Part shown: piece by piece, positions 1 through 36,070 of the stretch
How positions within the stretch are numbered: position 1 is the first letter of the stretch
Layout: the number at the start of each line of letters is the position of its first letter
From: a virus
Strand: one strand, 5' to 3'
DNA length: 36,070 nt
Virus genome (UHGV): UHGV-1528002
The notes under the pieces: generated by a model
Told to the model about the DNA's origin: nothing
Databases searched by the model: none
The model's input: the letters and a program-made list of their open reading frames with translations, nothing else
Made by a program: the position numbers and the translations under genes

Positions 1-48
1 TTAACAGCTAACTCATAGCAAATCATTCCTATTCAGATGCCAACTCAA

Positions 49-79
49 CCCTCTGTTTTTGCAGAGGGTTTTTGTTTTT
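49..79 (+). terminator. Rho-independent terminator-like hairpin at the left prophage boundary
   Basis: CCCTCTG-tttttg-CAGAGGG followed by TTTTTGTTTTT; lies just outside the integrase promoter region, probably in or next to attL. Confidence 0.5.
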
Positions 80-192
80 ATGTATTCATTTCTATTCACT
101 CTACGCCATATTTTTCGGCGGTACAGGTGACGGTATTACCTTAAAGGTATACTCTCATACCGTCATGAAAATGGTTTCTATACGGGTGAATT

Positions 193-1443
193 GTGCTTAC
201 CGATACAAAATTAAAAAACCTCAAGCCGCAGGACAAACTGTACAAGGTCTCCGATCGTGACGGGCTGTATGTCGCTGTGCTTACGTCAGGCACGGTCTCG
301 TTTCGTTATGACTACCGTATCAACGGTCGCCGCGAAACACTGGTAATCGGGCAGTATGGGCGTGACGGTATCAGCCTGGCAGAAGCGCGAGAAGAACTGA
401 TTGCTGCAAAGAAGCTGCTTAAAGCAGGCCAGTCGCCGGCTGCGGCTAAACGTGACGGTATCAAAAAGATTCGTGGTGCCGAGACGTTTGCGGTACATAC
501 CGCCAGTTATATGAAACACGTCATCCTGGCTGAAAGTACCCGCGCAATGAAGCAGGCAGTGATCGACCGTGAAATACTTCCTGTTCTTGGCAACAAAATG
601 ATGACTGAAATTACCACATCGATGGTTCGTGATTTGTGTGACAGGATTGTCGAACGCGGTGGTCGGGCAACAGCAGTACAGGCCAGGGAGATCATCAGCA
701 GCGTATACCGTCACGCCAATGACCGTGGTCATGGTTTGTTTAATCCTGCGGCTGACATTAAACCTTCGTCTATCGCCATATTTAAACCACGAGAGCGAAC
801 ACTGACACCAGAAGAAATTGGCCTGTTCTTCCGCACGCTGGATGCCATTGGTGCTATGGGCACTATGAAAATGGCTTTAAAGCTGGTGCTTATCACTATG
901 GTTCGTAAAGGCGAATTCACCAACGCAACGTGGGATGAAATAGATTTTAAAAAATGGACATGGACAATTCCTTCAGACCGCATGAAGGGAAGCCGGGCGC
1001 ACGTTATTTACCTGCCTAAACAGGCACAGGATATATTGGTCGGGCTGCAGATGTGCGCTGGTGGAAGTGAATATCTGGTTCCTGGTCGTTACAACTTCCG
1101 GAAGCCATTATCTAATGCCGCGCTGAACTCTCTGATCGACAGAACGGTGAAAATAATAAATGAAAATGGTGAGCATATTCAGGACTTCACCGTACACGAT
1201 ATGCGCCGTACAGCCAGTACGTTATTGCATGAGGCTGGTTATCCTTCAGACTGGATTGAAAAGGCTCTGGCACATGAGCAGAAAGGTGTGCGCGCCGTAT
1301 ATAACAAAGCGGAATACGCCAGACAGCGCGCCTACATGTTGCAGCAGTGGGCCGATATGATTGATTCCTGGATTGACGGGGAGCATACGGATCTGATTCC
1401 GTTCTCCCCGTCGAAGTTTGAGAAATGGATGGCGGGGGAATAA
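193..1443 (+). CDS. int: Tyrosine integrase, P4/CP4-57 type (GTG start)
   Basis: N-terminus LTDTKLKNLKP...YKVSDRDGLYVAVLTSGTVSFRYDYR is the arm-binding domain signature of P4-type integrases; C-terminal catalytic region HDMRRTASTLLHEAGY...ALAH; sits at the prophage end. Confidence 0.85.
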   Translation: MLTDTKLKNLKPQDKLYKVSDRDGLYVAVLTSGTVSFRYDYRINGRRETLVIGQYGRDGISLAEAREELIAAKKLLKAGQSPAAAKRDGIKKIRGAETFAVHTASYMKHVILAESTRAMKQAVIDREILPVLGNKMMTEITTSMVRDLCDRIVERGGRATAVQAREIISSVYRHANDRGHGLFNPAADIKPSSIAIFKPRERTLTPEEIGLFFRTLDAIGAMGTMKMALKLVLITMVRKGEFTNATWDEIDFKKWTWTIPSDRMKGSRAHVIYLPKQAQDILVGLQMCAGGSEYLVPGRYNFRKPLSNAALNSLIDRTVKIINENGEHIQDFTVHDMRRTASTLLHEAGYPSDWIEKALAHEQKGVRAVYNKAEYARQRAYMLQQWADMIDSWIDGEHTDLIPFSPSKFEKWMAGE

Positions 1444-1446
1444 CGT

Positions 1447-1641
1447 TTAATTATTCTGCTGATTTTCTTCCATCTCGGCTTCTGCTGCCAGTGATTCAAT
1501 TTTATCTGCGAATATTGCTGACAGTGTTGCAAATTCAGCATCAGTGACAGCGGGAATTGGAACAAACCTGATCCCGCTGTGTGCAAGCATGTTTGCAGTT
1601 TCAAGGCATTTCCTTAAATCTGCTGGTGATGCCCTGTTCAT
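1447..1641 (-). CDS. Hypothetical small acidic protein (64 aa), last gene of the leftward operon
   Basis: ORF with ATGA start/stop overlap to the upstream methyltransferase gene; protein-like composition. Confidence 0.35.
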   Translation of the reverse strand: MNRASPADLRKCLETANMLAHSGIRFVPIPAVTDAEFATLSAIFADKIESLAAEAEMEENQQNN

Positions 1642-2288
1642 GCTGCACGCTCCCGCCCCTGGTTGTCTGTTGGTGACAGCGGAGAATTGCTGAATGCATT
1701 TGTTAATCCGCCAATATCCAACGCGTATCCGGGGTGTAGTTGCACTGCCGGGTCTTCACACTGATTACCCCAAACATCGAAGCCATGAGACGTCTGGCGG
1801 GCGAACAGTTCAATGCGAGAAACATCGCCTAACAATTGCACAAGTTTTTCACGAACGATATCTGGTTTTCTTGAGTGCTCAAGCCGCGGTGCGGTAAATG
1901 ACTGAACGATCCCTGCATTAATGCGCGTAGGTAGTTTTCCCTTTACTGCAAACAGGCAATCTTCACTATTGGCGCGAGTCATGTGTCCCATACCCATAAC
2001 CAGTTTATCTGGTTGTCGACTACCACATTTTATCCACGTGAAGCCCTTCATGGTCATCAGACGGAATCCCCAGGCTTCAACAACTTTTAGTGCTTCGAGT
2101 GGTTGTGTTGGCACCCACCACATGGCCAACAGACAGTTTTCATCGGCCAAATCCCACACAGGAAGGCGGCAGATATCCAGCACACTCATAACCGGATATT
2201 TAAAACCGGCACCGCGATTACCATCTGCGGCTTTGTCCCGGTATACCCAGGGTGGATCTGCATAGATTAGTGTGTATTTCTTAGTCAT
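1638..2288 (-). CDS. DNA N6-adenine methyltransferase, MT-A70 family
   Basis: LIYADPPW motif (DPPW catalytic motif IV) near the N-terminus; ATG at 2288 preceded by GGGGTGG RBS (the track's longer ORF starts at GTG 2300). Confidence 0.8.
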   Translation of the reverse strand: MTKKYTLIYADPPWVYRDKAADGNRGAGFKYPVMSVLDICRLPVWDLADENCLLAMWWVPTQPLEALKVVEAWGFRLMTMKGFTWIKCGSRQPDKLVMGMGHMTRANSEDCLFAVKGKLPTRINAGIVQSFTAPRLEHSRKPDIVREKLVQLLGDVSRIELFARQTSHGFDVWGNQCEDPAVQLHPGYALDIGGLTNAFSNSPLSPTDNQGRERAA

Positions 2289-2580
2289 AAACCACCCCAC
2301 AACATCCTATGCCGCTATAGTCGCCACGGCGAAGGCCGTTACCTTTTGTGATACATTGGTCCCTGCGAACCGCGATCCTTGCACGCTCAACATCACCAGA
2401 AGCAACATCCATACACTGAAGCCAAAGGTGAGCGGCAATGCGGAACTGCCCTTTTTTCTCTCTTTCAATCGCGCGTTTTTCGATCTCTATCGCCGCAGGA
2501 GTAACGGCGACAATCTTTGACGGACTGCGCATTGAAACCTTGTTCATGTGATATTTTTCAAGTCGGCTTAACTTTCTCAC
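2281..2580 (-). CDS. Hypothetical protein (start uncertain: GTG 2580 or internal ATG)
   Basis: ORF between excisionase and methyltransferase in the same operon; weak coding signal; 3' end overlaps the methyltransferase start. Confidence 0.3.
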   Translation of the reverse strand: MRKLSRLEKYHMNKVSMRSPSKIVAVTPAAIEIEKRAIEREKKGQFRIAAHLWLQCMDVASGDVERARIAVRRDQCITKGNGLRRGDYSGIGCCGVVYD

Positions 2581-2689
2581 TTAATCCAACCCTCTCTGAA
2601 AATTAATGCCAGCAGATAAAGCCATGCTGAAACAGAGGCCAGGAATAAGTACCATCCTGACCATTTGCTCCAGTGCCTTAGAAGCACAC

Positions 2690-2938
2690 TCATGCAGCGT
2701 TGCTCACAGGACGATATACACGTTGCTGAACCGGAGGCTTTTTACCCTGGAACTCTGCCGGGCTTGCTGCCTGACGTTCATCAAGCCAACGCTCAACTTC
2801 GTCACGGTTCCATGCGCAGCGTTTGTCAGTGATATACCAGCGTTTAGGAAATTCACCTGCGCGCTCCATACGGTCGATAGTGCTCCATGACAGTGGCACC
2901 ACCGCCAGGAGTTCCTTCTTACCTAATGCACCTTTCAT
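2690..2938 (-). CDS. Excisionase / AlpA-family DNA-binding protein
   Basis: LSWSTIDRMERAGEFPKRWYITDKRCAWNRDEVERWLDER matches the AlpA/Xis winged-helix pattern; small, integrase-proximal. Confidence 0.7.
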   Translation of the reverse strand: MKGALGKKELLAVVPLSWSTIDRMERAGEFPKRWYITDKRCAWNRDEVERWLDERQAASPAEFQGKKPPVQQRVYRPVSNAA

Positions 2939-2987
2939 AAATACCTCTCTTGGTTGCAGTGCGGCGCGCGTGGCGCCGCGGTGGTGG

Positions 2988-3869
2988 TTACATAGATGTT
3001 TCGTTTAATTCTTCCCGACGAACGCTGTAAACGTCGGTGGCTTTTGCCAGCAGTTCGTCATCATCTGAAAGTTTTTGTGCAATGTATTTGTAAGCCTTAT
3101 CCAGTTCGGAGACAGTGCTGTAATTCATCGCTGCGCTGGTAAAGGCCATCAGCATTTCTTCTGGATCACGGCTATCCGCTTTACGCGTTTGCTCATCAGG
3201 CTTTTTCACTGGTTTAGCGTTGATCAGACTGTTCATTCCCGCAGCAGTAGTTGTTTGCGGAGTAATGTCTCGCTCAACGCGCGGTGCCGTTTCCTGTAAT
3301 TCGTCAGGGGTGTAAACACCAAGAAGTACATCAGGAGCGTGCAGGCGAGCCCATCGTTTCGTGCAAAGATAGGCAAGTTGCTGGCGCGGATCCTGTTCCC
3401 ACAATGGAGAGTTACGCACTCCGGCTTGCGCCATACTGATGGTAAGCTCACGTGGTTCTACTTCTCCTTTAAGAACTGCTGACACAGTTACCGTCAGATT
3501 CGGTGATTTATCTGTTTTGCCGTTAACATTCGACCAGTCACCGCTCCAGCGATAATTAAGGCGTGTCGCTAGCAGGCTGGAAGAGGATACGACCGCGTTT
3601 ACCAACTGTGCTTCGTAGCCTAACGTTCCGTTTACCACATGCGTTTTCTGCGCCACGGCGAAAGGGTTCATTCCCCACTGTGCCGCCTGCATGGTCACCG
3701 CCAGGCAATCGGCAGGTTTGCCTTCAAGATGTTTCGGTACAGTCGCTTTGCTTTGTGACATCAACTCCGCGAAACGCACCAGTTGATTCATGCCCTCGGG
3801 GCTGAAGATTGCCGCAGCAGTGCCTACAGTTGCGCCTGGTTGTGATGTGATTGCGATATCATTGCTCAT
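2988..3869 (-). CDS. Single-strand annealing recombinase, Red-beta/RecT superfamily
   Basis: Segments resembling lambda Bet (LAYLCTKRWARLHAPDVLLGVYTPDE, PRVERDITP); 4-nt overlap with the upstream exonuclease gene. Confidence 0.8.
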   Translation of the reverse strand: MSNDIAITSQPGATVGTAAAIFSPEGMNQLVRFAELMSQSKATVPKHLEGKPADCLAVTMQAAQWGMNPFAVAQKTHVVNGTLGYEAQLVNAVVSSSSLLATRLNYRWSGDWSNVNGKTDKSPNLTVTVSAVLKGEVEPRELTISMAQAGVRNSPLWEQDPRQQLAYLCTKRWARLHAPDVLLGVYTPDELQETAPRVERDITPQTTTAAGMNSLINAKPVKKPDEQTRKADSRDPEEMLMAFTSAAMNYSTVSELDKAYKYIAQKLSDDDELLAKATDVYSVRREELNETSM

Positions 3870-4687
3870 ACGTACATATCCTGTTTACGTGCCCAGTCAG
3901 GGCGTTTAATAATTTCCACTCCGCCCCATTCATCGTTGATGCGGCATTCGTGATAGGTATTCAGATCCCGGCGGAACAGAGCGTGCCCGGCATCGACATC
4001 TGGCGCATCCAGCTCGAACACGCGTACCGGATACCGACCACAATCAATGCTTTCGCTCACGGCAAGAAAGAAAAAACCATGCGGCTGACCAGTAACCCTC
4101 ATTGCGCCTTCGCGGTACATTGCGTCCTGCACGTGGTAGCGGAATTCCTCGATGTGGCGTGCAAAACGGTCCATATCTGCAACCTTTTTCACGTCGACGA
4201 TCACGTTGTGCTCGTTCAGCCATTTGTCTGGACGAATTCGGCACAACTCACCCGTCTCTTCATCGTTCCAGTACATTGATGCTTCGCAGTAACCAGGTGC
4301 TTCCAACATCCAGCGTGCCGCCGGATGAGCCATTGCGCTATCACGCATCAGCTCCAGTTTTCGCCACTGCTCGACATCAAGTACCGTAATACCCATATCC
4401 GCCACATCACGAAGAAATGCTTCTTCGTCAGCTTTACCTTGTTTTGTCCGACGATCGAATTTCGGTGAAACGATGAAGCGTTTGTCGAATTCTCCAGGTT
4501 CCAGAAGCAGGCAGTGCAATGCGGTTCCCATATCCAGTGCAGACTTTTTCTCTTCGTCTTCTGGTGCTGCCTGAACCCATTTAAGAAGCGCCGGATTCTT
4601 GGCAACCATGTCCAGTTGCGACTTACTCACGCCGTCACCTGCGTGGTAGTCTTCGTTGCTGATGTCGAAATAAATTCCCGGTTTCAT
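3866..4687 (-). CDS. Recombination exonuclease, PD-(D/E)XK family (RecE C-terminal-like)
   Basis: N-terminus MKPGIYFDISNEDYHAGDGVSKSQLD typical of the RecE-C-terminal-like nuclease fold; paired with the annealase gene as a RecET/Red-like module. Confidence 0.7.
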   Translation of the reverse strand: MKPGIYFDISNEDYHAGDGVSKSQLDMVAKNPALLKWVQAAPEDEEKKSALDMGTALHCLLLEPGEFDKRFIVSPKFDRRTKQGKADEEAFLRDVADMGITVLDVEQWRKLELMRDSAMAHPAARWMLEAPGYCEASMYWNDEETGELCRIRPDKWLNEHNVIVDVKKVADMDRFARHIEEFRYHVQDAMYREGAMRVTGQPHGFFFLAVSESIDCGRYPVRVFELDAPDVDAGHALFRRDLNTYHECRINDEWGGVEIIKRPDWARKQDMYV

Positions 4688-4984
4688 GCCGCGTCCCTCT
4701 GCCCATCAAGCTGATCCGCCAGATCCCAGCGCGCTATAATTGCCATTGCCTCGCGCCGGTAGGCATCCATCAGTTCTTCGAACTCAGGGCTGTCTTTAGC
4801 AGCCTCCAGCACTTCCTGACGAACGCCTTTGCCTGTTACAACGTCGAAAGTTGAGGACAGTTGATGAAGTCGGATGCTCTCAATCAGTTCAACTTGTCGG
4901 TCATATAGCTGTTCTGACAGGCGGTAGTCCTTGTCGAATGCCAGCATGATTTTTTGAAGATTTTTCTGCTGATTAACGTTCATT
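4684..4984 (-). CDS. Hypothetical protein, first gene of the leftward early operon
   Basis: ATG at 4984 preceded by GGGAGG RBS; ATGA overlap with the exonuclease gene. Confidence 0.5.
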
Positions 4985-5157
4985 ATCAGCCCTCCCATAT
5001 CTCGTTATCGTTGGCCACATCGCGAGCTTCTTTGCTGACGAAAGCCCACTTAATGCCTTCCTGTAAGGTGCGAAACTTCCAACTCATGAATCCGCATGCA
5101 GTAACGCAGTACCAACCGTTGATGATTTTCCACTGCATAACTTGTTACCTCGGTCTG

Positions 5158-5234
5158 TTACCGTTGAGGTAATAATTATGCGTATTTGGTTTGATGTCAA
5201 TAGATATGAGTTAAGAAAATTACCTATTAGGTAA
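5158..5234. promoter_or_regulatory. Left operator pair (OL-like): TTACCGTTGAGGTAA (5158-5172) and TTACCTATTAGGTAA (5220-5234)
   Basis: Two copies of the TTACCT-N3-AGGTAA palindrome flanking the leftward early promoter, immediately downstream of the repressor gene. Confidence 0.6.
5172..5200 (-). promoter_or_regulatory. Leftward early promoter (PL-like)
   Basis: Minus strand: TTGACA (plus 5195-5200), 17-bp spacer, AATTAT (plus 5172-5177); the last T of the -10 is the first base of operator 5158-5172. Confidence 0.5.
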
Positions 5235-5246
5235 CAGTATAGGCAA

Positions 5247-5272
5247 TAAAAAAGCCGCCAGAAGGCGGCTTA
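5247..5272 (-). terminator. Rho-independent terminator after the repressor gene
   Basis: Minus strand hairpin AAGCCGCC-ttct-GGCGGCTT followed by TTTTTTATT. Confidence 0.6.
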
Positions 5273-5291
5273 CTTACTGAAAAGTATGATT

Positions 5292-5876
5292 TTATTGTTT
5301 GTTTTTTTCGTTCTGGTTGATGACAAATTCAATGTAACTTTCGATCTTTGCTTTCTCGGTTTCGGGTAACAATGCGTAGCGCGAGCGGTCATAGTTGATG
5401 GTCGCAGGGTCGTGCGGGTGAATCAGTAATTCATAGCCGTGACGCCCGAATGCGGATGCAACATTCTCCAGGGTGGAAATGGAAACGCTGACCTCATTGT
5501 TTAACAGGCGGCTGATTGTCACCTGGGCGACGCCGGATGCGCGGTGAAGTTTTCCCTGAGTTGAAAGGTCGCGGCTTTCGCTCATCCAGCGTTCCAGGTT
5601 GTGAGCCGCCAGCTGACCAATGTCGCTTGGGCCGACAGGCTGAAAACCTTCCTGAGAAAGCGAGCGATCGATATCAAGCCAGTTACGTGGTTTATTGGCG
5701 GCAGCTTCAATTTTTCGCGCAACCTGGTCGCCGATAACCTTCTTGCCAAGAGCCCAGCGGTTTACCAGATTTGCCTGAGTTCCAAGTTTTTCTGCCATCC
5801 GCGTCTGAACACCATTGAATTCACGGTCGATCAAGTCGTTGAGATTTTGCCTGCGGACGTCCTGGATACTTTTCAT
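5292..5876 (-). CDS. Immunity repressor, tandem helix-turn-helix type, no recognisable autocleavage domain
   Basis: Two HTH-like segments (TRMAEKLGTQANLVNRWALGKK and HRASGVAQVTISRLLNNEVSVSISTLENVASAF); divergent from a Cro-like gene and flanked by palindromic operators; no Ala-Gly/Ser-Lys peptidase motif seen. Confidence 0.7.
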   Translation of the reverse strand: MKSIQDVRRQNLNDLIDREFNGVQTRMAEKLGTQANLVNRWALGKKVIGDQVARKIEAAANKPRNWLDIDRSLSQEGFQPVGPSDIGQLAAHNLERWMSESRDLSTQGKLHRASGVAQVTISRLLNNEVSVSISTLENVASAFGRHGYELLIHPHDPATINYDRSRYALLPETEKAKIESYIEFVINQNEKNKQ

Positions 5877-5931
5877 TTTCTGGAAAATCGCCTCATATAT
5901 GAATCAGTAGATGATTCAATTTAAAGCAATA

Positions 5932-5994
5932 TTACCCAACAGGTAAATGCACCTCATGGGTAACTATCCTTGATTTTTGTTACCTTATGGGTGA
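5932..5994. promoter_or_regulatory. Right operator region (OR-like): TTACCCAACAGGTAA (5932-5946) and degenerate TTACCTTATGGGTGA (5980-5994)
   Basis: Palindromes in the 154-bp divergent region between repressor and cro-like genes; TTGATT at 5970-5975 is a -35-like hexamer for the rightward promoter (-10 not cleanly assignable). Confidence 0.55.
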
Positions 5995-6030
5995 ATATTT
6001 ATTATCTGAAATAAATATCAGGCAATAGCT

Positions 6031-6261
6031 ATGAGCGATAACGGACATTTCGATTTCAAAAAGCACTGGCTTGCACTTACTCCGGATGAGCGTGAAGCCT
6101 TCGCACAGGAAGCCGGAACGACGAGTCACTATATCCAGACTCACTTAACAGGTAAGCGCAAAATGCCAGGTAATGTATTGATGGATGGGCTTTTTAAAGC
6201 CTGTAAATCAAGACAATGGCTGCGCTCAAAAGCAGAACTGGCATACTTCTTCTACTCATGA
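6031..6261 (+). CDS. Cro-like regulator, YdaS family
   Basis: 76 aa, divergent from the repressor; LTPDEREAFAQEAGTTSHYIQTHLTGKR resembles YdaS-type Cro-like HTH proteins. Confidence 0.6.
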   Translation: MSDNGHFDFKKHWLALTPDEREAFAQEAGTTSHYIQTHLTGKRKMPGNVLMDGLFKACKSRQWLRSKAELAYFFYS

Positions 6262-6283
6262 TATCCAGCCACAACCCTCTGTA

Positions 6284-6308
6284 GACCGCCATCCGGCGGT
6301 CTTTTCAT
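6284..6308 (+). terminator. Rho-independent terminator after the cro-like gene
   Basis: GACCGCC-atcc-GGCGGTC followed by TTTTCAT. Confidence 0.6.
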
Positions 6309-6316
6309 ATCTATTC

Positions 6317-6331
6317 GTACCTCAAAGGTAA
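6317..6331. promoter_or_regulatory. Operator-like palindrome GTACCTCAAAGGTAA
   Basis: One mismatch to the TTACCT-N3-AGGTAA consensus; lies between the cro terminator and the next gene. Confidence 0.4.
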
Positions 6332-6411
6332 TAAAAAACCAAATATGGTTGATCTTTTTTTTGTGTCAGCACAAAATAACCGTAATCCCAATACTAATAA
6401 CAGGGCTTACC

Positions 6412-6612
6412 ATGGAAATCATTACACGTATTGATGCCGCAAAGCGCGGACTTAAACGCTACTACACCGGAAAACCATGTAAGCACGGACATGACAGTGA
6501 ACGCTGGGTTTACAACGGACACTGTGTTGAGTGCACCATGGAATCAAACCGTCGCATCAGGGCAGAGATTAAGCAGATCATGATTAATTCCTCCCCACAA
6601 CACTCAAGCTGA
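6412..6612 (+). CDS. Small zinc-binding protein (C-x-H...H-C-x2-C), in the lambda cII position
   Basis: 66-aa ORF from ATG 6412 (the track's longer version starts at TTG); Cys/His cluster KPCKHGHDSERWVYNGHCVEC; function unknown. Confidence 0.45.
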   Translation: MEIITRIDAAKRGLKRYYTGKPCKHGHDSERWVYNGHCVECTMESNRRIRAEIKQIMINSSPQHSS

Positions 6613-6627
6613 TAGCGGAGATTAATC

Positions 6628-7443
6628 ATGAGCAGACATGCAACAGATTGGGCCTGGGAGACAGATCCAGGTAGCTCATCATTAAAGCTCATACTGCTCT
6701 CGATGGCTGACAGAGCCGATGAATATAACCTCTGCTACCCCAGCATAGAACGCCTCGTTAAAGACACTTGCCTGAATAAAAAAACCGTGCAGGCCGGGCT
6801 TATATCGCTCATGAAAATGGGGCTTATTTCAGATACCGGAGAGAGAAAGGGAGCGACAAAAAGAGTGCGGGTTTTCTCTCTTAATATAACCAAAAACGGG
6901 AACATTAAAGGCAACCGGGAAGGGGGTAATGAACCCGAAAACGGTAATTTTACCGAAAACGGGAATATACCCAAAAACGGGATGTTGAATGATCCCAAAA
7001 ACGGGATGTTGAATGATCCCAAAAACGGGATCCAGAACCAGTCATATAACCAGTCATTTAACCAAGAGAGGGAGAGCAGGACAAAAAACGGGGATTCTGT
7101 GTCTCATGACCCCGGCGCAAACAACGCCGTGATGAATAACTTTGTTCCTCCTGGTGGGCCAGGGCAATTAGGCAAATTTGTCATGCATGAACAATGGCAA
7201 CCATCAGATGACTTTCTTCGGAAAAGCTCATTGCAGGGGATCTACCTGGACAGTCTGCCAACGGCACAGGAACTTGCAGAGTTCAGAATTTACTGGATGG
7301 CTGAGGGTAAGGCATACCATCAGGCACAGTGGGAGCAGAAGCTGGCAAGGAGGCTGCAGATTAGCAGACAGAAGCAATCAACATTACCTGATAACAACGT
7401 TCCGCACTGGAACAGCCCTGAAGCATGGGAGGATTTCTTGTGA
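6628..7443 (+). CDS. Replication initiator (lambda O-like role) with N-terminal winged-helix domain and an iteron-encoding linker
   Basis: N-terminal HTH-like region (LKLILLSMADRADEYNLCYPSIERLVKDTCLNKKTVQAGLISL); repetitive Asn/Gly linker encoded by iterons; immediately upstream of a lambda P-like gene. Confidence 0.7.
   Translation: MSRHATDWAWETDPGSSSLKLILLSMADRADEYNLCYPSIERLVKDTCLNKKTVQAGLISLMKMGLISDTGERKGATKRVRVFSLNITKNGNIKGNREGGNEPENGNFTENGNIPKNGMLNDPKNGMLNDPKNGIQNQSYNQSFNQERESRTKNGDSVSHDPGANNAVMNNFVPPGGPGQLGKFVMHEQWQPSDDFLRKSSLQGIYLDSLPTAQELAEFRIYWMAEGKAYHQAQWEQKLARRLQISRQKQSTLPDNNVPHWNSPEAWEDFL
6889..7030 (+). repeat. Iteron array (candidate replication origin) inside the initiator gene
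   Basis: At least 6 direct repeats of (A/C)CC(A/G)AAAACGG(G/T)A at 6889, 6934, 6952, 6969, 6994, 7018; the last three are exactly 24 bp apart. Confidence 0.65.
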
Positions 7444-8225
7444 ACAACGTTTTTACCGCGATACAAAACCGTGACGGAGAAGCCCTTTCTCGCATGTCAG
7501 GTTATGAGCATCAGTACACCAACAATGACAACGTGGTGAACATGTCAGCAGAGAGGCTTGTTGATGCCCTTTTCAAACAGCTGAAACAACTGTTTCCGGC
7601 GGCAGTGGTAACCAACCTGAAGACGCCAGAGCAGGAAGTTGCTGCAAAACAGCAGTGGATTGCTGCGTTTGCCGAAGGGGGGATCCGAACCCGTGAACAG
7701 GTTTCTGCTGGTATGCGCCACGCCCGCGCCAGTGAGTCTCCGTTCTGGCCGTCGCCAGGGCAATTCATCAAGTGGTGTAAAGACAGCAAGATGGTTCTTG
7801 GCGTCACCATTGACGATGTGATGGCGGAGTTTCACCGGTACAGCAAGGAAAAAAGTTTATATCCTGGTGGTCCCGAAAGATTCCCGTGGCGACATCCGGT
7901 TATGTACTGGGTCGTATGTGATACCCGCCGTGCAATGTATCAGCGCCAGCTTAGCGAGATTGAGGTTGAGAAACACGCGCGCAGGCTGCTCGATGATTGG
8001 GCGAAAAAGGTAGCTTCCGGACAGCAGATACCCGATCCGGTGATCAGCATACAGGCAAAGCGAGAGCCCATGAGTACACCTCCGGACACAGGGAGAGACG
8101 TTTACCATCCACCAGGGCGAAGTTTCGGGTGCATGCCTAACGCCGCCACCCTTGGGGGAATAACACCGGCGCAGTGGCTGATGGAGGAATACAGGCGGGG
8201 AAAGGCGGCAGGATTTATCAAGTAA
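7425..8225 (+). CDS. Replication protein P-like helicase loader (start may be GTG 7440)
   Basis: Collinear similarity to lambda P (FPAAVVTNL...QQWIAAFAEGGIRTREQVSAGMRHARASESPFWPSPGQFIKWC...LYPGGPERFPW). Confidence 0.8.
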   Translation: MGGFLVNNVFTAIQNRDGEALSRMSGYEHQYTNNDNVVNMSAERLVDALFKQLKQLFPAAVVTNLKTPEQEVAAKQQWIAAFAEGGIRTREQVSAGMRHARASESPFWPSPGQFIKWCKDSKMVLGVTIDDVMAEFHRYSKEKSLYPGGPERFPWRHPVMYWVVCDTRRAMYQRQLSEIEVEKHARRLLDDWAKKVASGQQIPDPVISIQAKREPMSTPPDTGRDVYHPPGRSFGCMPNAATLGGITPAQWLMEEYRRGKAAGFIK

Positions 8226-8261
8226 TACCAGCGCGATAGCGCATTTTTTTACGCCTCAATG

Positions 8262-8276
8262 ATTACCTATCAGGTA
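8262..8276. promoter_or_regulatory. Operator palindrome TTACCTATCAGGTAA
   Basis: Exact consensus copy 48 bp upstream of the operator at 8324. Confidence 0.5.
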
Positions 8277-8295
8277 ACAAAATATTCTAAACTCT

Positions 8296-8338
8296 ATTGA
8301 TTTCGTGTCTTATGTGGTTTTTAATTACCTAAGAGGTA
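8296..8338 (+). promoter_or_regulatory. Promoter with overlapping operator for the DUF1064 gene
   Basis: TTGATT (8296-8301), 17 bp, TTTAAT (8319-8324), then TTACCTAAGAGGTAA (8324-8338) starting at the last T of the -10. Confidence 0.55.
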
Positions 8339-8342
8339 AATC

Positions 8343-8687
8343 ATGAGAAAACAGATACAGGCTCTTGGTCGACTCAAAACAGGCCAGATGAACAAAACAG
8401 AATCTGCGTATTGCCAGCACCTTGAGCTGCGTAAACGTGCAGGAGAAATCGTCTGGTATCGATTTGAGGGTATCAAGCTGCGGTTAGCTGACAACACGTT
8501 CTATACGCCCGATTTTGCTGTGATGCTCGCCACCGGCGAGATGGAACTGCACGAAGTGAAAGGTTTCTGGACCGACGACGCCAGGGTGAAAACCAAAGTC
8601 GCCGCAGATCAGTATCCGTTCCGAATCATCGGGGTAACGGTTAAACCAAAGAAAGCAGGTGGTGGCTGGAACATCGAAGAGTTCTGA
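8343..8687 (+). CDS. DUF1064-family phage protein (putative small nuclease/resolvase-like)
   Basis: 114 aa; pattern recalled as DUF1064 (GEIVWYRFEGIKLRLADNTFYTPDFAV...HEVKGFWTDDARVKTKV). Confidence 0.55.
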   Translation: MRKQIQALGRLKTGQMNKTESAYCQHLELRKRAGEIVWYRFEGIKLRLADNTFYTPDFAVMLATGEMELHEVKGFWTDDARVKTKVAADQYPFRIIGVTVKPKKAGGGWNIEEF

Positions 8688-8748
8688 ATCGACGATCTTT
8701 TTAGTTATCAATGTAATCAATAAGTTATGTGGATAAGCGAGGGTAAAG

Positions 8749-9249
8749 ATGGAAAGTAATATCAAAGGGTTAGTTTCCGCCGGGCATGAGATGGCTTCGG
8801 AACTGAAAGCAGAATGTGGTGCCGTTGATATGCGCAGTGTGGCAAAGCTGATCAGCGATTTGGCAACGCAACTGGAAGTGCAACTGGTGCGTGCTAATGC
8901 GCTGGCCGAAGACCACCAGAAAGCGATTGAGTCAATTAAGCAGGCTGATTCGGCTGTTAAGTTGGCACACGAGAAGTTTTCAGCGCTGGCGGCGGAGAAT
9001 GCTGGGCTGAAACATGCAATGGCTGTAACTCTTGAGCATGTGTCGGTCACGGATGCAGGGCAGGCTGGTGTTGCTGCAATGATTATCAACGATGCCCTAC
9101 ACCACAGCGAAACTCCAGCCACCGATGCTTTTCTGGCTGAAGTACGTGCGCAGGGCGTGGAGATGTTTGCGGAGTGTGCATACACACTTGAACATCATGA
9201 TCACGCAGTAGCTTTTGCCGCCGAGCTACGTGAAGGAGGCAACAAGTGA
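8749..9249 (+). CDS. Hypothetical phage protein (possibly Ea22-like)
   Basis: 166 aa, Ala/Glu-rich helical; GAGGG RBS. Confidence 0.5.
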   Translation: MESNIKGLVSAGHEMASELKAECGAVDMRSVAKLISDLATQLEVQLVRANALAEDHQKAIESIKQADSAVKLAHEKFSALAAENAGLKHAMAVTLEHVSVTDAGQAGVAAMIINDALHHSETPATDAFLAEVRAQGVEMFAECAYTLEHHDHAVAFAAELREGGNK

Positions 9250-9545
9250 CTGTATGTCTTATTGATAAACGTCGACGTGGGCAACAAATACCATCTGTTG
9301 AAATGCCGAATCACACATGGTTTTGCGTACTTGATATCGATGGTATGGATACGTTGATCGACACTCGTCATTACTGCGATACCGCAACAGCTACTCCTGC
9401 AAAAGCAAAGAAAATGGCTGCTCTGATAGAAAACTGGACTCCACCTGATGGTTGGTGCAATGGGAATGATCGAGATTGGCACGAAAAAATGAAGGGCTAT
9501 ATCTGCGATTTTTTACGTAAATGCAACGGATTCAGGGTGATGTGA
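9246..9545 (+). CDS. Hypothetical protein (GTG start overlapping the upstream stop)
   Basis: 99-aa ORF, GTGA overlap; no recognisable domain. Confidence 0.4.
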   Translation: MTVCLIDKRRRGQQIPSVEMPNHTWFCVLDIDGMDTLIDTRHYCDTATATPAKAKKMAALIENWTPPDGWCNGNDRDWHEKMKGYICDFLRKCNGFRVM

Positions 9546-9546
9546 T

Positions 9547-9945
9547 ATGACCAAAATTAACTATCAGGCACTGCGTGAGGCGGCAGAGCGTGCAATTCCG
9601 GCAATGGAACGCCTGTTAATGTTGCCAGTTGATGATGATCTGATAAGCGAGCAGGAACTTAAAGATAGCGGTGTTGATATTGATGCGCTCAATGCCTTCA
9701 AAATTCTGGCCGGACCAGAAAGCGTGCTGGCGCTACTGGATGAACTAGAAGCTAAAAACAAACGCATTACAGAACTGGAAGCGAGGGAAGTTCAATTACC
9801 GACTCGCTACGACCTTCGATATGGGCACCCAATAAATGCTAATAAGCGGCATGTCATGATACCTAAAGAAAATGGCAGTTGGCTTTGCCTGATTGACTTA
9901 GAACACGCACTACGCGTCGCTGGCATTCGCATCAAAGGAGAGTGA
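9547..9945 (+). CDS. Ead/Ea22-like protein
   Basis: N-terminus MTKINYQALREAAERA and PESVLALLDELEAKNKRITELE match the recalled Ea22-like pattern. Confidence 0.5.
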   Translation: MTKINYQALREAAERAIPAMERLLMLPVDDDLISEQELKDSGVDIDALNAFKILAGPESVLALLDELEAKNKRITELEAREVQLPTRYDLRYGHPINANKRHVMIPKENGSWLCLIDLEHALRVAGIRIKGE

Positions 9946-9946
9946 T

Positions 9947-10312
9947 ATGGCACTGACGAAAAAACAACGTGCAGAGCTGCGCATGAAGTTCGGCGGTCGC
10001 TGTGCTTATTGCGGCTGCGAACTTGGCGAAAAGTGGCATGCAGACCATGTAAAACCGGTCATTCGTTTTGCTGGAAATATGCTTCACCAGGAACGTGACG
10101 ATATATCCAACATGGTTCCGGCATGCCACCCATGCAATCTGCACAAGCATTGCAGCAGCCTGGAAGATTATCGGCGAATTATCAGTGATGGTCGTCGTGA
10201 ATTCCTTGCGTCCGGGAAAGGCAAAGCGCTGGTTCGTATGGGATTGGTTGAAATGAAATCTGACCCGATTGTGTTCTGGTTTGAAAAATATCAAGAAGGG
10301 GCTACGGCATGA
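9947..10312 (+). CDS. HNH endonuclease
   Basis: CAYCGC...HADHVKP...ACHPCNLHKH: paired Cys zinc ligands with His-Asp-His catalytic motif. Confidence 0.75.
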   Translation: MALTKKQRAELRMKFGGRCAYCGCELGEKWHADHVKPVIRFAGNMLHQERDDISNMVPACHPCNLHKHCSSLEDYRRIISDGRREFLASGKGKALVRMGLVEMKSDPIVFWFEKYQEGATA

Positions 10313-10698
10313 CCACTATTACCAGAGAAAACGCGGAAATTAAATCATTCATCACTGGTTTCCTGAGCGACCCGGCGCACGATAACCAATCTTCAAACAG
10401 CCTGCTTGCCAATGTGTTTCGTATTGCACTGGTATCGCTGGAAGCAAAACCAATAGGTGCATTTCACATTGCAGAACAGCAAGTTGACGGCACAAGTGAC
10501 TACATCAAGGATGGGGAGTGGCCTATTGATAATGGAATTATTGAGGTCTACGCCGCTCCACCCGTTCCAGTAGTACCGGAAGAAAAACCAATGCCTAATC
10601 CTCTTAGCATGTACGCGGTTGATGCTGTTGCTGCTATTGCAGAGGTGAGAGGCTGGAACGCCTGCCGTGCCGCTATGCTTCAGGGAAAAGGAGAGTGA
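10309..10698 (+). CDS. Hypothetical phage protein
   Basis: 129 aa; shares its first codons (ATGACCACTAT, MTTIT) with the next gene. Confidence 0.5.
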   Translation: MTTITRENAEIKSFITGFLSDPAHDNQSSNSLLANVFRIALVSLEAKPIGAFHIAEQQVDGTSDYIKDGEWPIDNGIIEVYAAPPVPVVPEEKPMPNPLSMYAVDAVAAIAEVRGWNACRAAMLQGKGE

Positions 10699-10699
10699 T

Positions 10700-11272
10700 A
10701 TGACCACTATAACCGATAAGAAACAGTATCCCAGCGATCAATATCTTAATGAGCTGATCACCAACATGGAGTTTGCTGCAAGGGCACCAGTTGAAGTCGT
10801 GAGAGTGATGGCAGCAGAGCTACAGAAGCGGCGCGAAGCTGATAGTGCAGAACCTGTAAGCCAAACTTACAACTTGCCACAAACGCACTTTGAACAGGTT
10901 GCTGACCTTTACGAAATGCAATTTGAGGATGGACGCACTTGTGCCTTTCATACTGATGCGAAAAAGGCTGCGCAATGGCTTCAGTCATGTGACGGAAACA
11001 GGGTTCAGGAATATGTGAAGCTGGAGCGGTTGCAGAACGCGCTGTCTGGCAACTCTCCGGTAACTCAGGATGGCTGGATAAGCTGTAGTGAGCGAATGCC
11101 AAACGAAGAAGATGTTTTGGTTTATTGCTCAGACACAAAAGAGCAGATGGTAGGGTTTCACAAAGGTAAAGGGTTATTTCAATTCTTTTACATGAATGGT
11201 GTTGAGGGGGTATGTGAGCCGTCACACTGGATGCCACTACCAGAACCGCCGCAGGAGGTTAACCGTGGCTAA
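10700..11272 (+). CDS. DUF551-domain phage protein
   Basis: C-terminal DGWISCSERMPNEEDVLVYC...HWMPLPEPP recalled as the DUF551 pattern; ATG 10700 behind GGAGAG RBS. Confidence 0.55.
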   Translation: MTTITDKKQYPSDQYLNELITNMEFAARAPVEVVRVMAAELQKRREADSAEPVSQTYNLPQTHFEQVADLYEMQFEDGRTCAFHTDAKKAAQWLQSCDGNRVQEYVKLERLQNALSGNSPVTQDGWISCSERMPNEEDVLVYCSDTKEQMVGFHKGKGLFQFFYMNGVEGVCEPSHWMPLPEPPQEVNRG

Positions 11273-11546
11273 CCTGCAACTTGCCGTCAAAGGTGAATAT
11301 TTCGACCAGATGAAGTCAGGCGAGAAAACGGAAGAGTATCGCCTGTGTAATGACTACTGGAATAAGCGAATTATGTTCCGGGAGTATGACCGCCTGATTA
11401 TCACAAAGGGATATCCGAAGCGCGACGATTCCTGCCGCAGAATTGACGTCCCGTATGACGGATATGAAATCAAGACAATCACACATCCGCACTTCGGTGA
11501 TAAACCGGTAAAGGTGTTCGCGATAAAGGTAAATATTGATGGCTAA
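11265..11546 (+). CDS. ASCH/DUF3850-like small protein (GTG start)
   Basis: GTG 11265 behind GGAGG RBS; LQLAVKGEYFDQMKSGEKTEEYR resembles the ASCH-fold N-terminus. Confidence 0.4.
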   Translation: MANLQLAVKGEYFDQMKSGEKTEEYRLCNDYWNKRIMFREYDRLIITKGYPKRDDSCRRIDVPYDGYEIKTITHPHFGDKPVKVFAIKVNIDG

Positions 11547-11877
11547 ATCAGCAGCAGAGCGCAAAGCCGCTCAGAGAGCCAGACAAGCTGCATCTGGTGT
11601 GCGTAAGCTGGAGATTGTGCTTGATGCTCAGGAAATTGAAATGCTGGAGCGTAACTGTGCCACACGTCGCCCCGGGCGTGCGCCTTACGAATTTGGTGAG
11701 TATATAGCGTTACTGATCCGCCAGGATGATGCACGCGTGCGCGGGCGTATAAAATCGATCAGCAGAAAACGTTGCGGTAAGTGCGGCGAGAGAGTTCCTG
11801 TGAATTCATGCCCGTGTAATGGTGACTCGCAATGCTGGGTGACTAAAGGCTGGCATGAAACGAAATTAATAGTGTGA
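11539..11877 (+). CDS. Hypothetical basic protein with C-terminal Cys4 zinc ribbon (candidate regulator)
   Basis: N-terminal basic helical segment (AERKAAQRARQAASGVRKLEIVLDAQEIEMLERN) and CGKCGERVPVNSCPC cluster; last gene before the late region. Confidence 0.45.
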   Translation: MAKSAAERKAAQRARQAASGVRKLEIVLDAQEIEMLERNCATRRPGRAPYEFGEYIALLIRQDDARVRGRIKSISRKRCGKCGERVPVNSCPCNGDSQCWVTKGWHETKLIV

Positions 11878-11885
11878 CATGTCAC
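11873..11885. repeat. Palindrome TGTGACATGTCAC, copy 1
   Basis: Perfect palindrome overlapping the stop codon of the upstream gene; same 13-mer at 14324 and 31845. Confidence 0.7.
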
Positions 11886-11894
11886 GAAGGTGTT

Positions 11895-12107
11895 ATGCCA
11901 AAAATACGCTACGACCTTGAAGATATGAGAGATAACTCAGCAAATTTTCCGAAAGAGGTTAAATTTCTCATGCATAAGTATGGTTGCGCCAGGAGGGATA
12001 TAGTTATCGACAGTCAGCACCCTTGCGGCGAGGATGTAATTTTCATTCGCGGTAAATGGGAAGGGTATCTTGACGAGAGTTTTTACGATGAATTTGATGG
12101 ACTTTGA
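11895..12107 (+). CDS. Hypothetical small protein in an AT-rich moron
   Basis: 70-aa ORF from ATG 11895 in a low-GC segment, preceded by the palindrome and followed by a terminator. Confidence 0.35.
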   Translation: MPKIRYDLEDMRDNSANFPKEVKFLMHKYGCARRDIVIDSQHPCGEDVIFIRGKWEGYLDESFYDEFDGL

Positions 12108-12112
12108 ATACT

Positions 12113-12139
12113 GCCGCCAACTATGGCGGCTTTATTTTG
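12113..12139 (+). terminator. Rho-independent terminator just upstream of the terminase genes
   Basis: GCCGCC-aactat-GGCGGC followed by TTTATTTTG. Confidence 0.6.
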
Positions 12140-12181
12140 CATGGTACTATTACCACAACGGTAACTATTACCAAGGTGGTT

Positions 12182-12778
12182 ATGATGCCTGCTGAACCTA
12201 AAACCTATAAACGCAAATCAACGCAATTTAAGCCACTAACAGCAATGCAGGAGGCTTATTGCCAGTCATACATCAAAACGCCTGAAAACCAGACTCAGGC
12301 AGCGATTAACGCAGGATTCTCCCCAAATACAGCGGCAGTTAAAGCCAGTGTCATGATGCGCGATGAACGCATTCAAAAACGGATTGCCGAGTTGATGGAG
12401 GAGCGCAACAAACGAATGCGCGTCAGTGCTGATTACGTTCTCATGCGCCTGGTGGAGATCGACCAGATGGACGTGATCGACATCCTCAACGACGATGGGA
12501 GCCTTAAACCAATCCGTGAGTGGCCGAAAATCTGGCGCACTACGCTTAGTGGCTTTGATCTGTCATCGACCATCATGAACATGAACGAGGATTCGATAGA
12601 GACAATCCTCAAAAAAATTAAATGGCCTGACAAGGTGAAGAACCTTGAGCTGATTGGTAAGCATGTTGATGTCAACGCGTTCAAAGAACGTCTGGATGTT
12701 AATGTGAATGTGACAATTGCTGATCGCATAGCAGCAGCCAGGAAGCGACTCAAAGAACGTCAGGATGGTAATCAGTGA
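12182..12778 (+). CDS. Terminase small subunit
   Basis: ATG 12182 behind AAGGTGG RBS (the track's longer ORF spans the terminator); AYCQSYIKTPENQTQAAINAGFSPNTAAVKAS matches the small-terminase pattern; overlaps the large subunit gene. Confidence 0.75.
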   Translation: MMPAEPKTYKRKSTQFKPLTAMQEAYCQSYIKTPENQTQAAINAGFSPNTAAVKASVMMRDERIQKRIAELMEERNKRMRVSADYVLMRLVEIDQMDVIDILNDDGSLKPIREWPKIWRTTLSGFDLSSTIMNMNEDSIETILKKIKWPDKVKNLELIGKHVDVNAFKERLDVNVNVTIADRIAAARKRLKERQDGNQ

Positions 12779-14250
12779 CAGATACAGCGTTATCTCCTGA
12801 AGAGCAGTTGATCGAGGATATTGCAGGGTTCACTCACGATCCGCTTGGTTATGCCCTCTATGCGTTCCCGTGGGGGGAAGAGGGGACTGAACTGGCACAT
12901 GCCACCGGTCCACGTCAGTGGCAGGCCGATGCGTTCCGAGAGATACGTGATCACCTGCAGAATCCAGAGACGCGCTATCAGCCGCTTATGCTGGCACGCG
13001 CTTCTGGTCACGGTATTGGTAAATCCGCATTCATCTCAATGCTGATCAACTGGGGCATGTCCACTTGCGAGGATTGTAAGGTCGTGGTGACCGCCAACAC
13101 CGACAACCAGCTACGAACGAAGACTTGGCCGGAAATTATCAAGTGGTCGAACCTTGCTATCACGAAAGACTGGTTTACCTGTACCGCTACCGCGATGTAC
13201 AGCAATGATCCTGGGCACGACAAGCGGTGGCGAGCTGACGCAATCCCCTGGTCTGAGCACAACACTGAGGCATTCGCCGGACTACACAACGAGCGCAAAC
13301 GCATCATCGTGGTATTCGATGAAGCGTCGAACATTGCGGATCTGGTGTGGGAAGTTGCCGAGGGTGCGCTAACGGACGAAGACACTGAGATTATCTGGGT
13401 GGCGTTCGGAAACCCGACGCGTAATACCGGACGTTTCCGCGAATGTTTCCGCAAATATAAACACCGCTGGAAAACTGCGCAGATTGACAGCCGGACGGTG
13501 GAAGGCACTAACAAACAGCAGTTGCAGAAATGGGTTGATGACTACGGGGAAGACAGCGACTTCGTTAAAATCCGTGTGCGCGGCATATTCCCGGATGCAT
13601 CTGAATTGCAGTTTATCCCTACCGGACTTACTGACGAGGCAATGAAACGGGTGGTCACCGCTGCGCAGGTTGCACATGCTCCGGTGATAATCGGCGTTGA
13701 CCCGGCATACTCAGGCGTTGATGATGCGGTGATATACCTGCGGCAGGGGCTGCACAGTAAGGTGCTGTGGACCGGCAACAAGACCACTGACGATCTGATT
13801 ATGGCAAAGCGTATCGCTGACTTTGAAGACCAGTATCAGGCTGACGCGGTGTTCATCGACTTCGGTTACGGAACTGGTCTGAAGTCAATCGGTGACGGCT
13901 GGGGTCGTACATGGCAACTTGTTCCGTTCGGTGGCGCGTCTACTGACCCGCAGATGCTCAATAAGCGCGGGGAGATGTTCAACTCATGCAAGACGTGGCT
14001 GAGGCTGGGCGGCATGCTTGATGACCAGGAAACAGCGGACGACCTGTCGGCGGCAGAGTACAAAGTTCGAGTGGACGGTAAAATCGTTATCGAACCGAAG
14101 GAAGATATCAAGGAGCGGCTTGGGCGTTCTCCTGGTAAAGGCGATGCGCTACTGCTGACGTTTGCGTTCCCTGTGTCGAAGCGTCTGCGAATTCCCGGGC
14201 AGCAGAACCAGCAAGGCAAGGCCATCACAGATTACGATCCATATGCTTAA
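12775..14250 (+). CDS. Terminase large subunit
   Basis: 491 aa; ATPase region (ARASGHGIGKS, VVFDEASN) and C-terminal nuclease region; position next to the small subunit. Confidence 0.85.
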   Translation: MTDTALSPEEQLIEDIAGFTHDPLGYALYAFPWGEEGTELAHATGPRQWQADAFREIRDHLQNPETRYQPLMLARASGHGIGKSAFISMLINWGMSTCEDCKVVVTANTDNQLRTKTWPEIIKWSNLAITKDWFTCTATAMYSNDPGHDKRWRADAIPWSEHNTEAFAGLHNERKRIIVVFDEASNIADLVWEVAEGALTDEDTEIIWVAFGNPTRNTGRFRECFRKYKHRWKTAQIDSRTVEGTNKQQLQKWVDDYGEDSDFVKIRVRGIFPDASELQFIPTGLTDEAMKRVVTAAQVAHAPVIIGVDPAYSGVDDAVIYLRQGLHSKVLWTGNKTTDDLIMAKRIADFEDQYQADAVFIDFGYGTGLKSIGDGWGRTWQLVPFGGASTDPQMLNKRGEMFNSCKTWLRLGGMLDDQETADDLSAAEYKVRVDGKIVIEPKEDIKERLGRSPGKGDALLLTFAFPVSKRLRIPGQQNQQGKAITDYDPYA

Positions 14251-14300
14251 TCCGCTGGTGGGGATAATGTCGTTGATATCCTCTGATGAGGATAAAACAA

Positions 14301-14323
14301 AGCCAGCTCATCGGCTGGCTGTT
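14301..14323. terminator. Bidirectional terminator-like hairpin between convergent genes
   Basis: AGCCAGC-tcatcg-GCTGGCT; T-rich tract on the minus strand (TTTGTTTTAT) and GTTTG on the plus strand. Confidence 0.5.
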
Positions 14324-14336
14324 TGTGACATGTCAC
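14324..14336. repeat. Palindrome TGTGACATGTCAC, copy 2
   Basis: Identical 13-mer; shares the extended flank ...GTCACG-GTGTTA with copy 1. Confidence 0.7.
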
Positions 14337-14340
14337 GGTG

Positions 14341-14760
14341 TTACTTAATGGCATTAAATCCAGCGTTGATGGCTTCCGCAATATTGATGGCACTTGTTTT
14401 ATCGAAGTGCCCATTCTGAATAAGCGCCGCATGCAGGCATTGTAACTTCATGTTGTATAAGTGTTCGCTCATGTAATCATGATCACTTTTTGCTTTAGCG
14501 TAAACAGCGCGAGAAATATCAAACATATCGCCTTTTTCCATTTCAGAACGTTGTGCTGTTATCCAGTCATGGAACGTAACGCTAGTACCATGGTCTTCGC
14601 TAAGAGTTAACCCGGCCAGTCCCTCACTCTGAATTACTTCGTAATGCATTTCATTACCAGCAAAAACGCCATAAAAAACGCAGTCTTCAGCCTGAACGAT
14701 ACGAGAATATTTTAATGGCCATTCATTTAGATACTTAGCCAACATATCAATTGTCTTCAT
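14341..14760 (-). CDS. Hypothetical protein (inverted moron between terminase and portal)
   Basis: 139-aa ORF opposite to the flanking late genes; AAGGTGAG RBS directly after a terminator hairpin. Confidence 0.5.
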   Translation of the reverse strand: MKTIDMLAKYLNEWPLKYSRIVQAEDCVFYGVFAGNEMHYEVIQSEGLAGLTLSEDHGTSVTFHDWITAQRSEMEKGDMFDISRAVYAKAKSDHDYMSEHLYNMKLQCLHAALIQNGHFDKTSAINIAEAINAGFNAIK

Positions 14761-14770
14761 AATCTCACCT

Positions 14771-14797
14771 TAAAAAAATGCCCGGACGAACCGGGCG
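14771..14797 (-). terminator. Rho-independent terminator between the tRNA and the moron gene
   Basis: Minus strand GCCCGG-ttcgt-CCGGGC followed by TTTTTTT. Confidence 0.6.
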
Positions 14798-14870
14798 AAC
14801 TGGAAGCAATGAGTTCTGCCTTCCGTGGCTGTACTGGTTTACAGCATGAAGTCATCGCAATGGCGTCCTG

Positions 14871-14916
14871 CTGTAAAAAGGGCGGTGATAGTCCTTCAAG
14901 GGAAACCATCACCGCC
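14871..14916 (-). terminator. Terminator-like long hairpin downstream of the tRNA
   Basis: Minus strand 9-bp stem GGCGGTGAT...ATCACCGCC with 18-nt loop followed by CTTTTT. Confidence 0.4.
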
Positions 14917-14959
14917 AAGCACCTGGAACTTCTGGCATCACGGTCCTTAGGCGTGATTC

Positions 14960-15036
14960 TGGCGTGGCATGCAGGATTCGAACCTGCGACCAACCGCTTA
15001 GAAGGCGGTTGCTCTGTCCAACTGAGCTAATGCCAC
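14960..15036 (-). tRNA. tRNA-Arg, anticodon UCU, CCA encoded
   Basis: Minus strand folds as a cloverleaf: acceptor GTGGCAT/ATGCCAC, D-stem GCTC/GAGC, anticodon stem ACCGC/GCGGT with loop CTTCTAA, T-arm GCAGG-TTCGAATC-CTGC, discriminator G plus CCA. Confidence 0.85.
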
Positions 15037-15358
15037 AACGCTGAGAGCACTTAGCCTGTTAAGGCGCCACACTTTGTCGCGGCTCCATAAATGCTCTCAT
15101 CGTTGTACCCTCGTCTCTTCCGAGGCGTCACACCGAATCGCCGGGATGGTGAATCCCCGTGCGCGGAATAAAACCGCTCGACTTGCACATTCCGGCTACC
15201 TGGTTCGTTTGCCCGAGCAAGGGAGGGTGCCCCTTAAACGTATCCAGACCGCTATCGGCGCATGTGCCATACGCCGTACTGCTCAAAATAAAAGCTCACT
15301 CCACCTGTTCAATTTAACGACAAGCCAGTCATGTTAGTAACCGGAATGAACTCTTTGG

Positions 15359-15373
15359 TTACCTCAAAGGTAA
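15359..15373. promoter_or_regulatory. Operator palindrome TTACCTCAAAGGTAA
   Basis: Exact consensus copy in the 427-bp non-coding region between the tRNA and the gp6.7-like gene; minus-strand flank AATTAT-TACCT as at PL. Confidence 0.45.
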
Positions 15374-15463
15374 TAATTCGCGCATTAAATGTCAACTGCC
15401 TACGATAAATAAATCATATGTGGTTAAATTGGTAATAATTTAATTGCGTACGGAGTCATTGAT

Positions 15464-15670
15464 ATGTGCATGGGTAGCTCACCATCAGTGCCTGCAACAC
15501 CAGAAGTTCAGGCAGCACCACAGGAGCAGGATGCCGCCGTTGTTGATGCCCGCGACGAAGAAACTCGTCGCCGTCGCGCTGCTGCTGGTCGTAGTTCTAC
15601 GCTGCTTACCGGTTCTCAGGGCGACACATCAACCGCTAAGACCAGCGGTAAAACGCTGCTTGGTCAGTAA
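15464..15670 (+). CDS. Small virion protein resembling T7 gp6.7
   Basis: 68 aa starting MC, Ser/Thr/Ala-rich with basic C-terminus; sits directly upstream of the portal gene as in T7. Confidence 0.5.
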   Translation: MCMGSSPSVPATPEVQAAPQEQDAAVVDARDEETRRRRAAAGRSSTLLTGSQGDTSTAKTSGKTLLGQ

Positions 15671-15684
15671 CCGGAGTCATTGAA

Positions 15685-17364
15685 ATGGCGGAAACAACTA
15701 AAGAGCGATTGAACAAACAGTTCGCACAACTTGAAAGCGAGCGTCAGTCGTTCGAGCCGCACTGGCGCGAGTTGAGTGATTACATCAACCCACGTGGTTC
15801 CCGCTTTCTGACTTCTGAGGTCAACCGTAACGATCGACGCAATACACGCATTATTGATTCGACCGGGACTATGGCGGCGCGCACTCTCGCCAGCGGCATG
15901 ATGTCAGGCATCACAAGCCCCGCGCGTCCGTGGTTTCGCCTGGCTACGCCAGATCCTGAAATGATGGATTATGGCCCTGTTAAGTTGTGGCTTGAGGCGG
16001 TGCAGAACCGCATGAACGATATGTTCAATAAGTCGAATCTCTACCAGTCTCTTCCGCAGTTATACGGAAGCCTCGGCACATACAGCACCGGTGCAATGGC
16101 GGTACTGGAGGATGACGAGGACATCATTCGCACAATGCCATTCCCGATAGGCAGTTACTACCTGGCTAACTCACCTCGTGGCAGTGTGGACACCTGTTTT
16201 CGCAAGTTCTCTATGACCGTTCGTCAGCTTGTTCAGGAGTTCGGGCTAAATAACGTCAGCGAATCCGTAAAAAGCATGTGGGAAAGCGGCACCTACGAGA
16301 AGTGGATTGAAGTGATGCATTCGGTTTACCCGAACATTGACCGCGATACATCGAAGCTGGATAGCAAGAACAAGCCATTCAAATCGGTTTATTACGAGGT
16401 TGGCGGTGATAACGACAAGTTGTTGCGTGAGTCCGGATTCGATGAGTTTCCAATTATGGCTCCGCGCTGGGAAGTTAATGGCGAAGATGTTTATGGATCA
16501 TCATGCCCGGGTATGCTGGCGCTTGGACCTGTTAAGGCATTGCAGCTTCTCCAGAAGCGCAAGTCGCAGTTGATTGATAAAGCCACCAATCCGCCGATGG
16601 TTGCTCCGACTTCCCTCAAGAATCAGCGCGCCTCCCTTCTTCCTGGCGACATCACGTATATCGATCAGATTACTGGTCAGGATGGATTCAGGCCTGCTTA
16701 TCTGGTTAACCCCAGTACAGCAGATTTGGTGGCAGACATTCAGGACACTCGTCAAATCATTAACAGCGCCTACTTTGTCGATCTGTTCATGATGTTGCAG
16801 AACATCAATACCCGCTCGATGCCTGTTGAAGCGGTGATCGAAATGAAAGAAGAAAAACTTCTGATGTTGGGGCCGGTTCTGGAGCGTCTGAACGACGAAT
16901 GTCTTAATCCTCTCATTGACCGCGCTTTCTCGATGATGGTGCGTAAAAACATGCTGCCGCCACCGCCTGACGCGATGGAAGGCATGCCCCTGAAGGTCGA
17001 ATACATTTCCGTCATGGCTCAGGCGCAGAAGTCTATCGGCCTGTCCAGTCTGGCGTCCACGGTTAACTTCATTGGTCAACTTGCGCAAGCGAAACCAGAA
17101 GCTCTCGACAAACTCAACGTTGATCAGGCGATCGATGCATTCGCTGATATGTCCGGAGTGTCTCCAACCGTCATTGTTCCGCAGGAACAGGTTGAGCAGG
17201 CTCGCCAGCAACGGGCACAGCAGCAACAGCAGCAACAAATGATGGCGATGGGGATGGCGGCGGCACAGGGTGTCAAGACGCTAAGTGAAGCTAAAACTTC
17301 GGATCCGAGTGTGTTGTCAGCTATGGCGAATGCAGTTAGTGGTCAGGGTGGGCAATCACAATGA
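15685..17364 (+). CDS. Portal (head-to-tail connector) protein, T7 gp8-like
   Basis: 559 aa; Gln-rich C-terminus QQRAQQQQQQQMMAMGMAAAQG parallels the T7 gp8 C-terminus; followed by scaffold and capsid genes. Confidence 0.8.
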   Translation: MAETTKERLNKQFAQLESERQSFEPHWRELSDYINPRGSRFLTSEVNRNDRRNTRIIDSTGTMAARTLASGMMSGITSPARPWFRLATPDPEMMDYGPVKLWLEAVQNRMNDMFNKSNLYQSLPQLYGSLGTYSTGAMAVLEDDEDIIRTMPFPIGSYYLANSPRGSVDTCFRKFSMTVRQLVQEFGLNNVSESVKSMWESGTYEKWIEVMHSVYPNIDRDTSKLDSKNKPFKSVYYEVGGDNDKLLRESGFDEFPIMAPRWEVNGEDVYGSSCPGMLALGPVKALQLLQKRKSQLIDKATNPPMVAPTSLKNQRASLLPGDITYIDQITGQDGFRPAYLVNPSTADLVADIQDTRQIINSAYFVDLFMMLQNINTRSMPVEAVIEMKEEKLLMLGPVLERLNDECLNPLIDRAFSMMVRKNMLPPPPDAMEGMPLKVEYISVMAQAQKSIGLSSLASTVNFIGQLAQAKPEALDKLNVDQAIDAFADMSGVSPTVIVPQEQVEQARQQRAQQQQQQQMMAMGMAAAQGVKTLSEAKTSDPSVLSAMANAVSGQGGQSQ

Positions 17365-17657
17365 CAGATTACGAAGACGATCAACTGAAAGAAGAAAACG
17401 CCCGTAAGCAACGTGACATGGCACAGCGTGAAATTGATGACATTCGCTTTGTCATGAGCAGTGAACAGGGGCGTCGCGTTGTCTGGTCGGTGCTGGAGAA
17501 AGGCCGTGTGTTTTCCGCTATCTCTCCGATGGATGCTATGGCAATGGCATTTAATGAGGGGCAACGCAATCTGGCGCTGGAACTGTTTCAGCGCGTTATG
17601 GCGCATTGCCCTGAACAGTATTTGAAGATGGCCAAAGAGGCCAGTGAACAGGAGTGA
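17361..17657 (+). CDS. Hypothetical head-module protein
   Basis: 98-aa ORF with ATGA overlap to portal; no recognised domain. Confidence 0.45.
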   Translation: MTDYEDDQLKEENARKQRDMAQREIDDIRFVMSSEQGRRVVWSVLEKGRVFSAISPMDAMAMAFNEGQRNLALELFQRVMAHCPEQYLKMAKEASEQE

Positions 17658-17659
17658 TC

Positions 17660-18355
17660 ATGAATTTATTTGAGCGTTTGCTGTATCGCCGTCTTTGCAA
17701 TGAGCAGCCAGTCGATGGTGGAGCAGCTCCGGCTGCGTCAGAACCGTCAGCGCCTGCAGGTGATACCCCTGCTCCAGTTGGTGATCCATCACAACAGGAA
17801 GGTGATAAGCCACAACCTGTTGCTGATGGCGATAAACCTGCTGATGACAAAAAGCCTGAAAACGATAAGCAGGATGAAAAAAAGGGTGGCGATAAACCAG
17901 AGGGTGCGCCTGAGAAGTACGAGTTTCAGGCTGCCGAAGGCGTAGAGCTGGATACAGAAGCGTTGAAGGAATTCGAGCCGGTGGCGCGAGAACTTAACCT
18001 GACCAACGAGCAAGCGCAAAAGCTGGTTGATGCTTATCCGAAGATTCTGGCAGGTGTTCAGCAGCGCCAGGCAGAAGCCTGGCAGAAAACAACCGAGCAG
18101 TGGGCTGCGGATGTAAAAGCTGACAAAGAAATCGGTGGCGACAAGTTGATTTCTAACCTTAGCGCCGCACAGCGTGCGCTTGACCAGTTCGGGACACCTG
18201 AACTCAAAGAATATCTGAACACCACCGGGCTGGGTAATCACCCTGATCTGGTCAAAACGTTCGTGAAAATCGGAAAGGCGATGTCTGAAGATGGCATGGT
18301 CACCGGTGGTAATGAAGGCCAGCGTAGTGCGGCCGAAGTGCTCTATGGCAAATAA
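17660..18355 (+). CDS. Scaffolding protein (T7 gp9-like position)
   Basis: Acidic Pro/Ala/Asp/Lys-rich N-terminal half, helical C-terminal half; ATG 17660 behind GGAG; between portal and major capsid. Confidence 0.55.
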   Translation: MNLFERLLYRRLCNEQPVDGGAAPAASEPSAPAGDTPAPVGDPSQQEGDKPQPVADGDKPADDKKPENDKQDEKKGGDKPEGAPEKYEFQAAEGVELDTEALKEFEPVARELNLTNEQAQKLVDAYPKILAGVQQRQAEAWQKTTEQWAADVKADKEIGGDKLISNLSAAQRALDQFGTPELKEYLNTTGLGNHPDLVKTFVKIGKAMSEDGMVTGGNEGQRSAAEVLYGK

Positions 18356-18363
18356 GAGAGGAA

Positions 18364-19356
18364 ATGACAATGTCTGTTAAAGGCTTAACTGCGCTAACGC
18401 TGGCTGACTGGGGTAAGCGCGTCGATCCAAACGGGAAAGTCGATAAGATTATCGAGCTTCTCGGTCAAACTAACCCGATCCTTCAGGATATGCCTTTTGT
18501 CGAAGGGAACCTTCCTACCGGACACCGAACCACCATTCGTTCTGGTTTACCTTCAGCTACCTGGCGTTTGCTGAACTATGGCGTACAGCCAAGCAAATCA
18601 ACCACAGTGCAGGTAACCGATTCCGTTGGCATGCTGGAAACCTATGCGGAAGTCGATAAGTCACTGGCTGATCTGAACGGCAATACCGCCGAATTCCGCC
18701 TGTCTGAAGACCGCGCATTTATTGAAGCGATGAATCAGCAGATGGCGCAGACGCTGTTTTATGGTGATTCCAGCGTTAACCCTCAGCAGTTTATGGGACT
18801 GTCCTCCCGCTATTCCAGCCTGTCTGCGGGTAATGCTCAGAACATCATTGATGCTGGTGGCACGGGTACAGATAACACCTCAATCTGGTTAGTGGTGTGG
18901 GGCGAAAACACCGTGCATGGCATCTTCCCGAAAGGGCAGAAGGCTGGCATCCAGATGGAAGATAAAGGCCAGGTGACACTGGAAGATGCTAATGGCGGCA
19001 AGTACGAAGGCTATCGCACCCATTACAAATGGGATAACGGACTTGCTCTGCGTGACTGGCGTTATGTTGTTCGCATTGCAAACATCGATGTCAGCAATCT
19101 TTCAGAACCTTCCTCTGCCGCAAATATTGCGAAGTTGATGGTTAAAGCACTGCATCGCATTCCAAACCGTGGCATGGGCCGCCCGGTGTTCTACATGAAC
19201 CGCACTGTAGGCCAGGCTCTTGATCTGCAGTCTCTGGAGAAAACATCTCTGGCGATTAGCGTAAAAGAGACTGAAGGCGAGTGGTGGACGTCATTCCGTG
19301 GTGTACCAATCCGTGAAACTGATGCGCTTCTGGAAACAGAAGCCCGCGTGGTGTAA
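18364..19356 (+). CDS. Major capsid protein, T7 gp10-like
   Basis: 330 aa; position after scaffold; resemblance to T7-type capsid proteins by recollection. Confidence 0.75.
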   Translation: MTMSVKGLTALTLADWGKRVDPNGKVDKIIELLGQTNPILQDMPFVEGNLPTGHRTTIRSGLPSATWRLLNYGVQPSKSTTVQVTDSVGMLETYAEVDKSLADLNGNTAEFRLSEDRAFIEAMNQQMAQTLFYGDSSVNPQQFMGLSSRYSSLSAGNAQNIIDAGGTGTDNTSIWLVVWGENTVHGIFPKGQKAGIQMEDKGQVTLEDANGGKYEGYRTHYKWDNGLALRDWRYVVRIANIDVSNLSEPSSAANIAKLMVKALHRIPNRGMGRPVFYMNRTVGQALDLQSLEKTSLAISVKETEGEWWTSFRGVPIRETDALLETEARVV

Positions 19357-19407
19357 CGCCTGTTATTAACCTGTGGGTCGTAACAGACCCACTAATGGAG
19401 AAAGAAG

Positions 19408-19845
19408 ATGATCACCGACAAACTGTTGATGTTCTCCGAAGCTCAGGCGGTTACGAATACCGCGGCTTCTACTGACGTAATCGATCTCGGTCCAATTGAC
19501 GGAAAACGTCGTGATATCGGCGTGGGTTACCCGCTTGAGTTTTGGGCGCTGGTTAACACAGCCGCCGCGGCAAGCGGTGATGCAACTGTAAACATCCAGT
19601 TGCAGACGAGTGAGAATAACAGCTCATGGACCACTATTTATGATAGTGGCGCACTGGCAAAGACCGCCCTGACAGCAGGTAAACGAGTTGTTTCTGCAAA
19701 GGTGCCTGCCGGTGTTCAGCGATATCTGCGTGTTAACTACTCCGTCGCAACTGGCCCACTAACGGCTGGCGAATTCACTGCTGGTATCAGTCTTGATGTT
19801 GATGCCAATACGCCGTATCCGATCCGCTCAAAAGTAACTGGTTAA
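19408..19845 (+). CDS. Hypothetical structural protein (possible capsid decoration/minor capsid)
   Basis: 145-aa ORF with good RBS directly after the major capsid gene. Confidence 0.45.
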   Translation: MITDKLLMFSEAQAVTNTAASTDVIDLGPIDGKRRDIGVGYPLEFWALVNTAAAASGDATVNIQLQTSENNSSWTTIYDSGALAKTALTAGKRVVSAKVPAGVQRYLRVNYSVATGPLTAGEFTAGISLDVDANTPYPIRSKVTG

Positions 19846-19846
19846 G

Positions 19847-20191
19847 GTGATATCGATGTCAGGTGAGAAACCAAGATACCGCGTTCTGCGCCTCTCTCAT
19901 ATCCATAACACACTGTGGCCGGAGGGGGCAGAAATCGAATACGAAGGTGAGCCTGGTAGCGCACTGGAACCTGTTAACGATGCAGCCAGACAGGCAAAAG
20001 CAAAAGTTGCAGGAAAGGTGTCAATGGCAGCAACCAGCACCAAAATCATCAACGATGTGTCAGATGATGGTGAACTGGATAAGCTCCGTGAAGAGTACGA
20101 ATTGCTCTTTAACGAGAAGCCACACCATAACGCCAAAGCTGAAACGCTCCGCGAGAAGATCGCAGATAAGCGTAAAGAACTGGGCGTGTAA
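19847..20191 (+). CDS. Hypothetical protein
   Basis: 114-aa ORF in the late operon, followed by a terminator. Confidence 0.45.
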   Translation: MISMSGEKPRYRVLRLSHIHNTLWPEGAEIEYEGEPGSALEPVNDAARQAKAKVAGKVSMAATSTKIINDVSDDGELDKLREEYELLFNEKPHHNAKAETLREKIADKRKELGV

Positions 20192-20208
20192 GCCTCGCGA
20201 ATCAGACA

Positions 20209-20229
20209 AGGGGCTTCGGCCCCTTTATT
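20209..20229 (+). terminator. Rho-independent terminator after the capsid gene block
   Basis: AGGGGC-ttcg-GCCCCT followed by TTATT; same position as the terminator after gene 10 in T7. Confidence 0.65.
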
Positions 20230-20235
20230 GCAGGA

Positions 20236-20565
20236 GTGTATATGGAACTCGTAAACCTCAAAACCGGCACTGACAGCTACCAGGATGAGAGCGGAGAAAC
20301 CAGAACTCGCGATGAATACCCGTGGGGGCTGTGCATCACGCTGAATAACGACACATTGAATAAGCTGAAGGCGCAACCTCAGGGCGTCGGAACAGAAGTG
20401 ATGATAACTGCGAAGGCTGTTATTCGAGGCCTGTCTGCCAGAGAAACTGACGATGGTGTTAATCGCAGCGCCGATCTGCAGATCACTGATATGGCAATCG
20501 CTCCTGTTTCCGGTGATGTAGAAAAATCAGCGGCTGAAACCCTCTACGGTAACGGGGGTGAGTGA
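20236..20565 (+). CDS. Hypothetical structural protein
   Basis: 109-aa ORF, ATGA overlap with the downstream tail gene. Confidence 0.45.
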   Translation: MYMELVNLKTGTDSYQDESGETRTRDEYPWGLCITLNNDTLNKLKAQPQGVGTEVMITAKAVIRGLSARETDDGVNRSADLQITDMAIAPVSGDVEKSAAETLYGNGGE

Positions 20566-21170
20566 TGGCCTCTGTAGTAGAGATCTGTAATCGTGCGCTG
20601 TCCAATATTGGCAACAGCCGCAGCATTAACAGCCTGACGGAAGCCAGCAAGGAAGCGGGGGAATGTTCGCTGCATTTTGAGGCCTGTCGTGATGCTGTGC
20701 TTTCTGATTTTGACTGGAACTTTGCTACAAAACGCGTGGCGCTTGCAGATACGAGCAATCCACCGCCTGACTGGGAATATGCGTACCAGTACCCTTCCGA
20801 TTGTCTGCGCATTACTGAAATTATGCTTCCTGGTGTACGCAATCCAACAGCAGCAATGCGTGTTCAGTACGAAGTTGGTGCAGACACCAACGGAACAGGA
20901 AAATTGATCTACACAGACCAGCCGCAGGCATGGCTTAAGTATGTCTCTCGCGTTACAGATGTGAACATGTTTGATGCCATTTTTATGGAGGCGCTGGCCT
21001 GGCGTCTTGCGGCAGCTATTAACATGGCGCTGACTGGGAATGCAGACCTCGGTACGTTTGCCCTCAATATGTACAATCGCGTGATTCTTAGTGCTGGCTC
21101 GCATAGCCAGAATGAATCACAGGAACCACAGCCACCGGTTGATGAGTTTACCATTGCGAGGTTGTCCTGA
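20562..21170 (+). CDS. Tail tubular protein A (T7 gp11-like)
   Basis: 202 aa; N-terminal EICNRALSNIGNSRSINSLTEAS parallels T7 gp11 (VNDILASIGEPPVSTLEG); position before a roughly 820-aa tail protein. Confidence 0.5.
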   Translation: MMASVVEICNRALSNIGNSRSINSLTEASKEAGECSLHFEACRDAVLSDFDWNFATKRVALADTSNPPPDWEYAYQYPSDCLRITEIMLPGVRNPTAAMRVQYEVGADTNGTGKLIYTDQPQAWLKYVSRVTDVNMFDAIFMEALAWRLAAAINMALTGNADLGTFALNMYNRVILSAGSHSQNESQEPQPPVDEFTIARLS

Positions 21171-23641
21171 TGGCTATCAGTTGGATCCAGCCCAGCTTTG
21201 CCGGTGGTGAGATTGGACCGTCGTTGTACGGTCGTATCGACATGGCGAAGTACCAGGTGGCATTGCGCAAGTGCGATAACTTTATCGTGCGGCAGTATGG
21301 CGGCGTTGAGAATCGACCTGGTACGCGTTTTGTCGGTGCCGCCAAATACCCAAATCGGAAATGCCGCCTGATCCCGTTCCAGTTCTCGACGGTTCAGACC
21401 TATGCTCTGGAGTTCGGGCACCAGTACATGCGCGTTATCAAAGATGGTGCGTTGGTGCTGAACAGCAGCAATGTTATTTATGAAATTGCCACGCCATATA
21501 CTGAAGCCGATCTGTTCCGAATTAAATTTACGCAAAGCGCCGACGTGCTTACGCTGGTTCACCCGGCATACCCGCCGAAAGAGTTGCGCCGCTATGCGCA
21601 TGACAACTGGCAACTGGTTGATGTGGTAACGAAGAACGGGCCATTTGAAGATATCAATATTGACGAGTCAGTGACGGTTTATGCCAGCGCCAGCACCGGG
21701 ACAATTACGTTAACAGCAAGCGCCTCTATTTTTGGCGCGGAGCAGGTAGGCAAATTGTTCTATCTGGAACAGCCTGCAGTGGATTCAGTGCCGGTATGGG
21801 AAACCAGTAAGAGTACGTCGATTGGCGATATTCGCCGTGCAGACAGTAACTACTATCGCGCCGTTACAGCAGGCAAAACAGGCACTTTGCGCCCTTCGCA
21901 TACAGAAGGCACATCATGGGATGGCTGGGGCGGATCCGGTGATGATGATACTGGCATTGAGTGGGAATATCTGCACAGTGGTTTTGGCATTGCCCGTATC
22001 ACTGCTGCAAATGGAACTACTGCAACTGCCGAGGTGATTTCCTATATCCCTTCGCAGGTCGTTGGCGAGGATAATGCCAGCTATAAATGGGCTAAATATG
22101 CCTGGAACAGTGTTAATGGTTATCCTGGCACTGTTGTTTATTATCAACAACGTCTTTACTTCGCCGCATCGACTGCGTTCCCTCAGACTATCTGGGCCAG
22201 CCGTACCGGGGATTATAAGGATTTTGGCAAAAGCAATCCTACGCAGGATGACGACAGAATTATCTACACCTATGCCGGGCGTCAGGTTAATGAGATCCGC
22301 CACCTGATTGATGTCGGTTCGCTGGTGGCACTGACTTCCGGAGGTGAGTACGTCATCACCGGCGACCAGAACAAAGTGTTAACCCCATCATCATTTGCAT
22401 TCAGCTCTCAGGGATCAAATGGCTCGAGCAATGTCCCACCAATTGCTGTGGCGAATATTGCTCTGTTCGTCCAGGAGAAAGGCAGCGTTGTCCGTGATCT
22501 GGCCTACTCATTCGATGTTGACGGCTATCAGGGGAACGACCTGACCATCCTTGCCAATCATCTTTTTCAGAAGCACAGCATTGTTGACTGGTGCTTCTCG
22601 ATTGTCCCTTACTCCAGCGCCTTCTGCATTCGTGATGACGGTAAATTACTGGTGATGACCTATTTGCGTGATCAGCAGGTTTTTGCATGGGCACCACAGT
22701 CCAGTACCGGAAAATATGAAAGCACATGCAGTATCAGCGAAGGCAATGAAGATGCGGTGTATTTCGTCGTTAACCGAACCGTTAACGGGCAAGCAGTGAG
22801 ATACATCGAGAGACTGTCCAGCCGTTTATTTACCAGCGATGAAGACGCTTTCTTTGTTGATTCTGGCCTTAGCTATGATGGAAGAAATACGTCTGACAGA
22901 ACGATGATCATCACTGGTGGTTCTGGTGAATGGGATTACCGCGCGGAATATACAATCAGTGTTTCTGGTGGTGCGTACTTCACCAGTAGTGATGTCGGTG
23001 CGCAACTACAGTTCCCTTATGCCGGAACTGATCCTGATACTGGCGATGAAGTGTCAAAAGAATTACGTTGCGACATTATTTCTGTAACCAGCAATACCGC
23101 TGTAGTGGTTCGTCCTAACAGGAACGTCCCGCCATCCCTCAGGAATGTGGCCACCACGAACTGGCAGATGGCGCGCCGGGCATTTGGCGGCTTGTCTCAT
23201 CTTGAAGGTCAGACCGTAAACATTCTCTCTGATGCGAACGTGGAACCACAGAAAGTGGTTTCCGGAGGTGCCGTCACGCTGGAATCTCCGGGGGCTGTAG
23301 TGCACATCGGCCTGCCAATAACTGCTGAATTCGAAACACTGGATATCAACATTAACGGACAGGAAACGCTGCTGGACAAAAAACAGGTGATCCCCTCCGT
23401 TACTCTGGTTGTGAATGCCAGTCGCGGCATCTGGGCGACTACGCCCGGCGGTAAATGGTACGAATATCCACAGCGTGAATTCGAGTTCTACGATGATCCT
23501 GTTGATGATGCTACCGGAAAAGTAGAAGTGAAACTGGACAGTAACTGGGGCAAAAACGGACGTGTAAAAATCCGTCAGCTTGACCCGTTGCCGCTGTCTG
23601 TTCTTGCCGTTATTCCTCGCCTTACTGTTGGGGGATTCTGA
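21170..23641 (+). CDS. Tail tubular protein B (T7 gp12-like)
   Basis: 823 aa, size and position as T7 gp12; weak N-terminal resemblance. Confidence 0.55.
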   Translation: MAISWIQPSFAGGEIGPSLYGRIDMAKYQVALRKCDNFIVRQYGGVENRPGTRFVGAAKYPNRKCRLIPFQFSTVQTYALEFGHQYMRVIKDGALVLNSSNVIYEIATPYTEADLFRIKFTQSADVLTLVHPAYPPKELRRYAHDNWQLVDVVTKNGPFEDINIDESVTVYASASTGTITLTASASIFGAEQVGKLFYLEQPAVDSVPVWETSKSTSIGDIRRADSNYYRAVTAGKTGTLRPSHTEGTSWDGWGGSGDDDTGIEWEYLHSGFGIARITAANGTTATAEVISYIPSQVVGEDNASYKWAKYAWNSVNGYPGTVVYYQQRLYFAASTAFPQTIWASRTGDYKDFGKSNPTQDDDRIIYTYAGRQVNEIRHLIDVGSLVALTSGGEYVITGDQNKVLTPSSFAFSSQGSNGSSNVPPIAVANIALFVQEKGSVVRDLAYSFDVDGYQGNDLTILANHLFQKHSIVDWCFSIVPYSSAFCIRDDGKLLVMTYLRDQQVFAWAPQSSTGKYESTCSISEGNEDAVYFVVNRTVNGQAVRYIERLSSRLFTSDEDAFFVDSGLSYDGRNTSDRTMIITGGSGEWDYRAEYTISVSGGAYFTSSDVGAQLQFPYAGTDPDTGDEVSKELRCDIISVTSNTAVVVRPNRNVPPSLRNVATTNWQMARRAFGGLSHLEGQTVNILSDANVEPQKVVSGGAVTLESPGAVVHIGLPITAEFETLDININGQETLLDKKQVIPSVTLVVNASRGIWATTPGGKWYEYPQREFEFYDDPVDDATGKVEVKLDSNWGKNGRVKIRQLDPLPLSVLAVIPRLTVGGF

Positions 23642-24105
23642 TGATTGACGTTCAAATTATTCCCGCTACCGAAGAGCATCTTCAGATGATTTTGCCGGAT
23701 GTTCGTCAGGCTGATATTGACGAACTGTATGCGGTATCGCTGATGACTACCGAAGATGCGCTGCGTGTTGGTCTTCGCACTGCGACTATGGCCTGGTCAG
23801 GATTTGCGAACGGAGAACTGGTAACCATGTTTGGCGTATCTCCGGCGTCAATGATCGGTGGCAATGGTACGCCCTGGCTGGTAGGAACCAGCCGTATTGA
23901 AAAATATCAGAAGACATTTCTTCGCCACTGCCGCCCTGTATTGCAGCAGATGCTGGCAGTTTATCCGCGCCTGGAAAACTACGTCGACGAGCGAAACCAT
24001 GTTGCCAAAGCATGGCTGCACTGGCTTGGATTCAGGCTTGAAGAAGCCGCGCCTTATGGTGCTCTTGGTCTTAATTTCCACAGATTTCACATGGAGAGAA
24101 AATAA
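23641..24105 (+). CDS. Putative internal virion protein (T7 gp13-like position)
   Basis: 154 aa between tail tube B and a gp14-like gene; assignment by position only. Confidence 0.4.
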   Translation: MIDVQIIPATEEHLQMILPDVRQADIDELYAVSLMTTEDALRVGLRTATMAWSGFANGELVTMFGVSPASMIGGNGTPWLVGTSRIEKYQKTFLRHCRPVLQQMLAVYPRLENYVDERNHVAKAWLHWLGFRLEEAAPYGALGLNFHRFHMERK

Positions 24106-24671
24106 TGTGTAACCCAGCCATCGCTTTGGTTGCCGTCACAGTGGCATCCACAGCCGCGTCAATGTACAGCCAGAGCAAGCAGGCAAAATACCAGTCAGCC
24201 ATAGCTGATCGGAATGCTGAAATTGCTGAAGCTCAGGCACAGGATTCAATCAATCGTGGGAATATTGAAGCGGATCAGCGTCGTCGTGAAATGCGTCAAC
24301 GCTCAGGTACTGCGGCGGCCACTATGGGGGCTACCGGTGCGGAATTAAGTAGCGGAACAGCTCTTGACGTTTTTGCGGATAATGCTCAGTTCGGCACTCT
24401 TGATGCGTTAACGACAGTGAATAATGCTCAGCGTGAGGCATATGGGTATCAGGTTCAGGGAATGAATGCTCAGGCACAGGGGGCTGCTGCTCAGTCGGCT
24501 GCTAAATCATCGATGACCAGCACTTTGTTAACGGCACCACTAAAAGCGTACGGTGCATATAAGTTGGGTGGCGGAAGTATCAATCCGATTAGTAAGCAAG
24601 GAAACACGCCAATGTTATCTAACTCAGGTTTTATGAATTCTGACTCCCGATTCAAAATAGGAGGTTACTGA
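24105..24671 (+). CDS. Internal virion protein B-like (T7 gp14-like)
   Basis: 188 aa starting MC, Ala/Gln/Ser-rich like T7 gp14. Confidence 0.5.
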   Translation: MCNPAIALVAVTVASTAASMYSQSKQAKYQSAIADRNAEIAEAQAQDSINRGNIEADQRRREMRQRSGTAAATMGATGAELSSGTALDVFADNAQFGTLDALTTVNNAQREAYGYQVQGMNAQAQGAAAQSAAKSSMTSTLLTAPLKAYGAYKLGGGSINPISKQGNTPMLSNSGFMNSDSRFKIGGY

Positions 24672-27292
24672 TGCCTGTTGTTCCTACTACATCCGGCCGC
24701 CAGGTGCAAAGTCGTGGTGTGCAAACCGGTGGTTTTCAGACCTTCGATGTTCCTCAAGCAGGTCAGGTGCTGGCGAATGTCGCAGATCAGTATGCGGTGG
24801 CATATGGTGAAGCCAGGCAGAAAGAGAATGTTGCTATGGTTCAGGAGGCATCCCTTAAACTCAGTCAGACAGGCAGCGATCTGCTGAATAACCCTGAAAC
24901 AGGTTTGCTTAACCTGAAAGGGAAAAATGCTATTGGAAAAGGTCAGGAGTATACGCAGCAGTTTGATGCTCAGGTCGAACAACTGGCTATGTCGCTGCCG
25001 GATGAACAGGCTCGTAATGCTTTCATGCAGCAGGCGCAGCAGCAGCGCATTCAGTTCACTACGCAGGCCGGGAGGTACGAAATAGGACAGGTTCGCCAGT
25101 ATGAGGCGGATATGCAGGATGCGACACTAAAAAACCTATCGATGCAGTTCCGTAACCCGACAATGGCAAACCAGGCAGGATTGAAGGCATATCATAGCAT
25201 CATCGCTTACGGCGAAGCCCACGGCCAGAGTCAGGAAGAGATTGAACAGAACTGGGTTTCGTGGCGCGAGAATGCCGCGAACGGTGCGGCGGAGGCGTGG
25301 TATGTGCCGATGTATCAACAGATGATGGGTCCGAACGGCAAGATTGAGGTAACCGATACACCGAGTGAGGCGCAGTTATTCTCTGCAATAATCTGGCAGG
25401 AGAGTGGCGGAAATCAGTACGGAAAGGACGGAACACCTCTGGTGTCGCCAAAAGGCGCTGTTGGCGTAGCGCAGGTGACGGAAGATACTGGCCCCGAAGC
25501 TGCCCGCCTTGCTGGCGTGCCGTGGGACCGAGATAAATGGTTGAATGACCCGCGCTATAATGCCCGCTTGGGGCAAGCTTATTTCGGCGCGCAGATGAAG
25601 AAATACGACAATAACCCGGTTCTGGCAGTAGCTGCCTATAACGCTGGCCCAGGAAAGGTTGACGGCTGGATTAAACAGATTGGCGATCCGCGCACAGGCG
25701 AAGTCAGTAACGCCCAGTTTGCCGCAGCTATCCCATACGACGAGACGCGCAATTATGTGGCAAAAGTAACTGGCAGTGCTGGAGCTATTCCTGGATCTGC
25801 GACGATGGAAAACCTCATCGCACAGCCATTCTGGAACGCCATGAGTCCGGACAAAAAGTCGCAGATGATGAGCAAGGTTGCTGGCATGTACGACATGCAG
25901 GCTTCAGCCGGTCGCGTTGCGCTACAGAGTCGAATGCAGGACGACCTATCCAAAATTGAGGCCGGTAAGCAGGTGACGCCTATTTCAGCGCACGAATGGG
26001 CCGCCGTTATGCCGCTTCAGGCAGCGCCTGCCGAGCGCCTGCAGATGGAAAAAACCTTCCAGCAATACCAGCAGGCAATGACGCTACAACCTGTTTATCA
26101 GACCATTATGCAGGGCAACGTCCAGCAAGGTACCGCCGCCGTGCAGGCAATGGCACCGCAGGAAAACGACTCTGACTTTAAATACAAAGCAGAGCTTTAT
26201 GCATCGGCAAAGGTCAAGCTTGGGCAGGTACTGAAGGCGCGGGAAGCGGATCCGGGGGCATGGCTGCAACAAAACTCTCCGGTTGTGCAGGCTGCATTCC
26301 AGCAGTACCTGAATGACCCTTCATCTGGTGAATACCTAGTTTCCCGCATACAGTCTGAAAAAGACCGCCTGGGGATAATGAGCAAAAAAGTTTTACCGGA
26401 GTCCATGGTCAACGACGTACTGCAGCGTATTGACAACACGCAGGAATCTAGCGTAAAGGCCATTCAGTCGGTGGCGCAGTCGTTCGGCAAATACTCGGAT
26501 CAGGTGATGCGGCAGGTGCAAAATAAAGCATTCCCAGCTTTAAAGGTTGTAATGTCTACAGAAAACCAACGGGCAGCAGATGCGTTGTGGCAAATACGGA
26601 ATGTACCTACTTCTGATTTGAGATCTGGTTTGGATAAAAACCAGGCAGACAGTGCAGACTCATCGTGGACAGATCAATTTAAAGATTTTTCTTCAACTCT
26701 TATTCCTCAGAGAAATGGTGCTGAAAACTGGACTATTTATAACGAGCAGGGAAAACGCTTGACCTACAACTACATGCAGCGCGGAATGTCGGCGTCTGAT
26801 GCAGCAAAACAGGCGTATCAGGACCTTCTCGGCGAGCAGTACCAGACCAATGGCACTTGGCGGCTACCTAATCGTGCAGGGGTAGATATTCGTGACGTTA
26901 ACGATGGTGCCAATGCGTATCTGAAAAACCTGTCAGCAGATCAGATTATGCCGCTTATTGGTGACCCAAGGCTACCTGATGAGGTCAACCGTGAGCAGAG
27001 TATCTCCCGCATTCGTGATAATGCGCAGTGGGTTACCAACAGCGACGAAACAGGACTTACCCTGATGCTCAACGGGCTGATCGTCAACGGTGCCGACGGC
27101 AACCCGATTACGGTGCCGTTCAACGATCTGGCGAAACTGGGAACAACCAACCGATCAGTATGGAACCGCATTACCAAGTTCATTGATACTCCGGTGAAAT
27201 ATACTCCCGGACAGTCTAAGGAATACAGCGCAGAAAGTCAGCGCGACAACCTGATTAACATTTTCCAGAACGGCCAGCAATCAGGACGATAA
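24671..27292 (+). CDS. Internal virion/ejection protein with lytic transglycosylase domain
   Basis: 873 aa; central IIWQESGGNQ...GAVGVAQV...AVAAYNAGPGKV is the SLT catalytic-domain pattern. Confidence 0.75.
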   Translation: MPVVPTTSGRQVQSRGVQTGGFQTFDVPQAGQVLANVADQYAVAYGEARQKENVAMVQEASLKLSQTGSDLLNNPETGLLNLKGKNAIGKGQEYTQQFDAQVEQLAMSLPDEQARNAFMQQAQQQRIQFTTQAGRYEIGQVRQYEADMQDATLKNLSMQFRNPTMANQAGLKAYHSIIAYGEAHGQSQEEIEQNWVSWRENAANGAAEAWYVPMYQQMMGPNGKIEVTDTPSEAQLFSAIIWQESGGNQYGKDGTPLVSPKGAVGVAQVTEDTGPEAARLAGVPWDRDKWLNDPRYNARLGQAYFGAQMKKYDNNPVLAVAAYNAGPGKVDGWIKQIGDPRTGEVSNAQFAAAIPYDETRNYVAKVTGSAGAIPGSATMENLIAQPFWNAMSPDKKSQMMSKVAGMYDMQASAGRVALQSRMQDDLSKIEAGKQVTPISAHEWAAVMPLQAAPAERLQMEKTFQQYQQAMTLQPVYQTIMQGNVQQGTAAVQAMAPQENDSDFKYKAELYASAKVKLGQVLKAREADPGAWLQQNSPVVQAAFQQYLNDPSSGEYLVSRIQSEKDRLGIMSKKVLPESMVNDVLQRIDNTQESSVKAIQSVAQSFGKYSDQVMRQVQNKAFPALKVVMSTENQRAADALWQIRNVPTSDLRSGLDKNQADSADSSWTDQFKDFSSTLIPQRNGAENWTIYNEQGKRLTYNYMQRGMSASDAAKQAYQDLLGEQYQTNGTWRLPNRAGVDIRDVNDGANAYLKNLSADQIMPLIGDPRLPDEVNREQSISRIRDNAQWVTNSDETGLTLMLNGLIVNGADGNPITVPFNDLAKLGTTNRSVWNRITKFIDTPVKYTPGQSKEYSAESQRDNLINIFQNGQQSGR

Positions 27293-27293
27293 C

Positions 27294-28991
27294 ATGCCAA
27301 TTTACACAGATGATCCGGGACAGGGCATTAACCAGCCAATTGGCAACGCGCCAGCAGGGCTTGGCGAATCGCTGCTTTCTTCCCTTAAGCAGGGATTTGA
27401 AGAGGGGCCGGTCATGTCCGGCTACCGCTTTGCGCAGGCCGACTCGCTGGCGAATGACCCAAACTCTACAGTTATCAGTAAGCAGGACGCAGATGAGCTC
27501 CTGAAGCAGTACGGCGTAAAGAGCATAAACGTGCCAGATTCTGGCGTTACGCAGGCTTTTCTCGATCATGTTATTGCCGAACGCAAAGATTCTCTGGCAC
27601 GCCAGCAGATTGCGATGTCGGCACCGAGCGGGTGGGTAGCCACGCCGCTTAATTTCGCAGCCAGCCTAGCTGGTTCAATGGCAGATCCTGGTAACGTGGC
27701 GCTGGCGCTGGTTCCGTTCGCTGGAGAAGCAAAGGCAGCTTCTGTGCTTGGCCGATTTGGCGAGCGATTTGTTGCTGGTGCACGCATGGGGGCAGCGCAG
27801 GCGGTGGTGACCGTGCCGCTTACCGGGCTGGCAGCGGCGGCGGAAGGTGACGACTTCACCTATAGCAACGCGTTGGAAAGTACTTTCTTTAACACGATGG
27901 CTGGCGGTCTAATGCATGCCGGCGGCGGCCTTATCGCCGATATCGTGCGACCGCGTCGCGTTCCCGATGCTGCAACGGGAGAGTCCCCGGCGTTTTCTGG
28001 CGATGCGCAGCCAACCCCGGTGATAACGCCTGACAACATTCCGGCGGGCGTGAATATCCCTGAGGTTGGCGCTAACGCAGATCTGGCGGCGGCCATTTCC
28101 AGTGAAGCGGAGAGCTACGCATACAGCCGGGCTTATGACGACGTGGTTCCTGACTATATGGCGCGCCAGCAGGAGTTACAGAGCGGGCAGATCGGTAACG
28201 TTGCCGACCTGCGTGCCGAGCTTGCGGCTAATCAACGTCATGCTGACTCGCTTGATGCGACGCTGCAACAGCGCACCAAAAAGTATCAGGGGAAGCGGAT
28301 GAAGTTTAAGGATGCGCGCTCTAGGGCACTGAAAGAGATTCAGGCCGAGAAAGACGCCATCGCTGCACGCAATCAGGAGATCAATACATCGCTGGAGCAG
28401 AACGCGACAGCAGAGCAGGCGCGCTGGCGCCAGTCTCAGATTTCCCGCGGCGAGATCCCCGACGACCTGAAAGTCACCATTTCCGAGCGTGCGCAGCAGA
28501 TCCTGGACGGCATGCAGATGTCGCCGGTCGCTGGCGCAGTTCGCACTGCCGCAAGCGCCATCAGGGATGCTGACTGGAACGTGAACCAGCAGGCGTATCG
28601 CGCTGCGCTGGCACACATGATGGAAGGACGTAGCCCAGATGTTGAGCCCTTCTATGAACTGCACAAACCAGCACTGCGTGAACGCGCCATCCATCGCATA
28701 CAGAACCCGGCACGGCAGGTTGATGAAACGGCTCGCCCAGCAAGCGAAACAGCCGATCGGGTTTATCAAGAAACGCAAAAGGCAGATCATGAAATTACCG
28801 CTGCCGCTGCAGACCTTGATAACGAGCTCAACCTGAGTAACGCCCTGCTTGACGATATCGCTGTCGATAACCCTGATCTTGCGACCACGTTGCGCCAGAA
28901 ACTCAATGATATTCGTGCCGACGCCAGCGACAATAGCATGAGCAACGCTTTCCGGGCATTTGCCGCCTGTATGATTAACCGGGGGATGTGA
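27294..28991 (+). CDS. Internal virion/ejection protein
   Basis: 565 aa, Ala-rich with a hydrophobic segment; position within the ejection-protein block. Confidence 0.5.
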   Translation: MPIYTDDPGQGINQPIGNAPAGLGESLLSSLKQGFEEGPVMSGYRFAQADSLANDPNSTVISKQDADELLKQYGVKSINVPDSGVTQAFLDHVIAERKDSLARQQIAMSAPSGWVATPLNFAASLAGSMADPGNVALALVPFAGEAKAASVLGRFGERFVAGARMGAAQAVVTVPLTGLAAAAEGDDFTYSNALESTFFNTMAGGLMHAGGGLIADIVRPRRVPDAATGESPAFSGDAQPTPVITPDNIPAGVNIPEVGANADLAAAISSEAESYAYSRAYDDVVPDYMARQQELQSGQIGNVADLRAELAANQRHADSLDATLQQRTKKYQGKRMKFKDARSRALKEIQAEKDAIAARNQEINTSLEQNATAEQARWRQSQISRGEIPDDLKVTISERAQQILDGMQMSPVAGAVRTAASAIRDADWNVNQQAYRAALAHMMEGRSPDVEPFYELHKPALRERAIHRIQNPARQVDETARPASETADRVYQETQKADHEITAAAADLDNELNLSNALLDDIAVDNPDLATTLRQKLNDIRADASDNSMSNAFRAFAACMINRGM

Positions 28992-31171
28992 TGGCAGCAA
29001 ACGAATTTTTGACGCAGTGCGAGCGCAGTGTAAATGCTGCCGCTGGTCGCGAGCTTTCTTCCGATGAGATGGAGTCGCTGGTGCGTGACATGAACGACAC
29101 CACTAGGCGAATTCTGGCGACCAATGAGGCGCTGTCTCTGGAAGAGGCCGCGATGCGCGCAGCGGAAGAACTGAGCAATGCCGATATGCTGGCAAAACAG
29201 ATTGAGGCTCGCAATAAGGCAATCAACGCCCGTATTGCCGCACAACGACTTAGAGAGCTTCGTACTATCTGGAAAGACCGCCCGGATATCGGGCTTGAAG
29301 CAATGCTGGTTGGCCGCAACGATGCGCGTATCGGCGCCCGCCGGTCGGTATCTTCGGAGGTGGCGCAACTGCGCGGCAAGTATCATTCCGGTATCAACTA
29401 CGATTTTGACCGTGCCGGGCTGGTGCAATTCATCGCCAGCGGCAGCAATGACCGGGAAATTGCCGATGCAATGTGGCGCATAGGGCGCGGGCAGTCAACT
29501 GACGGTATGACAAAGCAATCCGTAAGCGCTGCACAAATCATCATGAAATGGCAGGAAACTGCGCGTATTGATGAGAACCGCGCCGGGGCATGGATACGCA
29601 AAGAGCCGGGCTATATAGTGCGCCAGTCACACGACATCATGAAGATCCGCGCCGCAGGTTATGAAGCATGGCGAAATGCTATTCTCCCGCGCCTTGATGA
29701 GCGCACTTTTGACGGCGTGGCTGACCGCGAGCAGTTCATGCGTAACATTTATAACGGGCTGGCTTCCGGCGTGCATCTTACATCTGAAAAGCCCGATTGG
29801 ATGAATGGCTTTAAGGGATCGGCGAACGCAGCTAAACGCGCCAGCCAAGAGCGAATTTTGCACTTCAAAGATGGTATCTCGTGGCACGAGTACAACCAGC
29901 AATTCGGCACCGGCAGCCTGCGAGAAGCGCTGTTTGGTGGCTTAAACAGCGCTGCCCGCACAACGGGCATGATGCGCGTACTGGGCACTAACCCACAGAA
30001 CATGTTTAAGTACCTGACGGACACCATTGCTGAAGATATCAGCAAATCCGGAAGACCGGCAGCGTTGGCTGACTACATGACGAAGGTGCGTCGCATTAAC
30101 CGTACCGTAATGCCGCAGGTTGACGGCTCGCTAAATATTCCTGGCAGCGTAGGCTGGGCCAATGCGTCGGCGGCTGTACGCGGCTGGTTGCGTATGAGCC
30201 AGCTTGGTGGCGCGGTAATCTCATCGTTTAACGACGTGCCTATCGCCGCTACCGAGATGCGCTACCAAGGGCAGAATTTTATGCAGGCGTTGCTTGGTGC
30301 TATGAGAGGCCGCTTCACGCGTTACAACAGCGCGGAGCAGAAAGAGATCCTTTCCTCTAAGGGGATCAAGCCAACGCAGCGCGCTATCGCTGACGCACGC
30401 GATCAATTGGAAGGGCAGTTGCGCGGCTACATCCTTGACCGCCTGAATATCGCCATGTCAGAGCCTGGCGATCGCACGCAGGCGTTTATGAAGATGGGTA
30501 CGGTGCCAGGAACGGTGGCTGGGGAAGCAATACGATTCGCTGGTCAGTACAAATCGTTCACTGCAAGCTTCATGCAGAACGTGCTAGGACGCGAAGTATT
30601 CGGGCGTGGTTATATTCCTGCTGGGCTTGGTGAGTCGAAAACCGGATCGCTGACGAATGCGCTGCTACGTAACGGGAAGGGGGCTTTCCTTGGCGCTGCA
30701 AACCTCTTTGTCTGGGCGACTATGTTTGGTTATATCTCCATGCAGTCAAAACTCATGCTGAAAGGGCAAACACCACGCCCGGCAGATGCCAAGACGTTTC
30801 TCGCAGCCGCATCTCAGGGGGGCGGTCTTGGCATCTTGGGTGACTTCATGTTTGGCGAAGTCAATCGCATGGGGGCCGGGCCGGTTACGTCGCTAATGGG
30901 GCCGGCAGCATCGAACGCTGACAGCATTATCACGCTGCTCCAGCAGACCACGAGAGGGGATGCAGATTTGGGTGACTGGTATCGCACGGCACTTGACAAT
31001 ACGCCATTCCTCAACGTGTTCTGGCTTCGTACGGCGATGAATGGTTTAATATTGAACCGGATACAAGATGCCCTTGACCCAGGCTCTCTTGAGCGTTATC
31101 AGCGCCGTGTTGAGCGTGAGCAGGGTAACGAATTTCTGATCCCACCATCGCAGTTCATGCTAGGGAAGTAA
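28988..31171 (+). CDS. Internal virion/ejection protein (large)
   Basis: 727 aa, last large gene before the accessory island; ATGA overlap with the upstream gene. Confidence 0.5.
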   Translation: MMAANEFLTQCERSVNAAAGRELSSDEMESLVRDMNDTTRRILATNEALSLEEAAMRAAEELSNADMLAKQIEARNKAINARIAAQRLRELRTIWKDRPDIGLEAMLVGRNDARIGARRSVSSEVAQLRGKYHSGINYDFDRAGLVQFIASGSNDREIADAMWRIGRGQSTDGMTKQSVSAAQIIMKWQETARIDENRAGAWIRKEPGYIVRQSHDIMKIRAAGYEAWRNAILPRLDERTFDGVADREQFMRNIYNGLASGVHLTSEKPDWMNGFKGSANAAKRASQERILHFKDGISWHEYNQQFGTGSLREALFGGLNSAARTTGMMRVLGTNPQNMFKYLTDTIAEDISKSGRPAALADYMTKVRRINRTVMPQVDGSLNIPGSVGWANASAAVRGWLRMSQLGGAVISSFNDVPIAATEMRYQGQNFMQALLGAMRGRFTRYNSAEQKEILSSKGIKPTQRAIADARDQLEGQLRGYILDRLNIAMSEPGDRTQAFMKMGTVPGTVAGEAIRFAGQYKSFTASFMQNVLGREVFGRGYIPAGLGESKTGSLTNALLRNGKGAFLGAANLFVWATMFGYISMQSKLMLKGQTPRPADAKTFLAAASQGGGLGILGDFMFGEVNRMGAGPVTSLMGPAASNADSIITLLQQTTRGDADLGDWYRTALDNTPFLNVFWLRTAMNGLILNRIQDALDPGSLERYQRRVEREQGNEFLIPPSQFMLGK

Positions 31172-31172
31172 T

Positions 31173-31544
31173 ATGAACAGAATTATATTAATGATTATTC
31201 TTATGCTTTTAGTTGTAAAATCTTTTGCAGATACTACCTCACCGTTAATGATTCAGCCTAAAAATGGGGAAACACTGGAGGATTCTAAAAAGCATACAAT
31301 GGAATATTTTGGATGTATAAAAGGGCAGGCCGTAAAATACGCTAAGACAGGAGAAAGTGTTGATTCTATATCCAAAGCTTCGGTTGTGTCATGCGAGTCG
31401 TACATACAAAAGATTGCTGAATCAAATATATACTATTTAAATTCCTCTCAAGACGGTAAGCGGAAATTTATTGGAAGGCTTAAATCAGATGGTGAAAATT
31501 TAGCAACAAAATTTGCTATGGATGAAAAGCTAAAAAATAAATAG
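31173..31544 (+). CDS. Small secreted protein (signal peptide, 2 Cys), AT-rich moron
   Basis: N-terminal hydrophobic signal MNRIILMIILMLLVVKSFA then polar mature region; very AT-rich codon usage; starts 1 nt after the ejection-protein stop. Confidence 0.5.
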   Translation: MNRIILMIILMLLVVKSFADTTSPLMIQPKNGETLEDSKKHTMEYFGCIKGQAVKYAKTGESVDSISKASVVSCESYIQKIAESNIYYLNSSQDGKRKFIGRLKSDGENLATKFAMDEKLKNK

Positions 31545-31552
31545 GTGACTAC

Positions 31553-31849
31553 ATGCAAGCGATAGGATTCATTGTTTATATCGTCGTTGGTCTTTTTCAG
31601 TTGGCAGCAATTATGGCTGGGCTTGAATCATGGTGGGGATTGCACTGGATAATTGCAGCCCCCATTGCTTTCATCGTGAGCTATATTCCATTTGTTGGAG
31701 CGATTGTTGGTATGGTTGGCGCTGTGGATGTATGGCGGTGGGAGTGGTGGCAGGCTGGCCTTCTCTTCTTTGGTGGGATCATCTTTGCTATTGTCTGCGG
31801 TGGAATGTCATCATTTTTCGAATGGCTATCATTCAGAAAAAGAGTGTGA
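31553..31849 (+). CDS. Small integral membrane protein (3 predicted TM helices)
   Basis: 98 aa with three hydrophobic stretches and a basic C-terminus (FRKRV); AGGTGA RBS. Confidence 0.5.
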   Translation: MQAIGFIVYIVVGLFQLAAIMAGLESWWGLHWIIAAPIAFIVSYIPFVGAIVGMVGAVDVWRWEWWQAGLLFFGGIIFAIVCGGMSSFFEWLSFRKRV

Positions 31850-31858
31850 CATGTCACA
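31845..31858. repeat. Palindrome TGTGACATGTCACA, copy 3
   Basis: Perfect 14-bp palindrome overlapping the stop codon of the membrane-protein gene. Confidence 0.7.
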
Positions 31859-31883
31859 GGCCGCTTTCGCGGCCTTGTTTTTT
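31859..31883 (+). terminator. Rho-independent terminator ending the rightward late/accessory operon
   Basis: GGCCGC-tttc-GCGGCC followed by TTGTTTTTT. Confidence 0.65.
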
Positions 31884-32043
31884 AACGAATGCCACCGCCG
31901 CCCGGGCGGGAATCCGCAGAACGCCCACCGCAGCGGGAGCCGTCAGCGGCAGTATCGCTGTCGTGCTGACAACGACCGGCAAAGGCCTGAGTTGAAGCTA
32001 CCAGAGACAACAAAACGAACAGTGCAGCAAATGCTTTTTTCAT
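31882..32043 (-). CDS. Small secreted peptide (53 aa precursor)
   Basis: MKKAFAALFVLLSLVASTQAFA signal peptide with AxA site, about 31-aa mature part with 2 Cys; own TTGACG-16-TATAGA promoter-like region at 32050-32080. Confidence 0.4.
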   Translation of the reverse strand: MKKAFAALFVLLSLVASTQAFAGRCQHDSDTAADGSRCGGRSADSRPGGGGIR

Positions 32044-32112
32044 TGTGAAATTTCCATCTATAAGCCACCTCAATGTGGCGTCAATGAGTGTAGCACTGAC
32101 TTTTGTTTCGTC

Positions 32113-32138
32113 CACAAAAAAGCCCGCGCTGCGGGCTT
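32113..32138 (-). terminator. Rho-independent terminator after the 210-aa gene
   Basis: Minus strand AAGCCCGC-agc-GCGGGCTT followed by TTTTTTG. Confidence 0.65.
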
Positions 32139-32141
32139 CTA

Positions 32142-32774
32142 TTAATGCAGTTTATCTTTGCTTATAACCAGTAGTCTGTGGGTATGCACATCTTTATCAC
32201 TGCCCCAACAGAAATCAGCCCACTGGCTATAGAAATCATCCCATGATGTCATGAAGCTAAGAGGTCTATCTTCTTCAGAGCCATCTGAAACGTATACATT
32301 ATATCCCGGGGTGTTTATAGCCCAAGAAATCATTCTTTCCCAGAATCTTCTCCCATCGATTGTTTGTTGCTCATCAGATACAACGATCGCATATTGCTCT
32401 AGGAAGAACTGAAAAAAAATCTGAGGCAAACCATGAACAGCACGGTCATGAATAACATTAGGCGTACGCCATACCATGATCTGCGTACATGTTCTTTTGG
32501 CTTCGACGATATCTTCCCGAAAGATTAACTTAACCGCATACACCGTTTCTGGAGTATCGCTGGTAGTAATCATTCTGTAATGATCGCCATTACAAGATTT
32601 TACAAGGCGATAACCATAAGGTGTTGTGAATCCCGGAAGAACGAAATCAACCACACCTTTCGCTAAGTAGCTTTCGGTGTGACTAGTGTTCTTCTCAGAC
32701 ATGTTCAGTTTTCTATCGAAATCTGCTTCTGGGATAATGTATGGCATCGCTTTTCTTGTTGTATTTGTTCTCAT
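32142..32774 (-). CDS. Hypothetical protein (210 aa) under an operator-controlled promoter
   Basis: Strong GGGAGGA RBS; AT-rich; no recognised domain; promoter with overlapping operator immediately upstream. Confidence 0.6.
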   Translation of the reverse strand: MRTNTTRKAMPYIIPEADFDRKLNMSEKNTSHTESYLAKGVVDFVLPGFTTPYGYRLVKSCNGDHYRMITTSDTPETVYAVKLIFREDIVEAKRTCTQIMVWRTPNVIHDRAVHGLPQIFFQFFLEQYAIVVSDEQQTIDGRRFWERMISWAINTPGYNVYVSDGSEEDRPLSFMTSWDDFYSQWADFCWGSDKDVHTHRLLVISKDKLH

Positions 32775-32833
32775 TTCGTCCTCCCATGTTTGGCTACAGG
32801 ACGCGTTTTGAAGGGAAGATTAAAAATGCTTTC

Positions 32834-32876
32834 TTACCCTTGAGGTAATAGTACGCTATTCACCCCCAGTCTGCAA
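32834..32876 (-). promoter_or_regulatory. Promoter with overlapping operator for the 210-aa gene
   Basis: Minus strand TTGCAG (plus 32871-32876), 17 bp, TACTAT (plus 32848-32853), then TTACCTCAAGGGTAA (plus 32834-32848) starting at the last T of the -10. Confidence 0.55.
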
Positions 32877-32919
32877 TCTGTACAGAATTATTTAAAGGCA
32901 CGTCCCTGTGCCGCCGCCG

Positions 32920-33606
32920 TCAGAAGAACCCTGCCTTGTCGTTGATGTACTCCGCGTGGGTCTGGATATCACGCAGGCATTTACTCACACCGACGATGTA
33001 GCAGAACATGGTGGTCAGTTCCGCCGCCGCGCCCGATACGTCATGCCCGTCTTCCTGTAACTGGTTCAGCAAATTCATCAGCAGTGAGTTCTCCGTCAGG
33101 CCGAGAACACCAGACGGCGAATGAATCAGGCTGCGGTAGCCGGGCTTCAGCGGGGCACTGTAGGTTTTGTTCTCTATCTTCATCGCCTGCATCACTGCTG
33201 ATGCTGTGGCGTTTGCAACCTGGTCGGCAACCATCTTTATGCGTTCTTCCTGCGGGAGCGAGTTTTTAATGTAACTTCCGGTGCGGCGGATCTGAGGAAG
33301 AACCTCACCTGTAACCCATTTACGAAAGCGGTAGGGGATAGTGCCTGGTGTCACCGCATCGCGGCAGCGGAGGATCAGTGTGTAGAGGCCTGACTCGCTG
33401 ATAATATTGGTTTCGCCTTGACGACCTAAGTTAAATTTAGCCCTTTCATCATCATCAAGAGATTTGATTGACATGGTGGGGTTTGTCAGTTGAAGAGCTT
33501 TAATAACGTCTTTGGCAACAAACCAAGGATTTCCATCAATAACAATGGCTCGAATGGTTGCTTCTGATTCAAAATGAAAAACAGATGGGGTTACGTTAGC
33601 AGTCAT
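32920..33606 (-). CDS. Antirepressor, BRO-N domain with KilAC-like C-terminal domain
   Basis: N-terminal FHFESEATIRAIVIDGNPWFVAKDVIKALQL...IISESGLYTLILRC is the BRO-N pattern; ATG 33606 behind AAGGTGA RBS; C-terminal 75 aa are paralogous to the small gene at 34757-35014. Confidence 0.8.
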   Translation of the reverse strand: MTANVTPSVFHFESEATIRAIVIDGNPWFVAKDVIKALQLTNPTMSIKSLDDDERAKFNLGRQGETNIISESGLYTLILRCRDAVTPGTIPYRFRKWVTGEVLPQIRRTGSYIKNSLPQEERIKMVADQVANATASAVMQAMKIENKTYSAPLKPGYRSLIHSPSGVLGLTENSLLMNLLNQLQEDGHDVSGAAAELTTMFCYIVGVSKCLRDIQTHAEYINDKAGFF

Positions 33607-33762
33607 GGCAATCACCTTTTAGTATGGTTAATCACCACCTGAGGTGCAAATCTCGTTGGTGGTGAGACGTACAGGGTTTGCACTACCGGCTAAAAGGACC
33701 CGGCGCACCTTTCGGTGCCCCTGCACGTCCCACCATAATTCTGGCATGACTGTGCTATACGC

Positions 33763-33784
33763 ATAAAAAAACCACGTCTGGCGT
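33763..33784 (-). terminator. Terminator-like hairpin inside the antirepressor 5' leader
   Basis: Minus strand CCACG-ccaga-CGTGG followed by TTTTTTT, about 160 nt upstream of the antirepressor start. Confidence 0.45.
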
Positions 33785-33877
33785 GGTATGCGCCTTTTAG
33801 TAATCCGGGGTGCAAATCCCGGCACTGGATTTTGCCAGTGCTCAATTACTATGGCACAAGAGGAGTGCGATGTAAAT

Positions 33878-33921
33878 TTACCGCAAAGGTAATGATAAAC
33901 GCTGATAAATATAAAAATCAA
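33878..33921 (-). promoter_or_regulatory. Leftward promoter with overlapping operator driving the antirepressor leader
   Basis: Minus strand TTGATT (plus 33916-33921), 18 bp, TATCAT (plus 33892-33897), then TTACCTTTGCGGTAA (plus 33878-33892) starting at the last T of the -10. Confidence 0.5.
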
Positions 33922-33970
33922 CCGTATTTGGTTGATTGCGTTTAACGCTTGATCACCTGAAAGCAAGATA

Positions 33971-33985
33971 TTACCTTTAAGGTAA
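33971..33985. promoter_or_regulatory. Operator palindrome TTACCTTTAAGGTAA
   Basis: Exact consensus copy 21 bp upstream of the ATG of the membrane zinc-ribbon gene. Confidence 0.5.
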
Positions 33986-34005
33986 TGTTATTGTGAGGAA
34001 AAGCA

Positions 34006-34734
34006 ATGGAAGTTTTCTGGATAGTTGTTGGTGTGGTTGCGGTGATTATTTACGTTATCAACCAGAACAAGACTAAGATCTCTGATCGTACGGTCGTTAA
34101 TCATAACAAAACGATAAAGACCGAAGATGGGGAGATAACGATTAATCGTACACAGGTGATAGAACACACCTCTACTCAGTTTCAAAAAACTGGAGGTAAT
34201 GCGCCTAATATTTCCGCACCTCCTGCTTATGATAGTGCGGTAATCCAGACATATTATAAACAGCAGGAGTTAGCAAAAGAGAGGCAACTGATTCAGCCAA
34301 AGCCGTTTACAGCTGAGCTTCCACCTGGAGTGTCAACGCGTCCGGCATATCATGGAAGATTCCCTGGTGATGACATATCGTCTCAGTCATCTAAAAAAGC
34401 ACCTCAGGCAGTATCAGAGCCAGCAAGAATACCTTCTGTATCGCCGCCAAAAGAAGAATCAGCTAACAGAGTTTCAAGTGGTAGCAAGCAGTGCTTGCGA
34501 TGCAGAATAAACCTTCCATATGAAAAATTCAGGAAATCGTCAAAAAATCCAGATGGATTGACTAAGTGGTGTGCAAGGTGTCTCGATGGCCCAAAGAATA
34601 CACGCCATATGAAGTGGTGCCCAATTTGTAATGTCCGCAGAAAACGAACCAGCTTTTACCCTAATAATCAAAATGCGGACGGCTTAATGGCATGGTGCAA
34701 AACGTGCTGGGATGAGCACAAAGCGAAACGATAG
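34006..34734 (+). CDS. Membrane-anchored protein with tandem C-terminal zinc ribbons
   Basis: N-terminal TM helix (VFWIVVGVVAVIIYVI), low-complexity linker, two repeats of CxxC...NPDGL..WCxxC; GAGGAAAA RBS. Confidence 0.55.
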   Translation: MEVFWIVVGVVAVIIYVINQNKTKISDRTVVNHNKTIKTEDGEITINRTQVIEHTSTQFQKTGGNAPNISAPPAYDSAVIQTYYKQQELAKERQLIQPKPFTAELPPGVSTRPAYHGRFPGDDISSQSSKKAPQAVSEPARIPSVSPPKEESANRVSSGSKQCLRCRINLPYEKFRKSSKNPDGLTKWCARCLDGPKNTRHMKWCPICNVRRKRTSFYPNNQNADGLMAWCKTCWDEHKAKR

Positions 34735-34756
34735 GCCGCTCTTGCGGCCTTTAAAT

Positions 34757-35014
34757 TTACCGGGTTTGTTTTCGTAATTGTTCGGCACAATAGTCGAGAT
34801 GTGTTTGCAGATCCTGCATAGACATCTGTGAGCTGGTGACGTAGTTAATCAGTGCAGTCAGTTCGGCAAGTGGGCCATCGACATTAAATCCATCCTTATC
34901 GAGATCCCGGAGTAATTTCATCAAGTGCGATCCCTCCACCAGTGATCTGACGCCTCCCGGCGTGTGAATCCTTTCGGTAAATCCGTCTTCCAGTGGATAG
35001 TGATACTGCTGCAT
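34757..35014 (-). CDS. Small KilAC-like protein (stand-alone antirepressor C-domain paralog), candidate SOS-induced antirepressor
   Basis: ATG 35014 behind GGAGAAG RBS (the track's longer ORF begins at TTG 35032); about 40% identity to the C-terminus of the BRO-N antirepressor (e.g. IHTPGGV / IHSPSGV, AELT, DLQTH / DIQTH); LexA box 22 bp upstream. Confidence 0.55.
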   Translation of the reverse strand: MQQYHYPLEDGFTERIHTPGGVRSLVEGSHLMKLLRDLDKDGFNVDGPLAELTALINYVTSSQMSMQDLQTHLDYCAEQLRKQTR

Positions 35015-35033
35015 CTTATCTTCTCCATGCAAT

Positions 35034-35053
35034 AACTGTATAAATATACAGTA
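35034..35053. promoter_or_regulatory. LexA (SOS) box
   Basis: AACTGTATAAATATACAGTA: CTGT-N8-ACAG with AT-rich spacer, 18 of 20 matches to TACTGTATATATATACAGTA. Confidence 0.75.
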
Positions 35054-35090
35054 TCAAATAATTTGTTTGCTATCCAGCACGTTTTGCAAA

Positions 35091-35105
35091 TTACCTGAAA
35101 GGTAA
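35091..35105. promoter_or_regulatory. Operator palindrome TTACCTGAAAGGTAA
   Basis: Exact consensus copy in the divergent region between the small KilAC-like gene and the tail-fibre gene. Confidence 0.5.
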
Positions 35106-35209
35106 TATCTATTCATATTCACAGTCTTTCTATCCATATGTGGTTTTTCAGGTAATAGAATAACCAGATATGCGGCGCAACGGGTGCTGCGACTATCTGG
35201 AGATTTAAC

Positions 35210-36070
35210 ATGACGGTCTCAACCGAAGTTGACCACAACGAATACACAGGTAACGGCGCTACGACATCATTTCCGTATACCTTCCGTATTTTCAAAAAAT
35301 CCGACCTGGTTGTTCAGGTGTCTGACCTGAACGGGAACGTAACAGAATTGGTTCTGGATACCGGTTATACGGTAACTGGGGCGGGCACTTATAGTGGCGG
35401 TTCTGTGGTTCTTCCGTCGCCGCTTGCTGCTGGCTGGCGAATTACGATAGATCGTGTGCTTGATGTGGTGCAGGAGACAGACCTTCGCAATCAGGGAAAG
35501 TTTTTCCCCGAAGTGCATGAGGATGCCTTTGACTATCTGACGATGCTGATCCAGCAATGTTTTGGGTGGTTCAGACGTGCATTGATGAAGCCCTCTCTGC
35601 TTGCAAAATATTACGATGCAAAGCAAAACAGAATTTCTAACCTTGCAGATCCATCACTTGAGCAGGATGCTGTAAATAATCGCTCAATGCGTAATTATGT
35701 CGATGCTGCAATCGCCGGGGTTGTTGGTGGTTTTGGTTGGTTTATTCAGTATGGTTCTGGAGCAGTATACCGAACGTTCCAGGATAAGATGAGAGATATC
35801 GTCAGTGTTAGCGATTTTGGTGCAAAGGGAGATGGAATAACTGATTCTACGGAGGCGTTCTCTAATGCAGGCCACAGAGCGTTTGTTCCTAATGGCGATT
35901 TTGCAGTAAATACTCTCGAAGTTGATGTATCTTCTGTTCAAGGTATTGGGAGGATTGTTGCTGATAATGGATCTCTTATTTCAGTTTCTCGTCTACTTGA
36001 AACTGACAAACTTGTGCAGAGAAAAATGATGGAACCTTTTTTTGGTTTTCAGGGAGAAACAAACACAGAA
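35210..36070 (+). CDS. Tail fibre/tailspike, N-terminal part (CDS continues beyond the window)
   Basis: Open frame from ATG 35210 (GGAG RBS) to the window end with no stop; N-terminus MTVSTEVDHNEYTGNGATTSFPYTFRIFKKSDLVV resembles the conserved tail-attachment domain of T7-like fibres; DFGAKGDGITDST suggests the start of a beta-helix enzymatic domain. Confidence 0.7.
   Translation, partial: MTVSTEVDHNEYTGNGATTSFPYTFRIFKKSDLVVQVSDLNGNVTELVLDTGYTVTGAGTYSGGSVVLPSPLAAGWRITIDRVLDVVQETDLRNQGKFFPEVHEDAFDYLTMLIQQCFGWFRRALMKPSLLAKYYDAKQNRISNLADPSLEQDAVNNRSMRNYVDAAIAGVVGGFGWFIQYGSGAVYRTFQDKMRDIVSVSDFGAKGDGITDSTEAFSNAGHRAFVPNGDFAVNTLEVDVSSVQGIGRIVADNGSLISVSRLLETDKLVQRKMMEPFFGFQGETNTE

What the first reader, a model, noticed from the sequence alone, without database searches (positions are those of the whole stretch)
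33971..34734. Membrane-anchored protein with tandem cytoplasmic zinc ribbons behind an operator
Single N-terminal TM helix, a Pro/Ser-rich linker, then two repeats of CxxC-(about 20 aa with conserved NPDGL/ADGL and W)-CxxC. I do not recognise this architecture as a standard phage protein. The operator 21 bp upstream of its ATG suggests expression is tied to the immunity state. It could be an exclusion or abortive-infection sensor or a membrane-tethered nucleic-acid-binding protein.
Basis: inference. Interest (0 to 1): 0.55.

Follow-up and report, generated by a model that had tools for sequence, protein, structure and literature searches.

The report
Repressor-controlled membrane-tethered zinc-ribbon phage protein
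An optional gene cassette in an epsilon15/phiV10-like E. coli prophage encodes an uncharacterised inner-membrane-anchored protein with two DNA-enzyme-type zinc ribbons facing the cytoplasm, wired directly to the phage repressor, and it is a good but untested candidate for a new phage-against-phage exclusion factor.

Summary
ORF 34006..34734 (+, 242 aa) encodes one N-terminal TM helix, a conserved juxtamembrane beta-hairpin, a variable Pro/Ser/Gln/Ala-rich disordered linker, and two Cys4 zinc ribbons in a very basic domain (net +14). The 17-bp palindrome at 33970-33986 is a perfect copy of a motif found 16 times in the window (0.72 expected). It covers the -10 of a promoter whose geometry is conserved in homologues from four other genera.

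The window is an epsilon15/phiV10-like prophage. The cassette 33883-34756 (promoter, operator, gene, terminator) is missing from phiV10. It occurs in about a quarter of such E. coli prophages.

The protein belongs to an uncharacterised family (phrog_6762) with no PADLOC or NCBIfam match. Its zinc module is the Stc1-like repeat that elsewhere is fused to HNH and endonuclease VII nucleases.

In five lambdoid lineages, remote homologues with the same architecture lie 15-54 nt downstream of the S24 CI repressor gene, the position rexAB holds in lambda.

My best reading is a membrane-tethered DNA-binding accessory protein tied to the immunity state, most likely acting in phage exclusion. In this phage it should be made on derepression, not in the stable lysogen. 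Function is inferred, not shown. Interest is moderate.

The parts
33883..34756 (+). Accessory cassette (promoter, operator, gene, terminator), absent from phiV10
   Evidence: blastn against phiV10 aligns 33520-33882 and 34757-35385 only (sequences). The cassette is 42.4% GC against 49.9% for the window. It is present in 129 of 5426 complete E. coli genomes, while 524 carry the flanking backbone.
33949..33954 (+). Predicted -35 hexamer TTGATC
   Evidence: It lies 17 nt upstream of TACCTT. A TTGAyC/TTGAAy hexamer sits at the same distance from the operator in Enterobacter, Serratia, Providencia and metagenomic homologue loci, although the spacers have diverged. This is a sequence inference; the TSS was not mapped.
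33972..33977 (+). Predicted -10 hexamer TACCTT, inside the left half of the operator
   Evidence: It has the TAnnnT form with a 17-nt spacer, and the same geometry occurs in homologue loci. The phage's PL-like and Pant promoters show analogous overlap of operator and -10.
33970..33986 (.). Operator, perfect palindrome ATTACCTTTAAGGTAAT
   Evidence: The motif is 16-fold present against 0.72 expected. Sites cluster around the HTH repressor gene 5292..5876 and at other promoters.
33995..33999 (+). Shine-Dalgarno GAGGA
   Evidence: Read directly from the sequence, 6 nt before the ATG.
34006..34734 (+). ORF, 242 aa plus stop (called TMZn here)
   Evidence: dN/dS is 0.22-0.46 between E. coli alleles in six of seven comparisons; the seventh gave 1.11 on five differences.
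34006..34071 (+). N-terminal transmembrane helix (residues 1-22), predicted N-out/C-in
   Evidence: KD19 is 2.33 and flank charges are -1 and +2. AF2 gives a helix at 3-22. The segment is highly conserved.
34090..34161 (+). Conserved juxtamembrane beta-hairpin (residues 29-52)
   Evidence: AF2 gives strands 29-39 and 42-52 at pLDDT about 65. T39 and G42 are invariant and E43 nearly so, including in remote homologues.
34186..34470 (+). Variable low-complexity linker (residues 61-155)
   Evidence: It is 45% P+S+Q+A and has low pLDDT except for a helix at 77-93. Its length varies among homologues.
34486..34590 (+). Zinc ribbon 1 (residues 161-195; C163, C166, C189, C192)
   Evidence: The Cys are invariant and pLDDT exceeds 90. 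It matches endonuclease VII, HNH and Lar-like N-terminal zinc modules in PHROGs.
34612..34716 (+). Zinc ribbon 2 (residues 203-237; C205, C208, C231, C234)
   Evidence: Same evidence as ribbon 1. The tandem pair is the best PDB fold match, to the Stc1 tandem zinc finger 2LUY.
34733..34760 (+). Intrinsic terminator (GGCCGC stem, then a T-rich tail), overlapping the stop codon
   Evidence: Found by the scan. The same stem is conserved immediately after the stop in the Enterobacter and Providencia homologues, with different loops.
33877..33921 (-). Back-to-back partner: Pant promoter (-35 at 33921-33916, -10 at 33897-33892) with its operator at 33877-33893
   Evidence: Found by the scan and the operator context listing. 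It drives the isrK-like RNA, the C4 RNA and the Bro-N antirepressor. The operator is conserved in phiV10.

Best explanation
Shown by sequence and comparison:
- The region is a self-contained accessory transcription unit in an epsilon15/phiV10-like prophage.
- Its product is a bitopic inner-membrane protein. It has a 2-residue periplasmic N-terminus, one TM helix, a conserved juxtamembrane beta-hairpin, a flexible linker of about 95 residues, and a strongly basic C-terminal domain made of two Cys4 zinc ribbons.
- The zinc ribbons are of the Stc1-like repeat type that is elsewhere fused to HNH and endonuclease VII nucleases.
- Its promoter has its -10 inside a perfect copy of the phage's dispersed 17-bp operator. 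The promoter lies back-to-back with the operator-controlled antirepressor promoter.

Inferred regulation:
- The main HTH repressor (5292..5876, minus strand) shuts the gene off in the stable lysogen.
- The gene fires with the first wave of transcription, either after infection of a naive cell or after SOS/antirepressor-driven derepression.

Inferred mechanism:
- The zinc-ribbon domain binds nucleic acid.
- Because it is held on a long leash at the cytoplasmic face of the inner membrane, it acts on DNA or an ejection complex arriving at the membrane.
- It would thereby exclude or disable a second phage while the cell is committed to this phage.
- In lambdoid phages the same protein is made together with CI and would protect the lysogen. 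That is the position held by rexAB in lambda.
For: Architecture.

Genuine, selected gene:
- 73 homologue clusters keep the TM segment, hairpin and Cys.
- dN/dS is 0.22-0.46 in six of seven allele comparisons.
- phrog_6762 matches full length at E 1e-150.

Operator and promoter:
- The motif is enriched 16 against 0.72.
- Sites flank the repressor gene and overlap -10 elements of other promoters.
- The arrangement -35, 17 nt, -10 inside the operator is conserved in Enterobacter, Serratia and Providencia loci. In Providencia the operator is TTAACC-N5-GGTTAA.

Accessory status:
- The cassette is absent from phiV10.
- It is in 129 genomes, while 524 carry the backbone.
- It has lower GC.

Link to immunity in other phages: the homologue lies 15-54 nt after an S24 CI gene and is followed by a terminator and a PL-like promoter. 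This holds in Aeromonas phage phiARM81mr, Acinetobacter sp. HY1485 and three metagenomic lambdoid lineages.

DNA-binding inference:
- The domain has net charge +14.
- The repeat is shared with proteins carrying Endonuclease_7 (10 of 64), HNH (8), HNH_5 (8) and helicase domains.
- PHROG hits go to endonuclease VII, HNH and primase N-termini.
- BFVD fold hits are HNH endonucleases.
- There is a weak match to the N-terminal zinc motif of PacI.

Position: the variable immunity region lies between the ejection-protein genes and the tailspike gene. From my own knowledge, P22 carries sieA and immI in the equivalent region.
Against: - No experiment or homology links the protein to exclusion. PADLOC, NCBIfam and Pfam give no functional family.
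- In this phage the operator geometry predicts no expression in the lysogen. Any exclusion would be limited to infected or induced cells, as with T4 Imm. This is less common for temperate-phage morons.
- The two regulatory contexts are opposite in the lysogen: repressed by the repressor here, co-transcribed with cI in lambdoids.
- DNA binding is inferred from domain partners and charge only. The only solved relative, Stc1, uses the tandem fingers for protein-protein contacts (its role is from my own knowledge).
- The promoter hexamers are weak matches, and the generic scan did not call them.
- Repressor binding to this motif has not been shown for this phage.
Confidence: 0.4

Rival explanations
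1. It is an early helper of the phage's own DNA metabolism. A membrane anchor would hold phage DNA for replication, recombination or integration at the inner membrane, as the early protein p16.7 of Bacillus phage phi29 does (N-terminal TM, then a DNA-binding C-terminal domain).
For: The promoter is predicted to be early and repressor-controlled. The protein has an N-terminal TM and a basic putative DNA-binding domain. The p16.7 precedent is from my own knowledge.
Against: - The gene is dispensable. It is absent from phiV10, epsilon15-type records and about three quarters of E. coli prophages of this type.
- In lambdoid phages it is co-transcribed with cI, not with the replication genes.
- There is no sequence or fold similarity to p16.7.
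Confidence: 0.15
2. It modulates the lysis-lysogeny decision or the repressor circuit. For example, it could hold a host or phage factor at the membrane (a protease such as FtsH, the repressor, or an antirepressor) during establishment or induction.
For: - It is linked to immunity modules in two unrelated phage types. It lies beside ant/C4 and a LexA-boxed small antirepressor here, and directly behind cI in lambdoids.
- Stc1-type tandem fingers can be protein-binding modules.
- It is co-regulated with Ant from back-to-back promoters.
Against: It is optional within closely related prophages that share the same repressor/antirepressor set. It has no similarity to known regulators. Immunity regions are also general hotspots for unrelated accessory genes.
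Confidence: 0.15
3. It is a host-takeover or counter-defence early protein. It could, for example, block cell division (ZipA-like topology) or neutralise a membrane-associated host defence or restriction function.
For: It is predicted to be immediate-early and then repressed, as anti-defence genes typically are. One PHROG with a matching zinc module is labelled Lar-like restriction alleviation. One remote homologue carries a ZipA label from an automatic annotation.
Against: Both the Lar-like and the ZipA labels rest on generic zinc-ribbon or low-complexity linker similarity. Co-transcription with cI in lambdoid prophages is not the timing expected for counter-defence or host shut-off.
Confidence: 0.1
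4. It is a decayed remnant of a mobile HNH/endonuclease VII gene, or a chance ORF with no function of its own.
For: The zinc repeat is typical of the N-termini of such nucleases.
Against: - The full architecture (TM, hairpin, two ribbons) is conserved from E. coli to Aeromonas and Acinetobacter at 26-63% identity.
- dN/dS is below 0.5 in six of seven allele comparisons.
- The gene has its own conserved promoter, operator and terminator.
- No nuclease-domain remnant is detected.
Confidence: 0.03

Closest known systems
Stc1 tandem zinc-finger domain (Pfam PF12898; PDB 2LUY)
   Same: Both have two consecutive CxxC...CxxC zinc modules in about 85 residues. 2LUY is the best PDB fold match (E 3.3e-3, prob 0.89). 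The Pfam Stc1 model is the only Pfam hit, and it is significant for related multi-repeat proteins (32 of 64, best E 3.4e-18).
   Different: The window protein scores 21.0 bits against a gathering threshold of 24.8. Stc1 is a soluble fungal RNAi/heterochromatin adaptor (my own knowledge). This protein is a phage membrane protein with a TM anchor and a hairpin that Stc1 lacks.
N-terminal zinc modules of phage and giant-virus HNH / endonuclease VII nucleases (e.g. phrog_1035, phrog_2633; PacI 3LDY)
   Same: They share the repeat signature K-x-C-x2-C ... F ... DG(L) ... (W)C-K-x-C. BFVD fold hits reach E 2e-7. PacI gives a weak sequence match (E 0.19).
   Different: There is no beta-beta-alpha-Me / HNH or Endonuclease_7 catalytic domain. 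A membrane anchor stands where those proteins carry an enzyme domain.
Prophage immunity-region exclusion genes (lambda rexAB behind cI; P22 sieA between the ejection genes and immI; T4 imm as an early membrane exclusion protein) - from my own knowledge
   Same: It is a membrane protein and optional. It lies directly behind cI in lambdoid relatives. In epsilon15-like phages it lies in the ejection-gene / antirepressor / tailspike region. Predicted early expression here resembles T4 imm.
   Different: There is no sequence or fold similarity to any of these proteins and no PADLOC hit. The functional domain is cytoplasmic and zinc-binding. In this phage the gene is predicted to be repressed in the lysogen, unlike rexAB and sieA. 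The phenotype is untested.
Bacillus phage phi29 p16.7 (membrane-anchored early DNA-binding protein) - from my own knowledge
   Same: Both have an N-terminal TM, a spacer and a C-terminal nucleic-acid-binding domain, with early expression.
   Different: The folds are unrelated. p16.7 is part of the replication machinery of its phage, whereas this gene is accessory and linked to immunity modules.

Membership tests
PHROG phrog_6762 (unknown function) | Full-length profile match | tested here: met
   E 1.1e-150, residues 1-242 against profile positions 1-242 of 242.
Pfam Stc1 domain (PF12898) | Score at or above the gathering threshold (24.8 bits) | tested here: not met
   21.0 bits, E 5.1e-4. Homologue P0049 reaches 25.0 and P0043 24.7. 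Multi-repeat relatives reach E 3.4e-18.
Pfam Stc1 domain (PF12898) | Tandem pair of Cys4 zinc modules with the Stc1 fold | tested here: inconclusive
   Eight invariant Cys form two CxxC-x22-CxxC units. The Foldseek top PDB hit is 2LUY, but at E 3.3e-3 and a low TM-score. Metal binding is not testable here.
HNH / endonuclease VII nucleases | Beta-beta-alpha-Me catalytic domain (Pfam HNH, HNH_5 or Endonuclease_7) | tested here: not met
   No such Pfam hit even at E up to 1. PHROG matches cover only the zinc module of those families.
Known anti-phage defence or exclusion proteins (PADLOC-DB v2) | Profile match to any catalogued defence protein | tested here: not met
   0 families at E up to 0.1, for the ORF and for four neighbouring ORFs.
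Superinfection-exclusion / abortive-infection genes (functional class) | Expressed from the prophage in the lysogen | tested here: inconclusive
   In the window the operator overlaps the -10, which predicts repression in the lysogen. Lambdoid homologues lie 15-54 nt after cI and before a terminator, which predicts co-expression with CI. No transcript data are available.
Superinfection-exclusion / abortive-infection genes (functional class) | Reduces infection by a challenging phage | not testable with these tools
   This needs plating and DNA-entry assays.
Moron (autonomous accessory cassette in a phage genome) | Own promoter and terminator, inserted between backbone genes, absent from close relatives, deviant composition | tested here: met
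   One departure from the classic definition: the promoter is predicted to be repressor-controlled rather than active in the lysogen.
Repressor regulon of the epsilon15/phiV10-like phage | Copy of the dispersed 17-bp palindrome overlapping the promoter | tested here: met
   A perfect palindrome lies at 33970-33986. The motif has 16 sites against 0.72 expected, including sites around the repressor gene. Repressor binding itself is not testable here.
Holins / lysis proteins | Homology to a holin, spanin or endolysin family, or position in the lysis cassette | tested here: not met
   No Pfam or PHROG lysis hit. Holin and endolysin genes lie elsewhere, downstream of the tailspike gene, in relatives.

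The most novel reading that the evidence does not exclude
TMZn proteins are a previously unrecognised family of immunity-coupled phage-exclusion or defence factors. A DNA-binding tandem zinc ribbon would be leashed to the cytoplasmic face of the inner membrane and would intercept incoming foreign DNA or its ejection complex. Different phage lineages deploy it either in the cI operon or as a repressor-gated immediate-early gene.
Probability: 0.3. Interest if true: 0.7.

Novelty: new variant of a known kind. Interest (0 to 1): 0.5.

Why it matters
About 2.4% of complete E. coli genomes carry this gene (129 of 5426). Homologues occur in many Enterobacterales, and also in Aeromonas and Acinetobacter prophages. 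No database gives it a function.

It is tied to the phage repressor in two different ways. In epsilon15-like phages its promoter carries the operator. In lambdoid phages it is co-transcribed with cI. Linkage of this kind has repeatedly marked genes for phage-phage conflict.

If it is an exclusion or defence factor, it would add a mechanistically new type: a cytoplasm-facing, membrane-leashed zinc-ribbon DNA binder. It would also show that the Stc1-like zinc repeat of mobile nucleases can be reused as a stand-alone effector.

If it instead serves the phage's own DNA handling or the lysogeny decision, it is still a tractable, compact module. A 242-aa protein with one promoter and one operator can be tested directly.

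Tried and rejected
- A structural or lysis assignment is rejected. There are no such hits, and the lysis genes lie elsewhere.
- A known defence system is rejected on current catalogues: PADLOC has no hit and NCBIfam has none.
- Activation rather than repression by the operator is rejected. The operator centre is only 28 bp from the ATG, so it cannot sit upstream of a -35.
- Alternative promoters were considered. One is an extended -10, TGTTATTGT at 33986-33994. It would give a leader of about 5 nt that lacks the Shine-Dalgarno, and it is not conserved in homologue loci.
- A periplasmic C-terminal domain is rejected on charge distribution and Cys4 zinc chemistry.
- The Pfam family PF27269 'YonG_N' appears only as faint precomputed hits on remote homologues. 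It is not in the local Pfam copy, and a literature search gave nothing informative.
- Literature searches for the epsilon15 operator, WP_000451759, Stc1 in phages, and zinc-ribbon exclusion proteins returned nothing relevant. The epsilon15 genome paper is not held.
- Foldseek against afdb50 was unavailable.
- The scan of species-representative genomes found only 4 loci. The family is therefore rare at species-representative level.
- The TL-2011b tblastn match starts at residue 19. I checked whether this was a frameshift, and it is not: the N-terminal coding sequence is intact.
Full report
**1. What the window is**

Region 33614-35200 is 94.8% identical to Escherichia phage TL-2011b. Only its two flanks match phiV10, vB_EcoP_ZX5 and other Uetakevirus-type (epsilon15-like) podophages. 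The window also holds the following:
- an integrase;
- an HTH repressor without an S24 domain, at 5292..5876 on the minus strand;
- large putative ejection/internal virion genes ending at 31171 (assigned by position relative);
- a Bro-N antirepressor at 32920..33615 on the minus strand.

**2. The observation**

The ORF 34006..34734 (+) is real, starts with ATG, and has a GAGGA Shine-Dalgarno 6 nt upstream. It encodes 242 aa.
- Residues 1-22 form the only hydrophobic segment (KD19 2.33; the next best window is 0.04).
- Residues 61-155 are 45% P+S+Q+A.
- Residues 156-242 carry two CxxC-x22-CxxC units, with NPDGL/NADGL and a Trp before the second CxxC. This domain has net charge +14.

AlphaFold2 with a 21-sequence alignment gives this layout:

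| Residues | Predicted element | Confidence |
|---|---|---|
| 3-22 | helix | pLDDT about 90 |
| 29-52 | beta-hairpin | about 65 |
| 77-93 | helix | moderate |
| 94-158 | disordered | low |
| 160-241 | two zinc-ribbon units | pLDDT 92-97 |

The palindrome ATTACCTTTAAGGTAAT lies at 33970-33986, 19 nt before the ATG. The motif ATTACCNNNNNGGTAAT occurs 16 times at up to 2 mismatches, against 0.72 expected. None of 100 shuffles reached that count.

**3. The operator and the promoter**

Copies of the palindrome sit around the repressor gene (5157, 5219, 5931, 6316) and in front of other transcription units (8262/8324, 12149/12167, 15358, 32833, 33877, 35090).
- At the leftward promoter next to the repressor gene, a TTGACA -35 is followed after 17 nt by a -10 whose last bases are the first bases of the operator. 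A second operator lies 62 bp away. The pair 8262/8324 has the same 62-bp spacing.
- The antirepressor promoter has the same layout: TTGATT at 33921-33916, TATCAT at 33897-33892, and the operator at 33893-33877.
- For the ORF, I place the -35 at TTGATC (33949-33954) and the -10 at TACCTT (33972-33977), inside the operator's left half.

The generic scan does not call this promoter. Comparison supports it, however. Homologue loci from Enterobacter, Serratia, Providencia and several metagenomic phages have diverged spacers. Even so, a TTGAyC/TTGAAy hexamer sits exactly 17 nt before TACCTT or TAACCT within a palindrome. In the Providencia phage the palindrome is different, TTAACC-N5-GGTTAA.

The operator centre is 28 bp from the ATG. 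It can therefore only repress, not activate.

The two promoters are back-to-back, with their -35 elements 27 bp apart, and each is capped by an operator. Ant and this gene should be co-regulated.

That the palindrome is the binding site of the 194-aa repressor is inferred from distribution, not shown. A paper on the related phage ZX5 reports that overexpressing its repressor cuts lysis-gene transcription by more than 99.9% (PMC9782041). It does not map operators.

**4. It is an optional cassette**

phiV10 aligns up to 33882 and again from 34757. About 40 bp there replace 874 bp here. The inserted block contains the promoter, the operator, the ORF and a terminator (34733-34750 plus a T-rich tail). 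Homologues conserve the terminator stem immediately after the stop codon.
- The cassette is 42.4% GC against 49.9% for the window.
- It occurs in 129 of 5426 complete E. coli genomes, always chromosomal. 524 genomes carry the adjacent gp19-like/tailspike backbone.
- RefSeq calls the product a hypothetical protein, WP_000451759.1.
- E. coli alleles differ with dN/dS 0.22-0.46 in six of seven comparisons. The seventh gave 1.11 on five differences.

**5. The family**

A first search found 33 clusters, and a profile search found 73 clusters. Named members are from E. coli, Salmonella, Citrobacter, Enterobacter, Superficieibacter, Serratia, Providencia, Morganella, Pectobacterium and Buttiauxella, plus unnamed metagenomic sequences. 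All named ones are 'hypothetical'.

Conserved features are the TM segment, the motif N-x-[NK]-[RK]-T-K ... T-[IV]-[KQ]-T-x-x-G-[ES]-[IV] of the hairpin, and all eight Cys. The linker is free to vary. One member has a single ribbon (P0066).

The protein matches phrog_6762 (unknown function) end to end. It has no PADLOC or NCBIfam match.

**6. The zinc module**
- Pfam gives only a sub-threshold Stc1 hit, 21.0 against 24.8 bits.
- The best PDB fold match is the Stc1 tandem zinc finger 2LUY (E 3.3e-3).
- PHROG profiles for endonuclease VII, HNH endonuclease, a Lar-like protein and a primase match the ribbons only through their own N-terminal zinc modules (E 1e-5 to 2e-11 for the nuclease and Lar-like profiles, 3e-3 for the primase).
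- An exhaustive HMMER search with residues 156-242 found 901 representatives at E up to 1e-3. These fall into two groups:
  - proteins of about 200-240 aa with one C-terminal match, which is this family;
  - longer proteins with 3-8 repeats.
- Of 64 of the longer proteins, 32 match Stc1 (best E 3.4e-18), 10 Endonuclease_7, 8 HNH and 8 HNH_5. A few carry helicase or Bro-N domains.
- BFVD fold hits are HNH endonucleases and zinc-finger proteins of phages and giant viruses (E down to 2e-7).
- PacI's N-terminal zinc motif matches weakly (E 0.19).
- The window protein has no nuclease domain.

The module therefore travels with DNA-cutting and DNA-unwinding enzymes. Together with the +14 charge, this is the basis for inferring nucleic-acid binding. 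It remains an inference.

**7. Genomic context elsewhere**

In epsilon15-like phages the gene always lies in the variable region between the ejection-protein genes and the tailspike gene. It sits alongside the Bro-N antirepressor and a small gp19-like gene.
- The E. coli arrangement is Ant(-) TMZn(+) gp19-like(-).
- Other genera have gp19-like(+) Ant(+) TMZn(+), facing the ejection genes.
- The gene has its own promoter and operator in most loci of both arrangements. Some IMG/VR loci (for example L074-L081) show no obvious copy.

In phages of a different type, remote homologues (26-33% identity, same architecture) lie immediately downstream of an S24-type CI repressor gene on the same strand. 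They are followed by a terminator and a PL-like promoter in the three lineages whose downstream sequence shows one (L010, L090, L101).

| Lineage | Gap after cI |
|---|---|
| Aeromonas phage phiARM81mr p22 | 18 nt |
| Metagenomic lineage L090/L091/L092/L099 | 18 nt |
| L101 | 15 nt |
| L102/L103 | 34 nt |
| Acinetobacter sp. HY1485 | 54 nt |

In the L090 lineage the gene is followed by a signal-peptide-bearing SNase/Excalibur nuclease.

From my own knowledge, the slot behind cI holds rexAB in lambda. Five of the five contexts I could read outside epsilon15-like phages show this linkage. The family is therefore tied to the immunity module in two independent ways.

**8. Mechanism**

The following is shown or directly readable:
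- a bitopic membrane protein with a cytoplasm-facing, basic, tandem Cys4 domain on a long flexible linker;
- an autonomous, optional cassette;
- a promoter overlapped by the phage's operator.

Inferred regulation in this phage: the gene is off in the stable lysogen. It switches on in the first transcription wave after infection, or after derepression.

A near-consensus LexA box (35034-35053) precedes the gp19-like gene. That gene is a stand-alone homologue of the antirepressor's C-terminal domain, and the main repressor lacks S24. SOS-triggered antirepression is therefore plausible, and this gene would then fire together with ant.

Inferred function, at about 0.3-0.4: a membrane-leashed DNA binder acts on DNA or an ejection complex arriving at the cytoplasmic face of the inner membrane. 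It would exclude a second phage. In this phage that would happen during the infected or induced state, comparable in timing to T4 Imm. In lambdoid carriers it would happen in the lysogen, in the rex-like position.

The optional, hotspot-like distribution favours a conflict function over a core regulatory or replication role.

The main weakness is that the two regulatory contexts are opposite in the lysogen, and no phenotype is known. The rivals are the following:
- a DNA-membrane tether for the phage's own replication or integration (0.15);
- a modulator of the lysis-lysogeny circuit (0.15);
- host takeover or counter-defence (0.1);
- a decayed nuclease gene (0.03).

**9. Comparison with what is known, and novelty**

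The protein is a member of phrog_6762. It is not a member of the HNH/EndoVII nucleases, because the catalytic domain is absent. It falls just below the Pfam Stc1 threshold while clearly sharing that repeat.

It resembles exclusion genes of immunity regions, and phi29 p16.7, only in logic and not in sequence or fold.

I found no description of a TM-anchored tandem Stc1-like zinc-ribbon protein in the libraries or papers I could search.

I rate it a new variant of a known kind, an immunity-region accessory membrane protein, with an unprecedented effector domain arrangement. Interest is 0.5.

Noticed in passing
window 35034-35053, with the gene at 34757..35014 (-): A near-consensus LexA box, AACTGTATAAATATACAGTA (2 mismatches to the consensus, 0 expected by chance), lies 20 nt upstream of the ATG of the 85-aa gp19-like gene. 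That gene is a stand-alone homologue of the C-terminal domain of the Bro-N antirepressor (phrog_450 / phrog_1760). The main repressor lacks an S24 domain, so this looks like an SOS-controlled small antirepressor that triggers induction.
   Followed up: partly
window 33655-33854 (-): An isrK-like RNA (33841-33765, 67 bits) and a C4 antisense RNA (33740-33655, 78 bits) lie between the operator-controlled promoter and the Bro-N antirepressor gene. A sub-threshold c4-a1b1 target match accompanies them. Together they form a P1 immI-like antisense-controlled ant module in an epsilon15-like podophage.
   Followed up: partly
window 5157/5219 and 8262/8324: Operator copies occur in pairs exactly 62 bp apart (about six helical turns) that bracket promoters. 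One covers the -10/+1 and the other lies upstream of the -35, which suggests cooperative or looped repression. The pair 33877/33970 is 93 bp apart and caps two divergent promoters.
   Followed up: partly
window 8310-8322, 35136-35148, 6334-6346 (-) and others: A second recurrent motif, ATATGTGGTTTTT, has 6 matches at up to 2 mismatches against 1.06 expected. Copies lie just upstream of the gene at 8343 and of the tailspike gene. It may be a site for another regulator.
   Followed up: no
L063-L069, about 50-65 nt upstream of the homologue's ATG: A palindrome, TGTGACATGTCACA, lies immediately upstream of the -35 of the homologue's promoter in Enterobacter/Citrobacter-type phages. It is absent from the window. 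Its spacing (N4) is not that of a CRP site. It may be a further regulatory input.
   Followed up: no
L090 6654-7307 and L093 5783-5995: In a lambdoid lineage the operon reads cI, TMZn homologue, then a signal-peptide-bearing SNase/Excalibur nuclease. In another phage a small secreted Excalibur-domain protein directly precedes a one-ribbon homologue. This may be a functional partnership or simply shared accessory cargo.
   Followed up: partly
window 31173..31544 (+) and 31553..31849 (+): Two small genes follow the ejection-protein genes. One is a 123-aa protein with a signal-peptide-like N-terminus and no family match. The other is a 98-aa multi-TM protein (phrog_3075, unknown function). They are further accessory envelope proteins in the same variable region.
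   Followed up: no
window 34733-34760 and 33916-33937: The ORF and the LexA-controlled gp19-like gene converge with only 22 nt between their stop codons. The hairpin between them has a T-rich tail only on the + strand. A minus-strand terminator-like hairpin lies at 33937-33916. SOS-induced gp19-like transcripts might therefore read antisense through the ORF.
   Followed up: no

Follow-up and report, generated by a model that had tools for sequence, protein, structure and literature searches.

The closest known relative of the locus studied here is the induction switch of Salmonella phage SPC32H, whose primary references are Kim & Ryu 2013 (J Virol 87:11775) and Kim et al. 2016 (PNAS 113:E2480), with the structures PDB 5D50 and 5D4Z. 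According to PMC7380047, which cites Kim & Ryu 2013, LexA cleaves itself, the antirepressor is then made, and the repressor is inhibited by protein-protein interaction. PMC9638917 describes SPC32H Rep as binding DNA as a tetramer, which is broken when tetrameric Ant binds two Rep dimers, and PMC9986798 describes the C-terminal tetramerization domain of SPC32H Rep as doubling as its Ant-binding domain. An Ant tetramer releasing Rep from its operator is known only for SPC32H.

Two further observations concern the E. coli members of the group. A microcin that damages DNA induces Uetakevirus prophages of the phiV10 type 21- to 47-fold (bioRxiv 10.64898/2026.05.26.727859). When ORF4 of phage vB_EcoP_ZX5 (ZX5) was overexpressed, prophage counts fell from 1e9 to 1e6, about 1000-fold, and repressor transcripts fell by 75% (PMC9782041). 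Here, we analyzed a stretch of 36,070 nucleotides (UHGV virus genome UHGV-1528002), referred to as the window, for the genes, binding sites, and RNAs that may make up its induction switch.

RESULTS

Identity of the window

Judged from its nearest matches, the window is the prophage form of an epsilon15-like (Uetakevirus) temperate podophage of E. coli. Its flanks are 93-98% identical to Escherichia phages TL-2011b, phiV10, ZX5, and phiv142-3 and about 77% identical to Salmonella epsilon15-like phages, and all phages matching the flanks are Uetakeviruses, i.e., temperate podophages. The window ends inside the tailspike gene, tsp:

35210-36070, plus strand: N-terminal part of the tailspike gene, a 287-codon open frame that runs past the window end, divergent from ant

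Relatives label the counterpart of this frame tailspike or endosialidase. Annotation as endosialidase is found in E. coli prophages that are nearly identical here (99%) and whose hosts include O2:K1 and avian-pathogenic strains. On the basis of this annotation and these hosts, the phage is probably a K1-capsule-specific epsilon15-like phage. The phage also contains a tRNA-Arg gene (anticodon TCT) at 14960-15036 on the minus strand.

The ant gene and its product

The original prediction had placed an 85-aa minus-strand gene behind a LexA box near the right end of the window. The open reading frame and its ATG were found as described. A GGAG lies at 35026-35023, 8 nt ahead of the ATG, and the gene is followed by a terminator shared with the convergent gene.

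34757-35014, minus strand: ant, 85-aa antirepressor, ortholog of SPC32H Ant; ATG at 35014, 85 codons plus stop
34733-34750, unstranded: GC-rich hairpin terminator of convergent genes, serving ant and 34006-34734

When the 85-aa protein was compared with all PDB sequences, a single match was obtained, namely the 86-aa "Anti-repressor protein" that forms chain E of 5D50 (E = 4e-47). The alignment pairs residues 2-84 of the query with residues 3-85 of this chain, at about 88% identity. The protein belongs to phrog_450 in PHROGs and was found by tblastn in 35 phage records, epsilon15-like without exception. The GenBank record of SPC32H lists SPC32H_020, "ant," in the same position, divergent from tsp. 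Across Enterobacteriaceae, including E. coli, Salmonella, Citrobacter, Klebsiella, and others, the family comprises 136 protein clusters, nearly all of 85-86 aa; the word-indexed protein search gave almost only such stand-alone Ants, and fused forms were located via neighboring genes. Some of the clusters already bear the UniRef name "Anti-repressor protein," and the small gene is labeled "hypothetical protein" in E. coli phage and genome records.

Two descriptions attached earlier to this protein were revised. It had been called KilAC-like, to be checked by HMM search against KilAC/ANT models; neither the 85-aa protein nor the larger Bro-N protein described below matched Pfam ANT/KilAC (PF03374) at E <= 0.1, and the C-terminal domains of both are phrog_450. 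It had also been regarded as a truncated, C-domain-only paralog and, as such, the unusual element of the locus. The small Ant is, however, the sole form in SPC32H and epsilon15, and 85-86 aa is the norm of the family. The truncated-paralog reading was dropped, the stand-alone Ant of 85-86 aa being the canonical form.

The LexA box and a putative ant promoter

The near-perfect LexA box expected upstream of ant was confirmed, and a putative promoter was read from the sequence next to it.

35034-35053, minus strand: LexA (SOS) box, AACTGTATAAATATACAGTA on the plus strand and TACTGTATATTTATACAGTT on the gene strand, 18/20 to consensus
35048-35076, minus strand: putative ant promoter, with -35 TGGATA (35076-35071), a 17-nt spacer, and -10 TACTGT (35053-35048)

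The box differs from TACTGTATATATATACAGTA at 2 positions, and no other site in the window comes within 3 mismatches of this consensus. Matches at that level were obtained in none of 100 shuffles, with a chance expectation of 0, and a chance origin of the box was thereby ruled out. The core CTGT-N8-ACAG occurs at three sites in the window, and only the one in 35034-35053 has an A/T spacer. On the minus strand, the order of elements is TGGATA, 17 nt, TACTGTATATTTATACAGTT, 7 nt, GGAG, 8 nt, and ATG. The distance to the ant ATG is 19 nt from the 20-mer, or 21 nt from the ACAG core, and the 22 bp given previously was slightly off. The box lies about 157 nt from the tsp ATG. As read from the sequence, the putative -10 TACTGT coincides with the left arm of the box, and the predicted ant promoter would be overlapped by the LexA site. 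A simple sigma-70 scan made no call at this promoter.

Spacers between ant and tsp were aligned for 8 phages first and then for 11 loci, with Ant identities as low as 64%. In both sets, the central 8 nt of the box vary between conserved CTGT and ACAG arms, and the position of the box relative to ant is conserved in the related loci. The 11 loci have in common the position of the gene divergent from the tailspike gene, the LexA box, the promoter elements, and the operator palindrome next to them, and the CTGGA of the putative -35 is invariant in all of them. In the Klebsiella/Pluralibacter loci L006, L010, and L012, the left arm reads ATGT instead of CTGT and is accompanied by an adjoining one-base insertion; LexA control may be weaker there. 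The 207-bp ant-tsp spacers of SPC32H and SPC32N differ by a single base, through which the right arm of the LexA box, ACAG in SPC32H, reads AAAG in SPC32N. This right-arm mutation reportedly makes Ant constitutive and SPC32N lytic.

The repressor and its candidate operators

The immunity repressor is encoded near the left end of the window.

5292-5876, minus strand: rep, 194-aa immunity repressor, homolog of SPC32H Rep, with no S24 peptidase domain

Rep matched 5D50 chain A, "Repressor," over its full length (E = 4e-42), and also the C-terminal fragment 5D4Z. In agreement with the description of this protein as having two HTH units and no LexA/CI-type peptidase motif, Pfam recognized HTH_3 (residues 106-147) and, more weakly, a YdaS-type HTH (residues 21-61), and no Peptidase_S24 was detected in Rep by the same search. 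Identity to SPC32H Rep is 42% overall, 53% over residues 1-72, and 37% over residues 96-194. Rep homologs were found in 36 phage records and Ant in 35, and the phages concerned are the same set. The divergence of the supposed partners from SPC32H is uneven, with 88% identity for Ant, 42% for Rep, and 37% for the Ant-binding C-terminal half of Rep. Because this Ant-binding part is far less conserved than Ant, a contact between Ant and Rep in the window phage is something that we only infer.

The palindrome TTACC-N5-GGTAA is present at 15 sites in the window at <=1 mismatch, compared with 0.6 expected, an excess of about 25-fold.

136, 5158, 5220, 5932, 5980, 6317, 8263, 8325, 12150, 12168, 15359, 32834, 33878, 33971, and 35091: TTACC-N5-GGTAA sites
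5932-5946 and 5980-5994, unstranded: two operator palindromes between rep and the divergent cro-like gene 6031-6261
35090-35106, unstranded: palindrome ATTACCTTTCAGGTAAT, candidate Rep operator in the ant-tailspike spacer, with the TTACC-N5-GGTAA core at 35091-35105; invariant in relatives

The sites lie mostly in intergenic spacers, and those at 5158, 5220, 5932, and 5980 flank rep. The product of 6031-6261 matches phrog_35. In SPC32H, the same motif flanks its own rep. The motif is likely the Rep operator, and the distribution of these candidate operators implies that Rep may control many transcription units, including those of the late region. In the epsilon15 record, the spacer site equivalent to 35090-35106 is annotated as a repressor-binding site. 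This palindrome lies 14 nt upstream of the putative ant -35, and it is a possibility that Rep also influences the expression of ant or tsp through it.

The Bro-N paralog

A larger protein with an Ant-type domain is also encoded in the window.

32920-33606, minus strand: large antirepressor paralog, 228 aa, Bro-N (about residues 18-104) fused to an Ant-type C-terminal domain (147-224)

The Bro-N domain was detected by Pfam with E = 1.5e-19. The 85-aa protein had been said to align with the C-terminal domain of this product, and it does: its residues 2-79 align without gaps with residues 150-227 of the Bro-N protein (GTG-start numbering; 147-224 from ATG 33606), at 40% identity over 78 residues (E = 8e-16), and both proteins match phrog_450. 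The paralog gene is present in TL-2011b, ZX5, phiV10 (frameshifted), Tyrion, several Klebsiella phages, and a Pluralibacter prophage, and is absent from SPC32H and epsilon15. In one metagenomic relative, an ORF6N N-terminal domain replaces Bro-N. The Rep and small Ant of ZX5 are identical to those of the window, and the Bro-N protein of ZX5, ORF4, is 83% identical to the 32920-33606 product.

Two neighboring genes were also noted. The plus-strand gene 34006-34734, located between the Bro-N cassette and ant, encodes a 242-aa protein (phrog_6762) with C-terminal cysteine-rich repeats that show weak matches to zinc-ribbon regions of endonuclease VII, HNH, and Lar-like families; its TL-2011b counterpart is recorded only as a misc_feature, "similar to hypothetical protein," without a CDS. 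Directly downstream of the Bro-N gene, 32142-32774 on the minus strand encodes a 210-aa protein that matches phrog_1349 and had no match in Pfam. An operator palindrome (32834-32848) lies between these last two genes.

IsrK and C4 RNAs upstream of the Bro-N gene

The region ahead of the Bro-N gene contains two RNA elements, a promoter, and repeated short target sequences.

33848-33892, minus strand: isrK promoter and operator, with -35 TTTACA (33876-33871), an extended -10 TGcCATAGT ending at 33848, and the operator at 33878-33892 abutting the -35
33765-33841, minus strand: IsrK-type sRNA (RF01394, 67.4 bits versus a gathering score of 50), with an intrinsic terminator at 33771-33787
33793-33816, minus strand: upstream C4 targets within IsrK, TTTGCAC (33816-33810) and CTAAAAGG (33800-33793)
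33655-33740, minus strand: C4 antisense RNA (Rfam RF01695, 77.8 bits versus a gathering score of 45)
33615-33650, minus strand: downstream C4 targets, TTTGCAC (33650-33644) and CTAAAAGG (33622-33615)
33971-33985, unstranded: second operator palindrome, beside the start of the plus-strand gene 34006-34734

IsrK and C4 lie directly upstream of the Bro-N gene on the same strand. Among the relatives examined, both RNAs were found in every one with the large gene and in none without it, and C4 likewise lies upstream of the antirepressor gene in six related loci. The isrK promoter has 17-nt spacing between -35 and -10 and ends 7 nt ahead of the first base of IsrK. Its operator, -35, and -10 are conserved in seven loci. 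This conserved operator at the promoter agrees with the earlier statement that the full-length antirepressor is itself under operator control, binding by Rep being presumed. The more distinctive control of the paralog, the pair of RNAs, had been missed.

Two stretches of C4, CCTTTTAG from the loop and GTGCAAA, each have a complementary target sequence that is present twice, and the downstream CTAAAAGG copy at 33622-33615 covers the Shine-Dalgarno sequence of the Bro-N gene. The C4 loop sequence is CCUUUUAG, and the target copy at the ribosome-binding site is CUAAAAGG. The loop and both target copies change together, a covariation that extends over six loci, five of which differ from the window. 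The second target pair is GTGCAAA/TTTGCAC in the window versus ACGCCAA/TTGGCGT in TL-2011b, and this difference suggests that the window may carry an immI-type specificity distinct from that of TL-2011b.

A 39-codon open reading frame (33747-33628, minus strand) overlaps C4, stops 21 nt ahead of the Bro-N start, and is without a clear Shine-Dalgarno sequence. Its position resembles that of icd of P1 and orf45 of Gifsy-1. In TL-2011b (locus L001), positions 325-392 match the Rfam sar RNA at 44.8 bits versus a gathering score of 43. The match is absent from the window and suggests that a relative carries a P22-type antisense RNA at another place.

DISCUSSION

Proposed mechanism

The lysis-lysogeny switch of the window is very probably of the SPC32H type, in which SOS acts through LexA on Ant and through Ant on Rep. 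In the lysogen, host LexA bound at 35034-35053 would overlap the ant -10 and silence ant, and Rep would occupy the TTACC-N5-GGTAA operators. Upon DNA damage, activated RecA would promote the self-cleavage of LexA and Ant would be made. Ant would then bind Rep, break its DNA-binding tetramer, and free the lytic promoters, with Rep itself left uncleaved. We observed directly the site, the genes, their orthology to the crystallized Ant-Rep pair, the synteny, and the conservation of the box. The central claim of the original prediction, a LexA-repressed small antirepressor acting against a repressor that cannot cleave itself, is supported by the orthology to SPC32H Ant and Rep, the conserved box, and the literature; LexA binding, Ant-Rep binding, and the lack of Rep cleavage in the window phage are expected by orthology.

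The best surviving alternative, which we nevertheless regard as improbable, is that ant is SOS controlled but its product has a target other than its own Rep. Such a target could be the repressor of another resident prophage, by crosstalk in trans, or Ant could have another SOS-related role, with induction of the window phage proceeding via the Bro-N protein or some other route. Consistent with this possibility, the C-terminal domain of Rep is only 37% identical to that of SPC32H, compared with 88% for Ant, and it was the Bro-N protein that was tested in ZX5, where it favored lysis. Antirepressors that act across prophages are documented in the Gifsy and Fels systems (PMC3121763). By contrast, homologs of Ant and Rep occur in exactly the same phage set, SPC32H and epsilon15 have the small Ant and no Bro-N paralog, and the Bro-N paralog bears the same Ant-type domain. 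These points favor Rep of the same phage as the target of Ant.

It is still less probable that a Bro-N antirepressor gene was duplicated and that the 85-aa gene is the decaying C-terminal part left of the copy, with a LexA-like palindrome that is incidental or serves the tailspike promoter. The 85-aa protein does match only the C-terminal domain of the neighboring 228-aa protein, and the box does lie in a spacer common to ant and the tailspike gene. However, the 85-86-aa form is kept in 136 clusters, occurs in phages without the large paralog, and is the functional form that was crystallized. The distance from the box to the start codon is 19 nt for ant versus about 157 nt for tsp, the position of the box relative to ant is conserved, and such a match is unexpected by chance.

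Classical induction, in which RecA would stimulate Rep self-cleavage and ant would be dispensable, has the default paradigm on its side with no sequence support found for it, and it is very unlikely given that Rep is without a Peptidase_S24 or LexA/CI-like C-terminal domain and is a homolog of SPC32H Rep, in which an HTH-like domain plus a tetramerization domain make up the C-terminal part. Rep of SPC32H reportedly undergoes no RecA-dependent cleavage.

A possible second tier

In addition to the SPC32H-type switch, a second tier can be envisaged. Loss of Rep would free the operator that abuts the isrK promoter and turn on the operon of isrK, C4, and the Bro-N::Ant-C gene, and translation of the large antirepressor would be gated by C4 pairing at its ribosome-binding site, as in P1 immI. 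The window may hold a two-stage antirepressor relay built on one protein fold. The LexA-gated Ant would act first, and the C4-set Bro-N::Ant-C, with the same Rep-binding domain, would follow after Rep inactivation. We put this relay forward tentatively and consider it less likely than not. The Rfam matches to isrK and C4, the conserved operator, the covariation of loop and targets, and the result of ZX5 ORF4 overexpression support the second tier. Small and large Ants recur together in elements of E. coli, Enterobacter, Klebsiella, and Pluralibacter, a pairing of which no description was found in literature searches. If true, the relay could lock the lytic decision through positive feedback; alternatively or additionally, it could provide epsilon15-like prophages that are otherwise homoimmune with a second immunity specificity of the P1 kind.

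The value of these results lies mostly in annotation, in that a small gene labeled "hypothetical" is the ortholog of a structurally characterized antirepressor. Of 5426 complete E. coli genomes, 592 match the region 32900-35215, K1 and avian-pathogenic strains among them, and at least 80% of the region is covered in 113 of the 592. SOS-inducing drugs or bacteriocins would accordingly be expected to induce such prophages via LexA and Ant. Beyond annotation, the LexA-gated Ant beside an RNA-gated Bro-N::Ant-C offers a modest lead on layered control of prophage induction.

Comparison with known systems

The original prediction had likened the locus to coliphage 186 (Tum) and Gifsy-type prophages. 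The logic is indeed the same: 186 Tum and the Gifsy/Fels-2 systems likewise have a LexA box before a small antirepressor gene remote from the immunity region, and a repressor that is not cleavable (Shearwin 1998; Lemire 2011, PMC3121763). The kinship lies elsewhere, as the closest relative is SPC32H Ant. No Tum/DinI-type family was present among the Pfam or PHROG matches of Ant, and, judged from these matches, the Tum and Gifsy/Fels-2 proteins are analogues of Ant and not members of its family.

The likeness to P1/P7 immI (c4-icd-ant) and to Gifsy-1 isrK-orf45-anrP concerns the Bro-N paralog only, where IsrK and C4 precede the antirepressor gene (PMC4825925; PMC12197685). The Bro-N locus shares with P1/P7 immI the a1b1/a2b2 logic, in which two short targets are repeated up- and downstream of C4 and cover the ribosome-binding site. 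The small open reading frame that overlaps C4 is a candidate counterpart of icd and orf45, which are translationally coupled to the antirepressor gene. The Bro-N locus differs from P1/P7 immI and Gifsy-1 in that its promoter has a conserved Rep operator and in that no antQ-like gene was seen near it, and the C-terminal domain of its product has the SPC32H Ant fold, unlike P1 Ant. The study of ZX5 (PMC9782041) overlooked both the small LexA-controlled ant, which was annotated as hypothetical, and the RNAs.

The closest system remains SPC32H. The window phage is of the same genus and has an orthologous Ant (88%), a homologous Rep, ant divergent from tsp, a LexA box in the same place, and the identical operator motif TTACC-N5-GGTAA. 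It differs from SPC32H in its host, E. coli, and in its Rep, which has diverged to 42% identity. Compared with both SPC32H and epsilon15, the window adds the isrK-C4-Bro-N::Ant-C cassette and two genes between the injection-protein genes and ant. The LexA-gated Ant switch is already published for SPC32H as a crystallized system and is hence not new; the only mildly new aspect is the possible two-tier layout, a modest lead, in which the small Ant known from SPC32H stands beside a larger protein with the same Ant-type domain.
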